Source: Squalus acanthias | Taxonomy: Eukaryota | NCBI GenBank assembly: GCA_030390025.1 | Contig: CM059430.1 | Span: 118,048,001-118,112,000 of the forward strand | Direction of reading: 5' to 3' | Length of the DNA stretch: 64,000 bases | Shown here: piece by piece, positions 1 to 64,000 of the stretch | Position numbering within the stretch: the stretch's first letter is position 1 | Layout: every line of letters starts with the position of its first letter | The notes under the pieces: generated by a model | What the model saw: only the letters and a program-made list of their open reading frames with translations | The model's database searches: none | Told to the model about the DNA's origin: nothing | Position numbers and translations under genes: made by a program

Positions 1-150
1 ACACCCACCGTTATAAAACACTATCCCCTAAATCACTAAGCAATGCCACGAGAGACAGTAAGGGCCTCAGTACACTGGCTAGGGAGGGGAAATATCAGCC
101 TGAGTTTGTACTCGTGATAACTATCCAGTAACGTCTGCTGGAAAGTGCAT

Positions 151-898
151 GGGCTGGATTTTGAATGACCCATGGAGTCGGGTTTGGAGGCGTGTGGGGG
201 GTTAAATTTGCGGGGTCGGGGGTCCCGACCCCATCCCGACTCCATCCCGCCTCCACGCAATTTTGACAAAATCAGTCGCGGGGTTCCCGACTCCGTCCTG
301 CCTCCAAGAGGCGGGAGAGGCCATTAAAGCCCTTAACAAGCCCTAAATTGGCTCTGCAATGCCATTTTAAAACGTTTCAGCTAGTTTAACCCTTTTCCGA
401 CGTGAAGTACGCCTGATGTGAAACACGCCAGTGAAACCTGGCGGGAGCACAAGTGGATAGCTGACTATCAGCTGCAGGTCCACTATTAAAACGGAGATGT
501 GATGAAGGTAGTAGTAGTATTAGGTGTGAAAGTCGCCTCTGATGCTGCTGCATTGAATGTCTTCAGAGACTGCATGGCCTTTGCTGTGAGAAGACTTGGA
601 TGCAAAAAAAATCTCTCTCTCTCCTCTCCTTCCTTTCACATCCAGGTCCACTCACATCAAAAGCCAGGCAGGTCCTCTCTCACCAACAACCAGACAAGCT
701 CTGAGACCAGGCAGTCAGCAATGATGACATCATCAGAGGCGACTTTCACACTGAAACCACTAATTAGTTCATGGGTTCCCACATGCTGGAACTCAATTGC
801 CCAATTAAGTGAAAATTGCATCATTCATCCACATTAATCCGGAGTCGGGGGGGGAACACGAAATGCGGATAACACGACCCCAACACAAAATCCAGCCC
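151..898. mobile_element. PIF/Harbinger-like non-autonomous element (MITE)
   Basis: Perfect 13-bp TIR GGGCTGGATTTTG / CAAAATCCAGCCC and 3-bp TSD cat (148-150, 899-901). Interrupts a SINE copy. Confidence 0.8.
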
Positions 899-1079
899 CA
901 TGTGTTTGTGGATATCACAAGGAGAGGGTCAAGTTTGGTTGTCACGTTTCCTTTAGTGAAATAAGTGACATTCACTGTCTAGAAAAGCCACTAGGATAGC
1001 CTGCATATGAATAATAAAACAGTTCTAAATAAAAATGAAACCACAATACACCCAGAAAAACTCACCCTGAGGCTGCAAT

Positions 1080-1883
1080 GGGCTGGATTTTGCCAGCCCT
1101 GGGGAGGCGGGTTGGGAGGCGGGACTGCCGGGAAAATGGCAGAATCTGGGGGCGGGTACTCATCCCGCCCCCAACCCACCCCGGTGCCATCTTCCCAGGA
1201 GGCGGGTAGCCGACCCGCGCTGGGTCCTATCTCCTGGAGGTGGGAAGGGGATTACAGCCACTTAACTGCCTGTTAACAGGTAGTTAACAGGCAGTTAAGA
1301 GGATTATCCCCATTTTTCCACCAGAGGCGCAGGCTTCCCAACGTCGGGAAACCCCGCCAGGGTCACCGAGGCGAGCAGTGGGTCTGCGGGGGTCAAAAGT
1401 GCGCTGTGGAGGTAAGTGATGGGTGCAAGTGTGGAGAGGTGAGGATGTGAGGTGAGTGGAAAGTGATAGAAAATGTTTACTTACCTTTGTTTCTTCCTGC
1501 AGGCTTCAACAGTTGGGGATGCAGAGACTCTCGCATCTCATCGGCAGAGATGACAGATGGCTGCTGCATTCTCTGATGCAACAGCCATCTGATTTCTGCT
1601 CACAAGAGGTTTTATGAGTCTTGAATACAAGAACTCATCAAACAACAGAGAATGTCAGTGTTTGACAGCTTCACAGAGCTGTCAAACGATGATGAAACGT
1701 CATTCGCTGAAGTTCTCTGTAACTGGCTTCCCCTTAATTGGCCTGCTAAGCCCGCTGGGCAGGCTTAACAAGGTCAATCAAGGGAAAATAGTGTGGGTTG
1801 GCCACAAGTCGATGGAGGCGGGACTAAAACCCGACAAGTGGGAGTCCCGCCTCCAAATGCTCCCCATTGGCAAAATCCAGCCC
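1080..1883. mobile_element. PIF/Harbinger-like MITE
   Basis: Perfect 16-bp TIR GGGCTGGATTTTGCCA / TGGCAAAATCCAGCCC. Flanks are aat and att. Confidence 0.78.
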
Positions 1884-4800
1884 ATTATCTCTAATTCATG
1901 TTGTGAGGGCTTGTAATTCACCTAGTGGCAGATTGCCATCTAGTGGTTTACATGAAGTTCTGCCATAGACTCAATTTGGGGACTTACATTGGAGAATATA
2001 GCAAATACATAGGACAAAGCAAACAGTGGAAATTATTTACCATTAAAGTAATTGATAGTGGACAAGGAGTTGCATTCAGCAGTGGTTAACAATTTTGGAC
2101 CGGAACTACCAGAATGTTGTTACAGCCTCTTGGGCCCCTTTAAACTTATGGATATTAATTCTGGTAAGTGTGCAGAATTAAACATCTGTAGAACTTGCAC
2201 TGCAAAAGTCTCTCCTCCACTTACTAAGCGAGTACTTAGTCCAGGCAAGGCCTGGAGTTAGTGAATTTAACAAAGAGGAAGATTTTGAAGGATTCCAACA
2301 GTGACACAAGTGAATAATGTAGACAAGCCTTTGGGGAAATGGGGTCAGGTGGTTGAAACAAACCTTCTAAATGGGCAACAGTTCGGAGTTCAAAAAGCTC
2401 GTAGAGATCACATTACAAGCTCAGCTTTCACACATTAAAATGAGGCTGAGCTGTTGTGACGTTTTCACAGGCTGCTTTAGTGTTTGGTTTATTATTCTCA
2501 AATTCATGTTAGAAATTTTGTACAGCTTGGTCAGCCAAAACTGGCATATCATAATCCTCTTCCTTTTGGTCAATCTCAGACTTCCAGGCCCTTTCTGGAG
2601 GTGGGGTGGTCTGAGTAGTTATTTCTGCAGGCAGGACTATCCAAGTTTGTAAATATATCTTTATATGAATAAACTGTTTGAAAAATTATTTCATGCATTT
2701 TGACAGAAGACCATAATCAATAGTGTCTGACACAGGCTTACAATTTTGCAGGATTTTATTTTCTTGGTACATAGGAAATATCCACAAATTAGACAGCTTA
2801 ATAGAAGGTCTTCTACTAGAGTTTTTGCAAAATGGGTGTTTAAGATTCCATGGGGCAGATTATGCATGTATGTCATTGGTTATATATTCAACAATGTCCC
2901 TTTCTCTCCCTCCTATGGAGGCATAGATTTTGATATGCCTTGAGCTTTGCTTCGAGGATCTTTATAAAATTTCCTTATGGAAAAAAAATTACAAAACTAA
3001 GTATAAAATACATGTATTTGCATACTCAAGATTTCATTTGGTTAAATTGTCACTACATGCAGTCAAATGTTGGAAGAAACATACTTTAAATAATACTCTG
3101 TAGTGTTGCTTTCAGGCACTTCTGCCCAAGTTCTGAATCTTGTGAGGCATGATGTTCACTTCGCTGATTTTGTCATCAAGATGACTCAGTTTATGACATT
3201 AAATTGCTTTTGCTAAAACCCCTCAAACTAATTGAAGGTACAATTTTATCTGTTTCTGTACTTTGCTATAATGTTAATAGTCCTAATTCAATTTAATTCG
3301 CCAAAGTTACTCAACAGCTTTGATCGCCATGCAAATCCTGTTTTTAGGACATCTGTGGCAGGGGCAGAGCGAAACTGAATTTAAATGGATGGAAAATCAG
3401 GCACTGCAGGCCTGTGATTTCCCAACCAGTGCTTCTGATAAACACTGCTCCTCACCAGAAGTGCCCGACTAGAGACTCAGCCTTTTATTCTAAAATAAGC
3501 TCCCCAGTGAAGACACTGTAATGGAATAGTTGTCAGGCATTGGGGCATTTTTTGTACAGGGGTGGATTTATTTCATGACACTAGCCCTCTTGAACCAGCA
3601 TGGAGGGGCTCCAAATCTCCATTCCGTGTCTAAAGATTTTATACATTTAGCTACTTAAATATGTGAAAGAGTAACAGGAATGAAATAATTATGAGAAATT
3701 TAAAACAAGCGGCATAAACGTACTTTATAATTATCAAGTAGATGAACAGTTCAGTCTATACTGGATCACAGAAAAAAAGCACAGGTATGGGTTTTTAAGT
3801 ATAAAACATGGGTAAATCTCACCTTATTGACATCTGTAGTACTGCTGATATTTGGCATTGTTGACCTTCATGAAGACTAATTTTCTATTGAGGTGCATTA
3901 AAACTTGAAACATAATTCACACTGAATCATGATATATACAATATAAAGCAATTTAATCAGGTGCTTATATAAAATAGGAGATATTACAAGTGCATGTAAA
4001 TATTCTTAAGCTAAATATCACACAGAGATTAAATCAATTTGAATTACATTTGACCCTTGTGAATTTACAGTTACCTGTATACAGTGAAGAGGCAGAGGCC
4101 CGTAGTCTCTAATCTGGAAGCAGACTTATCTATATTGAAAGTTGTCAACATTACCTAACAATTTACTATTTTATCACCAGAATTCCAAATATCTACAGTT
4201 TTTTTTTTGCTTTTCAAAGCTAAATAAAGAAAACGAATGTTAGGATTACAAATATATCCAAACATTTATCACTAATCAAATTGGGTTCTGTTATGTACAA
4301 TAAAAAAATAAATTATTCACAGTTTTTATATATTTTTCAATTAAACGTCTACAATTTTCTAGTAGATCCCAAAATCACTGCAGTGCACTCTCCTGCTGGG
4401 TGCTGTGCTATTCACAGCTTTGATTTGGTAAAGGTTCATTACTTTGGTTTTGCGTGAAGATTAAACTTCATGATTCAGTGCTGCACAACAGGAACACGTG
4501 TAAGGTATTGCCTCCTCATCAATGCAGGGTATCAGAGGCTCTGAGGAGCAGTTCAATTGTTTTAACTTCTTTCAGAACATCCCAGGAAATGTTCTGAAAT
4601 AATCTTCCAGAATAATGTCCTACAATGCCCTTAACTTCCAGTGCTTGGGCATCCTCTACCCCACCAAATAGTTCTTCCAATTTTTATTTTCCGACCCTTT
4701 CCTCCTCCCCCACCCACCCATCCCATAGAACCATGCCAGGTGGCCTGATCCAGCTCAGCCATTTGTCTTGAGCTGAAACCCATCAATGACTCTTCCTCTG

Positions 4801-5800
4801 ACTTTTATCTTCCTGCTCGTTTCCCCATACCTGTGAGAAGATGCAGGGCCTCCGCTGTACACCACCCCACAGTTGCATAGCTATCATTGACATCCCACCA
4901 ACATTCGGAAATGGTGATGTGAATCCACATCCCACAATTCTGATCCCCACCACAACCCCCCTAACACAATCAAGTAGCTGACCAACGCTCACAGTACCTG
5001 GCCCCACTAATTAGGGGCATCACAGATTGTCATTTCCAAGGCAATGACAGTGAAACACTGGAAGAGCAGCAAGCTGGTGCTGGAAGCAAGGTTCAGTAAA
5101 GAAAAGTCTTGTTTCAGTACCAAAAGCTTGGAGACAACCTGATGATTATTTTTTTTCTAAATAAGGTGGTAATGGGGAGATTTTTGCACAAATACGAAGT
5201 TAAGCTCATTGGAGGTGCTCACCCTGAATATTTTTGAAACAAGTCTGGAATGAACTGCCAACCTCTTGAGCCAGTTTTTTCTTCAATTTATGCTTCAAGT
5301 TCTGAGAGAACATGGAAAGTCTTCATTTTAATAGTGCAGATTTGTACGTTCTAAGGATTTCCTTTAATGATACCTCTTCCCCCTTCCCACCCCCACGCCG
5401 CCTAGAGTCACCATACAGCATGCACAAGGTGGTTATTAGGAGGCTGAATCTGCTGGGAAGGATTAGGTAAGAGGACAATTGCAAATCACATTCTGCCAAA
5501 GGTTGGCTTTGTTGGTAGCCCTCTCACCCAAGACAGAAGATTGTGGGTCGGAATACCACAGTAGGACTTGAGTGCATAACACAGGAGTATTGAGGGAGTG
5601 CTGCATCCTTCAGTTAAGCTGTTAAACCTCTTTAGTTGAACATTAAAGCTGTAATGGGAAGGCAGTAGGGTTGGAAATTTTGGGAGAATTAGATGAAATG
5701 GGCTAAAGAGCGTTTTTCAACCACACCTACCTAGTTGGGAATAATATGCGTCACATGGGGGAGAGCATCTTTAAATCTAACTTGATTAGGAAAACATCGT

Positions 5801-5893
5801 GGCCGGGGTTTTCCGTTTCTGTGCTTGTCATTTTTTTTTTTTAATGGGCAGAAAATTACAGGCTAGTGAACGCAGAAGTGGAAAACTCCAGCT
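5801..5893. mobile_element. Short MITE-like inverted repeat
   Basis: gccggggttttccgtttctgtg imperfectly complements cgcagaagtggaaaactccagct. Confidence 0.45.
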
Positions 5894-6412
5894 TATAAAT
5901 CTTACCTCCTTTAAACTTGGTGCACAGCCAATAACTAACCTTATTGGGGTCTGACCTGACTGCCAGTGCATCAATTTGTCAAACTCAGCTGGTTACATTT
6001 GTGACATGAACTGCTCAATCTTTACGTTTCTAGGATTCAAAATCTTTAAGGTGAGTTTACATGTGAGTTTGAATATGGCTCCCAAATTCAAAATGGACGA
6101 TGGGAATCAAGAAACTCAGAAAACACAGGTTACCAAAGAGTAACCAAAGAGTTTTAAATTTAGTGTTTGTTTTGAAGAGAAAGGGTTAGAAATAGATAGG
6201 ATGTTATTCTGATTAAAAGTAGAATAAAACTGAAGGTTAATAATATAGCAAAAATAAAATAGGGAATGAAGAAAAAAGTGAACGGAGAAAGATAAATGTT
6301 TAATTTTTTTCCAAATTTAAGATAACTTAAGTGTTCATTTTAGTAATTTAAGATTGTTAGATTTGGGTAACTAATTTTGATGAAAGAATATGTGGGGGGA
6401 GGGGGAGGGTAG

Positions 6413-6788
6413 GGGTCTGAAAATTTCAGGTGCAGTGAGACTGGCAGCACTTCGGTTAGGTGTAGTGCAAGTCTCGATAAGAATTTTTTAAAAAACAAAG
6501 AAAATAGCTATCAAACTCCAGAAATCTGTTACGCTGATTTCAGGAGACTTTGGGACATGCTACACCTAAATTTTGGGTCTACACCACTACATGATTTGTA
6601 TGAATGCAGGAAACATGCATGAGCTGGTTTTTGCATGGTCGTGTCCCTGTGTAGAGTGTTTCAGTGGACGTATCTCAGAAGTGACGCAAACCATCGAGGA
6701 AATTTGCACGTAGCGAAGTTTCACCGTAAATATGGCAGTAAATCAGTTACATGTAATTGTGCCAAAAAGTTCCCGGAAATTCCGGGCC
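6413..6788. mobile_element. Degenerate Harbinger-like MITE
   Basis: Imperfect TIRs ggtctgaaaatttcagg and ccggaaattccgggcc. Confidence 0.4.
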
Positions 6789-7557
6789 ATTGTTGGTGAC
6801 TCAGCAATAGGGGCATAATTCAGGATTATCACAAGAAGAAGGAAGTTTAAGGATTTCCCCCCTCCCCCCAAGAATTATTAGAATGTGGAATTTACAATGT
6901 TTCAATCTACATAATATCACTTTGTGGAACCAAATACCATTCTTCCCTCAAAAACCCAATTTTGAGATGTACATGCAATGCATTGTACTCCCCCATCGAG
7001 TGGCAATGCATATTTGTGGTGTGCTGCTACAAAGGAGTCAATAATGTCATACAATTTTGGAAGGCTGGGGGGGGGGGGGGGGGCGGGGGGGGCGTGGTTA
7101 CAACAGCCTTGTTCTCTAATGCAGCCACACTAGCCCCTCAGAGTGCAAATAACAAACATATCTGCTCAATCTTTAAAAGTAAACTCCACAGATCCCCAGT
7201 GCTGTTCTCAATTTCTAGCTGCTCCATAAACTGGGCAGAAATGGCCTTCATCGTGTGAGTTACTGTTCTTTCCTTCTTCCTTAATCCTGGCCCAATAAAA
7301 TGGGCAGAAACATATTAAAATGGTGCATCATGTATTAATTTTCTAGCCAAAAAAAAGTGATTTGTGTTGCCAAATAGAATGCAGCTATTGCTTCTGATGT
7401 ACACAATAAACTATTAATTATACCCAATTGTCTTAAAAGCACATCAAAAATGATTTCCATATGGCAATATCTCTCCCAAGTGCCAAAACAATGCAGATAT
7501 AGGAGAAAGACATGCGAGGAGACATAAACAGATTGTTGGGGGGGCGGGGGGGGGGAG

Positions 7558-7560
<3 letters not shown>

Positions 7561-7595
<35 letters not shown>
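7561..7595. repeat. (GA)n microsatellite preceded by a G run
   Basis: About 17 GA units, seen directly. Confidence 0.95.
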
Positions 7596-7600
<5 letters not shown>

Positions 7601-8121
7601 ATTGCAAATCAGGGGAACCTTCATTAGATTGGACAAGTAGTCCCACACATCAGAACAGCATTCTGATGAAGGATCCCACCGGAAACCGTAACATATCGTT
7701 TCACTTTTCAGATGATTTAACATTTAACATGATTGTATGACATTCTTTTGTCCACTATTTTAGCATTAACCTGTTTAAAACAGGTTAAATCCTGAATTAG
7801 AATAGTGGATAGATGAACATTATACTAAAAGTTTAAAGCATCGCCTCTTAATTTTGCCAACAGTAATTTCTAGGCTTAGCTCGGAAATCAATCAGTGCCG
7901 TTAGATTAGATAAATTATGATTTTCCTACTCTGGAATATCTATAATCCATACAGAGCTTAAAAAAACTGTGAAACAGAGTTAAAACATAAAATGCTGAAA
8001 ATAAACAGCATCTGAAAAGAGAAATAGTGGATGGAGGAACACCATACAATTTAATTGTTTGTCTGCTATCACAGACAATAGTTTCTAAGCTTCACACACT
8101 CTGAAGACCTGCATCAAATCA

Positions 8122-9013
8122 GGCCCCAGACATTATGGGGATAATGGCAATCACCCACCCTAGGGTGGGTGAGGAGCAGGTGGGGGGGGGGTTAAAATAA
8201 AAAATAAAACAGGGCAACCCGACCCCAACCGGCCCATTTCTGGTTTTAATGGAGGCAGGTTGGGGGCCGGTTAATTCTTGGAGGCTACGGACCTCCACTT
8301 TAACACAACTTTTATTTTTAACACCTGCAGGCCGGGTTTTCCAGGCCTACAGGGAGGTGTGAAGGACCAGATTCATCAAGTAACTGCCTTTACCGCACTG
8401 CTTGTGGGCCAGGAGGAGCAGGAGTGTTTCCTCCCAGCCCAACAAGCAAACCTATAACTCCTACCACAATCTGTCCGACCCTCTCTTGCGATCTGTCCGC
8501 ACCCCCCCCCTGCAAGCTGTCCGACCTCTACATCTTCCCCCCCCCCGCCAATGTCCAACCTCCCCCCCGCCCATCTGTCCGACCCTCCGCTGCGATGTCC
8601 AACCCTCCCCCGCGAGATCTTCCCCCCCGCCACGCCCGACCACCTGTCTGACCCGACCCTGCGATCTTTTCTCCCCCCCAAAATCTGTCCGAGCACCCCG
8701 CCCCACCCCCGACCATCTGTCCGATGCTCCCTCCCCCGCTACCCCCCGACCATCTGTCCGACCTCACCCAACCCAGCCATCTATCCATCCCCCTTCTGAT
8801 GAGAGGCCCTCCCAATCACAGATCCCCAGCTGCAGCTTGGAGCCGCAGGCTACATGCCCGACAGCCAGCCAGCCTTCAATCTGGAAAGAGGAAGTCGAAA
8901 AAAAATTCAGGTCCTATCATTAAATTCGTCAGGACCTCCAGGAAACCCATATTTCCGGAATCCCCCACGCTAAACCTCTCCCTCGCACACTTACCGCCTC
9001 AGTTATCGGGGCC
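8122..9013. mobile_element. GC-rich Harbinger-like non-autonomous element with internal short repeats
   Basis: Ends are ggccccagaca and ttatcggggcc. The motif atctgtccga recurs between C runs at about 8470-8790. Confidence 0.5.
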
Positions 9014-11635
9014 ATTGGGTTAGCTGGGACATTTACTTCAACACCCAACTTCAAAGGAAACCCTTAAAACAGCAAATCTGCAAAAAGAAACTTTCCCATA
9101 CACTATATGGTGATTGAGGTACCTTGATTGAAGGTCTGGTGGACTACAGTAAATTGCAGTACAATGTAATAAAAGCAGCTTTGTAATTTTTTCTTTTTTG
9201 GCAGAAATCCAATAATTCCAGTTTTTGAATAAAAGCTAAGTTAATACACTAACTTAACAAATAGGAGAATCATAACCTAAAACATATCCCATTCCTCCCC
9301 CCCCCCCAATACAAGTCTACATGATATGAAAGCGGTTACAGTCCGATAAATGAGAAATTATTCTGTGCAAAATAAAACATAAATGGCGCAACAATCATTC
9401 AAACACTCCATTATCAAGCAGAGGTTTTACGATTCCTTCATTATTCTAACACAGCTACTAAGAATATGTCACCACTTACCTTTTACCCCATCTTTAAGTG
9501 CTAGTGGCTATTAGCATAGATTTATTTGCTCTGAATTTATTAGGACAGACATTTCTGATAATGAAAACAGCTGCCAGTTTGATGGTATCAACAAAGATGG
9601 AGACTAATGTCCACCTGCTCAAACAATCCACAACTCAACCCATGAAACTGGCTGTTCCTAGTCCAATTGATCATATACAGAAGGGAGTGAGGGTATCTTA
9701 ACAAATCAGCTGGTGTTGGAATGAAAACAAAGATTACTGTAATACTGATACTTGCCACTAGATGTCACGAGTACATTATATTCTATTATATTTGCAGGGC
9801 ATGGAATGCTAAAGACACCCGGGATTAGACTGTTATCATATACCAATTCTTTCTGCACTTGGACATTTTGAATCCAACTCTGAAAATAGCTATGATTTTC
9901 TGGATGCATCATGGGTTCAGTGTCTGAGATTAATTGGCAATTTCATTGCAATTTTAACCGAGAACAAAAGTGCCATCTTTAATGAGAAGCTTGCCCCCCC
10001 CCCCCCCCCCCCCAAATTTCCTACCCCTTGAAGGTGCTCTAGGTGCCAGCTGCCTTCCAGTATCTTGCCCAAAGGGCCATTGTTTGAGTGTGGGCACAGA
10101 TTGAGAGAAGGGAGGCTATTTTACTATGAAAGGTTATCACAGTTGAACCCAATCCTGTCCTTACCAAACATCCACATTCACACTTTCCAGTAAAGCTCAC
10201 TGGATAGTGGTCAGGTGCTGGAACAGTGGCTGATTTTCCCCTTCTCTCCCACCCCAGCAGAGGCCAGCTACCTCAGCACAGACCAAGGATCAAAACTTGG
10301 ACTCTTCTGGTCTGTTTTGCTCACTTGTACACTGGGCAGTGTGTTTACTAATGAGCCATCGGAGGGAGACTAAAGCATTTTTATTTGAGGGTTACACATT
10401 TAAAGGGGCACCCCATTGCCTTTGTACAATAACACAAAGCTTTAGGGCAGTATTTGTATACATGCAATATAATAATGTTTCTGAAAGTGAAAAGCATCAT
10501 CGTGTCACTTGAATTTGACATAAAATGACTTGTGGGTCTTCTGGATTATTTCCTCCCCAAAAACGGCAGCAATCCTCCATCAAAAATAATTACAAAATAA
10601 TTAAATATCCCACTAAATAAATTGGTCAAATGGTCTGTTGTTTACCAGTGATTAAAAAAATTTCCTAATGACAATGATCTTTTATGGCAGTCATGCCTGT
10701 GATGCTTTTGTCATGGATATGTTAGGTGACCTGTGCAATGTTGAGTGTAGCACTATAGTAGCATGCACTGAACTGAAGCAGGGTAAAAGTGAAACAACTA
10801 CAAAATTGGAATTTAAAAAAATCAATTCATTACAATTTTCTTTCACTAGGACAGCAGCAACTGAGAAAAAAATGTCACCTGGACAGGCAGATTTTGGCTG
10901 GTTCCATCATACAGAGTGCAACTCAACCCCAGAAAATGTCTTGGCTAAAAATTCAGCTGATGGGAGTTGTTTTCGAAAATCCTGAATTCATGCTATTAAT
11001 TTAATCTCAAAATTATGACGGCCCTTTCTTTTTCTCCCCATCATCCCCTGCTGAAGGCACTGATTCTTAACGAGGTAAGGTTCTGCTTGCACTGGCAGCC
11101 ATCCAGTACCTCGCTCACATAGACATTGAGTATCAGTAGGCTATTTAACTGCAGAGGACATCAGAGTCAAGCCCAATATTGCTCTCAGCCAACATCCACA
11201 TTTTCCAGCAGCTGTCACTGGATAATAATCAGGAGCAGGAATCTGAGCTAACTTTCCCCTTCCTAGCTCGGGACTCTGAGGCCAGTTGTGATCCTCACGA
11301 TACCCCGACTAAAATCAGTCAATTCAATACTGGTGGGCGATTAAACTTGGGACCTTCCTGATCCCTACGGCCTAGTACTACACTGGTTGCCTTTACCAAT
11401 CGGGAGAAGCTAACACTCCCTTACTTTCAGATGAGCTGGTTCCACTGAAGAATGACAGATAATATGATAAGCAAGGCTAAGATTCATCATCACAACAATC
11501 AATCACAAATAGGGGGCATATATTCTGGATTTTAAACCAATGGATATTAGCACATTTGATTAAGGAATCCATTGCTTGCTAGAATTTGAAGGTTAGTGAT
11601 TTAGACCAAATATTTACTTTAAAGTGTTCTACATT

Positions 11636-11914
11636 TCAGATGTTGCTGTTTTTGCATGCTCCGAGGGATAAGCTCTCCCTCAAACACTTGAGCTGCTCCT
11701 CCCCAAGTTTGATTTTGTCCTCCAGCTCTCTCTGTTCAATGATGAGAGCAGATTTCATCTTTACAAAGTGAGTGTAATCCTGGAGCTCATCCTCCGACAG
11801 GTGCTTGACCAGGATAATATGGACAGCACGCTCCCTGCGATCCACATGTTCCTTCAGCTCTTTGGCCTCTTCAAGCTGCGCTGTGAGTTGTTTCTTCTTT
11901 TCAGTCAGTGCATG
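11636..11914 (-). CDS. SHROOM4: SHROOM4-like last coding exon (ASD2 C-terminus and TGA stop)
   Basis: Acceptor ttgcag. Encodes [12 protein letters not shown]...[42 protein letters not shown] at 11638-11636. Confidence 0.95.
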
Positions 11915-13608
11915 CTGCAAGTTAAAGTGAATAGTGCTGGTCAGTTAGATTTGCCTTCCCCTTCATTTTTTTCTGCACTTCCCTCTATTGTCTCCCAGCC
12001 AGTGTGTCATGCTAGGATACAGATCCACAGGAGGCAGCAGTCTTGTGGCACCTTTCTCAAATAGCTATTATTCATGTGTGAACACAGTGAATGCCAGCAT
12101 GCTAGATGGTTGTGGCAGGCATCACAGCTGAGCCTCACTCTGTTCTCACCCGATGTCCACACAGGTTAATTTTCAACAATGTTACCAGATAGCAAATCAA
12201 GATCAGGGACATTGGTTTTATTATGCTATGAAACAGAGTAGATAAACAGCCTTTTTTCTGGCTGCCAAAACTACTCTTAAAAACAAGATGCTACAGAGCA
12301 TCTGGAGTAATTTTTGTTTCCTCCTTATGGAGAAGTGACCAGCTTCCTATCAGGTGTGGAGAGGTCAGCTAATTCAGTACAGAATCAATCCTGGGACATT
12401 CACGGTCTCAATACCACACTAGGCACTGCACGCACTCACTGGAACATCAGCAGAATCAAATGTATTACTGAATTACAGTACTAGAGATTCCTGATGTTGT
12501 TCGGTGTTTGATGTGAGTAACCACTTCTACCCTATATTCTTATGCACAAGGAGTGTCAGGATTGTCCTAAACATTTAAAACCAAATTTTAATATCAGTAG
12601 CTGCAAAGAAGAATTTGACACATAGGTTCTCTGAGAGAACAATCTATTTTCATTGTGGCTTCTCTCACTTCTGACCAGGCCCAAGTAATTCAGGTGTCAT
12701 TATCATGCAAAATGTATTATTCTTCAAGATGATATGAGAGAAAAGTGTCTTTGATACCCTTCTACAGGGACTGGATTTGAAACTAAGCCAATATTTTGCT
12801 TTATTTGTAGCCAATAACAATGAAATGGTTGGTGGACTGGGGCAGTGCAATGGAGCACTAATGCACAACTAAGGAAGTGGTGGGATATCTATTTATTCCA
12901 TAATTCTCCACAGAGTTCCTCGATAGGTTGGTTGATTTTTCATAAGGAGGAAACAAAACTTACCCTGGTTGTTTTGTAGCGTTTTTTTTTTATAAATGAG
13001 CAGTTCTGGCAGCCAGGTAAAACCTGTTTTGTCTAATCTGTTTTACATCACACTATGCCTGGTTAACAACGTGACATGTAAGGTTCCCATATTACCTAGT
13101 GTCTTATTTGAGGACCACACTCCAGCATGCTGCAACATGTTGTACCAGGGAGTGATGAGACATGGATCTGCACATACAGATCTTCACACAATTTCAATTG
13201 TGCCACTGTGTCAGTTGTCAAGTGGAAGCCAGGCACCACTTTAAAAGACAAGGGGGTAAAAGAAAGGGCAAATAGTTGTACAAATCAGTCCCAAAGTTTT
13301 AACAGACCCCTTTCACAGCATCCAGTTACTATTCCCTTCCTCTCTGTTGCTGGAGAGCAAGAAAATGAGTGGGAGCAGTATGGAATGTTGAACCTTGCTG
13401 ATATCCCACCACTGAGCAGGCTGTGAGTTGAGGCCCAGAAGCACATGAAGTAGGAGTCTGCTGAAGGAATAGATGACCGGAAGGAAGGATGCAAATGGCT
13501 GTTGGGCTGCATTGCGCGTACCCCCTTTCTAAAAACAATTTCCTGAACAACATCCACACAGAGAATAATGAATATATCTGTTAACTGGCATTTACTGACA
13601 CTACATAC

Positions 13609-13881
13609 CCTTTCTTCCTCACTTGTGTCAGGACCCAGATTATTTAAGGCATTTTCTACTCTAGCGAGTCGACCAGAGAGAGACAGCAACAGATTCACGA
13701 CCTTATCCAGATCGCCGATGAACATTCGGTACTTATCAAACTCATTTGGTTTGCAGACTTTGTTCACCATTCTTTCAGCCTCTTCCCCTAGGGCACAATT
13801 CGCACTGATGTCTTCCAGGAGGCTCTTCTGGGCTTCATGCAACACAGAGAGTTTTCTGCCAAGACTGCTGATCAATTGTTG
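13609..13881 (-). CDS. SHROOM4: SHROOM4-like ASD2 exon (273 nt, phase 0 to 0)
   Basis: Acceptor tttccatag and donor AGG|gtatgt. Encodes [37 protein letters not shown], the ASD2/SD2 core. Confidence 0.95.
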
Positions 13882-14153
13882 CTATGGAAATTGATGAGAA
13901 AAAAATATTGGTTAGAAAAGAGCTCGTTTACCCCAAAATGTTTTGAAAATGTATTTTCTCCACATGGCATATGCTATCTCTTAGCAGAAGCAACCTGCGC
14001 ACAGGCCTGGACCATTGTAATGGCTGCTAGGCATACAAGAGTGTCCCAGGCAGGCTTGCTTTCAGATTTTCTCTATTTCTTCCTGTGGTTTTGCTTGGCA
14101 CCTGCTTCTCTTCCTCACCTGAGACTATTCTGTACCTATGAAAAATGCATTAC

Positions 14154-14334
14154 CTTCTTTTCTATCAACTTGTGGTCCTCTTCTTCTTCCTCCTCTTCCG
14201 AACACTCTTCAGCCATTTTGGGGAGGTCCTTCATCTTGTTCAACAGCTCGGCCTTGGCAGCGGATGTGCTATAGTAGGTGGAGCAAGACGTTGAGCTAAC
14301 CATTGATGTTGGGGAGGTGGCCTGTACAGTACCC
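14154..14334 (-). CDS. SHROOM4: SHROOM4-like ASD2 exon (181 nt, phase 2 to 0), not in the ORF track on this strand
   Basis: Acceptor ttcttttgcag-like and donor AAG|gtaatg. Encodes CSTYYSTSAAKAELLNKMKDLPKMAEECSEEEEEEEDHKLIEKK. Confidence 0.92.
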
Positions 14335-14359
14335 CTGCAAAGAATATAGAGCCAGTTAT

Positions 14360-15135
14360 CACGTTCCTCTATTGATTACACTTTTAATGATTTCCCATTG
14401 TTTTTCTGTCTCTTTGTTTTTCAAGATTTCCTCCCAGTTTACCTTCTTTTGTTCCACCCTCATTTCCTTATAATTTGCTCTTTTCAAATCTATTACCTTA
14501 GTCTTTGTCCTACTTATGTCACTCTCGATCCTAATCTTGAACCTTACTATGTTGTGATTACTACTACCAAGATGCTCTCCTACTCTTACATCTATCTGTT
14601 CTGGTTCATTACCCATTACAAGATCCAGCAGTGATTCTTTGCTTGTTGGACTTCTTACGTACTGACTGAGAAAGGAGTCCTGTATACACTAAAAACTCAA
14701 TTCCCTTTTCTCCTTTCGCTACTTCTTCCTGCCAGTTTATTTGGAGGTAGTTGAAATCTCCCATGATTATTATTCTATGCCCCCTTGTAGATTTGCCTAT
14801 ATATTTTTTCTTCCAATTCCCTTCCACTATTTGGTGGTCCATAGTATACCCCTATTAGGGTAATGGATTCCTCCTTGTCTTTTAACTCAATCAATATGGA
14901 TTCTGTATCCATCTTACTGCTAGTTACACATACTTTTTTTCAAATTGCCATTATATTATCTTTAACTAGTCCACCTCCCATCCTTCCTTCCCTTTCCTTC
15001 CTAAATATGTTATATCCTGCAATATTTAGTTGCCAATCCCGTTTTCTATGTAGTCATATTTCAGTCATCCCTACTATATCCAGATCCTCTCTACAAATTA
15101 TTGCCTCCAGTTAATTTTGTTTTGAATATTACATA
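14360..15135 (-). mobile_element. CR1 LINE ORF2 fragment, AP-endonuclease region (frameshifted)
   Basis: Translated motifs IIIMGDFNYLQINWQ and EHLGSSNHNIVRFKI...DLKRANYKEMR. Confidence 0.8.
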
Positions 15136-17479
15136 CAGTACCAACAGTTTAAAATACATCCACAGCACAGTGTTTGGGGATAAACCAAAAAAAAAAATCA
15201 CAGATGCATGTGTTCTACCATCATATCAATAAGATTTTGCTGTGAGGCATAGATGATTTAAAAGACCAGCATTTTCAGTTACCAGGCTGATACTGACTTA
15301 TTTGAGAGACTGATATATATGGGACTGATTGACAGTGCATTAGCGGTATGAGATACAGCAATTTCAATTACAGGCTACAGTTCTCTCTGTGCTAGCTGCA
15401 AACAATCTAATTTAAATCAGTACAGGCAGTCTCACCCTTCTTTTACTTGGCATAGCTCCACAACACAAAATACTGCCCAGAATTCAGCACCAATTGGCAC
15501 ACATCGTCAGGCTCACTCAGAGGGACCAGAAAATGGCACGCACAAAAAATGAAAATACTATTTGGGTGCAGCTTGGGGGTCCTCCTTTGAGGTTACGATA
15601 TAAGCAACTTTTATGCAGTATAAGGGTAAATTGCTTTGCATCTAACCACTGGCAACAGCTATCCCTTCTGGTACATCACTCAAGTAGCCAATGTTTATAT
15701 ACGAGCCTATATAGTGTATACAGTGAATGTCGGTAGTCTATTTGATGTCCATATCCAGGGGTCCAATCAAAAGCAGTAACCCTAAACGATATTTCCCCCC
15801 CCCCCCCGCTCCAACCCAAGGGTTCTGAGGCCAACTGTGGTGCTCCAACTAGTGCTGTCGTTGTTTGCAGCTAACTAAGCACAGACTGGGAGTAAAACCT
15901 GTGACTCTTAGGTTTGCTACCAGCCAGTAGTGGGTACAAGCCCACCTCTGACCTTTCCCCCAAGCCGCTGGTACGTTCTGCTCTGATGGCTCACATCTCC
16001 CATGCGTTCTGACACAGGGTGAATTAAGCAGAAAACTAGACAACAGGTCAGAGTCCAAAGAACATGTTTTCAAAATGCAGAGAAATAACTTTGTTGGCCA
16101 CTTGTTAAATATTACCAAGGAAACATATCCCCAGGATCCAGAACAGTCTCTGTAGGGGGCTTAGGCTTTACTAATAACTTTCTCATGATATTTCTGGCAA
16201 GTGTAGTGGTGTGTCCTGCAATTGATTTAGGTCCCTCCTGCTGGTACATAATATGTGCACACAAGAATAGAAAAAAATTAAGAGGACAGCAAATTTATCC
16301 GGTGTGTAGCTGGGCCATACGGAGGAGCAAGATCCTGAGTTCGAATCCCAGTAGCTGTACTGAGCTAGTTGATCTCAGCAGAGGTAGTGGTACTGACCTC
16401 AGCGCTACTACCTTGTCCCGCCCCCAATCCTCAGATTAGGAAAGGAAAACAAAAAAAATTCAGCCAGGGTTCCTGCTTATGATTGCTGTTCAGCAATCTC
16501 TGCTGGAAGTGCATACATGTGGACAGGATTGGGCTCAACTGTGATTCCTCCAGCAGTCGACTAGCCCATCAGTGCTCACTCATGAAGAATGACCACGAGG
16601 ACAAGGTACTTGAGTGCCCGTTGTCTATGGAACTGTATCCCAGTAATGAGTCTGCAAAGAGGGCAGAGGAACTCCTCTCAAAGGGCTGATAAACAGCCTG
16701 CTCCTAGGCTTCTACCTGCACTGTATTCAAGCCAGCTGCTACTGGGTGCTGAAGAGATACCCAAGAACAACCTTCTCTGATTTCCCCAACCCCCTCACTG
16801 GTATTTTTCAAACTACCAGAGGGATCAGAAGAAATGGAGGAAACTTGTATAGTCCCTATCCGCAAGCAAAAACAAAGGAGCAAGTGTTTGTTGAAGAGGC
16901 AAATAGGGCTATTGTACAACTTCTCCAGCTTCTGGAAATATCCTGACCCACAAGAGGATTTTCCACCTAGGAGGGTGAAATGCGAGATGACAGAGGCTCT
17001 TTGTCACTATGTTGTCTATCTCAGCTAAATGCAGAGCTGAGAGAGTAATCTAATGATCCAAACACCAGTAAGCTAGTAGAAACGGATTTTAGCAAAGGGA
17101 GCAGGAGCAGATCTTCCTTCTGCCCCCATACTGATGTAGTGAACCATTTTGTGGTATCCAACAATAACATACCAGTTTGTCCTGTATTATGGTCTGGAAG
17201 TATTCCAAAGCTAGCCTTACTGTCTTAAGTTCCAATGTGTCAAGTTGACTGCTGTATCATCCTGACTGCTTGCTCGGAGCCCCGTTCTCTTGCTCATTTA
17301 GAGGTGCTCTGCCCTGTAACTTCGGTTAATAGTGGGAGATTGCTCTGTAGTACATTCCTTCAATAACCACCATGTGTATTTAAGTGGTTGAGGCCCAGTC
17401 AATCCTTACTGGTTAGGAAAGGAGAGGCTATGTGGGGAGATGACTGACTAAGCAGGTTTAGCTGAAGTGGTCAGGTACT

Positions 17480-18635
17480 ACAGAATGATAGAAGATTGCA
17501 GCACAGGAGACCATTCAGCCTATCATGTCTGCGCTAGCTCTTTGCTAAAGCAATCCAAAACTAATCCCATTGCCCGCACTCTCCCCATAGTCCTGTATCT
17601 TCCTCGGCTTCAAATATTTATCCAGTTTTCCTCTGAATGATACAATGGCCTCTGCTGGAACCACTCTGTGGTAAAACATCTCACACTCCAACAATCCTGT
17701 GTAAAGAAATTTCTCCTAACCCCTCTCCTCACTTTCTTAGTCATGATGCGGAGATGCCGGTGTTGGACTGGGGTGGACAAAAATGAGAAGTCGCACAACA
17801 CCAGGTTATAGTCCAACAGTTTTATTTGAACACTTTCTTAGTGACTATTTTAAATTTATGACCCTTTATCACCGACTCCCCACCCAGAGGGAATAGTCTT
17901 TCCCTATTCACTATCAAAATCTTTCATTATTTTAAATGCCTATATTAAATTTCCTCTTAGCCTTCTCTGTTCCAATGCAAATTGTCCTAGTACCTCAAGT
18001 CTCCCTTCATAACTGTAGCTTCCAAGTTTTGGCATCATCCTGTGAATCTATGGCTTTAATATTTTTTCTATATTGGGCTACCAAAACTGCACACAGTACT
18101 CTAACTGCAGCATAACCATTTTGTACCAATTTATTACTTCTTTACTTTTGCACTTTATGCCCCTATTTGTAAAACTGATTAATATCCACACCTTTCAGCA
18201 TCTTTCCATTGAGTGTACAGTCCCATTCCTTGTTTTTCCTACCAAAATGCATTACCTTATACTTCTCTACATTAAATTGCATCTTCCAGCTATCCATTAA
18301 CTTATCTCTGTCTTCCTAAACTCCCTACTTTTGCATCATCAGCAAATTTCAAGATTGTGCTTCCTAGACCCAAGTCCAAATCTTCTATACACAAGGACAA
18401 ATGTGGACCCAGCACTGCCCCCTCGATACATCGATTCCAACCCTTCTCCAATCCAAGCAAAACTTATCCTGTTTTCTGACCAACTAACTTTCTATCCATG
18501 CTAATACATTTGCTCTTATACCATATGCCTGATTTTTTCTAACAAGCCTCTCGAGACACCTTATCATGTGCCTTCTGAAAATCTTTATACACCACATCTT
18601 CTGCATTCACTTTATTTAACCATTCAGTCACTTCT
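17480..18635 (-). mobile_element. Degenerate CR1 LINE 3' fragment
   Basis: Has a CR1 tail (cagcacaggagaccattcagcc), an RRNFFTQ motif, a YCVQFW-type motif and an RT FADD remnant. Confidence 0.75.
17742..17830 (-). mobile_element. Short Penelope-like terminal fragment inserted in the CR1
   Basis: 12-bp TSD cactttcttagt at 17730-17741 and 17831-17842. Family assignment is from recollection. Confidence 0.65.
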
Positions 18636-21328
18636 TCAAAACAGGCTGTTGCTGGGAACTATAAAAATAGCTGCTAAAAGTAGTAAACAACATTTTGTTA
18701 GGATCCACAACCCTTCTTGGAAAGAGGAATTTAGATCCCCCAGTACTATAAACCAATCTGAAGGTAGAAAAACCTTCTGCTGGGTTATACAGAACAATAT
18801 CCCTAAAAATATTGGTTCCTGCCGGATTGTAGCTCGATTTTCGTGCAATTGACCATAAATTCTAATCTTTGGACTGTATCATACAGCTGTGCTGGCAGAT
18901 CCCAAGCATGGGGCTCTGAGGAGTCAGTTGTCCAGGTAAGGATATTCATGGAGATGCTGCATCCTGAGATATGCCTGGAGTGTGGACAGGTACTTTGGGG
19001 AAATCCTAGGTGCTGAGAAGAGGTTGAAAGGGAGTATCCTATACTGATAACTTTACCTTGAAGCTGCATCTGAGGACCTCCCGGTCAGGTTGTTATATGG
19101 AAGTCTCCATCATTTAGGTCTATGATCGAAAGTGCAAAGCCAAGCTCATTTTGAGATAACTTTTATGATTTATGGCTTTGAAGGCCTCCCATGCTTGCTG
19201 AGGGAGATACTTACACTTTGGTTTAATTAACAGAGGGAGTATAATTCAAAGGTTAGCTGGTGCCAACCAACAATAGAAATGCGTCAGCAATAGTCTTCTT
19301 AACAGTGTCAGGAACTCTCTGAGCTGCACCTAACCGAGAGTCTATTACTAGACTGATAATTACCTCCTTGGAAGTATTGGATGTAATCTGCCCTTGATTC
19401 AGATGGAACGCGATGCTAATGATTTTTAGGTGCAGTTGGTGCACGGTTTTCTCTGGAGTGATGCAATTTTAGTAGAGATGAACTCTTGGTAATGAGGAGT
19501 GTAAAAGGTTCCTGGGCACTGGTCGATGCCATTTTCCAATGCTGCCGAGTCTCTGGTACTATGCTGGTGTTTACTTGCCATCAATCAGTGCAAAATGTGT
19601 GTGTTTAGTAACATCCAAGTGTAGATGGATTTCTTAAGATTTGATGTGCTGGTCTGTTATGTTCTGAATAATATGGGAAACAGTGCCGCCATTCCTTATA
19701 GGTGCGCTTAATGAACCCAAGACAAATTTAGTAAGTTGTGTTTAGGTACAAATATTTTATATGATAATGAGCATCAGTGATCTTGAATGGACTTTTGCAC
19801 TTTGATGGTATTTTGGATTAAAACCCAAATGAACTTTGCTTGTTCCAAATTGTGACTTGAATTTTATCTTGACAAGGTTAGGCAGGAGCACCTCAAAGGA
19901 GGGGGGGGACAAAAGCTCACACTTAAGCTTAGCCACCTGGCCAATTATATTCCATTTGGGCAAGGTAGGTGCTCTGCTACTGCATCTGCAGAGAGTGGAA
20001 AATCAGGCCAGTGACCCCCCTAACCCATTCTTGTGCACCTCCTGCCAATTGGTTTCTGAATGGATGTGACAGGAACAGGACCCTAATCCTATTCATCCTG
20101 CCAAAGAAGCTGCGTAGCTTGGGAACTTTTTTAAAAAAGGGATCAAATTAAATGGCAAAGGAGGAGGAGAGGAGAAAAGAACTGCTCAGTAAAGATCAGA
20201 TAGGGCAGGAGAGTAGTGAACACGTGGAGAGAGAAGTAGTAAGACCCACCACTACCGTGGATGAGCTACTTTACTTTTTGACTACAGTTAGTTGCCAAGT
20301 GGGGATCAACACCCCTGCGCAGAGCACTTCCATCGCACTGAGCCCGATAAAAGTAACGAGTTTTTACATCAATCTGGATTACATATTTTTTTGTTCATTT
20401 TTAAAATATTTGCACTCCACAGGCTGCATTATAGTCAGCCTCAGTAGTGTAAATGCTCTTCAGATCTCATTGCTAACTGGAACAGTTGAACAATAATAAA
20501 AATAAAAATTGCAAATTGTGGAAATACAGATTTGAATCTATTTGCCAAGTAAAAGTGAATTGTAGTCATTCTGCAGCACAAAAGAAGGAGACTGGTAAGT
20601 GATGTTCTTTGAGAGGAAGGGTGGGGAGGGAAGGTTAATAAATGCTTCAGTGCTTCCAGGAAGCTAAAAGTTCCACTGGAAGCTGACTGCATCGCCATCT
20701 GTTCCAGTGTCCAAGTGCACCTGAACTTACAACATTGAGAAACATCCACATCTGTCCCTGAGTAACTATATCGTCCATTTAGATGTATGGAAGCACTTTT
20801 GTAGCATCTATAGTGCACATTTGGGGCTGGATTAAAGAGGCACCATGTGAAATATAACTGGTTAAATAAAATTCACATTGCAAAGCTGCCCATATTTCAG
20901 CTCTAAATTGGGCCATAAGTATGGCTGAGGTGGGAAATGGAAGTATGATCCTACCAATTTTACCAAGCCTCTTGCTGAGGTATGGTTTCACAGGTGCCAG
21001 CATTACTCTGGTACCTTGCCCAAGTGGCTATTTTTCCTGTGGATGCCCATTCTACCAAGGGAAGAGAATCACAGCCGAACCCAAACCTGTCCTCATCCAA
21101 CATCTAGAAGCACACACTTACTTTTCTGGCTCACTGGACACTAATCAGGAGTAGGAACTCGGCCTGATTTTTTCCTTTTGTAACCCAGGATCATGGAGGC
21201 CAATTGTTGTGCCGCAATTGCTGCCTAGAGTGAGATTAGCTAACTCAGCATAGACTGGGGATTGGACTTGGATCTTAACAACTTCAAATAACATTACATG
21301 GAATCTGTAAGATCAAGAGGAGACTTAC

Positions 21329-21847
21329 TTCTCCTGGTTAACATTCAGGCTCAGCTGTAGTGGATTCCGTTTCTTGCGCTCACGTGCCCGTGACAGTTCC
21401 TCTTTGCTTTCCGGAAAGATTCCACCCATCAAGTCCACAGCACTCTTCATCTTCGAGTTAGGATCCAGAATGTCTGCCAGAGACCGGTCTTTCCCTGCAA
21501 TGTCTCTCACCAGCTCCTCCGAAGTCAGCTCGATGGGAGTTCTGCTCTTCACATCTGAACAGCACCTCACAGTCTCAATCCCCTCACCAGGATCCTGAGA
21601 GGGGCTTTTGATGGTGTTTCTCTGTGGTTTGGTGACAGGTTTTATGTAAATCTCAGAATCTTCCCACCTCTCGTCCTGTCTGCTGATAATACTAAAGTAC
21701 GACTCCCCGCATCTCTGACAGCCCAGATCCACATCATTCTTTGTAGATGGCACGTTGCATGGGAGATAGTGTCGGTCTCCTTCAAAGGGCCAGTTTTTTC
21801 CACCTCTGGATGTCATCTCCCCCATTGGATCTATTAATTTTCGAGTT
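21329..21847 (-). CDS. SHROOM4: Shroom exon carrying the N-terminal ASD2 motif (519 nt, phase 2 to 2)
   Basis: Acceptor tgtttccttag and donor AA|gtaagt. Encodes SEELVRDIAGKDRSLADILDPNSKMKSAVDLMGGIFP. Confidence 0.85.
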
Positions 21848-22359
21848 CTAAGGAAACAGAAATTAATACTAGATGATGCTGCACACTAACGACCTCTGAA
21901 CTCGTGCTTTTCAACTAAGCTGCTGAGATGCAATTGAAAGATCAGTAGCACCAGACATATACGATAAAGCTCTGTGTAGGGGAGACCACGGAAATCACCA
22001 ATGGGACATCATCAGCCTCACAAAAGGAAGAGATTCATTGGCTGCTGGTTGGGACACATTCTATTTATGCACATTTAAAATTAGGATTTTGGAGCTCTTC
22101 AAAATTGTGCAATTCTGAGCCACACAAAAATGGAAGGTTCCAGGTTTGATCCATTATATGTATTGAATTAGTTAATCTAAGCTGGGCCAGTGTTAAGACA
22201 CTACAATTGGTCCCAATGCCCACAGGCTGTAGCAGGGGGTTGGGGCAAAAGAAACAGAAAAAAGTAGCTCGGATTCCTGCTCCTAATCGTGGTCTAGTAA
22301 CCATTGTTGGAAGATGTACGTCTGTGGACACTGAGTGAAACACAATTGAGCTCAGCAAT

Positions 22360-22772
22360 AATCATAGAATCATAGAATGATACAGCACAGAAGGAGGCCA
22401 TTTGGCCCATCGTGCCTGTGCCAGATCTTTGAAAGAGCTATCCAATTAGTCCCACTGCCCCGCACTTTCCCCATAGCCCTGCAGATTTTTCCCCTCAAGT
22501 ATTTATCCAATTCGCTTTTGCAAGTTATTATTGAATCTGATTCCACCACCCCCTTTCAGGTAGTTCATTCCAGATCATCATAACTTGCTGTGTAAATTTT
22601 TTTTCCTCATGTTGCCTCTGGTTCTTTTGTCAATAAACCTTAAATCTGTGACCTCTGGTTACCGACTCTTCTGCCACTGGAATCACTTTCTCCTTATTTA
22701 CTCTATCAAAACCCATCATGATTTTGAACACCTCTATTAAATCTCCCCTTAACCTTCTCTGCTCTAAGGAGA
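22360..22772 (-). mobile_element. CR1 LINE 3' end nested in a SINE
   Basis: (atcataga)n terminal repeat followed by cagcacagaaggaggccatttggccc. SINE sequence resumes on both sides. Confidence 0.8.
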
Positions 22773-23494
22773 GTTGAATCGCCTGCTAATACTCACTGTC
22801 TAGGCTCACACAACAAGGTACCACAGTGCCCATGGGTCGTACCCAGCATGAGCTAGCATCAGAAACTGGGTGGGTGGGCCGGGGGGGGGGGAGGAAAATC
22901 ACCTTAAAACATTTTATGATTTGTGTGTGTGTTACTCAAGCTCAGTGCTGAAGAATTACATATTTTTCTACTTTTAGGCACACAGTATCAGCATCACGCG
23001 CTCCCAAGTCAGCTACAGCACGAGTCAGATTCAGCTCCTTCTGCCCTAGCCCATCAATGGAAAATGGCAGTCACTCTAGTGGTCTGTCTTATGCCCTTTC
23101 AGGGAGCCAGATTCAGAATTGGACCGATAGTCCTGGGAACAAGTTTCTTGTCACTCTCAGCTATCAGGAGACTCAATGGGTAAAAGTATATTAGGGATTA
23201 CAAACCCTCAAAAATAATTACATTTCAATTTATATCAAACTCAGTAATCTACCAGAGAGAGATGATGAACTTTTTACTCTCCTCCTCAAAATGTTAAATC
23301 ATCAAAAACGCTGCTCCTGCATGAACACTCAACATTAAACTAGCCCTTGAAACATAGTTCCTTTATGTCTTGCAAGGTAGTACTCGATCATTGAGTTGCT
23401 TACCCAGATCTCATCTCTACTGGATTCAGACTGGTGTGTTCATGCAACATTGCTCAAAATATACCTTTAAAATCCTTTAAAGATATCTCAGAAC

Positions 23495-23730
23495 AAAAAG
23501 ACACAGGAACAGGAGTAGGCCATTCAGCCCCTCAAGCCTATTCCACTATTTAATTTAATCATGGTTGATCTGTACCTCAACTCCCATTACCCGCCTTTGA
23601 TTCATATCCCTCGATAGCCTTACCTAACAAAAATCTATCAATCACAGTCTTGAAAATTTCAATTGACCAAGCATCCACAGCTTTTTGGGGCAGAGAATTC
23701 CAGATTTTCACTACCCTGGGTGTGCAAAAG
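23495..23730 (-). mobile_element. CR1 LINE 3' tail fragment
   Basis: aggaacaggagtaggccattcagcccctc tail, similar to the copy at 24343. Confidence 0.75.
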
Positions 23731-24342
23731 TGCTTCTTTGTCCTCATTTACAAGTCACTCCACGGCCCCACCGCACCAGCCCCAGCCACCTTCTCTACCC
23801 CTACATTCCAGCTCACACCCTCCATTCTTTCATCTCTGGCCTACTGTGTTCAACCCACCCCCTTCACTCCCCACGGAATTCTCTTAGTCAATTTCCACAT
23901 TGCCATATTTGTCCCCCACCATCCAAAGCCTCATCAAAATCTCTCTCTTAAACTACACCATCTGTCACCTCTCTTAACTCTTCCTAACTCCTGTTTGGTG
24001 ACATTTATTCTCCCTCCCTGCACCCCTCCTTTTGTAAAGCCTCTTGGGGCACTAACTGGTGTGTCAATGGTGTGTGCAAATCATGGAGGTAACATTTTGT
24101 TGTAAACATAAAATGAAAAATAAGGTTTTCTACTTTGTGTTACCTCCAAATTCTCCCTCCCCCACCAAAGGTGCTGACCCCTGGGATACAGTTCCATGGG
24201 CATTGGCAACCTTCCATTACCATACCATGTCTATTCTGCATGTGTGAGCCTAGACAGTGCTGTTTGATTGTGGAGGATATCAGAACCGAGCTCAATTCTG
24301 TCCTCATCCTATAACCACACACACACCTGCAGCAGGAGTCAC

Positions 24343-25847
24343 AGGAACATAGGAACAGGAGTAGGCCATTTAGCCCCTCGAGCCTCTTCCACTATTCAAT
24401 GAGATCATGGCTGATCTGCGACCTAACCGCCTTTGCCCCATATCCCTTAATATCTTTGGTTAACAAAAATCTATCAATCTCAGATTTAAAATTAACAATT
24501 GATCTAGCATCAATTGCCGTTTGTGGAAGAGTGTTCCAAACTTCTACCACCCTGTGTGTAGAAGTGTTTCCTAATTTCACTCCTGAAAGATCTGGCTCTA
24601 ATTTTTAGACTATGCTCCCTCGTCCTAGACTCCCCAACCAGCGGAAATAGTTTCTCTCTATCTACCCTATCTGTTCCCCTTAATATCTTGAAAACTTCGA
24701 TCAAATCACCCCTTAACCTTCTAAATTACAACCCTAATTTGTGTAATCTCTCCTCGTAATTTAACCCTTGGAGTCCAGGTATCATTCTGGTAAACCTATG
24801 CTGCACTCCCTCCAAGGCCAATATATCCTTCCTAAGGTGTGGTGCCCAGAACTGAACACAGTACTCCAGGTGTGGTCTAACCAGGGCTTTGTATAGCTAC
24901 AGCATAACTTCTACCCACTTGTATTCTAGTCCTCTAGATATAAAGGCCAGCATTCCATTAGCCTTTTTAATTATTTTCTGTACCTGTTCATGACATTTTA
25001 ATGATCTATGTACCTGGACCCCCAAGTCTCTTTGGACCTCCACTGTTTTTAGCTTTTCACCATTTAGAAAGTACCCTGTTTTATCCTTTTTAGGTCCAAA
25101 GTGGATGACCTCACATTTGCCTACATTGAAATCTATTTGCCACAGTTTTGCCTATTCACTTAATCTATCAATATCCCTTTGTAATTTTATGCTTTTATCT
25201 ACACTGCCTACTATCTTTGTGTCATCGGCAAATTTGGATATGTGGTTTTCTATCCCATCATCCAAGTCGTTAATAAATACTGTGAATAGTTGAGGCCCCA
25301 ACACAGATCCCTGTGGGACACCACTAGTCACAACCTGCCAATTAGAGTACCTGCCTATTATCCCTACTCTGTCTCCTGCTGCTCAGCCAATTTCCTAATC
25401 AATAATTTGCCTTCAATTCCATGGGCTTCAACTTTGGTTAACAGTCTCTTATGAGGGACTTTTATCAAATGCCTTCTGCAGGTCCATATAAATAACATCC
25501 ATAGACATTCCACTGTCCACTACTTTAGTAACCTCTTCAAAAAATTCAATCAGGTTCATCTGGCATGACCTACCTGTTACAAATCCATACTGGCAATCTC
25601 TGATCAGCTGAAAATATTCAAGGTGTTCAGTCACCCTGTCCTTAATTATAGACTCTAGTAATTTCCCGACAACAGATGTTAGGCTAACTGGTCTATAATT
25701 CCCTAGTTTCCCTCTCTCGCCATTCTTAAATAGCGGACATGCGCTATTTTCCAATCTAAAGGAACAATTCCTGAATCGAGAGAACTTTGGAAGATTACAG
25801 TTAGGGCATCTGCAATGTGCTCACCTACTTCCTTTAAAATGTTGGGC
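24343..25847 (-). mobile_element. 5'-truncated CR1 LINE (RT region to 3' tail)
   Basis: Motifs NYRPVSLTSVVGKLLESII, DVIYMDLQKAFDK and IEVFKILRG. 6-bp TSD agtcac (24337-24342, 25848-25853) splits a SINE. Confidence 0.9.
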
Positions 25848-28486
25848 AGTCACTGGATAATGCTCAAGAGAAAGAAACCTGGCTGATTTTAGTGCCTAAA
25901 ACAAAACACAAGCTCACTGGTAATATGCTCTTGTACTTCTGTAGTATCCAAACGCAAAGGAAAAGAGCAGCCACACCAATGCTTGGTGTAGTTTGTTTAT
26001 TTCAGCAATTTATTGTAATTTTTTCCTATGCTACTTGCTTTCTTCAGTGAGAGGCTGCAGGACTCTTCTTGGATTCTGCCAATGCCGCTCTGTAGCTCTA
26101 TCTTCAAACTTGCCCAAGTATCTCCCAGGATAACTCTTCTTCAGACTTTCCTTCCCAAAAAGGTAACAGCCCTGTTTCCACTCCCCACAAAGCAAGATTC
26201 AGACCCAAGTCTCTACCTGGTGGAACTGCCGGTATCAAACGGAGTACTAGGGATATGTGATGCAGCAAGCTGAGTATATGTTTTAGTGTTGACACAAGAG
26301 AGAAAGTGAAGAGCAATGTAGACACAAAGGGGCAAAGAACGAAGTAGATTAATCCAGCTGAGAATACTGGGTCTGTGGGCCATGTTCCTACACTTTGATC
26401 CTTTCCATTGTGTAGCTGATCATCGACAGCGACATTATTAAAAATTTTCAATGCTGCATAAAGCTCGACTCATTAATAACAACTTTCACCTGTTACTCTA
26501 TCAAACAGAAATAATTTTGGTTAAAGGGCTTGCCGTGGAAATGTGTCTAAATGCTTATTCTCTGTATCTAACCAGAGGAGAGTACCATGATACAATCACA
26601 AAGTGGGCATTTTAATGGAAGCTTAGACATGTCACCCCATCTGTCTGAAATCTTCACATTCAAGAGCAACGCTCTTTAAACTATGTGCTATTACCACATT
26701 GCCTGGGCCACTGCCCACATTACCTTGGGTGTCACATGTTGGGCAGCCATTTTAAAAGACAACATGCCAGCTACATAATTGCTAAAATGTTGCCCTATTT
26801 CACAGCATCATTTAAAAACAATATAATTTGGGTCTCTTGACAGCTCGGAATGAGTCAATGCACATGTGCTGTGGCACTAAGCCAAACAGACCATAAAAGT
26901 CCCCGAGTTAGCTAATCTCTGCCAGGGAAGCAGTTGGAATGCTACAGTTGGCCTGAGCATCCATGGGAGCAGGAAAAACAAGAGGAAAATAACCAGACTG
27001 AGTTTCACTCCTAATTGCTGATTCCTGCTAGAAAGTGCCTATGTTGCCAGCATTAAGTTCAGCAATTATGTCACCTATGCTCGAATAGCCTGCCAACACT
27101 CCACATAAGGCTCACAGATGAATAATGGCCATTTGCGTGAGGTGCCACAGTGCAGTTGGCACCTGTGAAACCATACCCCAACAGCAGTCAGTGCCTTCAG
27201 GAGAGGCGAGAAAACTTCTAAAAAAGGGAAATCCTCAGTAAATTCATTAAAAGGAGGCTCCAAACTGGTTACAAAATGCCTTAAATCAGAACACAACAAC
27301 CCTTAAATGTGCCTCATATTCTGCATGTTCTTCAAAACAGTGCTTTAATTTTACAAGCAATGACTGGGAATAGAACTGACATTACAAACACACACAATGG
27401 GACTTCTCCTCACAAACAGAGGTCAGAGGTTATGAGTTAGACTTTAAAAGCTGCTGTCTTTGGAACACTGAGTCCTTCCCACATTCCACTGATTGTCCAG
27501 GTCCCAGCCAATTGGCAACAAGTAGTAAAAATTGCCATGTCCTGATGAGCAGCATTTTCTACTCAACTAGGAAGCATGTTTTTAAAGTAGTACATGCTCT
27601 TTCTTTCCAGCCATTTTCTCCCCACCTGAATCTGGCTCTTGGTGGGGTATGGTTAAATAGGTACTGGCACATTGTCCATGTGTGTGGATAGGCTATTTGA
27701 CTGTAGAGGGTACCACAGCCAAACTTGGTCCTGTTTTTTACCAGGCATCTATAAATGAATACTTTCCAGCAAGAATCACAATCCGGAGTGGGTATCTGGC
27801 CGATTTTTCCCCTTTCTAGCCTGGGGCACTGAGATCAATTGTGGCACTGCAACTGTTGTCCCAAATGACTGAGTCCTAAACTAATTGAGAAAACCAGAAT
27901 TGAGAAAGGTCACACCCTCTGAATTTCACTGGAAATGAAAGTCAAAGTTTGGATAACTATTCAGGTTCTGCAACAGGAAAGTACCTTAGGTCCATTAACA
28001 TAAATATATACTCAACTTTCAGTAGGTAGCCGTATCTAAAAAAAAAGAGTTGTTAGAGAAACCAGTGGAGCTGCAAGGCAATTAACTTATGGGTTCTTAG
28101 AGCAAGTGAAAAAAAATGTTTTTCCTTTTAGAGGACAACACGGTAGTAAATGGAATCAGAATTGTGCCACGACCTTCATGCAGCAAGTTCCCAATTTCAG
28201 CCGTGCCACTGAACAGAGATGGACAGTGAAGGGTAAGGCTGGTCATAGGAAAGGGGATAATTACTCTATATATCAGAGTGCAAATCACTCCAGGCTCAGA
28301 GATCAGTTTAGAATTCGCAGAGGTCAGACAGTAAATATCCTGCCCACAAATACTCGGCTTATCCTCCTGTCAGGGAAATGTTGCAGGGTCCAAATGTAAT
28401 GTCATATTCTAATTTGGGGGTAAAACTTCCACTGCAGTTACAAACTGACTCTCAGTAATGTTCAACATTAGTTTTTATATAATTAC

Positions 28487-30292
28487 CTTGGTGCGACATC
28501 ACTCTCCAGGGGCGTTACCAATTTCATCACCGGTCTCTGTGATTTAGAATTATACAATGAAGAGATCATGTGTTCACCTGAAACAGGAACTACAGAGGAG
28601 GATACTAAGCATCTTGGATCAATGAAATTGGATGCTGGATACCTGTATTCAAGGCCCATTAAGTACTCTGCACACAGTTGCGATGGATGAGAATATCGTG
28701 TTGCAGTGTCCGTGGCAGACCCAGCACTTGGAGACAGATCTGAATAAAGCCACGTTTCTCTATCAGAGATCTGTTCTGACCTTTTCCGACCCACTGATGT
28801 GGGCTGTGAGATCAACGCAGGATCTAATTCATACGGAGTGCCTCTCTGTGACCAATATTTATCCAAACCCAGCAATTCATCTCGAGACCGGTTCCAGGAC
28901 TGGTACTTTTCCAAATCTGGCAATTCGTGTAGAGACAATTTCCGAAACTGGTACTTGTGTAAATCTTGCAATTCATGTTGAGACAGCTGCCGGGTCAGGT
29001 ACTTGTCCACATCTAGCAATTCGTGTTGAGACAGTTTCCGGGACTGGTACTTTTCCAAATCTGGCAATTCTTTTTGAGGCGGTTTCCGGGACTGGTACTC
29101 TTCCAAATCCGGCAATTCGTGTTGAGACAGTTTCCAGGACTGGTACTTTTCCAAATCTGGCAATTCTTTTTGAGGCGGTTTCCGGGACTGGTACTCTTCC
29201 AAATCCGGCAATTCGCGTTGGGACAGTTTCCGGGACTGGTACTTTTCCAAATCCGCCAATTCGTGTTGGGGCAGTTTCCGGGACTGGTACTTTTCCAAAT
29301 CTGGCAATTCGTGCTGGGACAGTTTCCGGGACTGGTACTTTTCCAAATCTGGCAATTCGCGTTGGGACAGTTTCCGGGACTGGTACTTTTCCAAATCCGC
29401 CAATTCGTGCTGGGACAGTTTCCGGGACTGGTACTTTTCCAAATCTGGCAATTCGTGTTGGGACAGTTTCCGGGACTGGTACTTTTCCAAATCTGCCAAT
29501 TCGTGTTGAGACAGTTTCCGGGACTGGTACTTTTCCAAATCCGCCAATTCGTGTTGGGACAGTTTCTGGGACTGGTACTCTTCCAAATCTAGCAATTCAT
29601 GTTGAGACAGTTTCCGGGACTGGTACTTTTCCAAATCTAGCAAGTCGTGTTGGGTCAGTTTCCGGGACTGGTACTCTTCCAAATCTAGCAAGTTGTGTTG
29701 GGTCAGTTTCCAGGACTGGTACTCTTCCAAATCTAGCAATTCTTGTTGAGACAGTTTTTGGGACTGATACTTTTCCAAATCCACCAATTCGTGTTGGGAG
29801 AGTTTCCAGGACTGGTATTTTTCTAAATCTGGCAATTCATGTTGAGACCGTTTCCGGGACTGGTATTTTTCTAAATCTGCTAATTCATGTTGAGACAGTT
29901 TCTGCAACCTATACTTCTCCCAATCTGGTGGTGGTGGTCTTTGCGGTGGAGGCCCTTTCTTCTTTTTGTTGGTAGATAAATCTTCATGTCTATTCATCTC
30001 TGAATTGTGTGGAGCAACCTTCCCTTCTTCAAACTTGTTCGATACATCCAGTGATCCACAACTAACATGGCGTGTGGAACATGTGCAGGTAACCCCTTCT
30101 CTCTGTGGGTACTGCGGGGAATACTCAGAATAATTCACTGGCAGTGCAGTAGCTATGCTGGGCCTTTCCCAAGCAGACGTTTCCAGTCTTGGTGTATTCA
30201 CCAGCTTGTCCCACTTGTCCTTGAGGCTTTCTTTTGACTTCATTTCGGAAAGTGCTTCTTGCACATTGCTTACACTCAGTGCCTTCATCTCT
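28487..30292 (-). CDS. SHROOM4: SHROOM4-like exon containing a coding tandem repeat (1806 nt, phase 2 to 2)
   Basis: Lies in the 607-aa ORF. Acceptor tgtctttcag, donor AG|gtaatt. Contains KKKGPPPQRPPPPDWEKYRL followed by the 16-aa repeat array. Confidence 0.85.
28816..29919 (-). repeat. Coding minisatellite, 48-bp unit, about 23 copies (consensus EKYQSRKLSQHELPDL)
   Basis: The + strand unit gggactggtacttttccaaatctggcaattcgtgttgggacagtttcc repeats without indels. 23 x 48 = 1104 nt; terminal copies are degenerate. Confidence 0.97.
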
Positions 30293-31369
30293 CTGAAAGA
30301 CACCAAACATTAATTTTATTTAATCAATTAATTTCTTAGGCGTTACATACAATACGTACTTCATGAAGCTATATTATATGCTTTGATTAAATTGAACTTG
30401 CATGAGTGCACAGTAGTTTTTTGACATGGCCCTGCCCATGTGGGGAGAAATTTCTAATTCAAGGTTGTAACAATTTGTTTTGTCTTGGTCCCTAAGGTTT
30501 GGTTGGGCAGATGATGTGCAGAGGAGGGGGAAAAAGTCCTGTCTGCTTTCACTAATGATCCTGTTGGTTGGAGTTGCTGTCTTTGTCTGGTTTTGGAGGT
30601 AGTTTTTTTTTTTTTAAAAAAGCTCATTTACTCTCCTGCACTAGTTGGCTCCTGGAAGATGAATTAGGAAATGGAGTGAGTGGAGCCCCAGATTACCTGG
30701 TATTTCCTAAATTCCAGGAGATATTTCAACCACGTGGTTGGTAATGGGATTGTGGATAGGTCTGCTCTGCAGCACAGTGGGGCAATGAATTTTTTCAGTT
30801 AGCATCAAGAGTTGTGCTAATCAGTGTGCTCCAGGGATCCAATGCTCGCTAATGGATTGACCAAACACGTCAGAGTCTGCAGGGATAGTTCACATCGGAG
30901 TCTGCCAGGATAGCTAGGGCCATCATTGACTTTGTGGCAGCCTTTCAGAATGGTTGAATGCAAGGGCATGATCAAGACTGTAGAAAATTGGTGAAGGGGC
31001 TGTGGTTAGAAGGGCAGTCATCTGAGAGGGAGGTAGAATGTGTAAGGACATTTCGTTTTTATAATAGTAAACAGCAAAGATATATACAACATGCAGGTGT
31101 CTGTTGTATATTGGCACTTTACGGCTGCACCAAATCACAGGAGGATGCTTATCCTGAAATTGTTGAGACAGAAGTATTTTAATTTTTCTTCTGTGTGTGT
31201 GCTCTATTTAATACATTCCTGCTAGAATTTTTTTTTAATTTAAAAAGTATTTGCAGGATATTTTGCATAGCTTTCCTTGTAGTCACCCACTAAATCTGTG
31301 TTGGTCAGTCAAGCTGCAAAGCACAACATAAAAATGAATTTAAACTCTAATCAAAGGTTTAGTATATAT

Positions 31370-31545
31370 GTGTCAGATTGGCTCAGGTAGCAGTACTCTT
31401 GCCTCTCAGTCAAAAAGTTGTGGGTTTAAGATCCCATGAGGACTTGACCACCTAATACAAGCTGACAATTCAATGCAATATTAAAGAAGTGCTGAATTGT
31501 CAGAGATGGCATCTTTCAAATGAGACATCAAACTGTGGCAGACCC
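31370..31545 (+). mobile_element. DeuSINE-like fragment (related copies near 5500-5650 and 22980-23170)
   Basis: tRNA-like head followed by tctttcaaatgagacatcaaactgtggc, resembling the Deu-domain start as recalled. Confidence 0.45.
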
Positions 31546-32406
31546 ACAATTAGGAAACGGGAGCAAAGGCTGGAGCTCCTTAGATGAATAGAAAAATTAA
31601 AATTAAAGTGAGACAAAGAGGCATATGACATGGTTCAAAAGTAATTCATTGTGCGAAGCAGTTTGAGACCTTTCAATGATGCGATGAGTCACTTTAGAAA
31701 TGCATTTTTTTTTTTTAAATGGAAGGCCCGTCAGGAACTGGTGGATTAGAAAAATTTTGGCTAATGAATTTAGTTTGTGTTCTTCAAAGTAATGTATGTT
31801 AGCACTGAGAAATGGAAATAACAATTGTGCCTACACCACTCATGATTTAGCTAATGGTTTATGGAAATGGCAATGGTGGAGTGTCTCAAATCAGCAGTGA
31901 CATTACACAGAAGTGTATTTTCTCAAGAGCAGAAAGTTAGTGCAACTAAAGCAGGAATCTAAAGGGATGGTGGGGACAGTGAAGGTGATGATGTTTACAA
32001 GCCGGTACTATCTGGACTGCTGCCAGTGCAGTGCGGAGTAAGGTTCCCAAGCCTCACGGAGCGACCTAGAGTTTCCCAGAATCAGGGGTACCTCTCCTGA
32101 GCTGTGCCTCCAGCAGCCTTGGAGAGCAGCTACTTAAATTTCCTGCCGCAGCGTGTCCCCCGCTCCGTGACATCACCGGCTGCTGTTAAAGCATCAGGCT
32201 TGGTGACAACACCCGACCAGCGCCACAGGCAGCTGGCAAGTCGGGAGGTTTGAGAATCGCGGGTGTCCGTTCTCTGAACTCGTGAGGGCTTGAAATCGGG
32301 GGGGGGGGGGGGGGGGGGAGCTCCACAAGAGTGGTGGGAAGAGACGGAGCCTGGGGATCGGGGGCAAGCTGGAGACTAGTGAATCAAGGGGAATGGGGAT
32401 CATCGT

Positions 32407-33545
32407 CAACTTGTATTTATATAGCACCTTTAACATAGTAAGACGTCCCAAGGCGCTTCACAGGAGTATTATGCGACAAAAAATTTGACACCGAGCCACA
32501 TAAGGAGAAATTAGGGCAGGTGACCAAAAGCTTGGTCAAAGAGGTAGGTTTTAAGAAGCGTCTTAAAGGAGAAAAGAGAGGTAGTGAGGCGGAGAGGTTT
32601 ACGGAGGGAATTCCAGAGCTTAGGGCCTAGGCAACAGAAGGCACGGCCACCAATGGTTGAGCGATTATAATCAGGGATGCTCAAGAGGGCAGAATTAGAA
32701 GAGCGAAGATATGTCGGGGGGTTGTGGGGCTGGAGAAGATTACAGAGGTAGGGAGGGGCGAGGCCATGGAGGGATTTGAAAACAAGAATGAGAATTTTGA
32801 AATCGAGGCGAGCACAGGGGCGATGGGTGAACAGGACTTGGTGCAAGTTAGGACACAGGCAGCCGAGTTTTAGATGACCTCAAGTTTACGTAGGGTAGAA
32901 CGTGGGAGGCCAGCCAGGGGTGCGTTGGAATAGTCAAGTCTAGAGGTAACAAAGGCATGGATGAGGGTTTCAGCAGTGGATGAGCTGAGGCAAGGGTGGA
33001 GACGGGCGATGTTACGGAGGTGGAAATAGGCGGTCTTAGTTATGCCGTGGATATGTGGTCGGAAGCTCATTTCAGGGTCAAATATGACACCAAGGTTGCG
33101 AACAGTGTGGTTTAGCCTCAGACAGATGTTAGGGAGAGGGATGGAGTCAGTGGCTAGGGAACAGAGTTTGTGGCGGGGATCGAAAACAATTGCTTCAGTC
33201 TTCCCAATATTCAATTGGAGAAAATTTCTGCTCATCCAGAACTGGATGTCAGACAACCAGTCTGACAATTTAGAGACCGTGGAGGGGTCGAGAGAAGTGG
33301 TGGTGAGGTAGAGCTGGGTGTCAGTGTACATGTGGAAACTGACGCTGTGTTTTCGGATGGTGTCGCCAAGGGGCAGCATGTAGATGAGAAATAGGAGGGG
33401 GACAGGATAGATCCTTGGGGGACACCAGAGGTAACGATGCAGGAGCGGGAAGAGAAGCCATTGCAGGTGATTCTCTGGCTACGATTAGATAGATAAGAAT
33501 GGAACCAGGCGAGTGCAGTCCCACCTAGCTGGACGACAGGGGAAA
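32407..33545 (-). mobile_element. L2-clade LINE 3' portion (RT C-terminal half and tail)
   Basis: Motifs HMYTDTQLYL, WMSRNFLQLNIGKTEAIVF, LIHAFVTSRLDYSN and FKTLLKTYLF; L2-type tail. Confidence 0.88.
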
Positions 33546-35276
33546 GCTGGGGAATGGGACTCAGGGGGAAGAGAAGGAGACTGGGGAATGGGGGAAGAGA
33601 TGGAGGGGGGAAGAGATGGACAATTAGGGGACGGGAGGTCGTGGGAGAGAAGGGGACCAGTGGTTGGGAGATTGGGGCTCAAACGAGTGGGAGGGAGGGG
33701 TGGGGGTGAATGGGTTGGGGGTGGGCTTATGGATCAGCATTTCCCACAGAGCCAGGAGCAGCAACAGCAAATTGCTAAGTGAGAGAGAAGCAGCCAGTAA
33801 AGGGGTAAGTGTAACCCAGAGACCATACTGTAGGTAAATAGTGAAAGATTATTTCCATTGTTGGGCAAATGGAGAAGAGAAAACAAGTATTCTCACTGGA
33901 AGAAACAAGATGGAGGGGAGGAGGAAGATTCTTGAACTGAGGGTTATTAGAACGTGGGATACTTCACCACATGTGGTTATGGAGGTAGAGACTAAAACTT
34001 CATTTCAAAGGGAATGGGATATATATTTGAAAAGGGGGAATATAAACAGATCTTTTGGGGTGGGGGGCAGGGTTTAATGAGGTTCAAAAGTACTTCATTG
34101 GCAGTAAAGCGCTTTGGAACATCCTGAGGTCGGGAAAGGTGCTATAGAAATGCAAGTTTTTTTACTTTCTAAGCTGTTGACTCACAGCATGGAAACAGTA
34201 ACTGAGAAATACTTAAATTAGATTTAGATGAGGGAGGGGCTGCAAGACTGGTAAATGTAGATGAACAACTGTTTTTTGTTGAAGAGAAAAGACAGATAGC
34301 AATTGAGGTAAATAGAGAAATGTAACTGATACAAGGTTCAAATAAAAGGTGAGAAGCTGTTGAAAGATATGCTTAAGTACTTTTTAGACTAATTCTTGTG
34401 GCATTAGGAATGAACTGTGTTATTTGTTGTATACGGAGTTCATGAAAATACAGATATTACTGGCATCACAGAAATGAGAGGTTATAGTATGTTTACTAAA
34501 GGGAGACCCATGAAGCTAGGCCATAATACTGAACAGCGTCTTGTTCAGGGCACACTCAACAGTGCTGAAACAAAGTGATGGACGCAAGTCTGCATCCACA
34601 GCTCCCCACAAAAACAGCTACTGATTTAAAAGGAGGCTGGCCAGATGCTGAGTAGAGCACTTTCCCAGCTGAAAAGGGGAGAAAAGAAACCAGAGGCGTG
34701 GTAGCTCTATTAAACTATAGTTTAAATAGAGCCTTTTTACTTACTCTATGAATGCTGGGACAGTTTTCTAATATTACTGCTTTGCTTTCTCATTGAATAA
34801 CAAGAGAAAACTCAGCTTTGACGACATGCCAAAGCTGTGAATGGAAGTCCACTCCCATGGAGCAGCAGTTCTGCTAAAGGTCAGAGATGAAGAGGAGATG
34901 GGCAATAAATGGCCTATATTATGAGCTCTCCTGAGTTAGGCAGACAGTTCAGGATCTACATTATCAGTTAGCTAATTGCTTCCTACCAGCATTCTTTACA
35001 TTTGGAGTTCCAGGTCTCCCTAGGCCACTGGGAACAGCAGGGTCTGTGGTGGTGGGCACTTGTAAACTGGCAGGAGACCATGAGCCAAATGATCTATTCT
35101 GTTATTAAGCTAAGACTGCAATGAATCTTGGGGTGGGGGACATTCCTCAATCAGAAATACTCCTGAAAATCCAACATCACACATGCAAGACTTAAGTGTA
35201 TAATCTGTCATATTAAACGGAGTGGCGGGCAGGGAAGGATGAAGGAGTTCCATGGAATTAATCACTAAGCTCCTAC

Positions 35277-35341
35277 CTTTCTGTTGCAGGAAACTTCCTG
35301 TTTATTATTTCGGTCTGATTCAGTTTTTCCACCGGATATCC
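35277..35341 (-). CDS. SHROOM4: SHROOM4-like small exon (65 nt, phase 0 to 2), not in the ORF track
   Basis: Acceptor tcttctttgcag and donor AG|gtagga. Encodes GYPVEKLNQTEIINRKFPATER and supplies exactly the phase change needed between the flanking exons. Confidence 0.85.
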
Positions 35342-36289
35342 CTGCAAAGAAGAGTGCTAGTCAGTACAGAGAAACATCCGCATCCCTATTTACAGCACAG
35401 TTGGGAAACACATCAGCAATGTCTTGGCTTTACTCGCGCTAGCTTGAGCGGAGACAGTTCCTTTAATTAGCAACTAAAGTAAATATATCACAATGACTGG
35501 TAGAGTATGTGGAACCTGAAAAAAAACCAGCACTGATGTACAGACCCAGGAGGGTGAACTGTACTACAAATATAGTCTATTCATTTGATGAGTAGTGTGC
35601 TGTTGAAAAATACCTCAATACCAGATAAACACTCCCACTGTTCTTCAGCTCTCTTCACCTTATTCAAATTCTTCATTACTGTTCCATCCATTTCACACTG
35701 CCTCTGCTACATCTGATGTGCACTGACAATTTTTTTTTGAAGAAGTAGATTAAAAATAACAAGCAATGAATGTGGTATGGTTTTCCCTCTTCTGAAGCTG
35801 CTGGCTGATGCTGGGGTACAATTCCACAAGCACTGGCAGTCCTCTTCTGCCTAAACTGAGTGTACTTTCTTCTTGTGTGAGCCAGAAGTGTCAGCAGGCT
35901 ATTCAATTATGGGGGCGGGGTGAATTTATCACAGCTGAACCCACCTTCACGCACATTTATGCAGACATCACTGCATTGCAATTAGGAGTGGGAACTCCCG
36001 TTAAGCCACTCTCCTAGTATAGGATGGGGAAACCAGGGATCAAACCTGGTATGAGCCTGCTCTGTATGACTCAGCACCACATTATGACTGCACTTACCCA
36101 CTAAGAATCCCTCAAATTATAGGATTCAAGTGATGTTGACCTCAATGCTCTGCACACATCACTGGAGCGTCAATTTGTAGAACTTTAGTATATACCATTC
36201 CCCATATTGTTGAGTTGTGGACAGAGAGGTTCCAAGGAAGGGGCAAAGATAAATCAACAGAAAGTAAACCCAAGACCACTCTTACACCT

Positions 36290-36790
36290 TTCCAGAATAC
36301 AGTATTGAGGATTTAGATATGGGTACATTGCAGATTCACTAGGATGCTGTCTGGTATGAGGATATACAAATATAAAGACTTGAAAAATTGGGTTATTTTT
36401 CCTTGGAACAACACAGATTACAGGATATGATAGAAGTGTTTAAAGAAATGAAAAAAATGTGATAGGGTAGATAGAAGCAGACTATTTCTAGTAGTTGAGT
36501 GGTCAAGAACAAGGGGCCATAGATACAAGAGATTTAAAACAGAATGCAGGAGAAACTTCTTTATACAGAAAGTTGTGAGGATTTGGAATTCACTTCTAGG
36601 GTTAGTGATTGCGGCAGAAACGATGTCAACATTCGAGATTAGCTTGGATAGCTGGATGAAGGAAAAGGATTTTAGGGGTATGGGAACAGGGTGGTTAAAT
36701 GTGATTAGACATATTTGCTCGTGTGATGGTAAATTTTAAACATGGACTGGTTGGGTCGAAGAGTCTGTTTGTGTGTTGTAACTCCTATGT
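36290..36790 (+). mobile_element. Degenerate CR1 LINE 3' fragment
   Basis: agattcactaggatg ... gaacaaggggccatag ... aggagaaacttcttt ... gggtcgaa tail. Confidence 0.7.
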
Positions 36791-37029
36791 ATTTAACGCT
36801 TTCAGAGAGCACTGGAGAAGCGGGTAGCACGTTGCTTCCCTTTTGACAGCAAGTGACACATTACTTAGAGAAATCAAGGTGGACAGAAAAATACCTTCAC
36901 TAATAACCATCCCCAAAATAAACATGCAGAATTAATGTCTTCAATATCACATCCATATTTAACTGGAAACAGAACACTACACCCCACTGCTGGCTCCATC
37001 CCGCTGTCTGAGATGAATTTCCATTGATA

Positions 37030-38680
37030 GGGCTGGTTAAGCCCACCCAGCGCGTTTGCCGGTCCAATTAGAGGAAGTGGGTCTCGTGACGTCATTTGAT
37101 GACGCATCATCAGCCGGTTTCCTTAAAGGGACCATGGCCAACTTTATTTTGACATTTGTGCTGTCAGTGTTCTACAGCATTGAGGTGCTGCAAACACTGA
37201 CAATGACTGCACAGAGGTGCAGGGCTGCACCCATGTTCTCCCAGGACTCCCTCCATATGCTTATGGAGGGAGTCAGAGCACACAGGGAGGTCCTCTATGC
37301 TTCCGATGGGCAGAAGACACCTCCCCAGGAGACCAACGCAGCCTGGTTGCACATTGCAGAGGAGGTCATGAGCAGGGACGTCGTCAGGAGGACCTGGGTG
37401 CAGTGCCGCAAACCTTTCAATGATCTCATTAGATCACGAAACATTAGGGCAAAGCCACACTCACCTTCATCCTGTAGTGCCTCTCATCACATCCCCATCA
37501 CTCTGCCTTCCCTACCCTGCTCCTGCACATCCTTACTCGCACCAACTTACCTTGCACCTCCACCCATCCCTCTCTCTATCTATATTATCACATCCCCATT
37601 TCACTAGCCACCCCTCACACTCACCCTCATTCTAGTGCAATCATACCAACTAACACCACACAAGGGTAGCCCACTTGGGTGTTTTATCCAGTGATCATGT
37701 AAAGTTTCTGTGAATGTGCTGTCAAACATTGAAACCTTTATTTTCAACACTTTGCTTTCTTGGACAGATTTGTGTGTACCTTTGGAAGTGTCTTAGTGAG
37801 TTGCAGTGAATGGTGAGACATAACGGTACCACCCAGAATGGTGATGAGTGTGAAAGGAATGGCTTGGACATTGTAGGGATGCTTTATGTTGTTGGTGTGG
37901 GGTGGTGCCAACCTGGCGCATCATGTGGCAGCCAGGGTGTACAGCGTCAAGTGAAGGAAATCTGGCCACGGTGAGGCCATCCCTGGCAGCAATGTGCTCA
38001 GGTACTGATGCCCTCTGTCCTGTGCAGCATCAGGTGATTGCGGAGAAGGTTGGTGTTGTTCTCGGTGCTGCTGGTGTGCCTGGTGCTGCTGGTGTTGGGG
38101 CTGATCGTGGTCAGATTCTGAGGACCAAGGTGAGACAGTATAAAGGGCACCCATGTTGATGGAATAGATGGCAGGTGAAGTAGAGATGACAGAATCATTC
38201 TGTCAATGGTGAGAGAGTTCTTCCAAAGAGGTGAGAGTGGATGGAGAATGGAAAGCCTGCAGAATCTGTGCTGGAAATGGACTGAGAAACAGCTTGTGGC
38301 TGAGGAAAGTGAAGATCTGTCAGGTGGGAGCTTTTACTGTACATTTGAAGCGGTCAAGGAATCAGCTAGAGCAATGGCCATTGAACTCCTGCCTCAGGTT
38401 GATAGCTGTGGTCCCTGAACAGCGTGGTTCCTGTGGCCATGAAGTTAAAGTGAAAAGGTAAGTTAAAAAAGCCTGTTAATGATCTGTCAACAAGGCAATA
38501 ATGAGCTTAATTGGGTCACCCGCCACTGCCCGTCGGGTCTGCTCGGCGCTGACAGACCCAACATTGGGAAAGGCGCATGGCAGCGGGTTGACAGTGGGGT
38601 CCCGACCCGCTGTCAAAAAACACACTTTCTCACCCGACCTGCCACTGATCGTGCCCGCTGACCCCCGCAAAATTCCGGCC
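37030..38680. mobile_element. Internally deleted PIF/Harbinger transposon with a Myb/SANT ORF remnant
   Basis: + strand RAAPMFSQDSLHMLMEGV...WLHIAEEV...RTWVQCRKPFNDL is a Myb/SANT trihelix pattern. A convergent Q/H-rich ORF start lies on the - strand. Right end is caaaattccggcc; the left TIR was not found. Confidence 0.7.
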
Positions 38681-39019
38681 TACATCCCTGATGGCCTACT
38701 TAATAAATGAATCATTTAATGCTGAGTCAGAGATCAGCAAAGTCCCAGTTTCTTTCCCCAGTCTGAGCTAAGTTAGGCAACATGGCCATTACAAATAGTC
38801 TTAATGTCCCTATATTAGAGAAAGGAGGGGGAAAAAATTAGCAAGCTTCTTGCTACTTGTTGTTATCTAGTGACTGCAAGGGAGAACAAAATTTGACTCA
38901 GGTGTGACTCAGTCTGTGGTCAAATAGGCTGTTCGGGTTCATGCACGAAGAATGACCACACCGGGAGGTGCCAGATTTATACCTCAGCAAAAGTCAGCAC
39001 CGTCAAGAGAGAAAACTGT

Positions 39020-39052
39020 GGAGGGAGGGAGGGAGGGAGGGAGGGAGGGAGG
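39020..39052. repeat. (GGGA)n microsatellite
   Basis: Seen directly. Confidence 0.9.
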
Positions 39053-39603
39053 TGGGAAGCAAAAGAACCTTTTCACCATTATGTAGTGGGCGCAGTACAG
39101 ATGGTATGATGCAGATGAATGACACCAAGGGACACTAGGGTTGTATTACATACTTTAGAGGCAGCAATTTAATTCAAGGACTATACACTATCGACATGTT
39201 CAACTGAATTACTGCCTTGTAACCCATTGCTGTCTGTTGCCATCCATGCAATTCATCGTCAGATGTTCAGTACCAGCCCCCCAGCCCCCCCCCCCCCCCC
39301 CCACTCTCCGGCATGACTCGTCCATGGCTTCCTTTGTGTATTCTACTTCCTTTGGGCCCCAAAATAAATAGTAACTCCCATAAAATTCCATTGCTTGAGA
39401 GCTACTACTGGAGAAGGAAATGATTCAAATTCAAACACAATGTTGAAAGAATGGAGTGTACACAAAAAGACGTCACAATGATCTGAAGGGATATTTGTAT
39501 AGGAAGTGAGATTACACTCTGCCATTTTGATTCAGCATCTATGATTCCATAGGGCCAGCCTAATCCAAGAGCATGCTGTCAGGAATGGTGGGCTCTGCAG
39601 CCA

Positions 39604-39676
39604 ATGTAGATAGCTCAGTCGGTAGAGCATCAGTCTGTTAATCTGAGGGTCCAGGGTTCATGTCCCTGTTCGGGCG
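39604..39676 (+). pseudogene. tRNA-Lys(TTT)-derived pseudogene with anticodon changed to GTT
   Basis: GATAGCTCAGTCGGTAGAGCATCAGtCTgTTAATCTGAGGGTCCAGGGTTCAtGTCCCTGTTCGGGCG matches vertebrate tRNA-Lys(UUU). The first 5 acceptor-stem nt are missing, pair 31:39 is mismatched, and A58 is T. Confidence 0.85.
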
Positions 39677-39685
39677 CTGCTTTAA

Positions 39686-39745
39686 TGGCAGAACAGGCTT
39701 GAGGGGCCGAATGGCCTACTCCTGCTCCTATCTTCTATGTTTCTA
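39686..39745 (+). mobile_element. CR1-type LINE 3' tail directly downstream of the tRNA-like sequence
   Basis: tggcagaacaggcttgaggggccgaatggcctactcctgctcctat resembles the reverse complement of the CR1 3' ends at 24343 and about 23500. Confidence 0.75.
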
Positions 39746-40404
39746 AGGAATCCAGCAGGAAGGGCAAAGGAGTTTAGGGCAAAGCTGTCTAGTCTGAGAT
39801 ATCGCTACAGTTTTGCTGTATAAAAATATTTAGCTGAGCCAAACTAGTTTCGAGAGGTCCCAGGTTGAATCTTGGTTTGCATCAAGTTAGCTGATATCAG
39901 CTGAAATAGTGGTACAAAATGCTACAAACATCCTCAAGCACCTCTGTATTATAGAGAAATAATCAGGCAGGGTTTCTGTTCCTGATCGCTATCCACCCAT
40001 CCTTGCTGGAAAGTAAACTTTTGTGGATACTGGAGGAAAACAGGACCAAAGCTAGGATGGTCACCCATCCCAGGGTTTACTAGACTGCTGGCACTCACTC
40101 TTCAGGTTCGCACATGAAGATTGACCACTTAATTGAGGTAATAGCCTGCATTAGTGCCAGTAGAACCAACAAATGGTTAAACAGCAAATAACCTTTAGGA
40201 GACAAGGAGGGGTGCGGAAAGGCAGAAAGGGGGGAGGGGAAGATCACAATTCAATTTTTAATATATTTTATCAACACAAAATCTAATTGATGAAAGTACT
40301 ACGAACGATAACAATTCAAAGAAAAAACAGTCAAGTTCAAGAAACGTTTTAAGGTTGATTTCAGAAGAGCGATCGAGAGGCTCAGACAAAAGAATAAGCT
40401 AGTC

Positions 40405-40770
40405 TCTCAATGGCTCAGTGGGTAAGTATGTTGCCTCATGAGGAACTGGTGTGAACCCTGGTCTGTGCTGATCCCAGCCTTGGTAGAAGTGGAGGCACTA
40501 CATTGACATCAGGACCCAGAACCTTGGGAGGGGGGAATAAAATAAAGTGTAAAGACTCCTTTTCCTGACTGCTGTCCAGTGACCCCTGGGTGAAAAGTAC
40601 ACCTGTGGATGTTGGGTGAGGACAGATTCAGTGTTGGCTGTAATGCCCCTCCATGGTCAAATAGCCAAATTATGTTCACTGGTAGACTGACACAAGATTG
40701 AGCCACTGGTAATGCGCCAGAGGACATGGAACTGTACCTCAAGCATTAGTCAGTGTCTTGAGAGGAGGGA
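40405..40770 (+). mobile_element. Representative copy of an abundant ~350-400 bp SINE-like family
   Basis: Shared core tccagtgacccctg(c)tggaaagt...tgtggatg...ctgtgatgcc...tatactcactg. Other copies lie near 10030, 11040, 16300, 20960, 22110, 26860, 27620, 35790, 39820, 45990, 46950, 51650 and 55780. Confidence 0.7.
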
Positions 40771-41049
40771 GAAATTATAAGCTAAAGGAAATGCCAATAT
40801 GGGCTTTTTTCTTTATGCGAGGTGAAAGAAATGCAAGCTGTTCTTTAACCTTTTAAAATTTGGTTTTGCTGTTCTGCAATAAAAACAATCAAAGAGCCAA
40901 TTTCCGGCATTGTTTTGTACCGGTGAGTTTTAGGAGCACCTGTATTCAGCCCCCTCTTATCAGGAATCTATTCAAGATTCCTGAATCTATAGGGATAAGA
41001 AAACTAATCATTAGAATATAACAGTGCAGTCACAGTAGAGGACATAGAA

Positions 41050-41200
41050 CCCAACAGCACTGTGGGAGTACCATTACCACACGGACTGCAGCGGTTCAAG
41101 AAGGCGGCTCACCACCACCTTCTCCAGGGCAACTAGGGATGGGCAATAAATGCTGGAATTGCCAGCGACGCCCTGATCCCATAAACAAATAATAAAAAAA
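41050..41200 (+). mobile_element. 3' tail of the same LINE family as 48855-50494
   Basis: Near-identical to 50345-50490 (caacagcactgtgggagtacc...gggcaactagggatgggcaa), followed by an A-rich tail. Confidence 0.85.
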
Positions 41201-41834
41201 ATAGATCAAGAATTCATTGATGGCACAAAAGCCCTGTGAAAGTATGGGCAAATGCGCAGACGCACACACCCCTCCCATAAACTTGTTTTTTTTGAAAGAG
41301 TGGGAGGCTACACGTTCCACCAATAACACCAAGAACTCAGTATCGCATTTAAAAGCTGAAAGTCCTTCAACAAAACAGAGCGCGACAGTCTCGTGTTTGT
41401 TATGTTGTTGGCTTTGTCGTGTTCCAAGTTCCATTCCTATTAAGTAAAGATTACATCAGTTGGCAGTCAGGGTGCTGCCTTTTAATCCCAGCTGTACAAC
41501 AGGTACAGCAGTTAAAAATAGAACAGTCATGTCAACTGGACAGCCATGGTAGATCTTATTTACACAAGTGCACCTTGTCCATGCCCACAGTTTCCCACCC
41601 AATGAGCCCTGATCTCAATCAGGCTGCAGAAAAGTGTGAGGCTGCACAAGAGGGTGCTTCTCCTAAGAGGAGAGTCAAAATATGGGACAATTTGCCTCTT
41701 TTGGATGCTTTATGGCCTCTCCAACTCACTGCTGATAAAGCCAGCACAGCCAGGTTGGTTGACTCATTAGGGGAATGAACTTGCAACAAAAATGGGACAC
41801 ATTAAAATGGGCAGTTAACTTAGACATGTCCTAC

Positions 41835-44289
41835 CTCAGATAAAGAGGGCTGCAACTGGTTGGATCTTGTAGAGGGATGAGGTTCTTCCAGGTGACTGTT
41901 ATCTGGATGGAAATACTGATAATGTAGTGTTGGACCTGGGTCAGAGTGTTGCACCTGCTGTACGTGAGAGACGCGATGCTCATTCAAAGTGCTTGATTTA
42001 TTTGGTTTGAGTGGCTCTAAATTTTCACATTTACATTCCTGCTCACGTAGCTCCTCTCCTTGTCTGTGGTGTATTGCTTGCTCCAAATCTCTAGATGAAT
42101 ATTGCCCAGAGTGTTGACTGACTCGACCTGTAGAGTGCTGGAAGATTTCTTCTGCAGATTTCCTCAGATGATCACTTGGAAGGGCATGTAACTTACTGCA
42201 AAAGCTCTGGCCTTTAGATTTTCCTATGGTACTTGATTTACTCTGAAGTCCTACAAAATTGCAAGAATCAGACCCTGAGAAACATTTACTGGTCTCTTCA
42301 AAGAATTTTCTCCTCTCTGCAAAGGACACCAGTGGGGAGGTATCTGGTTCCTGTAGCTCTGCTGTTGCACAAGGTTTCATCTCATCGGACTCACCTTCTT
42401 TTATCACCTTACTTTGAGATTCCAGCTTATCCTCTGGTGTCCATCTCCATTGGCCAGTTCCACAGGCTTCCTGAGCAGTCTTCTGCTCATCAAAGTTCTG
42501 GGATAATGAACCAGTTCCTGTTTTGCATCTGTCTGGTGAAACATGAGAGTTGCCAGCCACTGGATATAAATTCATACTTCCTGGTTTATGATCCTTTGCC
42601 ATGCAGTCCAGGGTTTTATTGGGGTCTGTGGTCTGTGTTTTTGTGCCTGTAGTTTCTTCTGCTGTGCCAATGACATCAGGCTCACCAGTAATGCAAGTAT
42701 AGAAACTGGACGGCTTCTCTCTTGAGTCACCCATTTCTTCTGAAGCTTCTTCCATTTGGAGCAGCACAGCTGCACTCTTGTTCTTCTGCAGCTGAGCTTT
42801 CTTTATTTGTATTTCATTACGTAAATTTGTGGCAAAGCGGTCACTTTTGCGCCGCATTCTGGCTACTCTAGAACCTGATACCCGAGCATTTCTGCCAGTT
42901 TCATTCTTGGCTTCTTCCAAATCTGTCTCGTCTTCCAAAGTCTGGCCGCTTGAGGACGTGCTTCCAATCTCACTCATTTGAACTGGTGGTATTGAAGGCA
43001 CCTGTATGCTTTGCTGTTGGGCTGTAATTTCAACAGATGCTCTTCTGCAACTTGTACTACTACTAGGCTCACCTTTGCAAGGGGAAGAATGGAGCTGACT
43101 ATCTAAACAGTGACCACAGGTGGCTACTTCAATTTCTTCTTGTTTCCCCTTCGGTATAGATTCAGAACTCAAGGAGTTCTCTTTCATCTGCTTTTCAAAT
43201 GAAGAATCAATTTTGTTTAAAGCTTTATGAGGATGTCCTATGTTGGACTGATATCCCTGCTGAGGTATTGACACACTGTTGGCCCATTCATGACTTTCCT
43301 GATCATACTGTAATCCCAAACCATTTTTGCCACAGTCTGAAATCGTTAGTGAATGCAAATGGGCTGACAACAACTTCTCAGGTGCACTGTGCCTATGCAA
43401 ATTCAAAGGCAATCTTTCATTCTGCTCCACTCGATTCAGGCTCAGGTATTGACTGGCAACAAACGATGGATCAATCAAATTGCATAAATCTAACTGCCCC
43501 ATCAAATATCGACTGGATTTTCTTGGGAATGTTGTATTTTCATGTGAAATAATATCTTCACTGTGCCTGTGAGAATGACAAGAATGCCTTGGTTGTTGTC
43601 TTAACAAGCAGCAACACTCTATTGGGCAATGGCTGGATGCTAGGTTACTAGAGTGCAGGGCAGTGCCTGTAGAGCATTTAGGAATACAGGTATAATATTC
43701 TCCCTCAGAATCTTTGTCTCTCGTAGATAACAAGGTTTCAGAAGTCCACCTTCCGGGACGAAGCAACAGGTTTGTCGCTGTAAATGCCTCAGAATTAGTC
43801 ACGCACAGAGATGCAGAGCGAGCTTTAGTTGCCACAAAACTTTCCCTGCGAACAGGTAGTGGGGGAGGGGCCGATTTGGTAGAACTTGCAGCACTTGCTT
43901 CACGTACATGGGATGGCAGCATGTTGTCACTTTCAGATGACCCCTTCCCACAGTGTGAACAAAGCTGCTCTTCAGCTGGCCGTTCCCCACCTTCACTTCC
44001 ACTTTGAAGGTACTGGGCGTCTCCATACCTGGTTGGCAGCCATGGTCCCAAGCCATGTAGTATACTGTCCATGGAGGCAGACTCATCAGTCTTCACCGAC
44101 GAAGACAGAGTGTAGTCAGAGGCGTTAGAGCTTGCAGAAAATGAGCTGTAGGCAGAGTCTCTTTTGTTAGGATACGTGCTTTGGTCACAGATTTGGCTGG
44201 GTTGGTCAAGGCTGTCCATACTTCCAAATGAGCTCCTCTGATCTGAGCTACGATGGAGAGCTAGTTGATCCCACTGCATAGGAAAGTCA
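41835..44289 (-). CDS. SHROOM4: SHROOM4-like large central exon (2455 nt, phase 2 to 0)
   Basis: Lies in the 850-aa ORF. Acceptor gtcttccag, donor GAG|gtagga. Contains SSFGSMDSLDQ, RDSAYSSFSASSNASD, PPLPVRRES, RFATNLRNEIQIKKAQLQK and WRWTPE. No ASD1 signature was recognised, consistent with SHROOM4. Confidence 0.9.
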
Positions 44290-45039
44290 CTGGAAGACAC
44301 AACAGAATGTAAATACATTTTAAAATGCCATGGAAATCTGATTTTTTTCCTGCAACATGTGTGAACAAGCAATTTGTAACTGCCTCATTTTGGGTGCCTG
44401 TACTACTATTTTCTGCTATATGGCTACAAGTGGTCTAGCTTATAATGTACTGTAAACAAGTTCCTTGCTGAGGCTAATATTACATACAAAAGGTTGGTGG
44501 GACTTAGGGTTTGTATTTGTCATTATATTTGTCATGGTGATCTCTGGAACTTATTTTGATCACCTTTGGGGGCCAGAGAAGACGTTCTCAGATTTTTTTC
44601 CCCTTTAATATAACGTGCAATAGCCCGAAATCCCAAAATGTGACCGAAGGACTGAATCATTATGCCACAGTGTATTATTCTGCTGCTCAGCGAGAGCGGT
44701 GTTCAACCTGGCCTGTGCCTTTACGAATGCAAAGTTTAGTACATGCCGAACTAAATTAGAGGCTATTGTAGGCAAGGGTATTAAGGTTATAGAACCAAGG
44801 CAGGTAGATGAAGTTAAGATATAGATCAGATATGATCTAACTGAATGGTGGAACAGGTTAGCGGGGCTGAATGGCTACATGCTAAATTAGAGGCTAATTA
44901 CTTCTGCTGAGGGAAGATTGGATCAGAGAAAAAACAAAATCAGAGAAGAAAACCCAGAAAGAGAATAAAAAAGAAGAACACTGGGAAAATTAGAAAGGAT
45001 GAGCAAAAAGAGAGCGAGCGAGAGAGAGAACTCTCTCTT

Positions 45040-45315
45040 AAATATAAGGTAGTCACTAATAAATCCAAAAAGGAATTCAGGAGAAACTTTGTTACCCAGA
45101 AAGTGGAACTCACTACCAGGTGGAGTAGTTGAGGCGAATAGCATAGATGCATTTTAGGGGAAGCTGGATAAACACATGAGGGAGAAAGGAATATAAGGTT
45201 GTGCTGATAGGGGTAGATGTAGTAAGGTGGGAGGAGGCTCATGTGGAGCATAAACACTAGCACAGACTAGTTGGGCCGAATGGCCTGTTTCTGTGCTGTA
45301 AATTCTATGTAATTT
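45040..45315 (+). mobile_element. CR1 LINE 3' tail
   Basis: aggagaaactt ... tgggccgaatggcctgtttctgtgctgtaaattctatg. Confidence 0.8.
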
Positions 45316-46444
45316 GGCCTAGGGATTAAAAATGTTTTTTTTGTCTCTTCCAGGAGATTACATGTGGGAGGGTACACTGGGAGTCATGATGCATAGTTCC
45401 ATCATGACTGTTTGAAACAAGCTTGATGGACCAGCTGGTCTTTTCCTATCTGTCTTTTTGCATGTTTATATGTTCGTAAATCCACTGTTGTGGGAGACAA
45501 GAGAGATCGGTTGCCAGTTACAAAAGAAATAGCGCGGAGGATGAGACCTAGAATAAGGTCTTTTTATACTCCTCACCACAAAGGGCGCAAATATCTTAAA
45601 GGAACTGTGTCTCAAGGTATTTTCCCTCCACAGCATAATAGTATCTTGAAGTTAAATAATGAAACCCAACATACATTGTTTTAAAAACAGCATGAAAAAA
45701 GTTGTAAAATCAAAATGCTTAATGGGAGAGGGGTTTAATGAAGTTTAGAAGTCAGCTGACACTAGCCTCATTCAGCATGCCATCAACACGCATTCCAACA
45801 AAATATTTTTCCAGCCTGACGTTGCACGTGACAGGGCCCCAGTGTAATTAAGACAAATACAATGATTCCTGTCAGCTCAGCAGTAATGACAAACAGCAGC
45901 AAGCTATAAACATCCAAACAAAAGAACAAAATGCAGGAGAATCATGCTGAATAGTCAGCACTCCTAATGTTTACCCCATTTTCTCTCCTCCTCTCCCGTA
46001 GGGGATGTCTCATGTTAGGGTTTGATTCTATGAGCACCGGCTACCCACTGGTACCTCACCCAAGTGACCATTCTTCATGCGAGTGGAGGGCATCACAGTC
46101 AAATTTAATCCAATCCTACACCAATGTCCACACGGGCACATTCCAGCAAGGATCACTGAGAATCAATCAGGAGCAGAAATCCTGATCGACTTTCCCTTCC
46201 CTAGACCAGGGGCACTGAAGCTATTTGTGGTCCCGCAATTATCATGCTAGCTTAGATTAGCTGACTCCGACCAGGATTTGAGCTGGAGGCTTTCTTGTTT
46301 GTATGGCTCAGTACCACACTTTGTTGTGTATTTACCAACTGAGCCTTTTGGGCAAGCTGAACTGTTTTCTTTCACACACCTCATTCCTATCTCATTAGCA
46401 ATGCTAGCTGCTACTTACAGTAACAGTCCAGAGACTCGACTCAC

Positions 46445-46576
46445 CTGGAGTCATATCCTGAGTGCCACGACAGACTGAGGGACCCTGATGAATAGTGCAT
46501 CCTAGTGGCCTCAGGCTGTGCCTCTGATAACTTGGCCAGGTGCCATGTGTACGGTCTTATCCCTGGACCATTCCTC
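46445..46576 (-). CDS. SHROOM4: SHROOM4-like coding exon following the PDZ exons (132 nt, phase 2 to 2)
   Basis: Acceptor ttcttctttcag and donor AG|gtgagt. Encodes RRNGPGIRPYTWHLAKLSEAQPEATRMHYSSGSLSLSWHSGYDS, which matches the Shroom post-PDZ RPHSWH..K..E / SLSWHSG motifs. Confidence 0.9.
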
Positions 46577-48854
46577 CTGAAAGAAGAAAACACACAAGTG
46601 TGAGCTATAGATGCAAGGTAATGAAACACTTAATTTTGTCTGGTAACTGGTCACTTATCTCATTGCTGTTTGTAGGCCTTATCTGCGTACAAAACAGCAA
46701 CTACACCTCAAAAGTACTTAAGTTATCTGTGAAGCACTTTGGGATGTCCTGAAGACATGAAAGGTATTATACAAATGTAATTCATTTTGTTTTTCTTTAC
46801 AAGAAGAGGAGCCAACTAAGGGCAGTATGCGACAAATGCAAAACAGGCGGGTATTTTGATAGGACTGATGCACCTTAAAGCTACATTCAAAGTTTATTTC
46901 AATTTGGGTGCTATTTGGTCCATTGCAATTTCCACAGCTTCCCCAAGTTTCCCTCTTCTTTCTTGAAAGTGGCGATTCTCACTGTGGTACAGTTCCACAG
47001 GCACTGGCCGCACTCCAGTACCTCGCCCAGATGCCATTCTTCACCGGCGAGCGTCTAGCGTGAATGTTCGTGGGCTTTTCTAGCATGGGAAACAACTCCC
47101 GTCACTAGTGGTCACCATCAACAATGGTCACTAGACAGTGGTCAGAAGAGGGAACCCAGCTGATTTTTTTCCCTCCCTCACCCATGGAGACTAAAGTTAA
47201 TTGTAGGACACAATTGTCACCCTGGTGAGATCAGCTAACTCTTCAACCCGATCTGCGTGGCTCAGTACCGCATCCAGCACTGCATTTACCCATTGAGTCA
47301 TCAATGGGGCTCCTGTTCTTACTGTTTCATATCTTTTGTCCTTCAGTCCAATTTCTCCTCCTCTCAAAACAAAGAAAATCCCTCTCTGCACTAACCGTGC
47401 CTGTGCCAGCTAAAAGGGGCACCGTCTTTGAATGAAAAAGTAATTTGTCAAACCCTTTTGTATTTGGAAGCACAGAAGGCAGTGTTGGAAACCAATAGAA
47501 ATGCATAACTGTCCCACTCACATATGGCACCACCCTGAGAAAAATGGTGCACAAATCTTCTCTCCCCCCAACAAAAAAAAGCTTACTACATATTTTATTC
47601 ATGAAGATGATAACCTTTTAACAAGTCCGGACTGTTTCTACAGCAAAGCACTCAAGCTCTGTATTGCTCAAAGAAACACCAACTCGCATCTCAGTCAGTC
47701 ACCAAGTCTCCTCAATTGGCAAGAATTAGTACACCAGATCCATTTCCCTTCAGAGCAGTTTGTTAGCCTTGTTAGATACAGTTCAGACGGAAGAGTCCAG
47801 GCTGACAGCTGCAGGTGGTAGCAAGGCCAACACCTGCCCCATAACAGAAGTTCAGCAATTAGAAGCAGGTCCTGTGCCAGTTGTCAAGTCAAAAGACTTC
47901 AATAAATAATTCAGCATGCTTCCAGAAAATATGCAAAGGTTCGACAATGCAAAATAAAGAGAGACTAGCACAATGTAGAAGCTGTGCCACCTAGCGCTCA
48001 AACTTTCCGACACGATTCCACGGGGTCGTTGTTTACAGGATCACAGAACAGGGTTCTGAGTTGCCAGTCACAAAACCTTGCACTTTCCACCATTAGTAGA
48101 CCCATTTAAAGAGGATGTATCGCCATCAGATCCACGATTAAAAAAGGGAGTTCTGGCCACATAGCTTCAGAAGAACCACAACAAATGAAGGACAATGGAG
48201 CTTGAATTACTGAGTCTGACTGTGTAAGGGAGATACAGTCAGTAACACAGATGCTGGCTGCAAGGAGTTACTGAGCTGGATAGTGCACAGGCCATAAAAG
48301 GTGTCAATCATTTACAGTGAGAATCACTCATCTTTAAAAATGTCACATTTTGATGTACATTACTCTGAAAAATAAACAAACACTTTGATATGTTTTAAAG
48401 AGTTTGCAATCAGTCTCACTTTTTTTTTGATTATAATTCTCACTGGTAACATTTCCTCAAAGTTCAGAGCTCGTAACATGAGGGAGCTGAATTAACATCA
48501 GTACAGGTGCATTCAGTATAACATGGTGCTGGGTGGAAGAAGTTACTGAGCCTGATAGTGCAAGGGAGCTGGATTGTGCATAGAGAATTTCTAGTTACAC
48601 AGGACAGTCAGGAGCCAGTCTCCCCAAGCACACCGTTGAACTCTGCAAGTAATAATCAGTTCTCTGCTTTTACTTCACAGAAACTACTCCCTTAGTCTGC
48701 TGGAAGATTCACAAAACCTCATTTTCATGGGTCTACAATCCAGTCGGTTCACAGAGTCTCAGCTCCTTCACACTACTGGAATGCACCCCATTGAGGGAGA
48801 GCAGGATGTTTGCCTCTGCCTACACTCCCCAAGTGGAAGCACAACTAGAGTCAA

Positions 48855-50494
48855 CACAGAAGCCAGTCTTCAGCCAATTCGATTCACTCCACGTGATATC
48901 AAGAAAAGGCTGAATACAGCAAAGGCTGTGGGCCCCGACAACATCCCGGCTGACATGCTGAAGACTTGTGCTCCAGAACTAGCCACGCCTCCAGCCAAGC
49001 TGTTCCAGTACAGCTACAACACTGGCATCTATCCAACAATGTGGAAAACTGCCCAGGTATGTCCTGTCCACAAAAAGCAGGACAAATCCAATCTGGCCAA
49101 TTACCGCCCCATCAGTCTACTCTCAATCATCAGCAAAGTGTCGTTGTCGTCGACAGTGCTATCAAGCAGTACTTACTCATCAATAACCGGCATCTCTGCA
49201 TCATGATCAATAACCTGCACACTGATGCCCAGTTTGGGTTTCCGCCAGCACCACTCGGCTCCCGACCTCATTACAGCCTTGGTCCAAACATGGACAGAGG
49301 ATCTAAATTCCAGAGGTGAGCTGAGAGTGACTGCCCTTGACATCAAGGCAGTATTTGACCAAGTGTGGCATCAAGCAGCCCTAGTAAAACTGAAGTCAAT
49401 GGGAATCGGGGGGAAAACTCTCCACTGGCTGGAGTCATACCTAGCACAAACGAAGATGGTTGTGGTGGTTGGAGGTCAATCATCACAGCCCCAGGACATC
49501 GCTGCAGGAGTTCCTCAGGGCAGTGTCCTAGGCCCAACCATCTTCAGCTGCTTCATCAATGACCTTCCCTCCATCACAAGGTCACAAGTAGGGATGTTCG
49601 CTGATGACTGCACAGTGTTCAGTGCCATTCGCAACTCCTGAGATAATGAAGCACTCCATGCCCGCATGCAGCTAGACCTGGACGACATTCAGGCTTGGGT
49701 TGATAAGTGGCAGGTAACATTTGCGCCACAGAAGTGCCAGGCAATGACTATCTCCAACAAGCGAGCGTCTAACCATCGCCCCTTGACATTCAACGGCATT
49801 ACCATCGCCGAATCCCCCACCATCAATATCCTGGGGGGGTCACCATTGACCAGAAACTTAACTGGACCAGCCACATAAATACTGTGGCACCAAGAGCAGG
49901 TCAGAGGCTAGGTATTCTGCGGCAATTGTCTCACTTTCCTGACTCCCCAAAGCCTTTCCACCATCTACAAGGCACAAGTAAGGAGTGTGATGGAATACTC
50001 TCCACTTGCCTGGATGAGTGCAGCTCCAACAACGCTCAAGAAGCTCGACACCATCCATGACAAAGCAGCCCGCTTGATTGGCACCCCATCCACCACCTTA
50101 AACATTCACTCCCTCCACCACCGGCATACCGTGGCTACAGTGTGTACCATCTACAAGATGCATTGCAGCAACTCGCCAAGGCTTCTTCGGCAGCACCTCC
50201 CAAACCCGCGACCTCTACCACTTAGAAGGACAAGGGCAGCAGGCCCATGGGAACACCACAACCTCCAAGTCACACACTATCCTGACTTGGAAGTATATCG
50301 CCGTTCCTTCATCGTCTCTGGGTCAAAATCCTGGAACTCCCTCCCTAACAGCACTGTGGGAGTACCTTCACCACACGGACTGCAGCGGTTCAAGGCGGCG
50401 GCTCACCTCCACCTTCTCAAAGGCAACTAGGGATGGGCAACAAATGCTGGCCTTGCCAGCGACGCCCACATCCCATGAACGAATAAAAGAAAAA
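48855..50494 (+). mobile_element. 5'-truncated non-LTR retrotransposon (RT domain to A-rich tail), disrupted
   Basis: Motifs [42 protein letters not shown] and MFADD, broken by stops and frameshifts. Clade not assigned. Confidence 0.9.
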
Positions 50495-50581
50495 GTAACA
50501 CGGGGCTGGGTGAGTGTGGTTACTGAGACCGATAGTATGAGAGAGCTGAAGTAACATTAGTAGATATACAGAAGTAACACA

Positions 50582-50699
50582 TCTTTAACTTTTTGCGGTT
50601 CTGATGAAAGGTCATCGACCTGAAACGTTAACTCTGTTTTTCCCTCCACAGATGCTGCCTGACCAGCTGAGTATTTCCAGCATTTTCTGTTTTTATTTC
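50582..50699 (+). mobile_element. Short Penelope-like element carrying a minimal hammerhead ribozyme motif
   Basis: 9-bp TSD agtaacaca (50573-50581, 50700-50708). Contains CTGATGA, a stem, then GAAA. Confidence 0.65.
50597..50633 (+). ncRNA. Minimal type I hammerhead ribozyme-like motif
   Basis: ggtt-CTGATGA-a-aggtc(atc)gacct-GAAA-cg-TT-aact: stem I ggtt/aact, 5-bp stem II, and a palindromic ACGT in place of stem III. Confidence 0.55.
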
Positions 50700-53089
50700 A
50701 GTAACACAGGCTGCTGGCTGAGAAGAATTAGGAAAGTATTTTTATATTTGGCACTTCTCTAGGTCAGATTGTAGGAGAATATTGCCCATGTGCCAGCGCG
50801 TTTACTTTGCTAAAATTTACTTTCTTATCCAGACACCAGAATAACAGAGCTACATTTTCATGGGCAACAATTCTGCAGTTAGCCTAAGGAAGCTGGTTTT
50901 AAGAATCTAAATGTGGGGAGCTAATGAATGAATATGACTCTCCCGCAACCTGAACTACAGAAGTACCAAATATAAAAGTGCGAGAGGGCTATATTATCAG
51001 TAGCATTGGTTATACTGGAGATGTCACACACAGGAATCCTTTCAGGCAGATTTCCCCCATGCAATCGTCAGTACTCATTTAAAACTAAAATAATTTATTA
51101 GAACAGTAAAAAAAGAAAATTAGTTATAATTCGCTACAGTGGCTTGGTTTTTAAAAAAGGGGTCCTGAAAGCAAAACCCCCTCTTTAAAGGTGGGGGAGG
51201 GATTGCGTGTGTTTGGAAGTTCTATGTGAATGCGAGGCTTAAGAAAACACTGCAGTTTTCTGGCCTCTTTCAAATTTTAAACACAGGATATTTCAACTGC
51301 CCAACTCCAAAACTATTTCCTGCAATTCTCCTGTCCATAAAAAGAAGAAACACATTGTTATTTTTGTGATCAACATTGAAATAGCAGCATAACATGAATT
51401 CTTAAACTCCCTCGGGGAGTGTGCACAGAAATGTTTGCCATACAGTTTACATTCTGAACAGAGAAGGCAGATTTTGTTGATTTAATCATTGCTACTTGAC
51501 AAACGTTTAACTTTTATGAAAAACCTGATTTCTTCCTATTCCCAAGAGTATCCAATTTTTTTTTCTTGGCAATTTTCTCCTCTTCTCCTGAAAGGTATTG
51601 ACTCCTTCCTGATATATGGTTTCATGGGCACCAGTTGCTCTTTGGTAACTCGTCCATGTGGTCATTGTTCACCAAGCCTGGGAGGGCAGCTACAATTTAG
51701 TCTCAGTGCCACTGGGCTTGGTAGGTGGATGAAATCAGCCAAGATTTGAACTGCTGACCACTGTGCATGAACAGCTGCTGGGAGATGCATGTATACGAAT
51801 GCTGAATGTGATGCTCTCTGTCTTATTGAGTATTCTCTGGACACACTGGGATCACAAATCAAGAGAAGCAACTCGGGTCAGGTGTCTTCAGGCTGTCAGC
51901 ATCCATGGAACCAGACCGAGTGCTGGTCAGCACCTTCAGGAGCAGGAGAGAGAAAGAAACAAACAGCTACAAAGTCGTCTCGGGCCAATACATTTCCCAG
52001 TAATTAGTTACATGTCTGGGAGCAGATCATTGCCCAACTCTCCTGTGCAAGAATGGGGTGCAAGAGAAGAGAATTAAATAAGGAGAAAATCCAAATTTAA
52101 AAAGGCGCCAGTCAGCAAATTATTCCTCATGGTGACATTAATTCATACATGGCAATCTAGATAACTGACCCACAGCCCCAAAAGACGCAACAGACCAAAA
52201 ATAGTCCGAAATAGAAGCCATATAATTTGTGAAAGTGAGGAATTAGACTGACCTTGTAGTGAGACATGGTCTTGTCATAAGTTGAAAATATTCCCGACAT
52301 TCCATTATTCTTAACAGTAGCAATAAAAATCTAAGGACACAAAAGTACAGCTTGCAGCAGTGGTGGATTTAGAACTTACTACAGGGAGAGTGCTGAAAGC
52401 ACAAGGTTTCTATGGGTGGGAGGGAAAGAGGGCTGCAAGTAGCTCTAAAAATTTTGATCTCGACAATTTATTTAGTTCAGTTTCTGGCATTTTGAAGTCT
52501 ATTGTAATTCTGCCTTTCAAAGTTACTCCTAGAAGGGTTACAAGTATTTGAAATATGACAATAAATTTAGTTGTAAAGACTTCCAATACAATTTTATAGG
52601 GCCCAGTAAATCTGACCCCAGATACATGATGTTAATCTTTGAACTGAAATCTTTCCCAACACCCACCTACAATAATCCCAACCAGCAGGGCAACCTTCAT
52701 TCATCACAAGACAGAACTGGATCACTATCGCATCTGTCCCTGTCTCTGTCCCCATGGCAGTCAAGAAAGAGCAGGCACGGGATTACAAGAATCGAGACCA
52801 TTCTGATTTAACTAAACTCTTTTTATTTGTATGTAGCTTCAGGAGAGATGAGGGCAATTCAATAGCATTGAAGCAAAATCTGAGAACAGAGTTCTGATGA
52901 AAAGGCACATCCAAACATCAACCTATTTTTTTCTTCTTTTAGGGGATTAACCTCCTATGTATTTCAAATATTTTCTAACATGAGGCTAGAAATTGCTGAT
53001 GGTAATAACAGTGGATGAACGTTTAACAAACGTGTATGACATTCCTTGGTCTACTTTCCACCACCCCCCCCGCCCCGCCCCACCCCATT

Positions 53090-53410
53090 CATTCTCGGGA
53101 TGTGGGTGTCACTGGCAAGGCCAGCATTTACTGCACATCCCTAGTTGCCCTGAGAAGGTGGTGGTGAACCGCCTTCTTGAACCGCTGATCAATTTAATAC
53201 AACTTACTGGCTTTCTAGGCTACTTCAGAGTGCAGTTAAGAGTCAAACACATTGTTGTGGAACTGGAGTCATATGTAGGCTAGACCGGGCAAGGACAACA
53301 GATTTTCTTCTCTAAAAGGGACATTAGTGAACCAGTTGGGTCTTCATGACTACCCGACAGATTCATGGTCACTTTTACCGATACCAGTTTTTTTTAATTT
53401 CCAGATTTTA
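53090..53410 (-). mobile_element. SINE fragment sharing its 3' tail with the 48855-50494 LINE
   Basis: catccctagttgccctgagaaggtggtggtg is the reverse complement of the LINE tail. The body matches 61800-62200. Confidence 0.7.
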
Positions 53411-56400
53411 CTATTTTAACAGAAAGGTTAACCTACTTAAACTAAATGGGTTAATACATTCCATTATAATAACAGACAGACAAAAGTTATTTTAATAACC
53501 ATTCGTCAGCTAGCATCAGTTATCACCAACAGTAATTTCTGGGTACACTACTCTTTTGACCCTGTGAAAAGAGTCAAAGAGTAGTATCGGCCAGAAAATA
53601 CTGTTCTTATACTGAAAGCAAAAACAACTGCACACTACAACCGTTGAAGAAAAATAAAATGCACAAAAACATGGTTTGCAGGATCGGTGAGCTGAATATT
53701 GTGCTCTCAGGTGGACTTGACTGACAGCCTTCAGTCTAGCGTTTACAATCTTTTATACTCTTATTATTAATGTCACTCCTCACATTTTCCTGTGATTTTT
53801 GACTACTCTGATATGAATAGAGTCAGTTCTGCACACTTGGCCGCCACATTTGCGCACATCAGTCACTGCATTTAAAAGTAATTCATTGCATATGAAGTGC
53901 TTGGATACATTTCTAAAAGATGGGATAGGATACTACATAAATGCAAATGTTTTAGAACCAATATACTAAAGTGAATAAAAAGAAAGCACACTTAAGCCAA
54001 AAGACTTAATATTGTGCAACATTCTTGTGTGATACACTTAATTTATCACTTCAAATTGATCCCGCCATTAACGTCACCACTGATACACTCGGAACCACAA
54101 GTACTACACCCTACTGTACAGCTCAAAAATGCTTCCTTCAGATACAACCTAAGTTTAATAGTACAAAATGTATAACTGTACTGCTGGATGTTTTCCACAA
54201 CTCAAGAAAAGGTAGTATAAAAAATGTCCACCGTTTTGTTTTACATTTTACTGACAACCTAATGATAACACTGGATTTAACTTATTACTTCAGGCAAATA
54301 ATTAATCAAAAATGCTTCTTTGTCAACTAATGGCTTAGAATTTTTTTTTTTTAAAACAAGTGTATTTAAAATATTCACTTCAAAAATAAATGCGAGCAAC
54401 TAAATTTCAGATGACAACTAAAGTGATGCTTCGTGTCGATACCTACACTTCCATTTAACACTCACCACTAGAATTCTCTGGCGTTTGCCCTGCTTTCAGT
54501 GGCACTGCAGCAGATTCCCACAAGACTCCAGCCTGCTCCTCGATGCCTGTCCTGTAACTCACTCGCACAGTCTGTCAAACCCTACATGCCATTATCTTTT
54601 GCACGGTCTCACTGCAGTTTCATGAACTCCGCGCCCTAATAGCTACTGTATTCTACTGGTGAGCTTTCCAACAGGAGATGTATGACCCAACAGTAAGAAG
54701 TAAAGGAGATAGCTGTTCAGCCACTGGCCACAGGCAGGAATATTAAAACAGCAAAATAATGCAGGAACAATCGGACTGCGCGACTCTGGTCTTTCGATTT
54801 GGACAACATAGGGCAGCAAACGGAAAACTTACAGAACAATCAAGATTTTTTTTTTTGCAAGCTTGTTACAGCCAATCATTGTGTCTACAACAAAAGAATT
54901 TCCCTCGCTGTTTTTAAATCGAGCTCATTTCACCCTTTCATCACATTCAGTTCCAAATCAGATAATGATTGTTTTACAGCCCCTTTTTAAAAAAAAAAAT
55001 CCTATTATAATACAGGAACCGAGATAGAAACAGCAAGGAAACAATGCCCGGAAAAGATTTTAAAAAAACAGCGTGAAAAGTTTTGTAAACGCAAACCCTT
55101 CCTGTCGCCCAGAAAAATGTAAGAAATGAAGAGAGCTGCTGTCATCACAGCCAAAAGGAACTGGGGCTCGAGTTCAATTAGGTTGTGGCCCTAGGCCAAC
55201 AGTTCTGAGCCTAGATCTGAAGAAATGAACATTAAAAAAAACCTAAAATGCACAAAAACATGGGTTGCCTTCAATCTAGTGGTTGCAATCTTTCATACTC
55301 TTACTGATTTATTAATGTCACTCCTTGTGCAGGCTCATTTGCTGATTAGCACAATGTAACAAAAGGACCTTCACCACGAAAATGTAAGTAAACTGAAAAC
55401 TGCTTTCCAAGTTGCAGAACATACTAGGCATTACAACTCAACCAGTTCAACTGCCCACATCATACTGTCGTCAAATCCTAAATATGGGGATCTCAGTGTA
55501 ATTCTTTGCATCATCGCTCCAATCTTATACACTATTTTGTTTTCAAACCCTGACAATTCCAATGCTCAAATAAAGCTAGCTGATGTATTCACAACAGGAA
55601 ACATCCTCTTATCTCAAAAAGTGGCTGCAACTAGCTTTGAAGAAAATAAACCATCATACAAGACAACTTTTGGACATGCTGGATGTGAAGAAATGAAAAC
55701 AGCATTAAGGAGATATTAGAGGTACAATCACTTCATAAATCACAGCAACTCTAAAATAAAAATATCCTGTGGTGCCGATTGCAAAGTCCCATGTTTGACC
55801 TTTGATCTGTTAGCTGAGGCAACAATTAGGGCACTACAATTGGCCCCAGTGGCCATGGCGCTAGGGAGAGGAAAAATCAACTAGGAATCCCGCTCCTCCT
55901 TATCCAGTGACCCACTGCATGTGCGAATGTTAGGCGAGAGCGGAATTGGGCTCAGCTGCGACGCTTTAAAAGGTAGGATAGCCAACACATGAAGAATCTC
56001 AACACAAGTGAGGTACCAGAGTGTGGCCAGCAACAAGGCAACAGCATCACAAGCAAGAGAGTCAGCACCTTCAGGAAAGGAAGGGGAGAAAATTACAACA
56101 TGGATATATTTTGTGGCAAAAATAGGTAAAACTGAATCTAAAATGTATCTGGGAATGGTAGAGATTTGACACTTGTTAAATCACGATGTAACAGCAACAA
56201 ACAAAATGCTGAATTGTGTTGCTAGATCAGTATAATACAAGGCAAAAGATGACATGCTAAAACAGTAGTGTTCTGGTGAGACCACACATTGAGCACTGCC
56301 GGAGGCGGAGTACAGAAGAGCAGCAAGGCTGACCCCTGGCGTGAAAGAATTGAGTTAAAAGGAATGACCGGAGAAACTGAGGATCATCAGTTATTTTGTA

Positions 56401-58788
56401 TGTGATTATTCAAAGCCCCTTCTCCCCCCGCAACCACCACCCCCCTCCCCCCTAGCTCCGGTTTCCAAAAGGTTTGCGTGAAGCATCACTGACCGAGACA
56501 TTTCAAACATTTCCTAGCTTCAAAGCTTCATGTGCCTGGAGCAGTGATGGTTCAAAGCTTTGAGCACCATCATTGATCGTGGTGAGCACCAATGGAACAA
56601 TCAAATTGCATCAATGGAGAGGTAGAGATCAGGGCCAGTGGGATGTGGAAGGCAACCAGAACAGAAACATTTGAGCTTCACATTTGAACAAACCAAGTTA
56701 CAGCCTGTGTGTGGTGCCTCTTTGCTAACCCTGAACAGAGCCCCAAGAAGAAACAAGGGGGAGAATTCAGTTTCCTCACTCTCCCAAGAGTATCAAAATC
56801 AAATTAAATATAAACCTAAACCAGAATTCAAACAAAAAAACCATGGAAAATACATTCTTGAACTCTGTCCAACCAGGGGCTTTCCTCAGTATAAGGGCTT
56901 AGCAGTTCAGAGAGGCAGCTGCTTGCTACAACTAGAAATCTATTTTGCTAACTATTAAACAGAATCCAAATTCCAATAGTCTAAGACAGACATGCATGCC
57001 CAGAAAGAATGGACTTGCGCAATTTCCGAAACTTGTTTATGCTGAGCATACTCTTGGTTGTTTTAGCTGGAAAAGCAGGCCAGTCTAAATCACTATCTGA
57101 AAGTGATCCATCAAATAGCCAGAGAATTGTACGGCATAGCCCAGATGAATAATGATCTTTCACCTCTGGAACCTGGGATCAAATCAAGTCCAGACGAATA
57201 GAATGAAAGTCTGCCCTCTTAGCATCTGCAACAGTATTAAGTGAAATTAATTTGAGACCTTCTTAATTCAGTTACCAATAGGTGAAAGTTCACAATTCAC
57301 ATTGGTACTAAATGTTAGGTGTAACACAGAGATCACAAAAGCTGGCGGCATAACTCAGCAGACCTAAAAAGCTAGGCAATTAACCGCTTTAGCTGCTTTT
57401 ATATTCCACAACACCCATGTTAGTGGTACTGGCTTCTGGCACACACATCCCACACAGTTGGCTGTACCTTAAACATAAACTTAGCAAATTCCAGCAAGTT
57501 TATATTTGGGTTGCAGCCAGCTGCGCATTATCAGCACAGTGGGAGTCATGGAGCCACTAGCACAGGTCTTAGTGCAATATAAAAGCAGCTTAAATTCACT
57601 TAACAATCTCCTGACTTGCTGGAGATGCATCACCAACTTTGTGGTAAGCTCAGATAAGGGGGGGGGGGGGGGAATGAAGATTCCCATGGCCCAAATATTT
57701 GCATTCTGCAGGGTTCAAACTCAAATTTTGAAAGGTCACTATCAGAAAAAACTGGGATAAGGATTACAAAATCAGAGATCAGGCAACAGCTAGTCAGACA
57801 CACACGACCTCTCACCTTCCATTCAGACATCCGGAAATCAAGATATACATGGTTCCCCCATTCATGCTGTCAGGGCCCAGAAGCAGGCTACATACATGCC
57901 AATCTCCCATAGATCATGTACACAGTAAGGACTTTGTACCCAGTGTCCATTTGTTCATGTTTGTTGGTAAAACAAATTCAGCAAGCATTTAAAACATTAC
58001 ATGTCGGATACAGCAGTGTAATGGTTATGGTAGTGGAGATCCAAAGTTCAAATCCCACCATGCCAAGTTGTGCAATTGAATTTGCTAAATTTGGTCATTA
58101 GCACCAGACAAATTACCACGAAACCATGCAATTACCATGTAAAAACCCAGCTCATGCTTTGATTGCTTTCATGTTGAACACCACTTGGAGGAAGCACCAA
58201 GAAAAGCAAGAATATACCCCGGGTATATTAAATTTGTTAGCAATAACCGCGGGGACAGAATTGGAAACCAGTAAGCAGTTTGTTTCCTTCTCTTTTTATG
58301 TTCTCTCTCGGTGTCTATAAGACAATACACCAGCCAATGCTTGTAGTGGGCTAATCGCATCAACACCAATGCATCCACTATAAGCGGTGGGGAATGTCTC
58401 AACTTAGTGAAGCTACAACACAGGACTACCAACATGCTAAACATCAAAAGCAGATAGCTATATAAAGAACTAAGCAATTCCATAACCAGATCAGATCTAA
58501 ACCCACCATATAGAATTTACAGTACAGTAACAGGCCAGTTAAGAATGATGGTAAGCAATCAAGAAACTAACAAGAGGAGGAGGCTTCGTGAACATCCCCA
58601 TCCTTAATCATGGTGAAATCCAGCGCACGAGTGCAGGAGACAATGGTGAACAGTTTGCAAGCCTCTTCAGTCGAAAGTGCCAAGTGGATGATCGTACTTG
58701 TCAGTATCCAACCAAATTGGTTCACTCCACGTGACACTAAAGTGGCTGAGTTCATTTTGACACAATGAGGGCCATAAGCCCAGACATT

Positions 58789-59521
58789 GGCCGGGATTTT
58801 GCGGTCAGTGGCGAAGGGACAGTGCTCGCCACTGACCTCGAAAAAAGCTGCCCACAAAAATTTAGCGGGCTCTAGGGTTTCCTCTATTACGACGTGACTT
58901 CGAATTTGGTGGCATCTATAGGAGATTTGTGGCGTCCAGCAACAGTGCAGGCATCAGGCAGGCTGATCAACCAATCAGATTGAGGAATTCTCACAGACAG
59001 CAAAGCAGGAAGTAAAAAGCAGGGATTATAATTCACATTTTAATCGTTGTACAGAAAGCAAAATAAAGATTGGGACATATACATGGGATTAAGGGAGAGG
59101 CTGAAATATCAAACAAACTTTAAAAAATAAAATAAAAATAAATTATGATTTTAAATATCATGCAATTTTTAAATGTTCTTCTGAGGGAATGAGATGTCAC
59201 ACTTGTAAAATTAATTTTTCAGGGCCAGAGGTGTTTTTTCAGCAGTAATTATGACTTAGGATGCTGTTAAAAACTCAGTTTACAGTGAAAATAGTGTGTA
59301 AAAAGTTGAAGTTCACGTCAAATCACTGATTCTGTGTTGATTGCAACTGCAAAGATTGCAACAGCGCATCCTGTGGAGGAGCAGAGCATCACTGACAGCA
59401 ACTTCCGGATTTCCACGTTTAACTGCGCATGTGCGGACGCCAGAAGTTGCTGTCAGTTTTACAGAGTAATGACGCCGAGCGCTGACAGTTTCGCCGCCAT
59501 TACAATCGCAAATTCTGAGCC
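58789..59521. mobile_element. Harbinger-like MITE
   Basis: Imperfect TIRs ggccgggattttgcg and cgcaaattctgagcc, with 3-bp TSD att on both sides. Confidence 0.6.
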
Positions 59522-59539
59522 ATTATTTCTGCCACATCC

Positions 59540-60145
59540 TTCCCTTTCCCAAGCCCGCCAAGATTTCCCCCTGCCACAGACCTGAAATCTCATCTCTAGA
59601 TTCTCTCTGGTCTCACCTCATGCTCTCTTCAAGCTTATCTACTCCACGAGACCTGCTTCCTGTGCTCTCGACCCTATTCTCACCAAACTGCTGACCAATT
59701 TCCGCTCCTGGCCCACATGCTACCAAATATTGTCAATGGTTCCTTCTCCTCAGGTACTGTCCGCTCCCTTTCAAATCTGCTGTCATCACCACCCTCCTCA
59801 AAACACCCACCCTTGACCCCACCGCCCAATCGCCATCCTCCCAAAGTCCTTAAACGTGTTGTCGCCTCCCAAATCCACGCCCATCTTTCCCGCAACTCCA
59901 TGTTTGATCCTCTCCAATCTGTTTTCCGCCCCGCCACAGCACTGAAATTCCCTCCATGAACCGCTCTCTACCTGTATAACCTTCTTAAAACCAATCTTTT
60001 TAACCAAGCATTCAGTTAACCTCTCCTAACCATCCCTGGCTTGATGTCCATTCCTTTAATCCCTTTGACTACTTCCTCCTCTTTCTTCATCCCCACTTCC
60101 TCTAGGACATTTTCTAAATTAAAGGTGCTATATAAATGCACATTT
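59540..60145 (+). mobile_element. Degenerate, internally deleted L2 LINE fragment
   Basis: NIVNGSFSSGTV and KVLKRVVASQIHAHLSRNSMFDPLQSVFR, plus the L2-type tail aaaggtgctatataaatgca. Confidence 0.65.
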
Positions 60146-61794
60146 ATTATTAATAAGCAGATTTGATTTCTCTCACTCTGCTGTTAATCCTGATTATCTG
60201 GAAAGCAGTCGGACTAATATCAATACAAAAGCAAAATACTGCAGATGCTGGAAATCTGAAATAGAAATAGAAAATGCTGGAAATACTCAGCAGGTCAGAC
60301 AGATGCTGCCTGACTGACTAATCGCAAATTCAGCTCTTAGCCAAAAAATGGTGGTTTGGTTTTGTGCCAGCACCATACAGTTTGTGGTATTTATCGTACA
60401 CTTTTGGGACTGAATTTTGGCAGACGTTGGCACAGCACTGGTCATAAATATGACAGTGTAACCAGAGTAATGAACAATTAAATTGTTCATGTGTGAAATT
60501 AATGGCATTTGCTTTCTATTTATCGACTTACCAAATTCAGCAATTTGATTTAGTAAAGCACGGTATTTTATTGTTTAACTCACAGAGCAAGGTATGCAAG
60601 GCACATCTGACTTGTTATCAGGCTAAATTAAATAAAAATCCAGAAAGCTAATCATTTACCAGCCTGTTGCTTTAGGGTAACCTTTTCTTTTAAAAAAGCA
60701 ATCTAGTACAAGGACAAATTTTTATTCTGTGGCGAGTGCAGTTAGTCTCTTGACCCTGGCAAATGACGCTCGTGACGATGAAGACATGGAACCACTGTAG
60801 TACAGTGAGGTTGGTGGTGATGGATAAGCGGAACTTAAGTGTGGGACAGGATGCAGGGAGCTGAATTTTAAATGGTTCTGCAGCAACAGAGAATGTATGT
60901 GGAAAAATAGTGTTGAGTGGGGGAGGGATTGGATGAGATGAAGAGGAGGAAAAAGCAGAACAGGGACCAGAATTAGAGGGTAATCAGTGGCACATTGGTG
61001 TGCCAATTCACTGACCTTTCCCTCATAATCCAGTGAGCATTGGTTCTGATCAATGCCACAACTAAAATGACAAGGCTACATAGGTGTGAAGATATGACCA
61101 ATTATTGTAATGTGATGAGCTACTTCTTATAGGTAGTGTTCCTTTAATTAAATAAAATGAGGAAAACAATTGACTAAAATGATTGTAGTTTTGTCAACTG
61201 ACTAAAAATTAGAACTAAAATTTATAAGACTAAAACCACTAAACTTTGAGATACAAAGATGAGACTAAAGTTAATATTTCTAGGACTAAATCATCAGCAG
61301 TCCTCAACAGATATTGGAAATCATTTAGAATCAGTCTATTATTTCTCAACATTTCCTGTAGCCTTGGGTGAGGTGTGAAACAACAATCGACACTGATGAA
61401 AAGAGAGGATACAATAATTACCAGAATAAGAGGATTCTTAAGAGAGGATGAAGGAACACAACACTTACAAAAGTGCCAAAATTCCAAGTTTAAAAAAAGT
61501 GCTTCAAACAATCCTCAGAAGTGTTCATTGTAGAATTAAAGTTAGTTAGAAAGTAGAATTAAGTTAATAGCTAGAAAAGAACACTCCTAAATGTAGAAAA
61601 GAACCAATCTCCACGCCTCAATGACCTCTGGAACAGTTTGATGTGGTGTAACTCTCGAATTCCCAAAGTAAAAAAAAAAATCAAACCTCAGAAATCAAAA
61701 GTTAAATCATATTCCTGGAACTGTTAGTTACACTGAAAGCACTTCTTAAAACAAGCCTTGTAAAAGGGACAAGCTGCCTTCTGCAATTTTTTTA

Positions 61795-62200
61795 TTTTTA
61801 TTCGTTCATGGTCCTTATTGCCCTTGAGAAGGTGGTGGTGAGCTGCCTTCTTGAACCGCTGCAGTCCATGTGTATACTTCTTCGTAGCGGCTTTGGTAGA
61901 ACTGAGTGGCTTGTTGTAGAGGGCAGTTAAGAGTCAACCACATTGCCGTGGGTCTGGAGTCACCGATAGGTCAGACCAGGTAAGGACGGTAGTTTTCGTT
62001 CCCCAAAGGACATTAGTGAACCAGATGGGTTTTTACGACAATCAGATAGTTTCATTACTGATGCTAGCTTTTTATTCCAGATTTATTCATTAACTGAATT
62101 TAAATTCCCCAGCTGCCGTGGTGGGATTCGAACTCATGTCTCCGGATCATTAGTCCAGGCCTCTGGATTACTAGTCCAGGAACATAACCATTATGCTACC
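61795..62200 (-). mobile_element. tRNA-headed SINE with LINE-derived tail
   Basis: Minus-strand head ggtagcataatggtta...gagttcgaatccc has A/B-box-like sequence. The tail matches the 48855-50494 LINE 3' end. Confidence 0.72.
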
Positions 62201-62599
62201 GTACTACTTATTGATATATTTCTGTGTAGCTGCATTTTATTGTAAGAAAGAAGTCTCACAAAATTGACCTACTGGTTGCTAGAATTACAGAAAGATATCT
62301 ACAGCCAAGGTAAGTTACCTTGAAATAAATTGCCAACGTTATTAAGCAGATAATGGATCACTTTTTAATATTCAAAAATGAAATATCCTGGCAATACATC
62401 CATTAAACCACAAGTCTAGAGATTTATTTTTAACACAGTTGCAGACTCCCAGCAAAGCAAAGAATGTAGTGTCTAATAATCCCTTTGAAATATTGTTGAA
62501 GTCTAGCTACTTACAGAAATACTGTACAGAATACCTATGCTGCTGGAACCATGGAAATGCTATTTGTGGTATGCAACTAGTCAGGGTTAAATAACAGAC

Positions 62600-63460
62600 T
62601 GGAATGTTAAATTGATGCTTTTGCCCTTCACTAGTTTATGGGGTTAGAAGAAATTTAAGAACTTTTTCTATTTACATCAAGGACAAGGATTCAGACACTC
62701 AAAGCAAATTGGTTAAATTTGCAGACTATTAACTGGCTAGGGGACAGTCAAGTCTGATGAGACAGCCAAGAACCTAGATAAAAATGTAAGTGGGCAAAAC
62801 CGTAGCAGATGAAATTCAATACAGACAAATGCAAGGTACTGCACAATGAAGCAAAAAAATGAAGGATACATAATACTCCCTTTATGGTTAGAGACATGGG
62901 TGTGTTGGATGTCGTACAGTCTCCGGGGAGCCGTAATCAACAAGGCAAAAGAAATGCTTAACTGTGTTGCTAAATTAGTATAGTACAAGTCAGGGAACGT
63001 CATGCCGAAACTGTACATTGCCCTGGTCTGAGTGACGAGTACTGTGTCCCGTTTTGGTCACCAAGACACAATGGAAACATATAAGCCCTGAAGGAGGTGG
63101 AGAGAAGTGTGATCCCTAGAATCAGAACGGAGTTATAAGGAAAGACTGGATAAACTCTGCTTTGGGCAGAGACAACCAAGAGGGAACCTGATAGAGATGT
63201 TCCAAACAATATAAAAAAGATCAATCTTGAACATTACTTCTGTTTCAACCTTGACAGTACAAGAGAGCACACATTCAAACTGGCGAAATGGCAAATTTAA
63301 GATTAAAGTCAGAATGGACTCCCAGGTAGGGTCATGGATGCAAAAACCTTTAAGTCATTTAAGAAGCAATTGGATGCTCTGATGGGAGTGTGTGTGTGAA
63401 TTTTTCTAGATGGACGAGCTAAACTGGAATAAATGACCTCCTCATCCACATTTATCTTGA
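62600..63460 (+). mobile_element. Degenerate CR1 LINE fragment
   Basis: aaatttgcaga, gatgaaattcaatacagacaaatgcaagg, gagtactgtgtcccgttttggtcacc and ctgatagagatgttc remnants. Confidence 0.65.
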
Positions 63461-64000
63461 GATCTTCTAGGATGTTTTACCTGGAATTGGTCACATCCAT
63501 CAGCAGGTTAAATGGGTAGAAGCGACACTAGAACACATTGTACATGGGCTTTGGGAAGAAGGGGAATGATGGGCCTCATGATGTTAGCCCTTCTATATTT
63601 TGAGTCCTACGGCTAGCTTACATAATCAATGAGGTAAAAGCCAATAATAGCAGTATGTACTCCTTGCCAAAAATAATACAATACTTCACACTTTGGTCAA
63701 GTAATATATTTCTAGTACTGTCAAGTGTTTCTTATTGCTAGTGAATGTGGGAGGTTGACAACTGACTCTACCCATCTGTGATTAAAGAATTGCATGTGTT
63801 CTTGTAAGGCAATTGAGAATGTACTCAAGGCGCCTCAGCATTGTACATTATCTATTTCTACACAGTAATAGTATAATTACAGAGGTTTAACCACACAGGA
63901 AAAAGAAAGTATCATAATGCCAAATCTTGGAGGAGAAGGATTGTTATTGTTGTTATTTAATGATTTACCACTGCATCAAATGCTCTCTTCTAGTATTCAG

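Follow-up and report, generated by a model that had tools for sequence, protein, structure and literature searches.

The SHROOM4 gene of Squalus acanthias carries, within a spliced exon, a long in-frame array of 16-residue units, and its presence in the 64,000-nucleotide stretch of DNA analysed here (the window) is confirmed. On the evidence of sequence comparison, the repeated unit is an amplified copy of a single ancestral Shroom4 motif and no new invention. The array may be understood as a shark and ray amplification of that motif working as a flexible, many-site tract for basophilic kinases (PKA/ROCK), an interpretation to which we attach an even chance.

A coding tandem array in the window

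Tandem Repeats Finder located a 48-bp array at positions 28872-29902 (21.5 copies, 86% matches, 0% indels), whose score of 1432 is more than ten times that of the next-best array within the 64-kb window. In the minus-strand frame it comprises, from 29925 to 28822, 23 units of 16 aa with the window consensus DLEKYQSRKLSQHELP and with neither indels nor stops. Both analyses bear out the approximately 23 uninterrupted in-frame units that a sequence-only reading of this DNA had described; the interval named there, 28816-29919, covers the same 1104 bases offset by two codons. Unit 1 directly adjoins the basic and proline-rich motif KKKKGPPPQRPPPP, which is the place of the single ancestral motif. 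Stops are present in four of the five other reading frames of the array, and the one open antisense frame was rejected as coding (pS 0.10, below the pN of 0.16). An assembly artefact was rejected, the array being present in 22 proteins from other sharks and rays. Five DNA-type sequencing runs contain 0.77-0.79 of the words of the stretch, and one of them may be the source sample.

Table 1. Exons, motif and array of the SHROOM4 gene in the window
Feature	Position	Strand	Remarks
Upstream exon, downstream of the PDZ exons	46445..46576	-	Gene model
Large central exon	41835..44289	-	ASD1 below threshold (15.7 bits; cut-off 25)
65-nt exon preceding the array exon	35277..35341	-	Gene model
Array-bearing exon, 1806 nt, AG/GT, phase 2-2	28487..30292	-	3' joint in RNA-type contigs
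Basic and proline-rich motif KKKKGPPPQRPPPP	29926..29967	-	Conserved in Shroom4 and Shroom2
Array, 23 in-frame 48-bp units, consensus DLEKYQSRKLSQHELP	28822..29925	-	Units 1, 22 and 23 diverged; units 16 and 18 identical
Unit 21, with RKLSL	28918..28965	-	Position conserved near array end
Phase-symmetric exon, start of ASD2	21329..21847	-	Joined to array exon in RNA-type contigs
ASD2-region exon	14154..14334	-	Gene model
ASD2 exon	13609..13881	-	PF08687, E 1.5e-39
Last coding exon, ASD2 end and stop codon	11636..11914	-	Gene model

Gene model and assignment to SHROOM4

Eight exons between 46576 and 11636 (Table 1) join as one open frame of 1902 aa with a single terminal stop; all have an AG acceptor and all but the last a GT donor. 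The phases of the array exon fit its neighbours, as had been read from the letters, the downstream joint being seen in RNA-type contigs and the upstream joint (35277 to 30292) resting on homologous proteins. ASD2 (PF08687) was matched on two exons (E 3e-9 and 1.5e-39), and the array lies, as claimed earlier, between the proline-rich motif and this domain. A full ASD1 is absent, the match in the window falling below the cut-off, whereas the shark and ray Shroom2 matches do have PF08688. No PDZ exon was found in the window, and PDZ is present in 11 of 18 full-length relatives. In an unrooted ASD2 tree of 37 rows (Shroom4, Shroom2 and Shroom3, without Shroom1 or an invertebrate outgroup), the window fell within eight elasmobranch rows (99/97), beside that of a sevengill shark, and a 100/100 branch split the elasmobranch and 13 bony Shroom4 rows from 16 Shroom2/3 rows. 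The gene, previously termed SHROOM4-like, can thus be assigned to SHROOM4 by the tree and by homologous proteins.

Several further elements were noted in the window. The ORF at 37041-37607 (+), inside a SHROOM4 intron, encodes a Myb/SANT-like DNA-binding domain (PF13873, E 4e-9) and is presumably of Harbinger-type transposon origin. Reverse-transcriptase-like ORF pieces at 32870-33478 (-), where the RVT_1 match is weak, and at 48640-50554 (+), assigned by reading the ORF translations, are likely LINE remnants. A tRNA-like element at 39610-39669 (+) (Rfam RF00005, 46.5 bits) is possibly a SINE head. Furthermore, the first ASD2 helix (13840-13870, minus strand) reads RKLSVLHE, near the RKLSLHE of the array unit, probably by chance.

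Transcription and splicing of the array exon

The joint from 28487 to 21847 (GT..AG, minus strand) is present in contigs of all three RNA-type runs and absent from one DNA-type run. The RNA-type runs stem from two studies, their RNA label being an automatic guess, and their contigs were aligned to 21200-28871, ending beside the array. These contigs leave unique intron stretches without coverage, and the three extend 50-55 letters beyond 28871 and, we infer, enter the array. Contig depth across 22200-26060 is very high in all four runs, reflecting high-copy intron repeats. Eight RNA-type runs, labelled by the same automatic guess, contain 0.49-0.62 of the sampled words of 28300-30500; among the distinct 31-mers of this interval, 0.36 derive from the exon outside the array and 0.80 from the whole exon. 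Since 0.49-0.62 exceeds the non-array exon share of 0.36, array sequence is present in these eight runs.

Skipping of the array was considered and rejected, as none of 37 full-length cluster members skips it, with two exceptions among 24 proteins examined separately. These are a sawfish model with neither motif nor array, which jumps from the early array exon to the next exon, and a manta isoform that exits the exon inside the array (21 of 30 units). The tail of the array exon appears, from sequence comparison, to be alternatively spliced with the array retained. Donor-like sites at approximately 28644 and 28782 (-), after the array, match shorter-isoform junctions in relatives. The exon at 21329-21847 is missing from one catshark isoform and apparently also from one bamboo shark isoform.

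Distribution of the array in sharks and rays

The exon search returned 22 proteins, all from sharks or rays and mostly named Shroom4 or Shroom4-like. Counting with a unit profile gave 16-29 units in most proteins, with lower counts for the whale shark (10) and a draft bamboo shark model (8); the sawfish model had none. A further 44 cluster members included 37 full-length proteins, all with 16-30 units, and seven short Logan fragments with none; no full-length model has a unit count between 1 and 8. The sequence-only reading had suggested that the array may be length-polymorphic; its length varies between species, and within species the only differences are between assemblies, in two cases (21 versus 24 and 8 versus 19), which may be due to assembly collapse. 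As the array is carried by both sharks and rays, it predates their split. The sequence-only reading had proposed a lineage-specific module, and this holds, the lineage being sharks plus rays (which that reading had missed) and not one species. No chimaera Shroom4 was present among the matches listed (the best 120 of 1778 and 120 of 421).

Twenty proteins, 13 from sharks and 7 from rays, were compared in detail. In both groups the first and last units can be told by their position, and RKL[ST]L occurs at least once per protein in 20 of 20. Similarity among middle units is higher within species (0.70) than between species (0.62), and rays have a consensus unit of their own, DVERYPPRKLSQHELP: all seven carry Pro-Pro at positions 6-7 and Val at position 2, position 4 also being changed. 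The homogenised middle units, together with the separate ray consensus, point to an old array under concerted evolution. In six ray proteins approximately 100 residues of degenerate, irregularly spaced units follow unit 1 and precede the regular array. The distance from the motif to the start of ASD2 is 383-739 aa in the 18 measurable of the 20 elasmobranch proteins, versus 177-282 aa in the nine measurable of 12 bony-vertebrate proteins, in agreement with the altered spacing foreseen from the sequence.

A single ancestral motif in bony vertebrates

The bony-vertebrate set consisted of 12 Shroom4 proteins (three sturgeon or paddlefish, five amphibian, three turtle and one bird, with no mammal or teleost), three further Shroom4-named partial proteins without the region having been left out. 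All 12 contain a single 16-mer after RPxPP, e.g. NWEKYRTRRASHHHLY. Positions 8-9 of the unit are Arg-Arg and position 11 is Ser in 12/12, position 15 being Leu in 10/12, such that the Arg-Arg-x-Ser is in register with the Arg-Lys-Leu-Ser of the unit. Under a profile built from elasmobranch units only, this 16-mer ranks first to fourth of 986-1847 windows, its score exceeding zero in only the three turtle copies; in all five Shroom2 controls the same place ranks 57th to 1296th. From these comparisons the array unit is taken to be an amplified copy of the single Shroom4 motif. The sequence-only reading had missed this origin, as well as the basophilic kinase consensus that the motif carries.

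Approximately 45-60 residues after the motif, all 12 bony-vertebrate proteins carry RxRSxSL, with a following Pro in 11. RxRSxSLP, which we take to be a consensus of 14-3-3 and Akt type, was found in none of the 20 elasmobranch proteins; two skates have RYRSRSLG, without the Pro, inside the array. Human SHROOM4 presumably has a Gln/Glu tract at about the place of the array. A 14-3-3 site has been reported in SHROOM3 (PMC10722951).

Candidate phosphorylation sites within the units

Basic-basic-x-Ser/Thr sites are 6.7-fold denser in the arrays of the 20 proteins than elsewhere (3.24 versus 0.48 per 100 aa). Position 11 of the unit is Ser or Thr in 348 of 421 units, and K9, S11, Q12, H13, L15 and D1 are fixed in the middle-unit consensuses of all 20 species. 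The unit presumably resembles the ROCK site of MYPT1. A 14-3-3 mode I site has Pro two residues after the serine; the unit lacks it, position 13 being His in 20/20 species consensus units. ROCK prefers basic residues at -3, -2 and -1, and PKA preceding basic residues (PMC4477863). The searched supplement files of that kinase screen contain no Shroom4 peptides, two of the files matching Shroom2 only.

Counting against phosphorylation, 131 of the 421 units have Gln or Trp at position 8 in place of the -3 Arg. In the window, basic residues occupy both -3 and -2 of the Ser/Thr in 11 of 22 scored units, and unit 1, the counterpart of the ancestral site, reads QKLS, without the -3 Arg. This loss in the window is attributable to CpG decay of the CGG codon; of the CpG mutations that could change an amino acid of the window consensus, all three are observed. 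Additionally, the conservation of S11 is matched at D1, E14 and L15, and constraint therefore does not point to the serine alone. Comparison of 21 window units gave pS 0.27 and pN 0.12, the pairs being non-independent. This modest synonymous excess speaks in favour of the phosphorylation tract, with P 0.039 for units 1-21 under a stratified shuffle, but it is lost (P 0.14) for units 2-19, the end units being removed.

The absence of the -3 Arg from one third of the units makes a serious rival of the proposal that the array is a spacer, a minisatellite whose expansion within a disordered linker is tolerated and of which at most the end units or the added length matter. Selection would here keep an open frame and a soluble chain, and homogenisation would keep the units similar. 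Such a spacer, which we consider somewhat unlikely, is in keeping with the variable unit number (16-30), with tolerance of CpG decay at the -3 Arg codon, with the weakness of the synonymous excess in the middle units, with the poor conservation of the linker in bony vertebrates and with the lack of a confident fold (pLDDT 47). It is harder to reconcile with retention of the array in all 13 shark and seven ray proteins since the split, where no full-length protein has between 1 and 8 units, with the fixation of six consensus positions in 20/20 while rays replaced others, and with the fact that it was the linker's only conserved motif that was amplified.

In the favoured reading of the array as a tract for kinases, one duplication before the shark-ray split would have been followed by repeated unequal crossing-over, which would have homogenised the middle units and left the end units their identity. 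The product would be a mostly disordered chain of short helices, in which graded phosphorylation of the position-11 serines could carry the tract from nearly neutral to strongly negative; with 60 Lys/Arg and 70 Asp/Glu among the 352 residues of the window tract, its charge would change strongly once ten to twenty serines were phosphorylated. This shift may tune the hold of SHROOM4 on actomyosin or on partners of the proline-rich motif. Single units look dispensable, and it is the total number of sites that would matter. The kinases reading the tract would be basophilic, e.g. PKA, or ROCK recruited by SHROOM4. The Shroom-binding domain of ROCK1 was reported to pull down the SHROOM4 ASD2 (PMC10626209). 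ROCK is described as a 120-nm rod with a long coiled coil that places the kinase at its far end (PMC4905274), and tethered ROCK may thus not reach the array in cis.

Structure of the array and comparison with actin-binding and docking motifs

A single-sequence AlphaFold2 model of the array (400 aa) had a mean pLDDT of 46.9 and a pTM of 0.18, no residue reaching 70; over part of the array it showed, at low confidence, a short helix in each unit. The earlier description of the array as a repeat domain is unsupported, given that AlphaFold2 returned no confident fold. The predicted complex of the motif and three units with the protein's own ASD2 scored 0.01, which is evidence in neither direction.

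A search for outside homologues gave 92 matches among 1.84 billion representatives, of which only the skate Shroom4 fell below 1e-30. Nineteen of the other 91 were inspected and dismissed as unrelated repeats, and none of the 91 had three unit-like motifs; a Pfam scan of 15 of the weaker matches found no family in common. A Pfam Sir1 match was taken as chance, and so was a match over 22 residues with a bacterial enterotoxin chain (E 0.024). ESM Atlas gave no match at 0.9 for the array and none usable for the turtle motif. The 19 array-bearing proteins compared with Pfam matched 17 families at E up to 10, none of which was thymosin, WH2 or Xin, in a comparison where HMMER filters drop many weak matches; at the same E limit, solved structures yielded no chain of these kinds. 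Actin genes were encountered in ten giant-virus contigs and have no relation to the window.

These searches bear on the idea that each unit is a short amphipathic helix with a Lys-Leu anchor, and that the array grips actin as a multivalent stand-in for the weak Shroom4 ASD1. In the way it spaces Leu, Leu, Tyr and Lys-Leu, the unit seems to us to resemble beta-thymosin/WH2 peptides, and Xin repeats, which bind actin, share its 16-residue period. The sub-threshold ASD1 and the short helix predicted with low confidence per unit in part of the array are likewise consistent with an actin grip. Human SHROOM4 cut at 1140 was reported to keep partial actin co-localisation, which was lost on cutting at 684, placing actin association between these residues (PMC13499302). 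Nevertheless, we regard actin binding by the units as unlikely: thymosin, WH2 and Xin are missing from both sets of matches above, and rays put Pro-Pro between the helix and the anchor. Moreover, thymosin-type motifs have two basic residues after the anchor Leu, in place of which the unit has Ser-Gln.

Similarly improbable, in our estimation, is that ELxDLEKY forms a docking helix which binds a partner without phosphorylation, possibly the protein's own ASD2 in the manner of the SCRIB WRAAR helix, the array adding avidity. In favour of a docking helix, conservation is highest at D1, E14 and L15, and a short helical motif containing a ROCK site was reported to bind the ASD2 of SHROOM2 and SHROOM4 (PMC10626209). 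However, the same source gives SCRIB as the only human protein with that motif (PMC10626209), and the single copy of bony vertebrates conserves the Arg-Arg-x-Ser half and not the acidic half. Little credence is also given to a broader scenario, in which sharks and rays would have swapped a single-site 14-3-3-type switch for a 16-residue actin-gripping repeat with an off-switch serine in each unit, minisatellite expansion thereby creating a stepwise ROCK/PKA tension rheostat.

Relation to known systems and significance

The protein resembles vertebrate SHROOM4 (Shrm4, KIAA1202) in the PDZ of full-length relatives, the weak or absent ASD1 and the C-terminal ASD2, as well as in a basic and proline-rich motif followed by W-x-K/R-Y-x-x-basic-basic-x-Ser. 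It differs in that the 12 bony-vertebrate proteins carry the motif once, together with RxRSxSL, whereas elasmobranchs have approximately 16-30 copies and no RxRSxSLP. Tandem phospho-acceptor repeats are also found in Ki-67 and in the KSP repeats of neurofilaments, which like those of the RNA polymerase II CTD have been shown to be phosphorylated, mostly in a proline-directed manner. The CTD is itself such a tandem repeat (PMC12152636). The likeness to these three lies in a short kinase-site unit, present in many copies within a disordered tail and varying in number between species; there is no sequence relation, and the unit of the array is basophilic and its sites are predicted. Xin repeats share the 16-residue period and a cytoskeletal host protein, and beta-thymosin/WH2 the helix, the Lys-Leu spacing and such a host; the array gave neither a Pfam nor a solved-structure match to either kind.

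No description of the array was found among the open-access papers listed on SHROOM4 or on elasmobranch coding repeats; its sequence is already within public gene models, unannotated. There are precedents for phospho-acceptor motifs in repeats and for minisatellites in coding sequence, and what is new is the amplification, across sharks and rays, of a single conserved linker motif of a disease gene, SHROOM4 being a human neurodevelopmental disease gene.

The regulation of SHROOM4 and the action of its middle region on actin are poorly mapped, and the shark array highlights within that region a small conserved motif, Arg-Arg-x-Ser after a proline-rich stretch. It constitutes a natural 20-fold amplification of this motif, easy to assay for kinases and binding partners. 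Should the array be only a tolerated spacer, it would still be an undescribed shark and ray marker and a site of assembly collapse. It is, moreover, an old and clear example in which a coding minisatellite has multiplied a linear motif, the copies being retained throughout a vertebrate subclass and the neighbouring motif lost.
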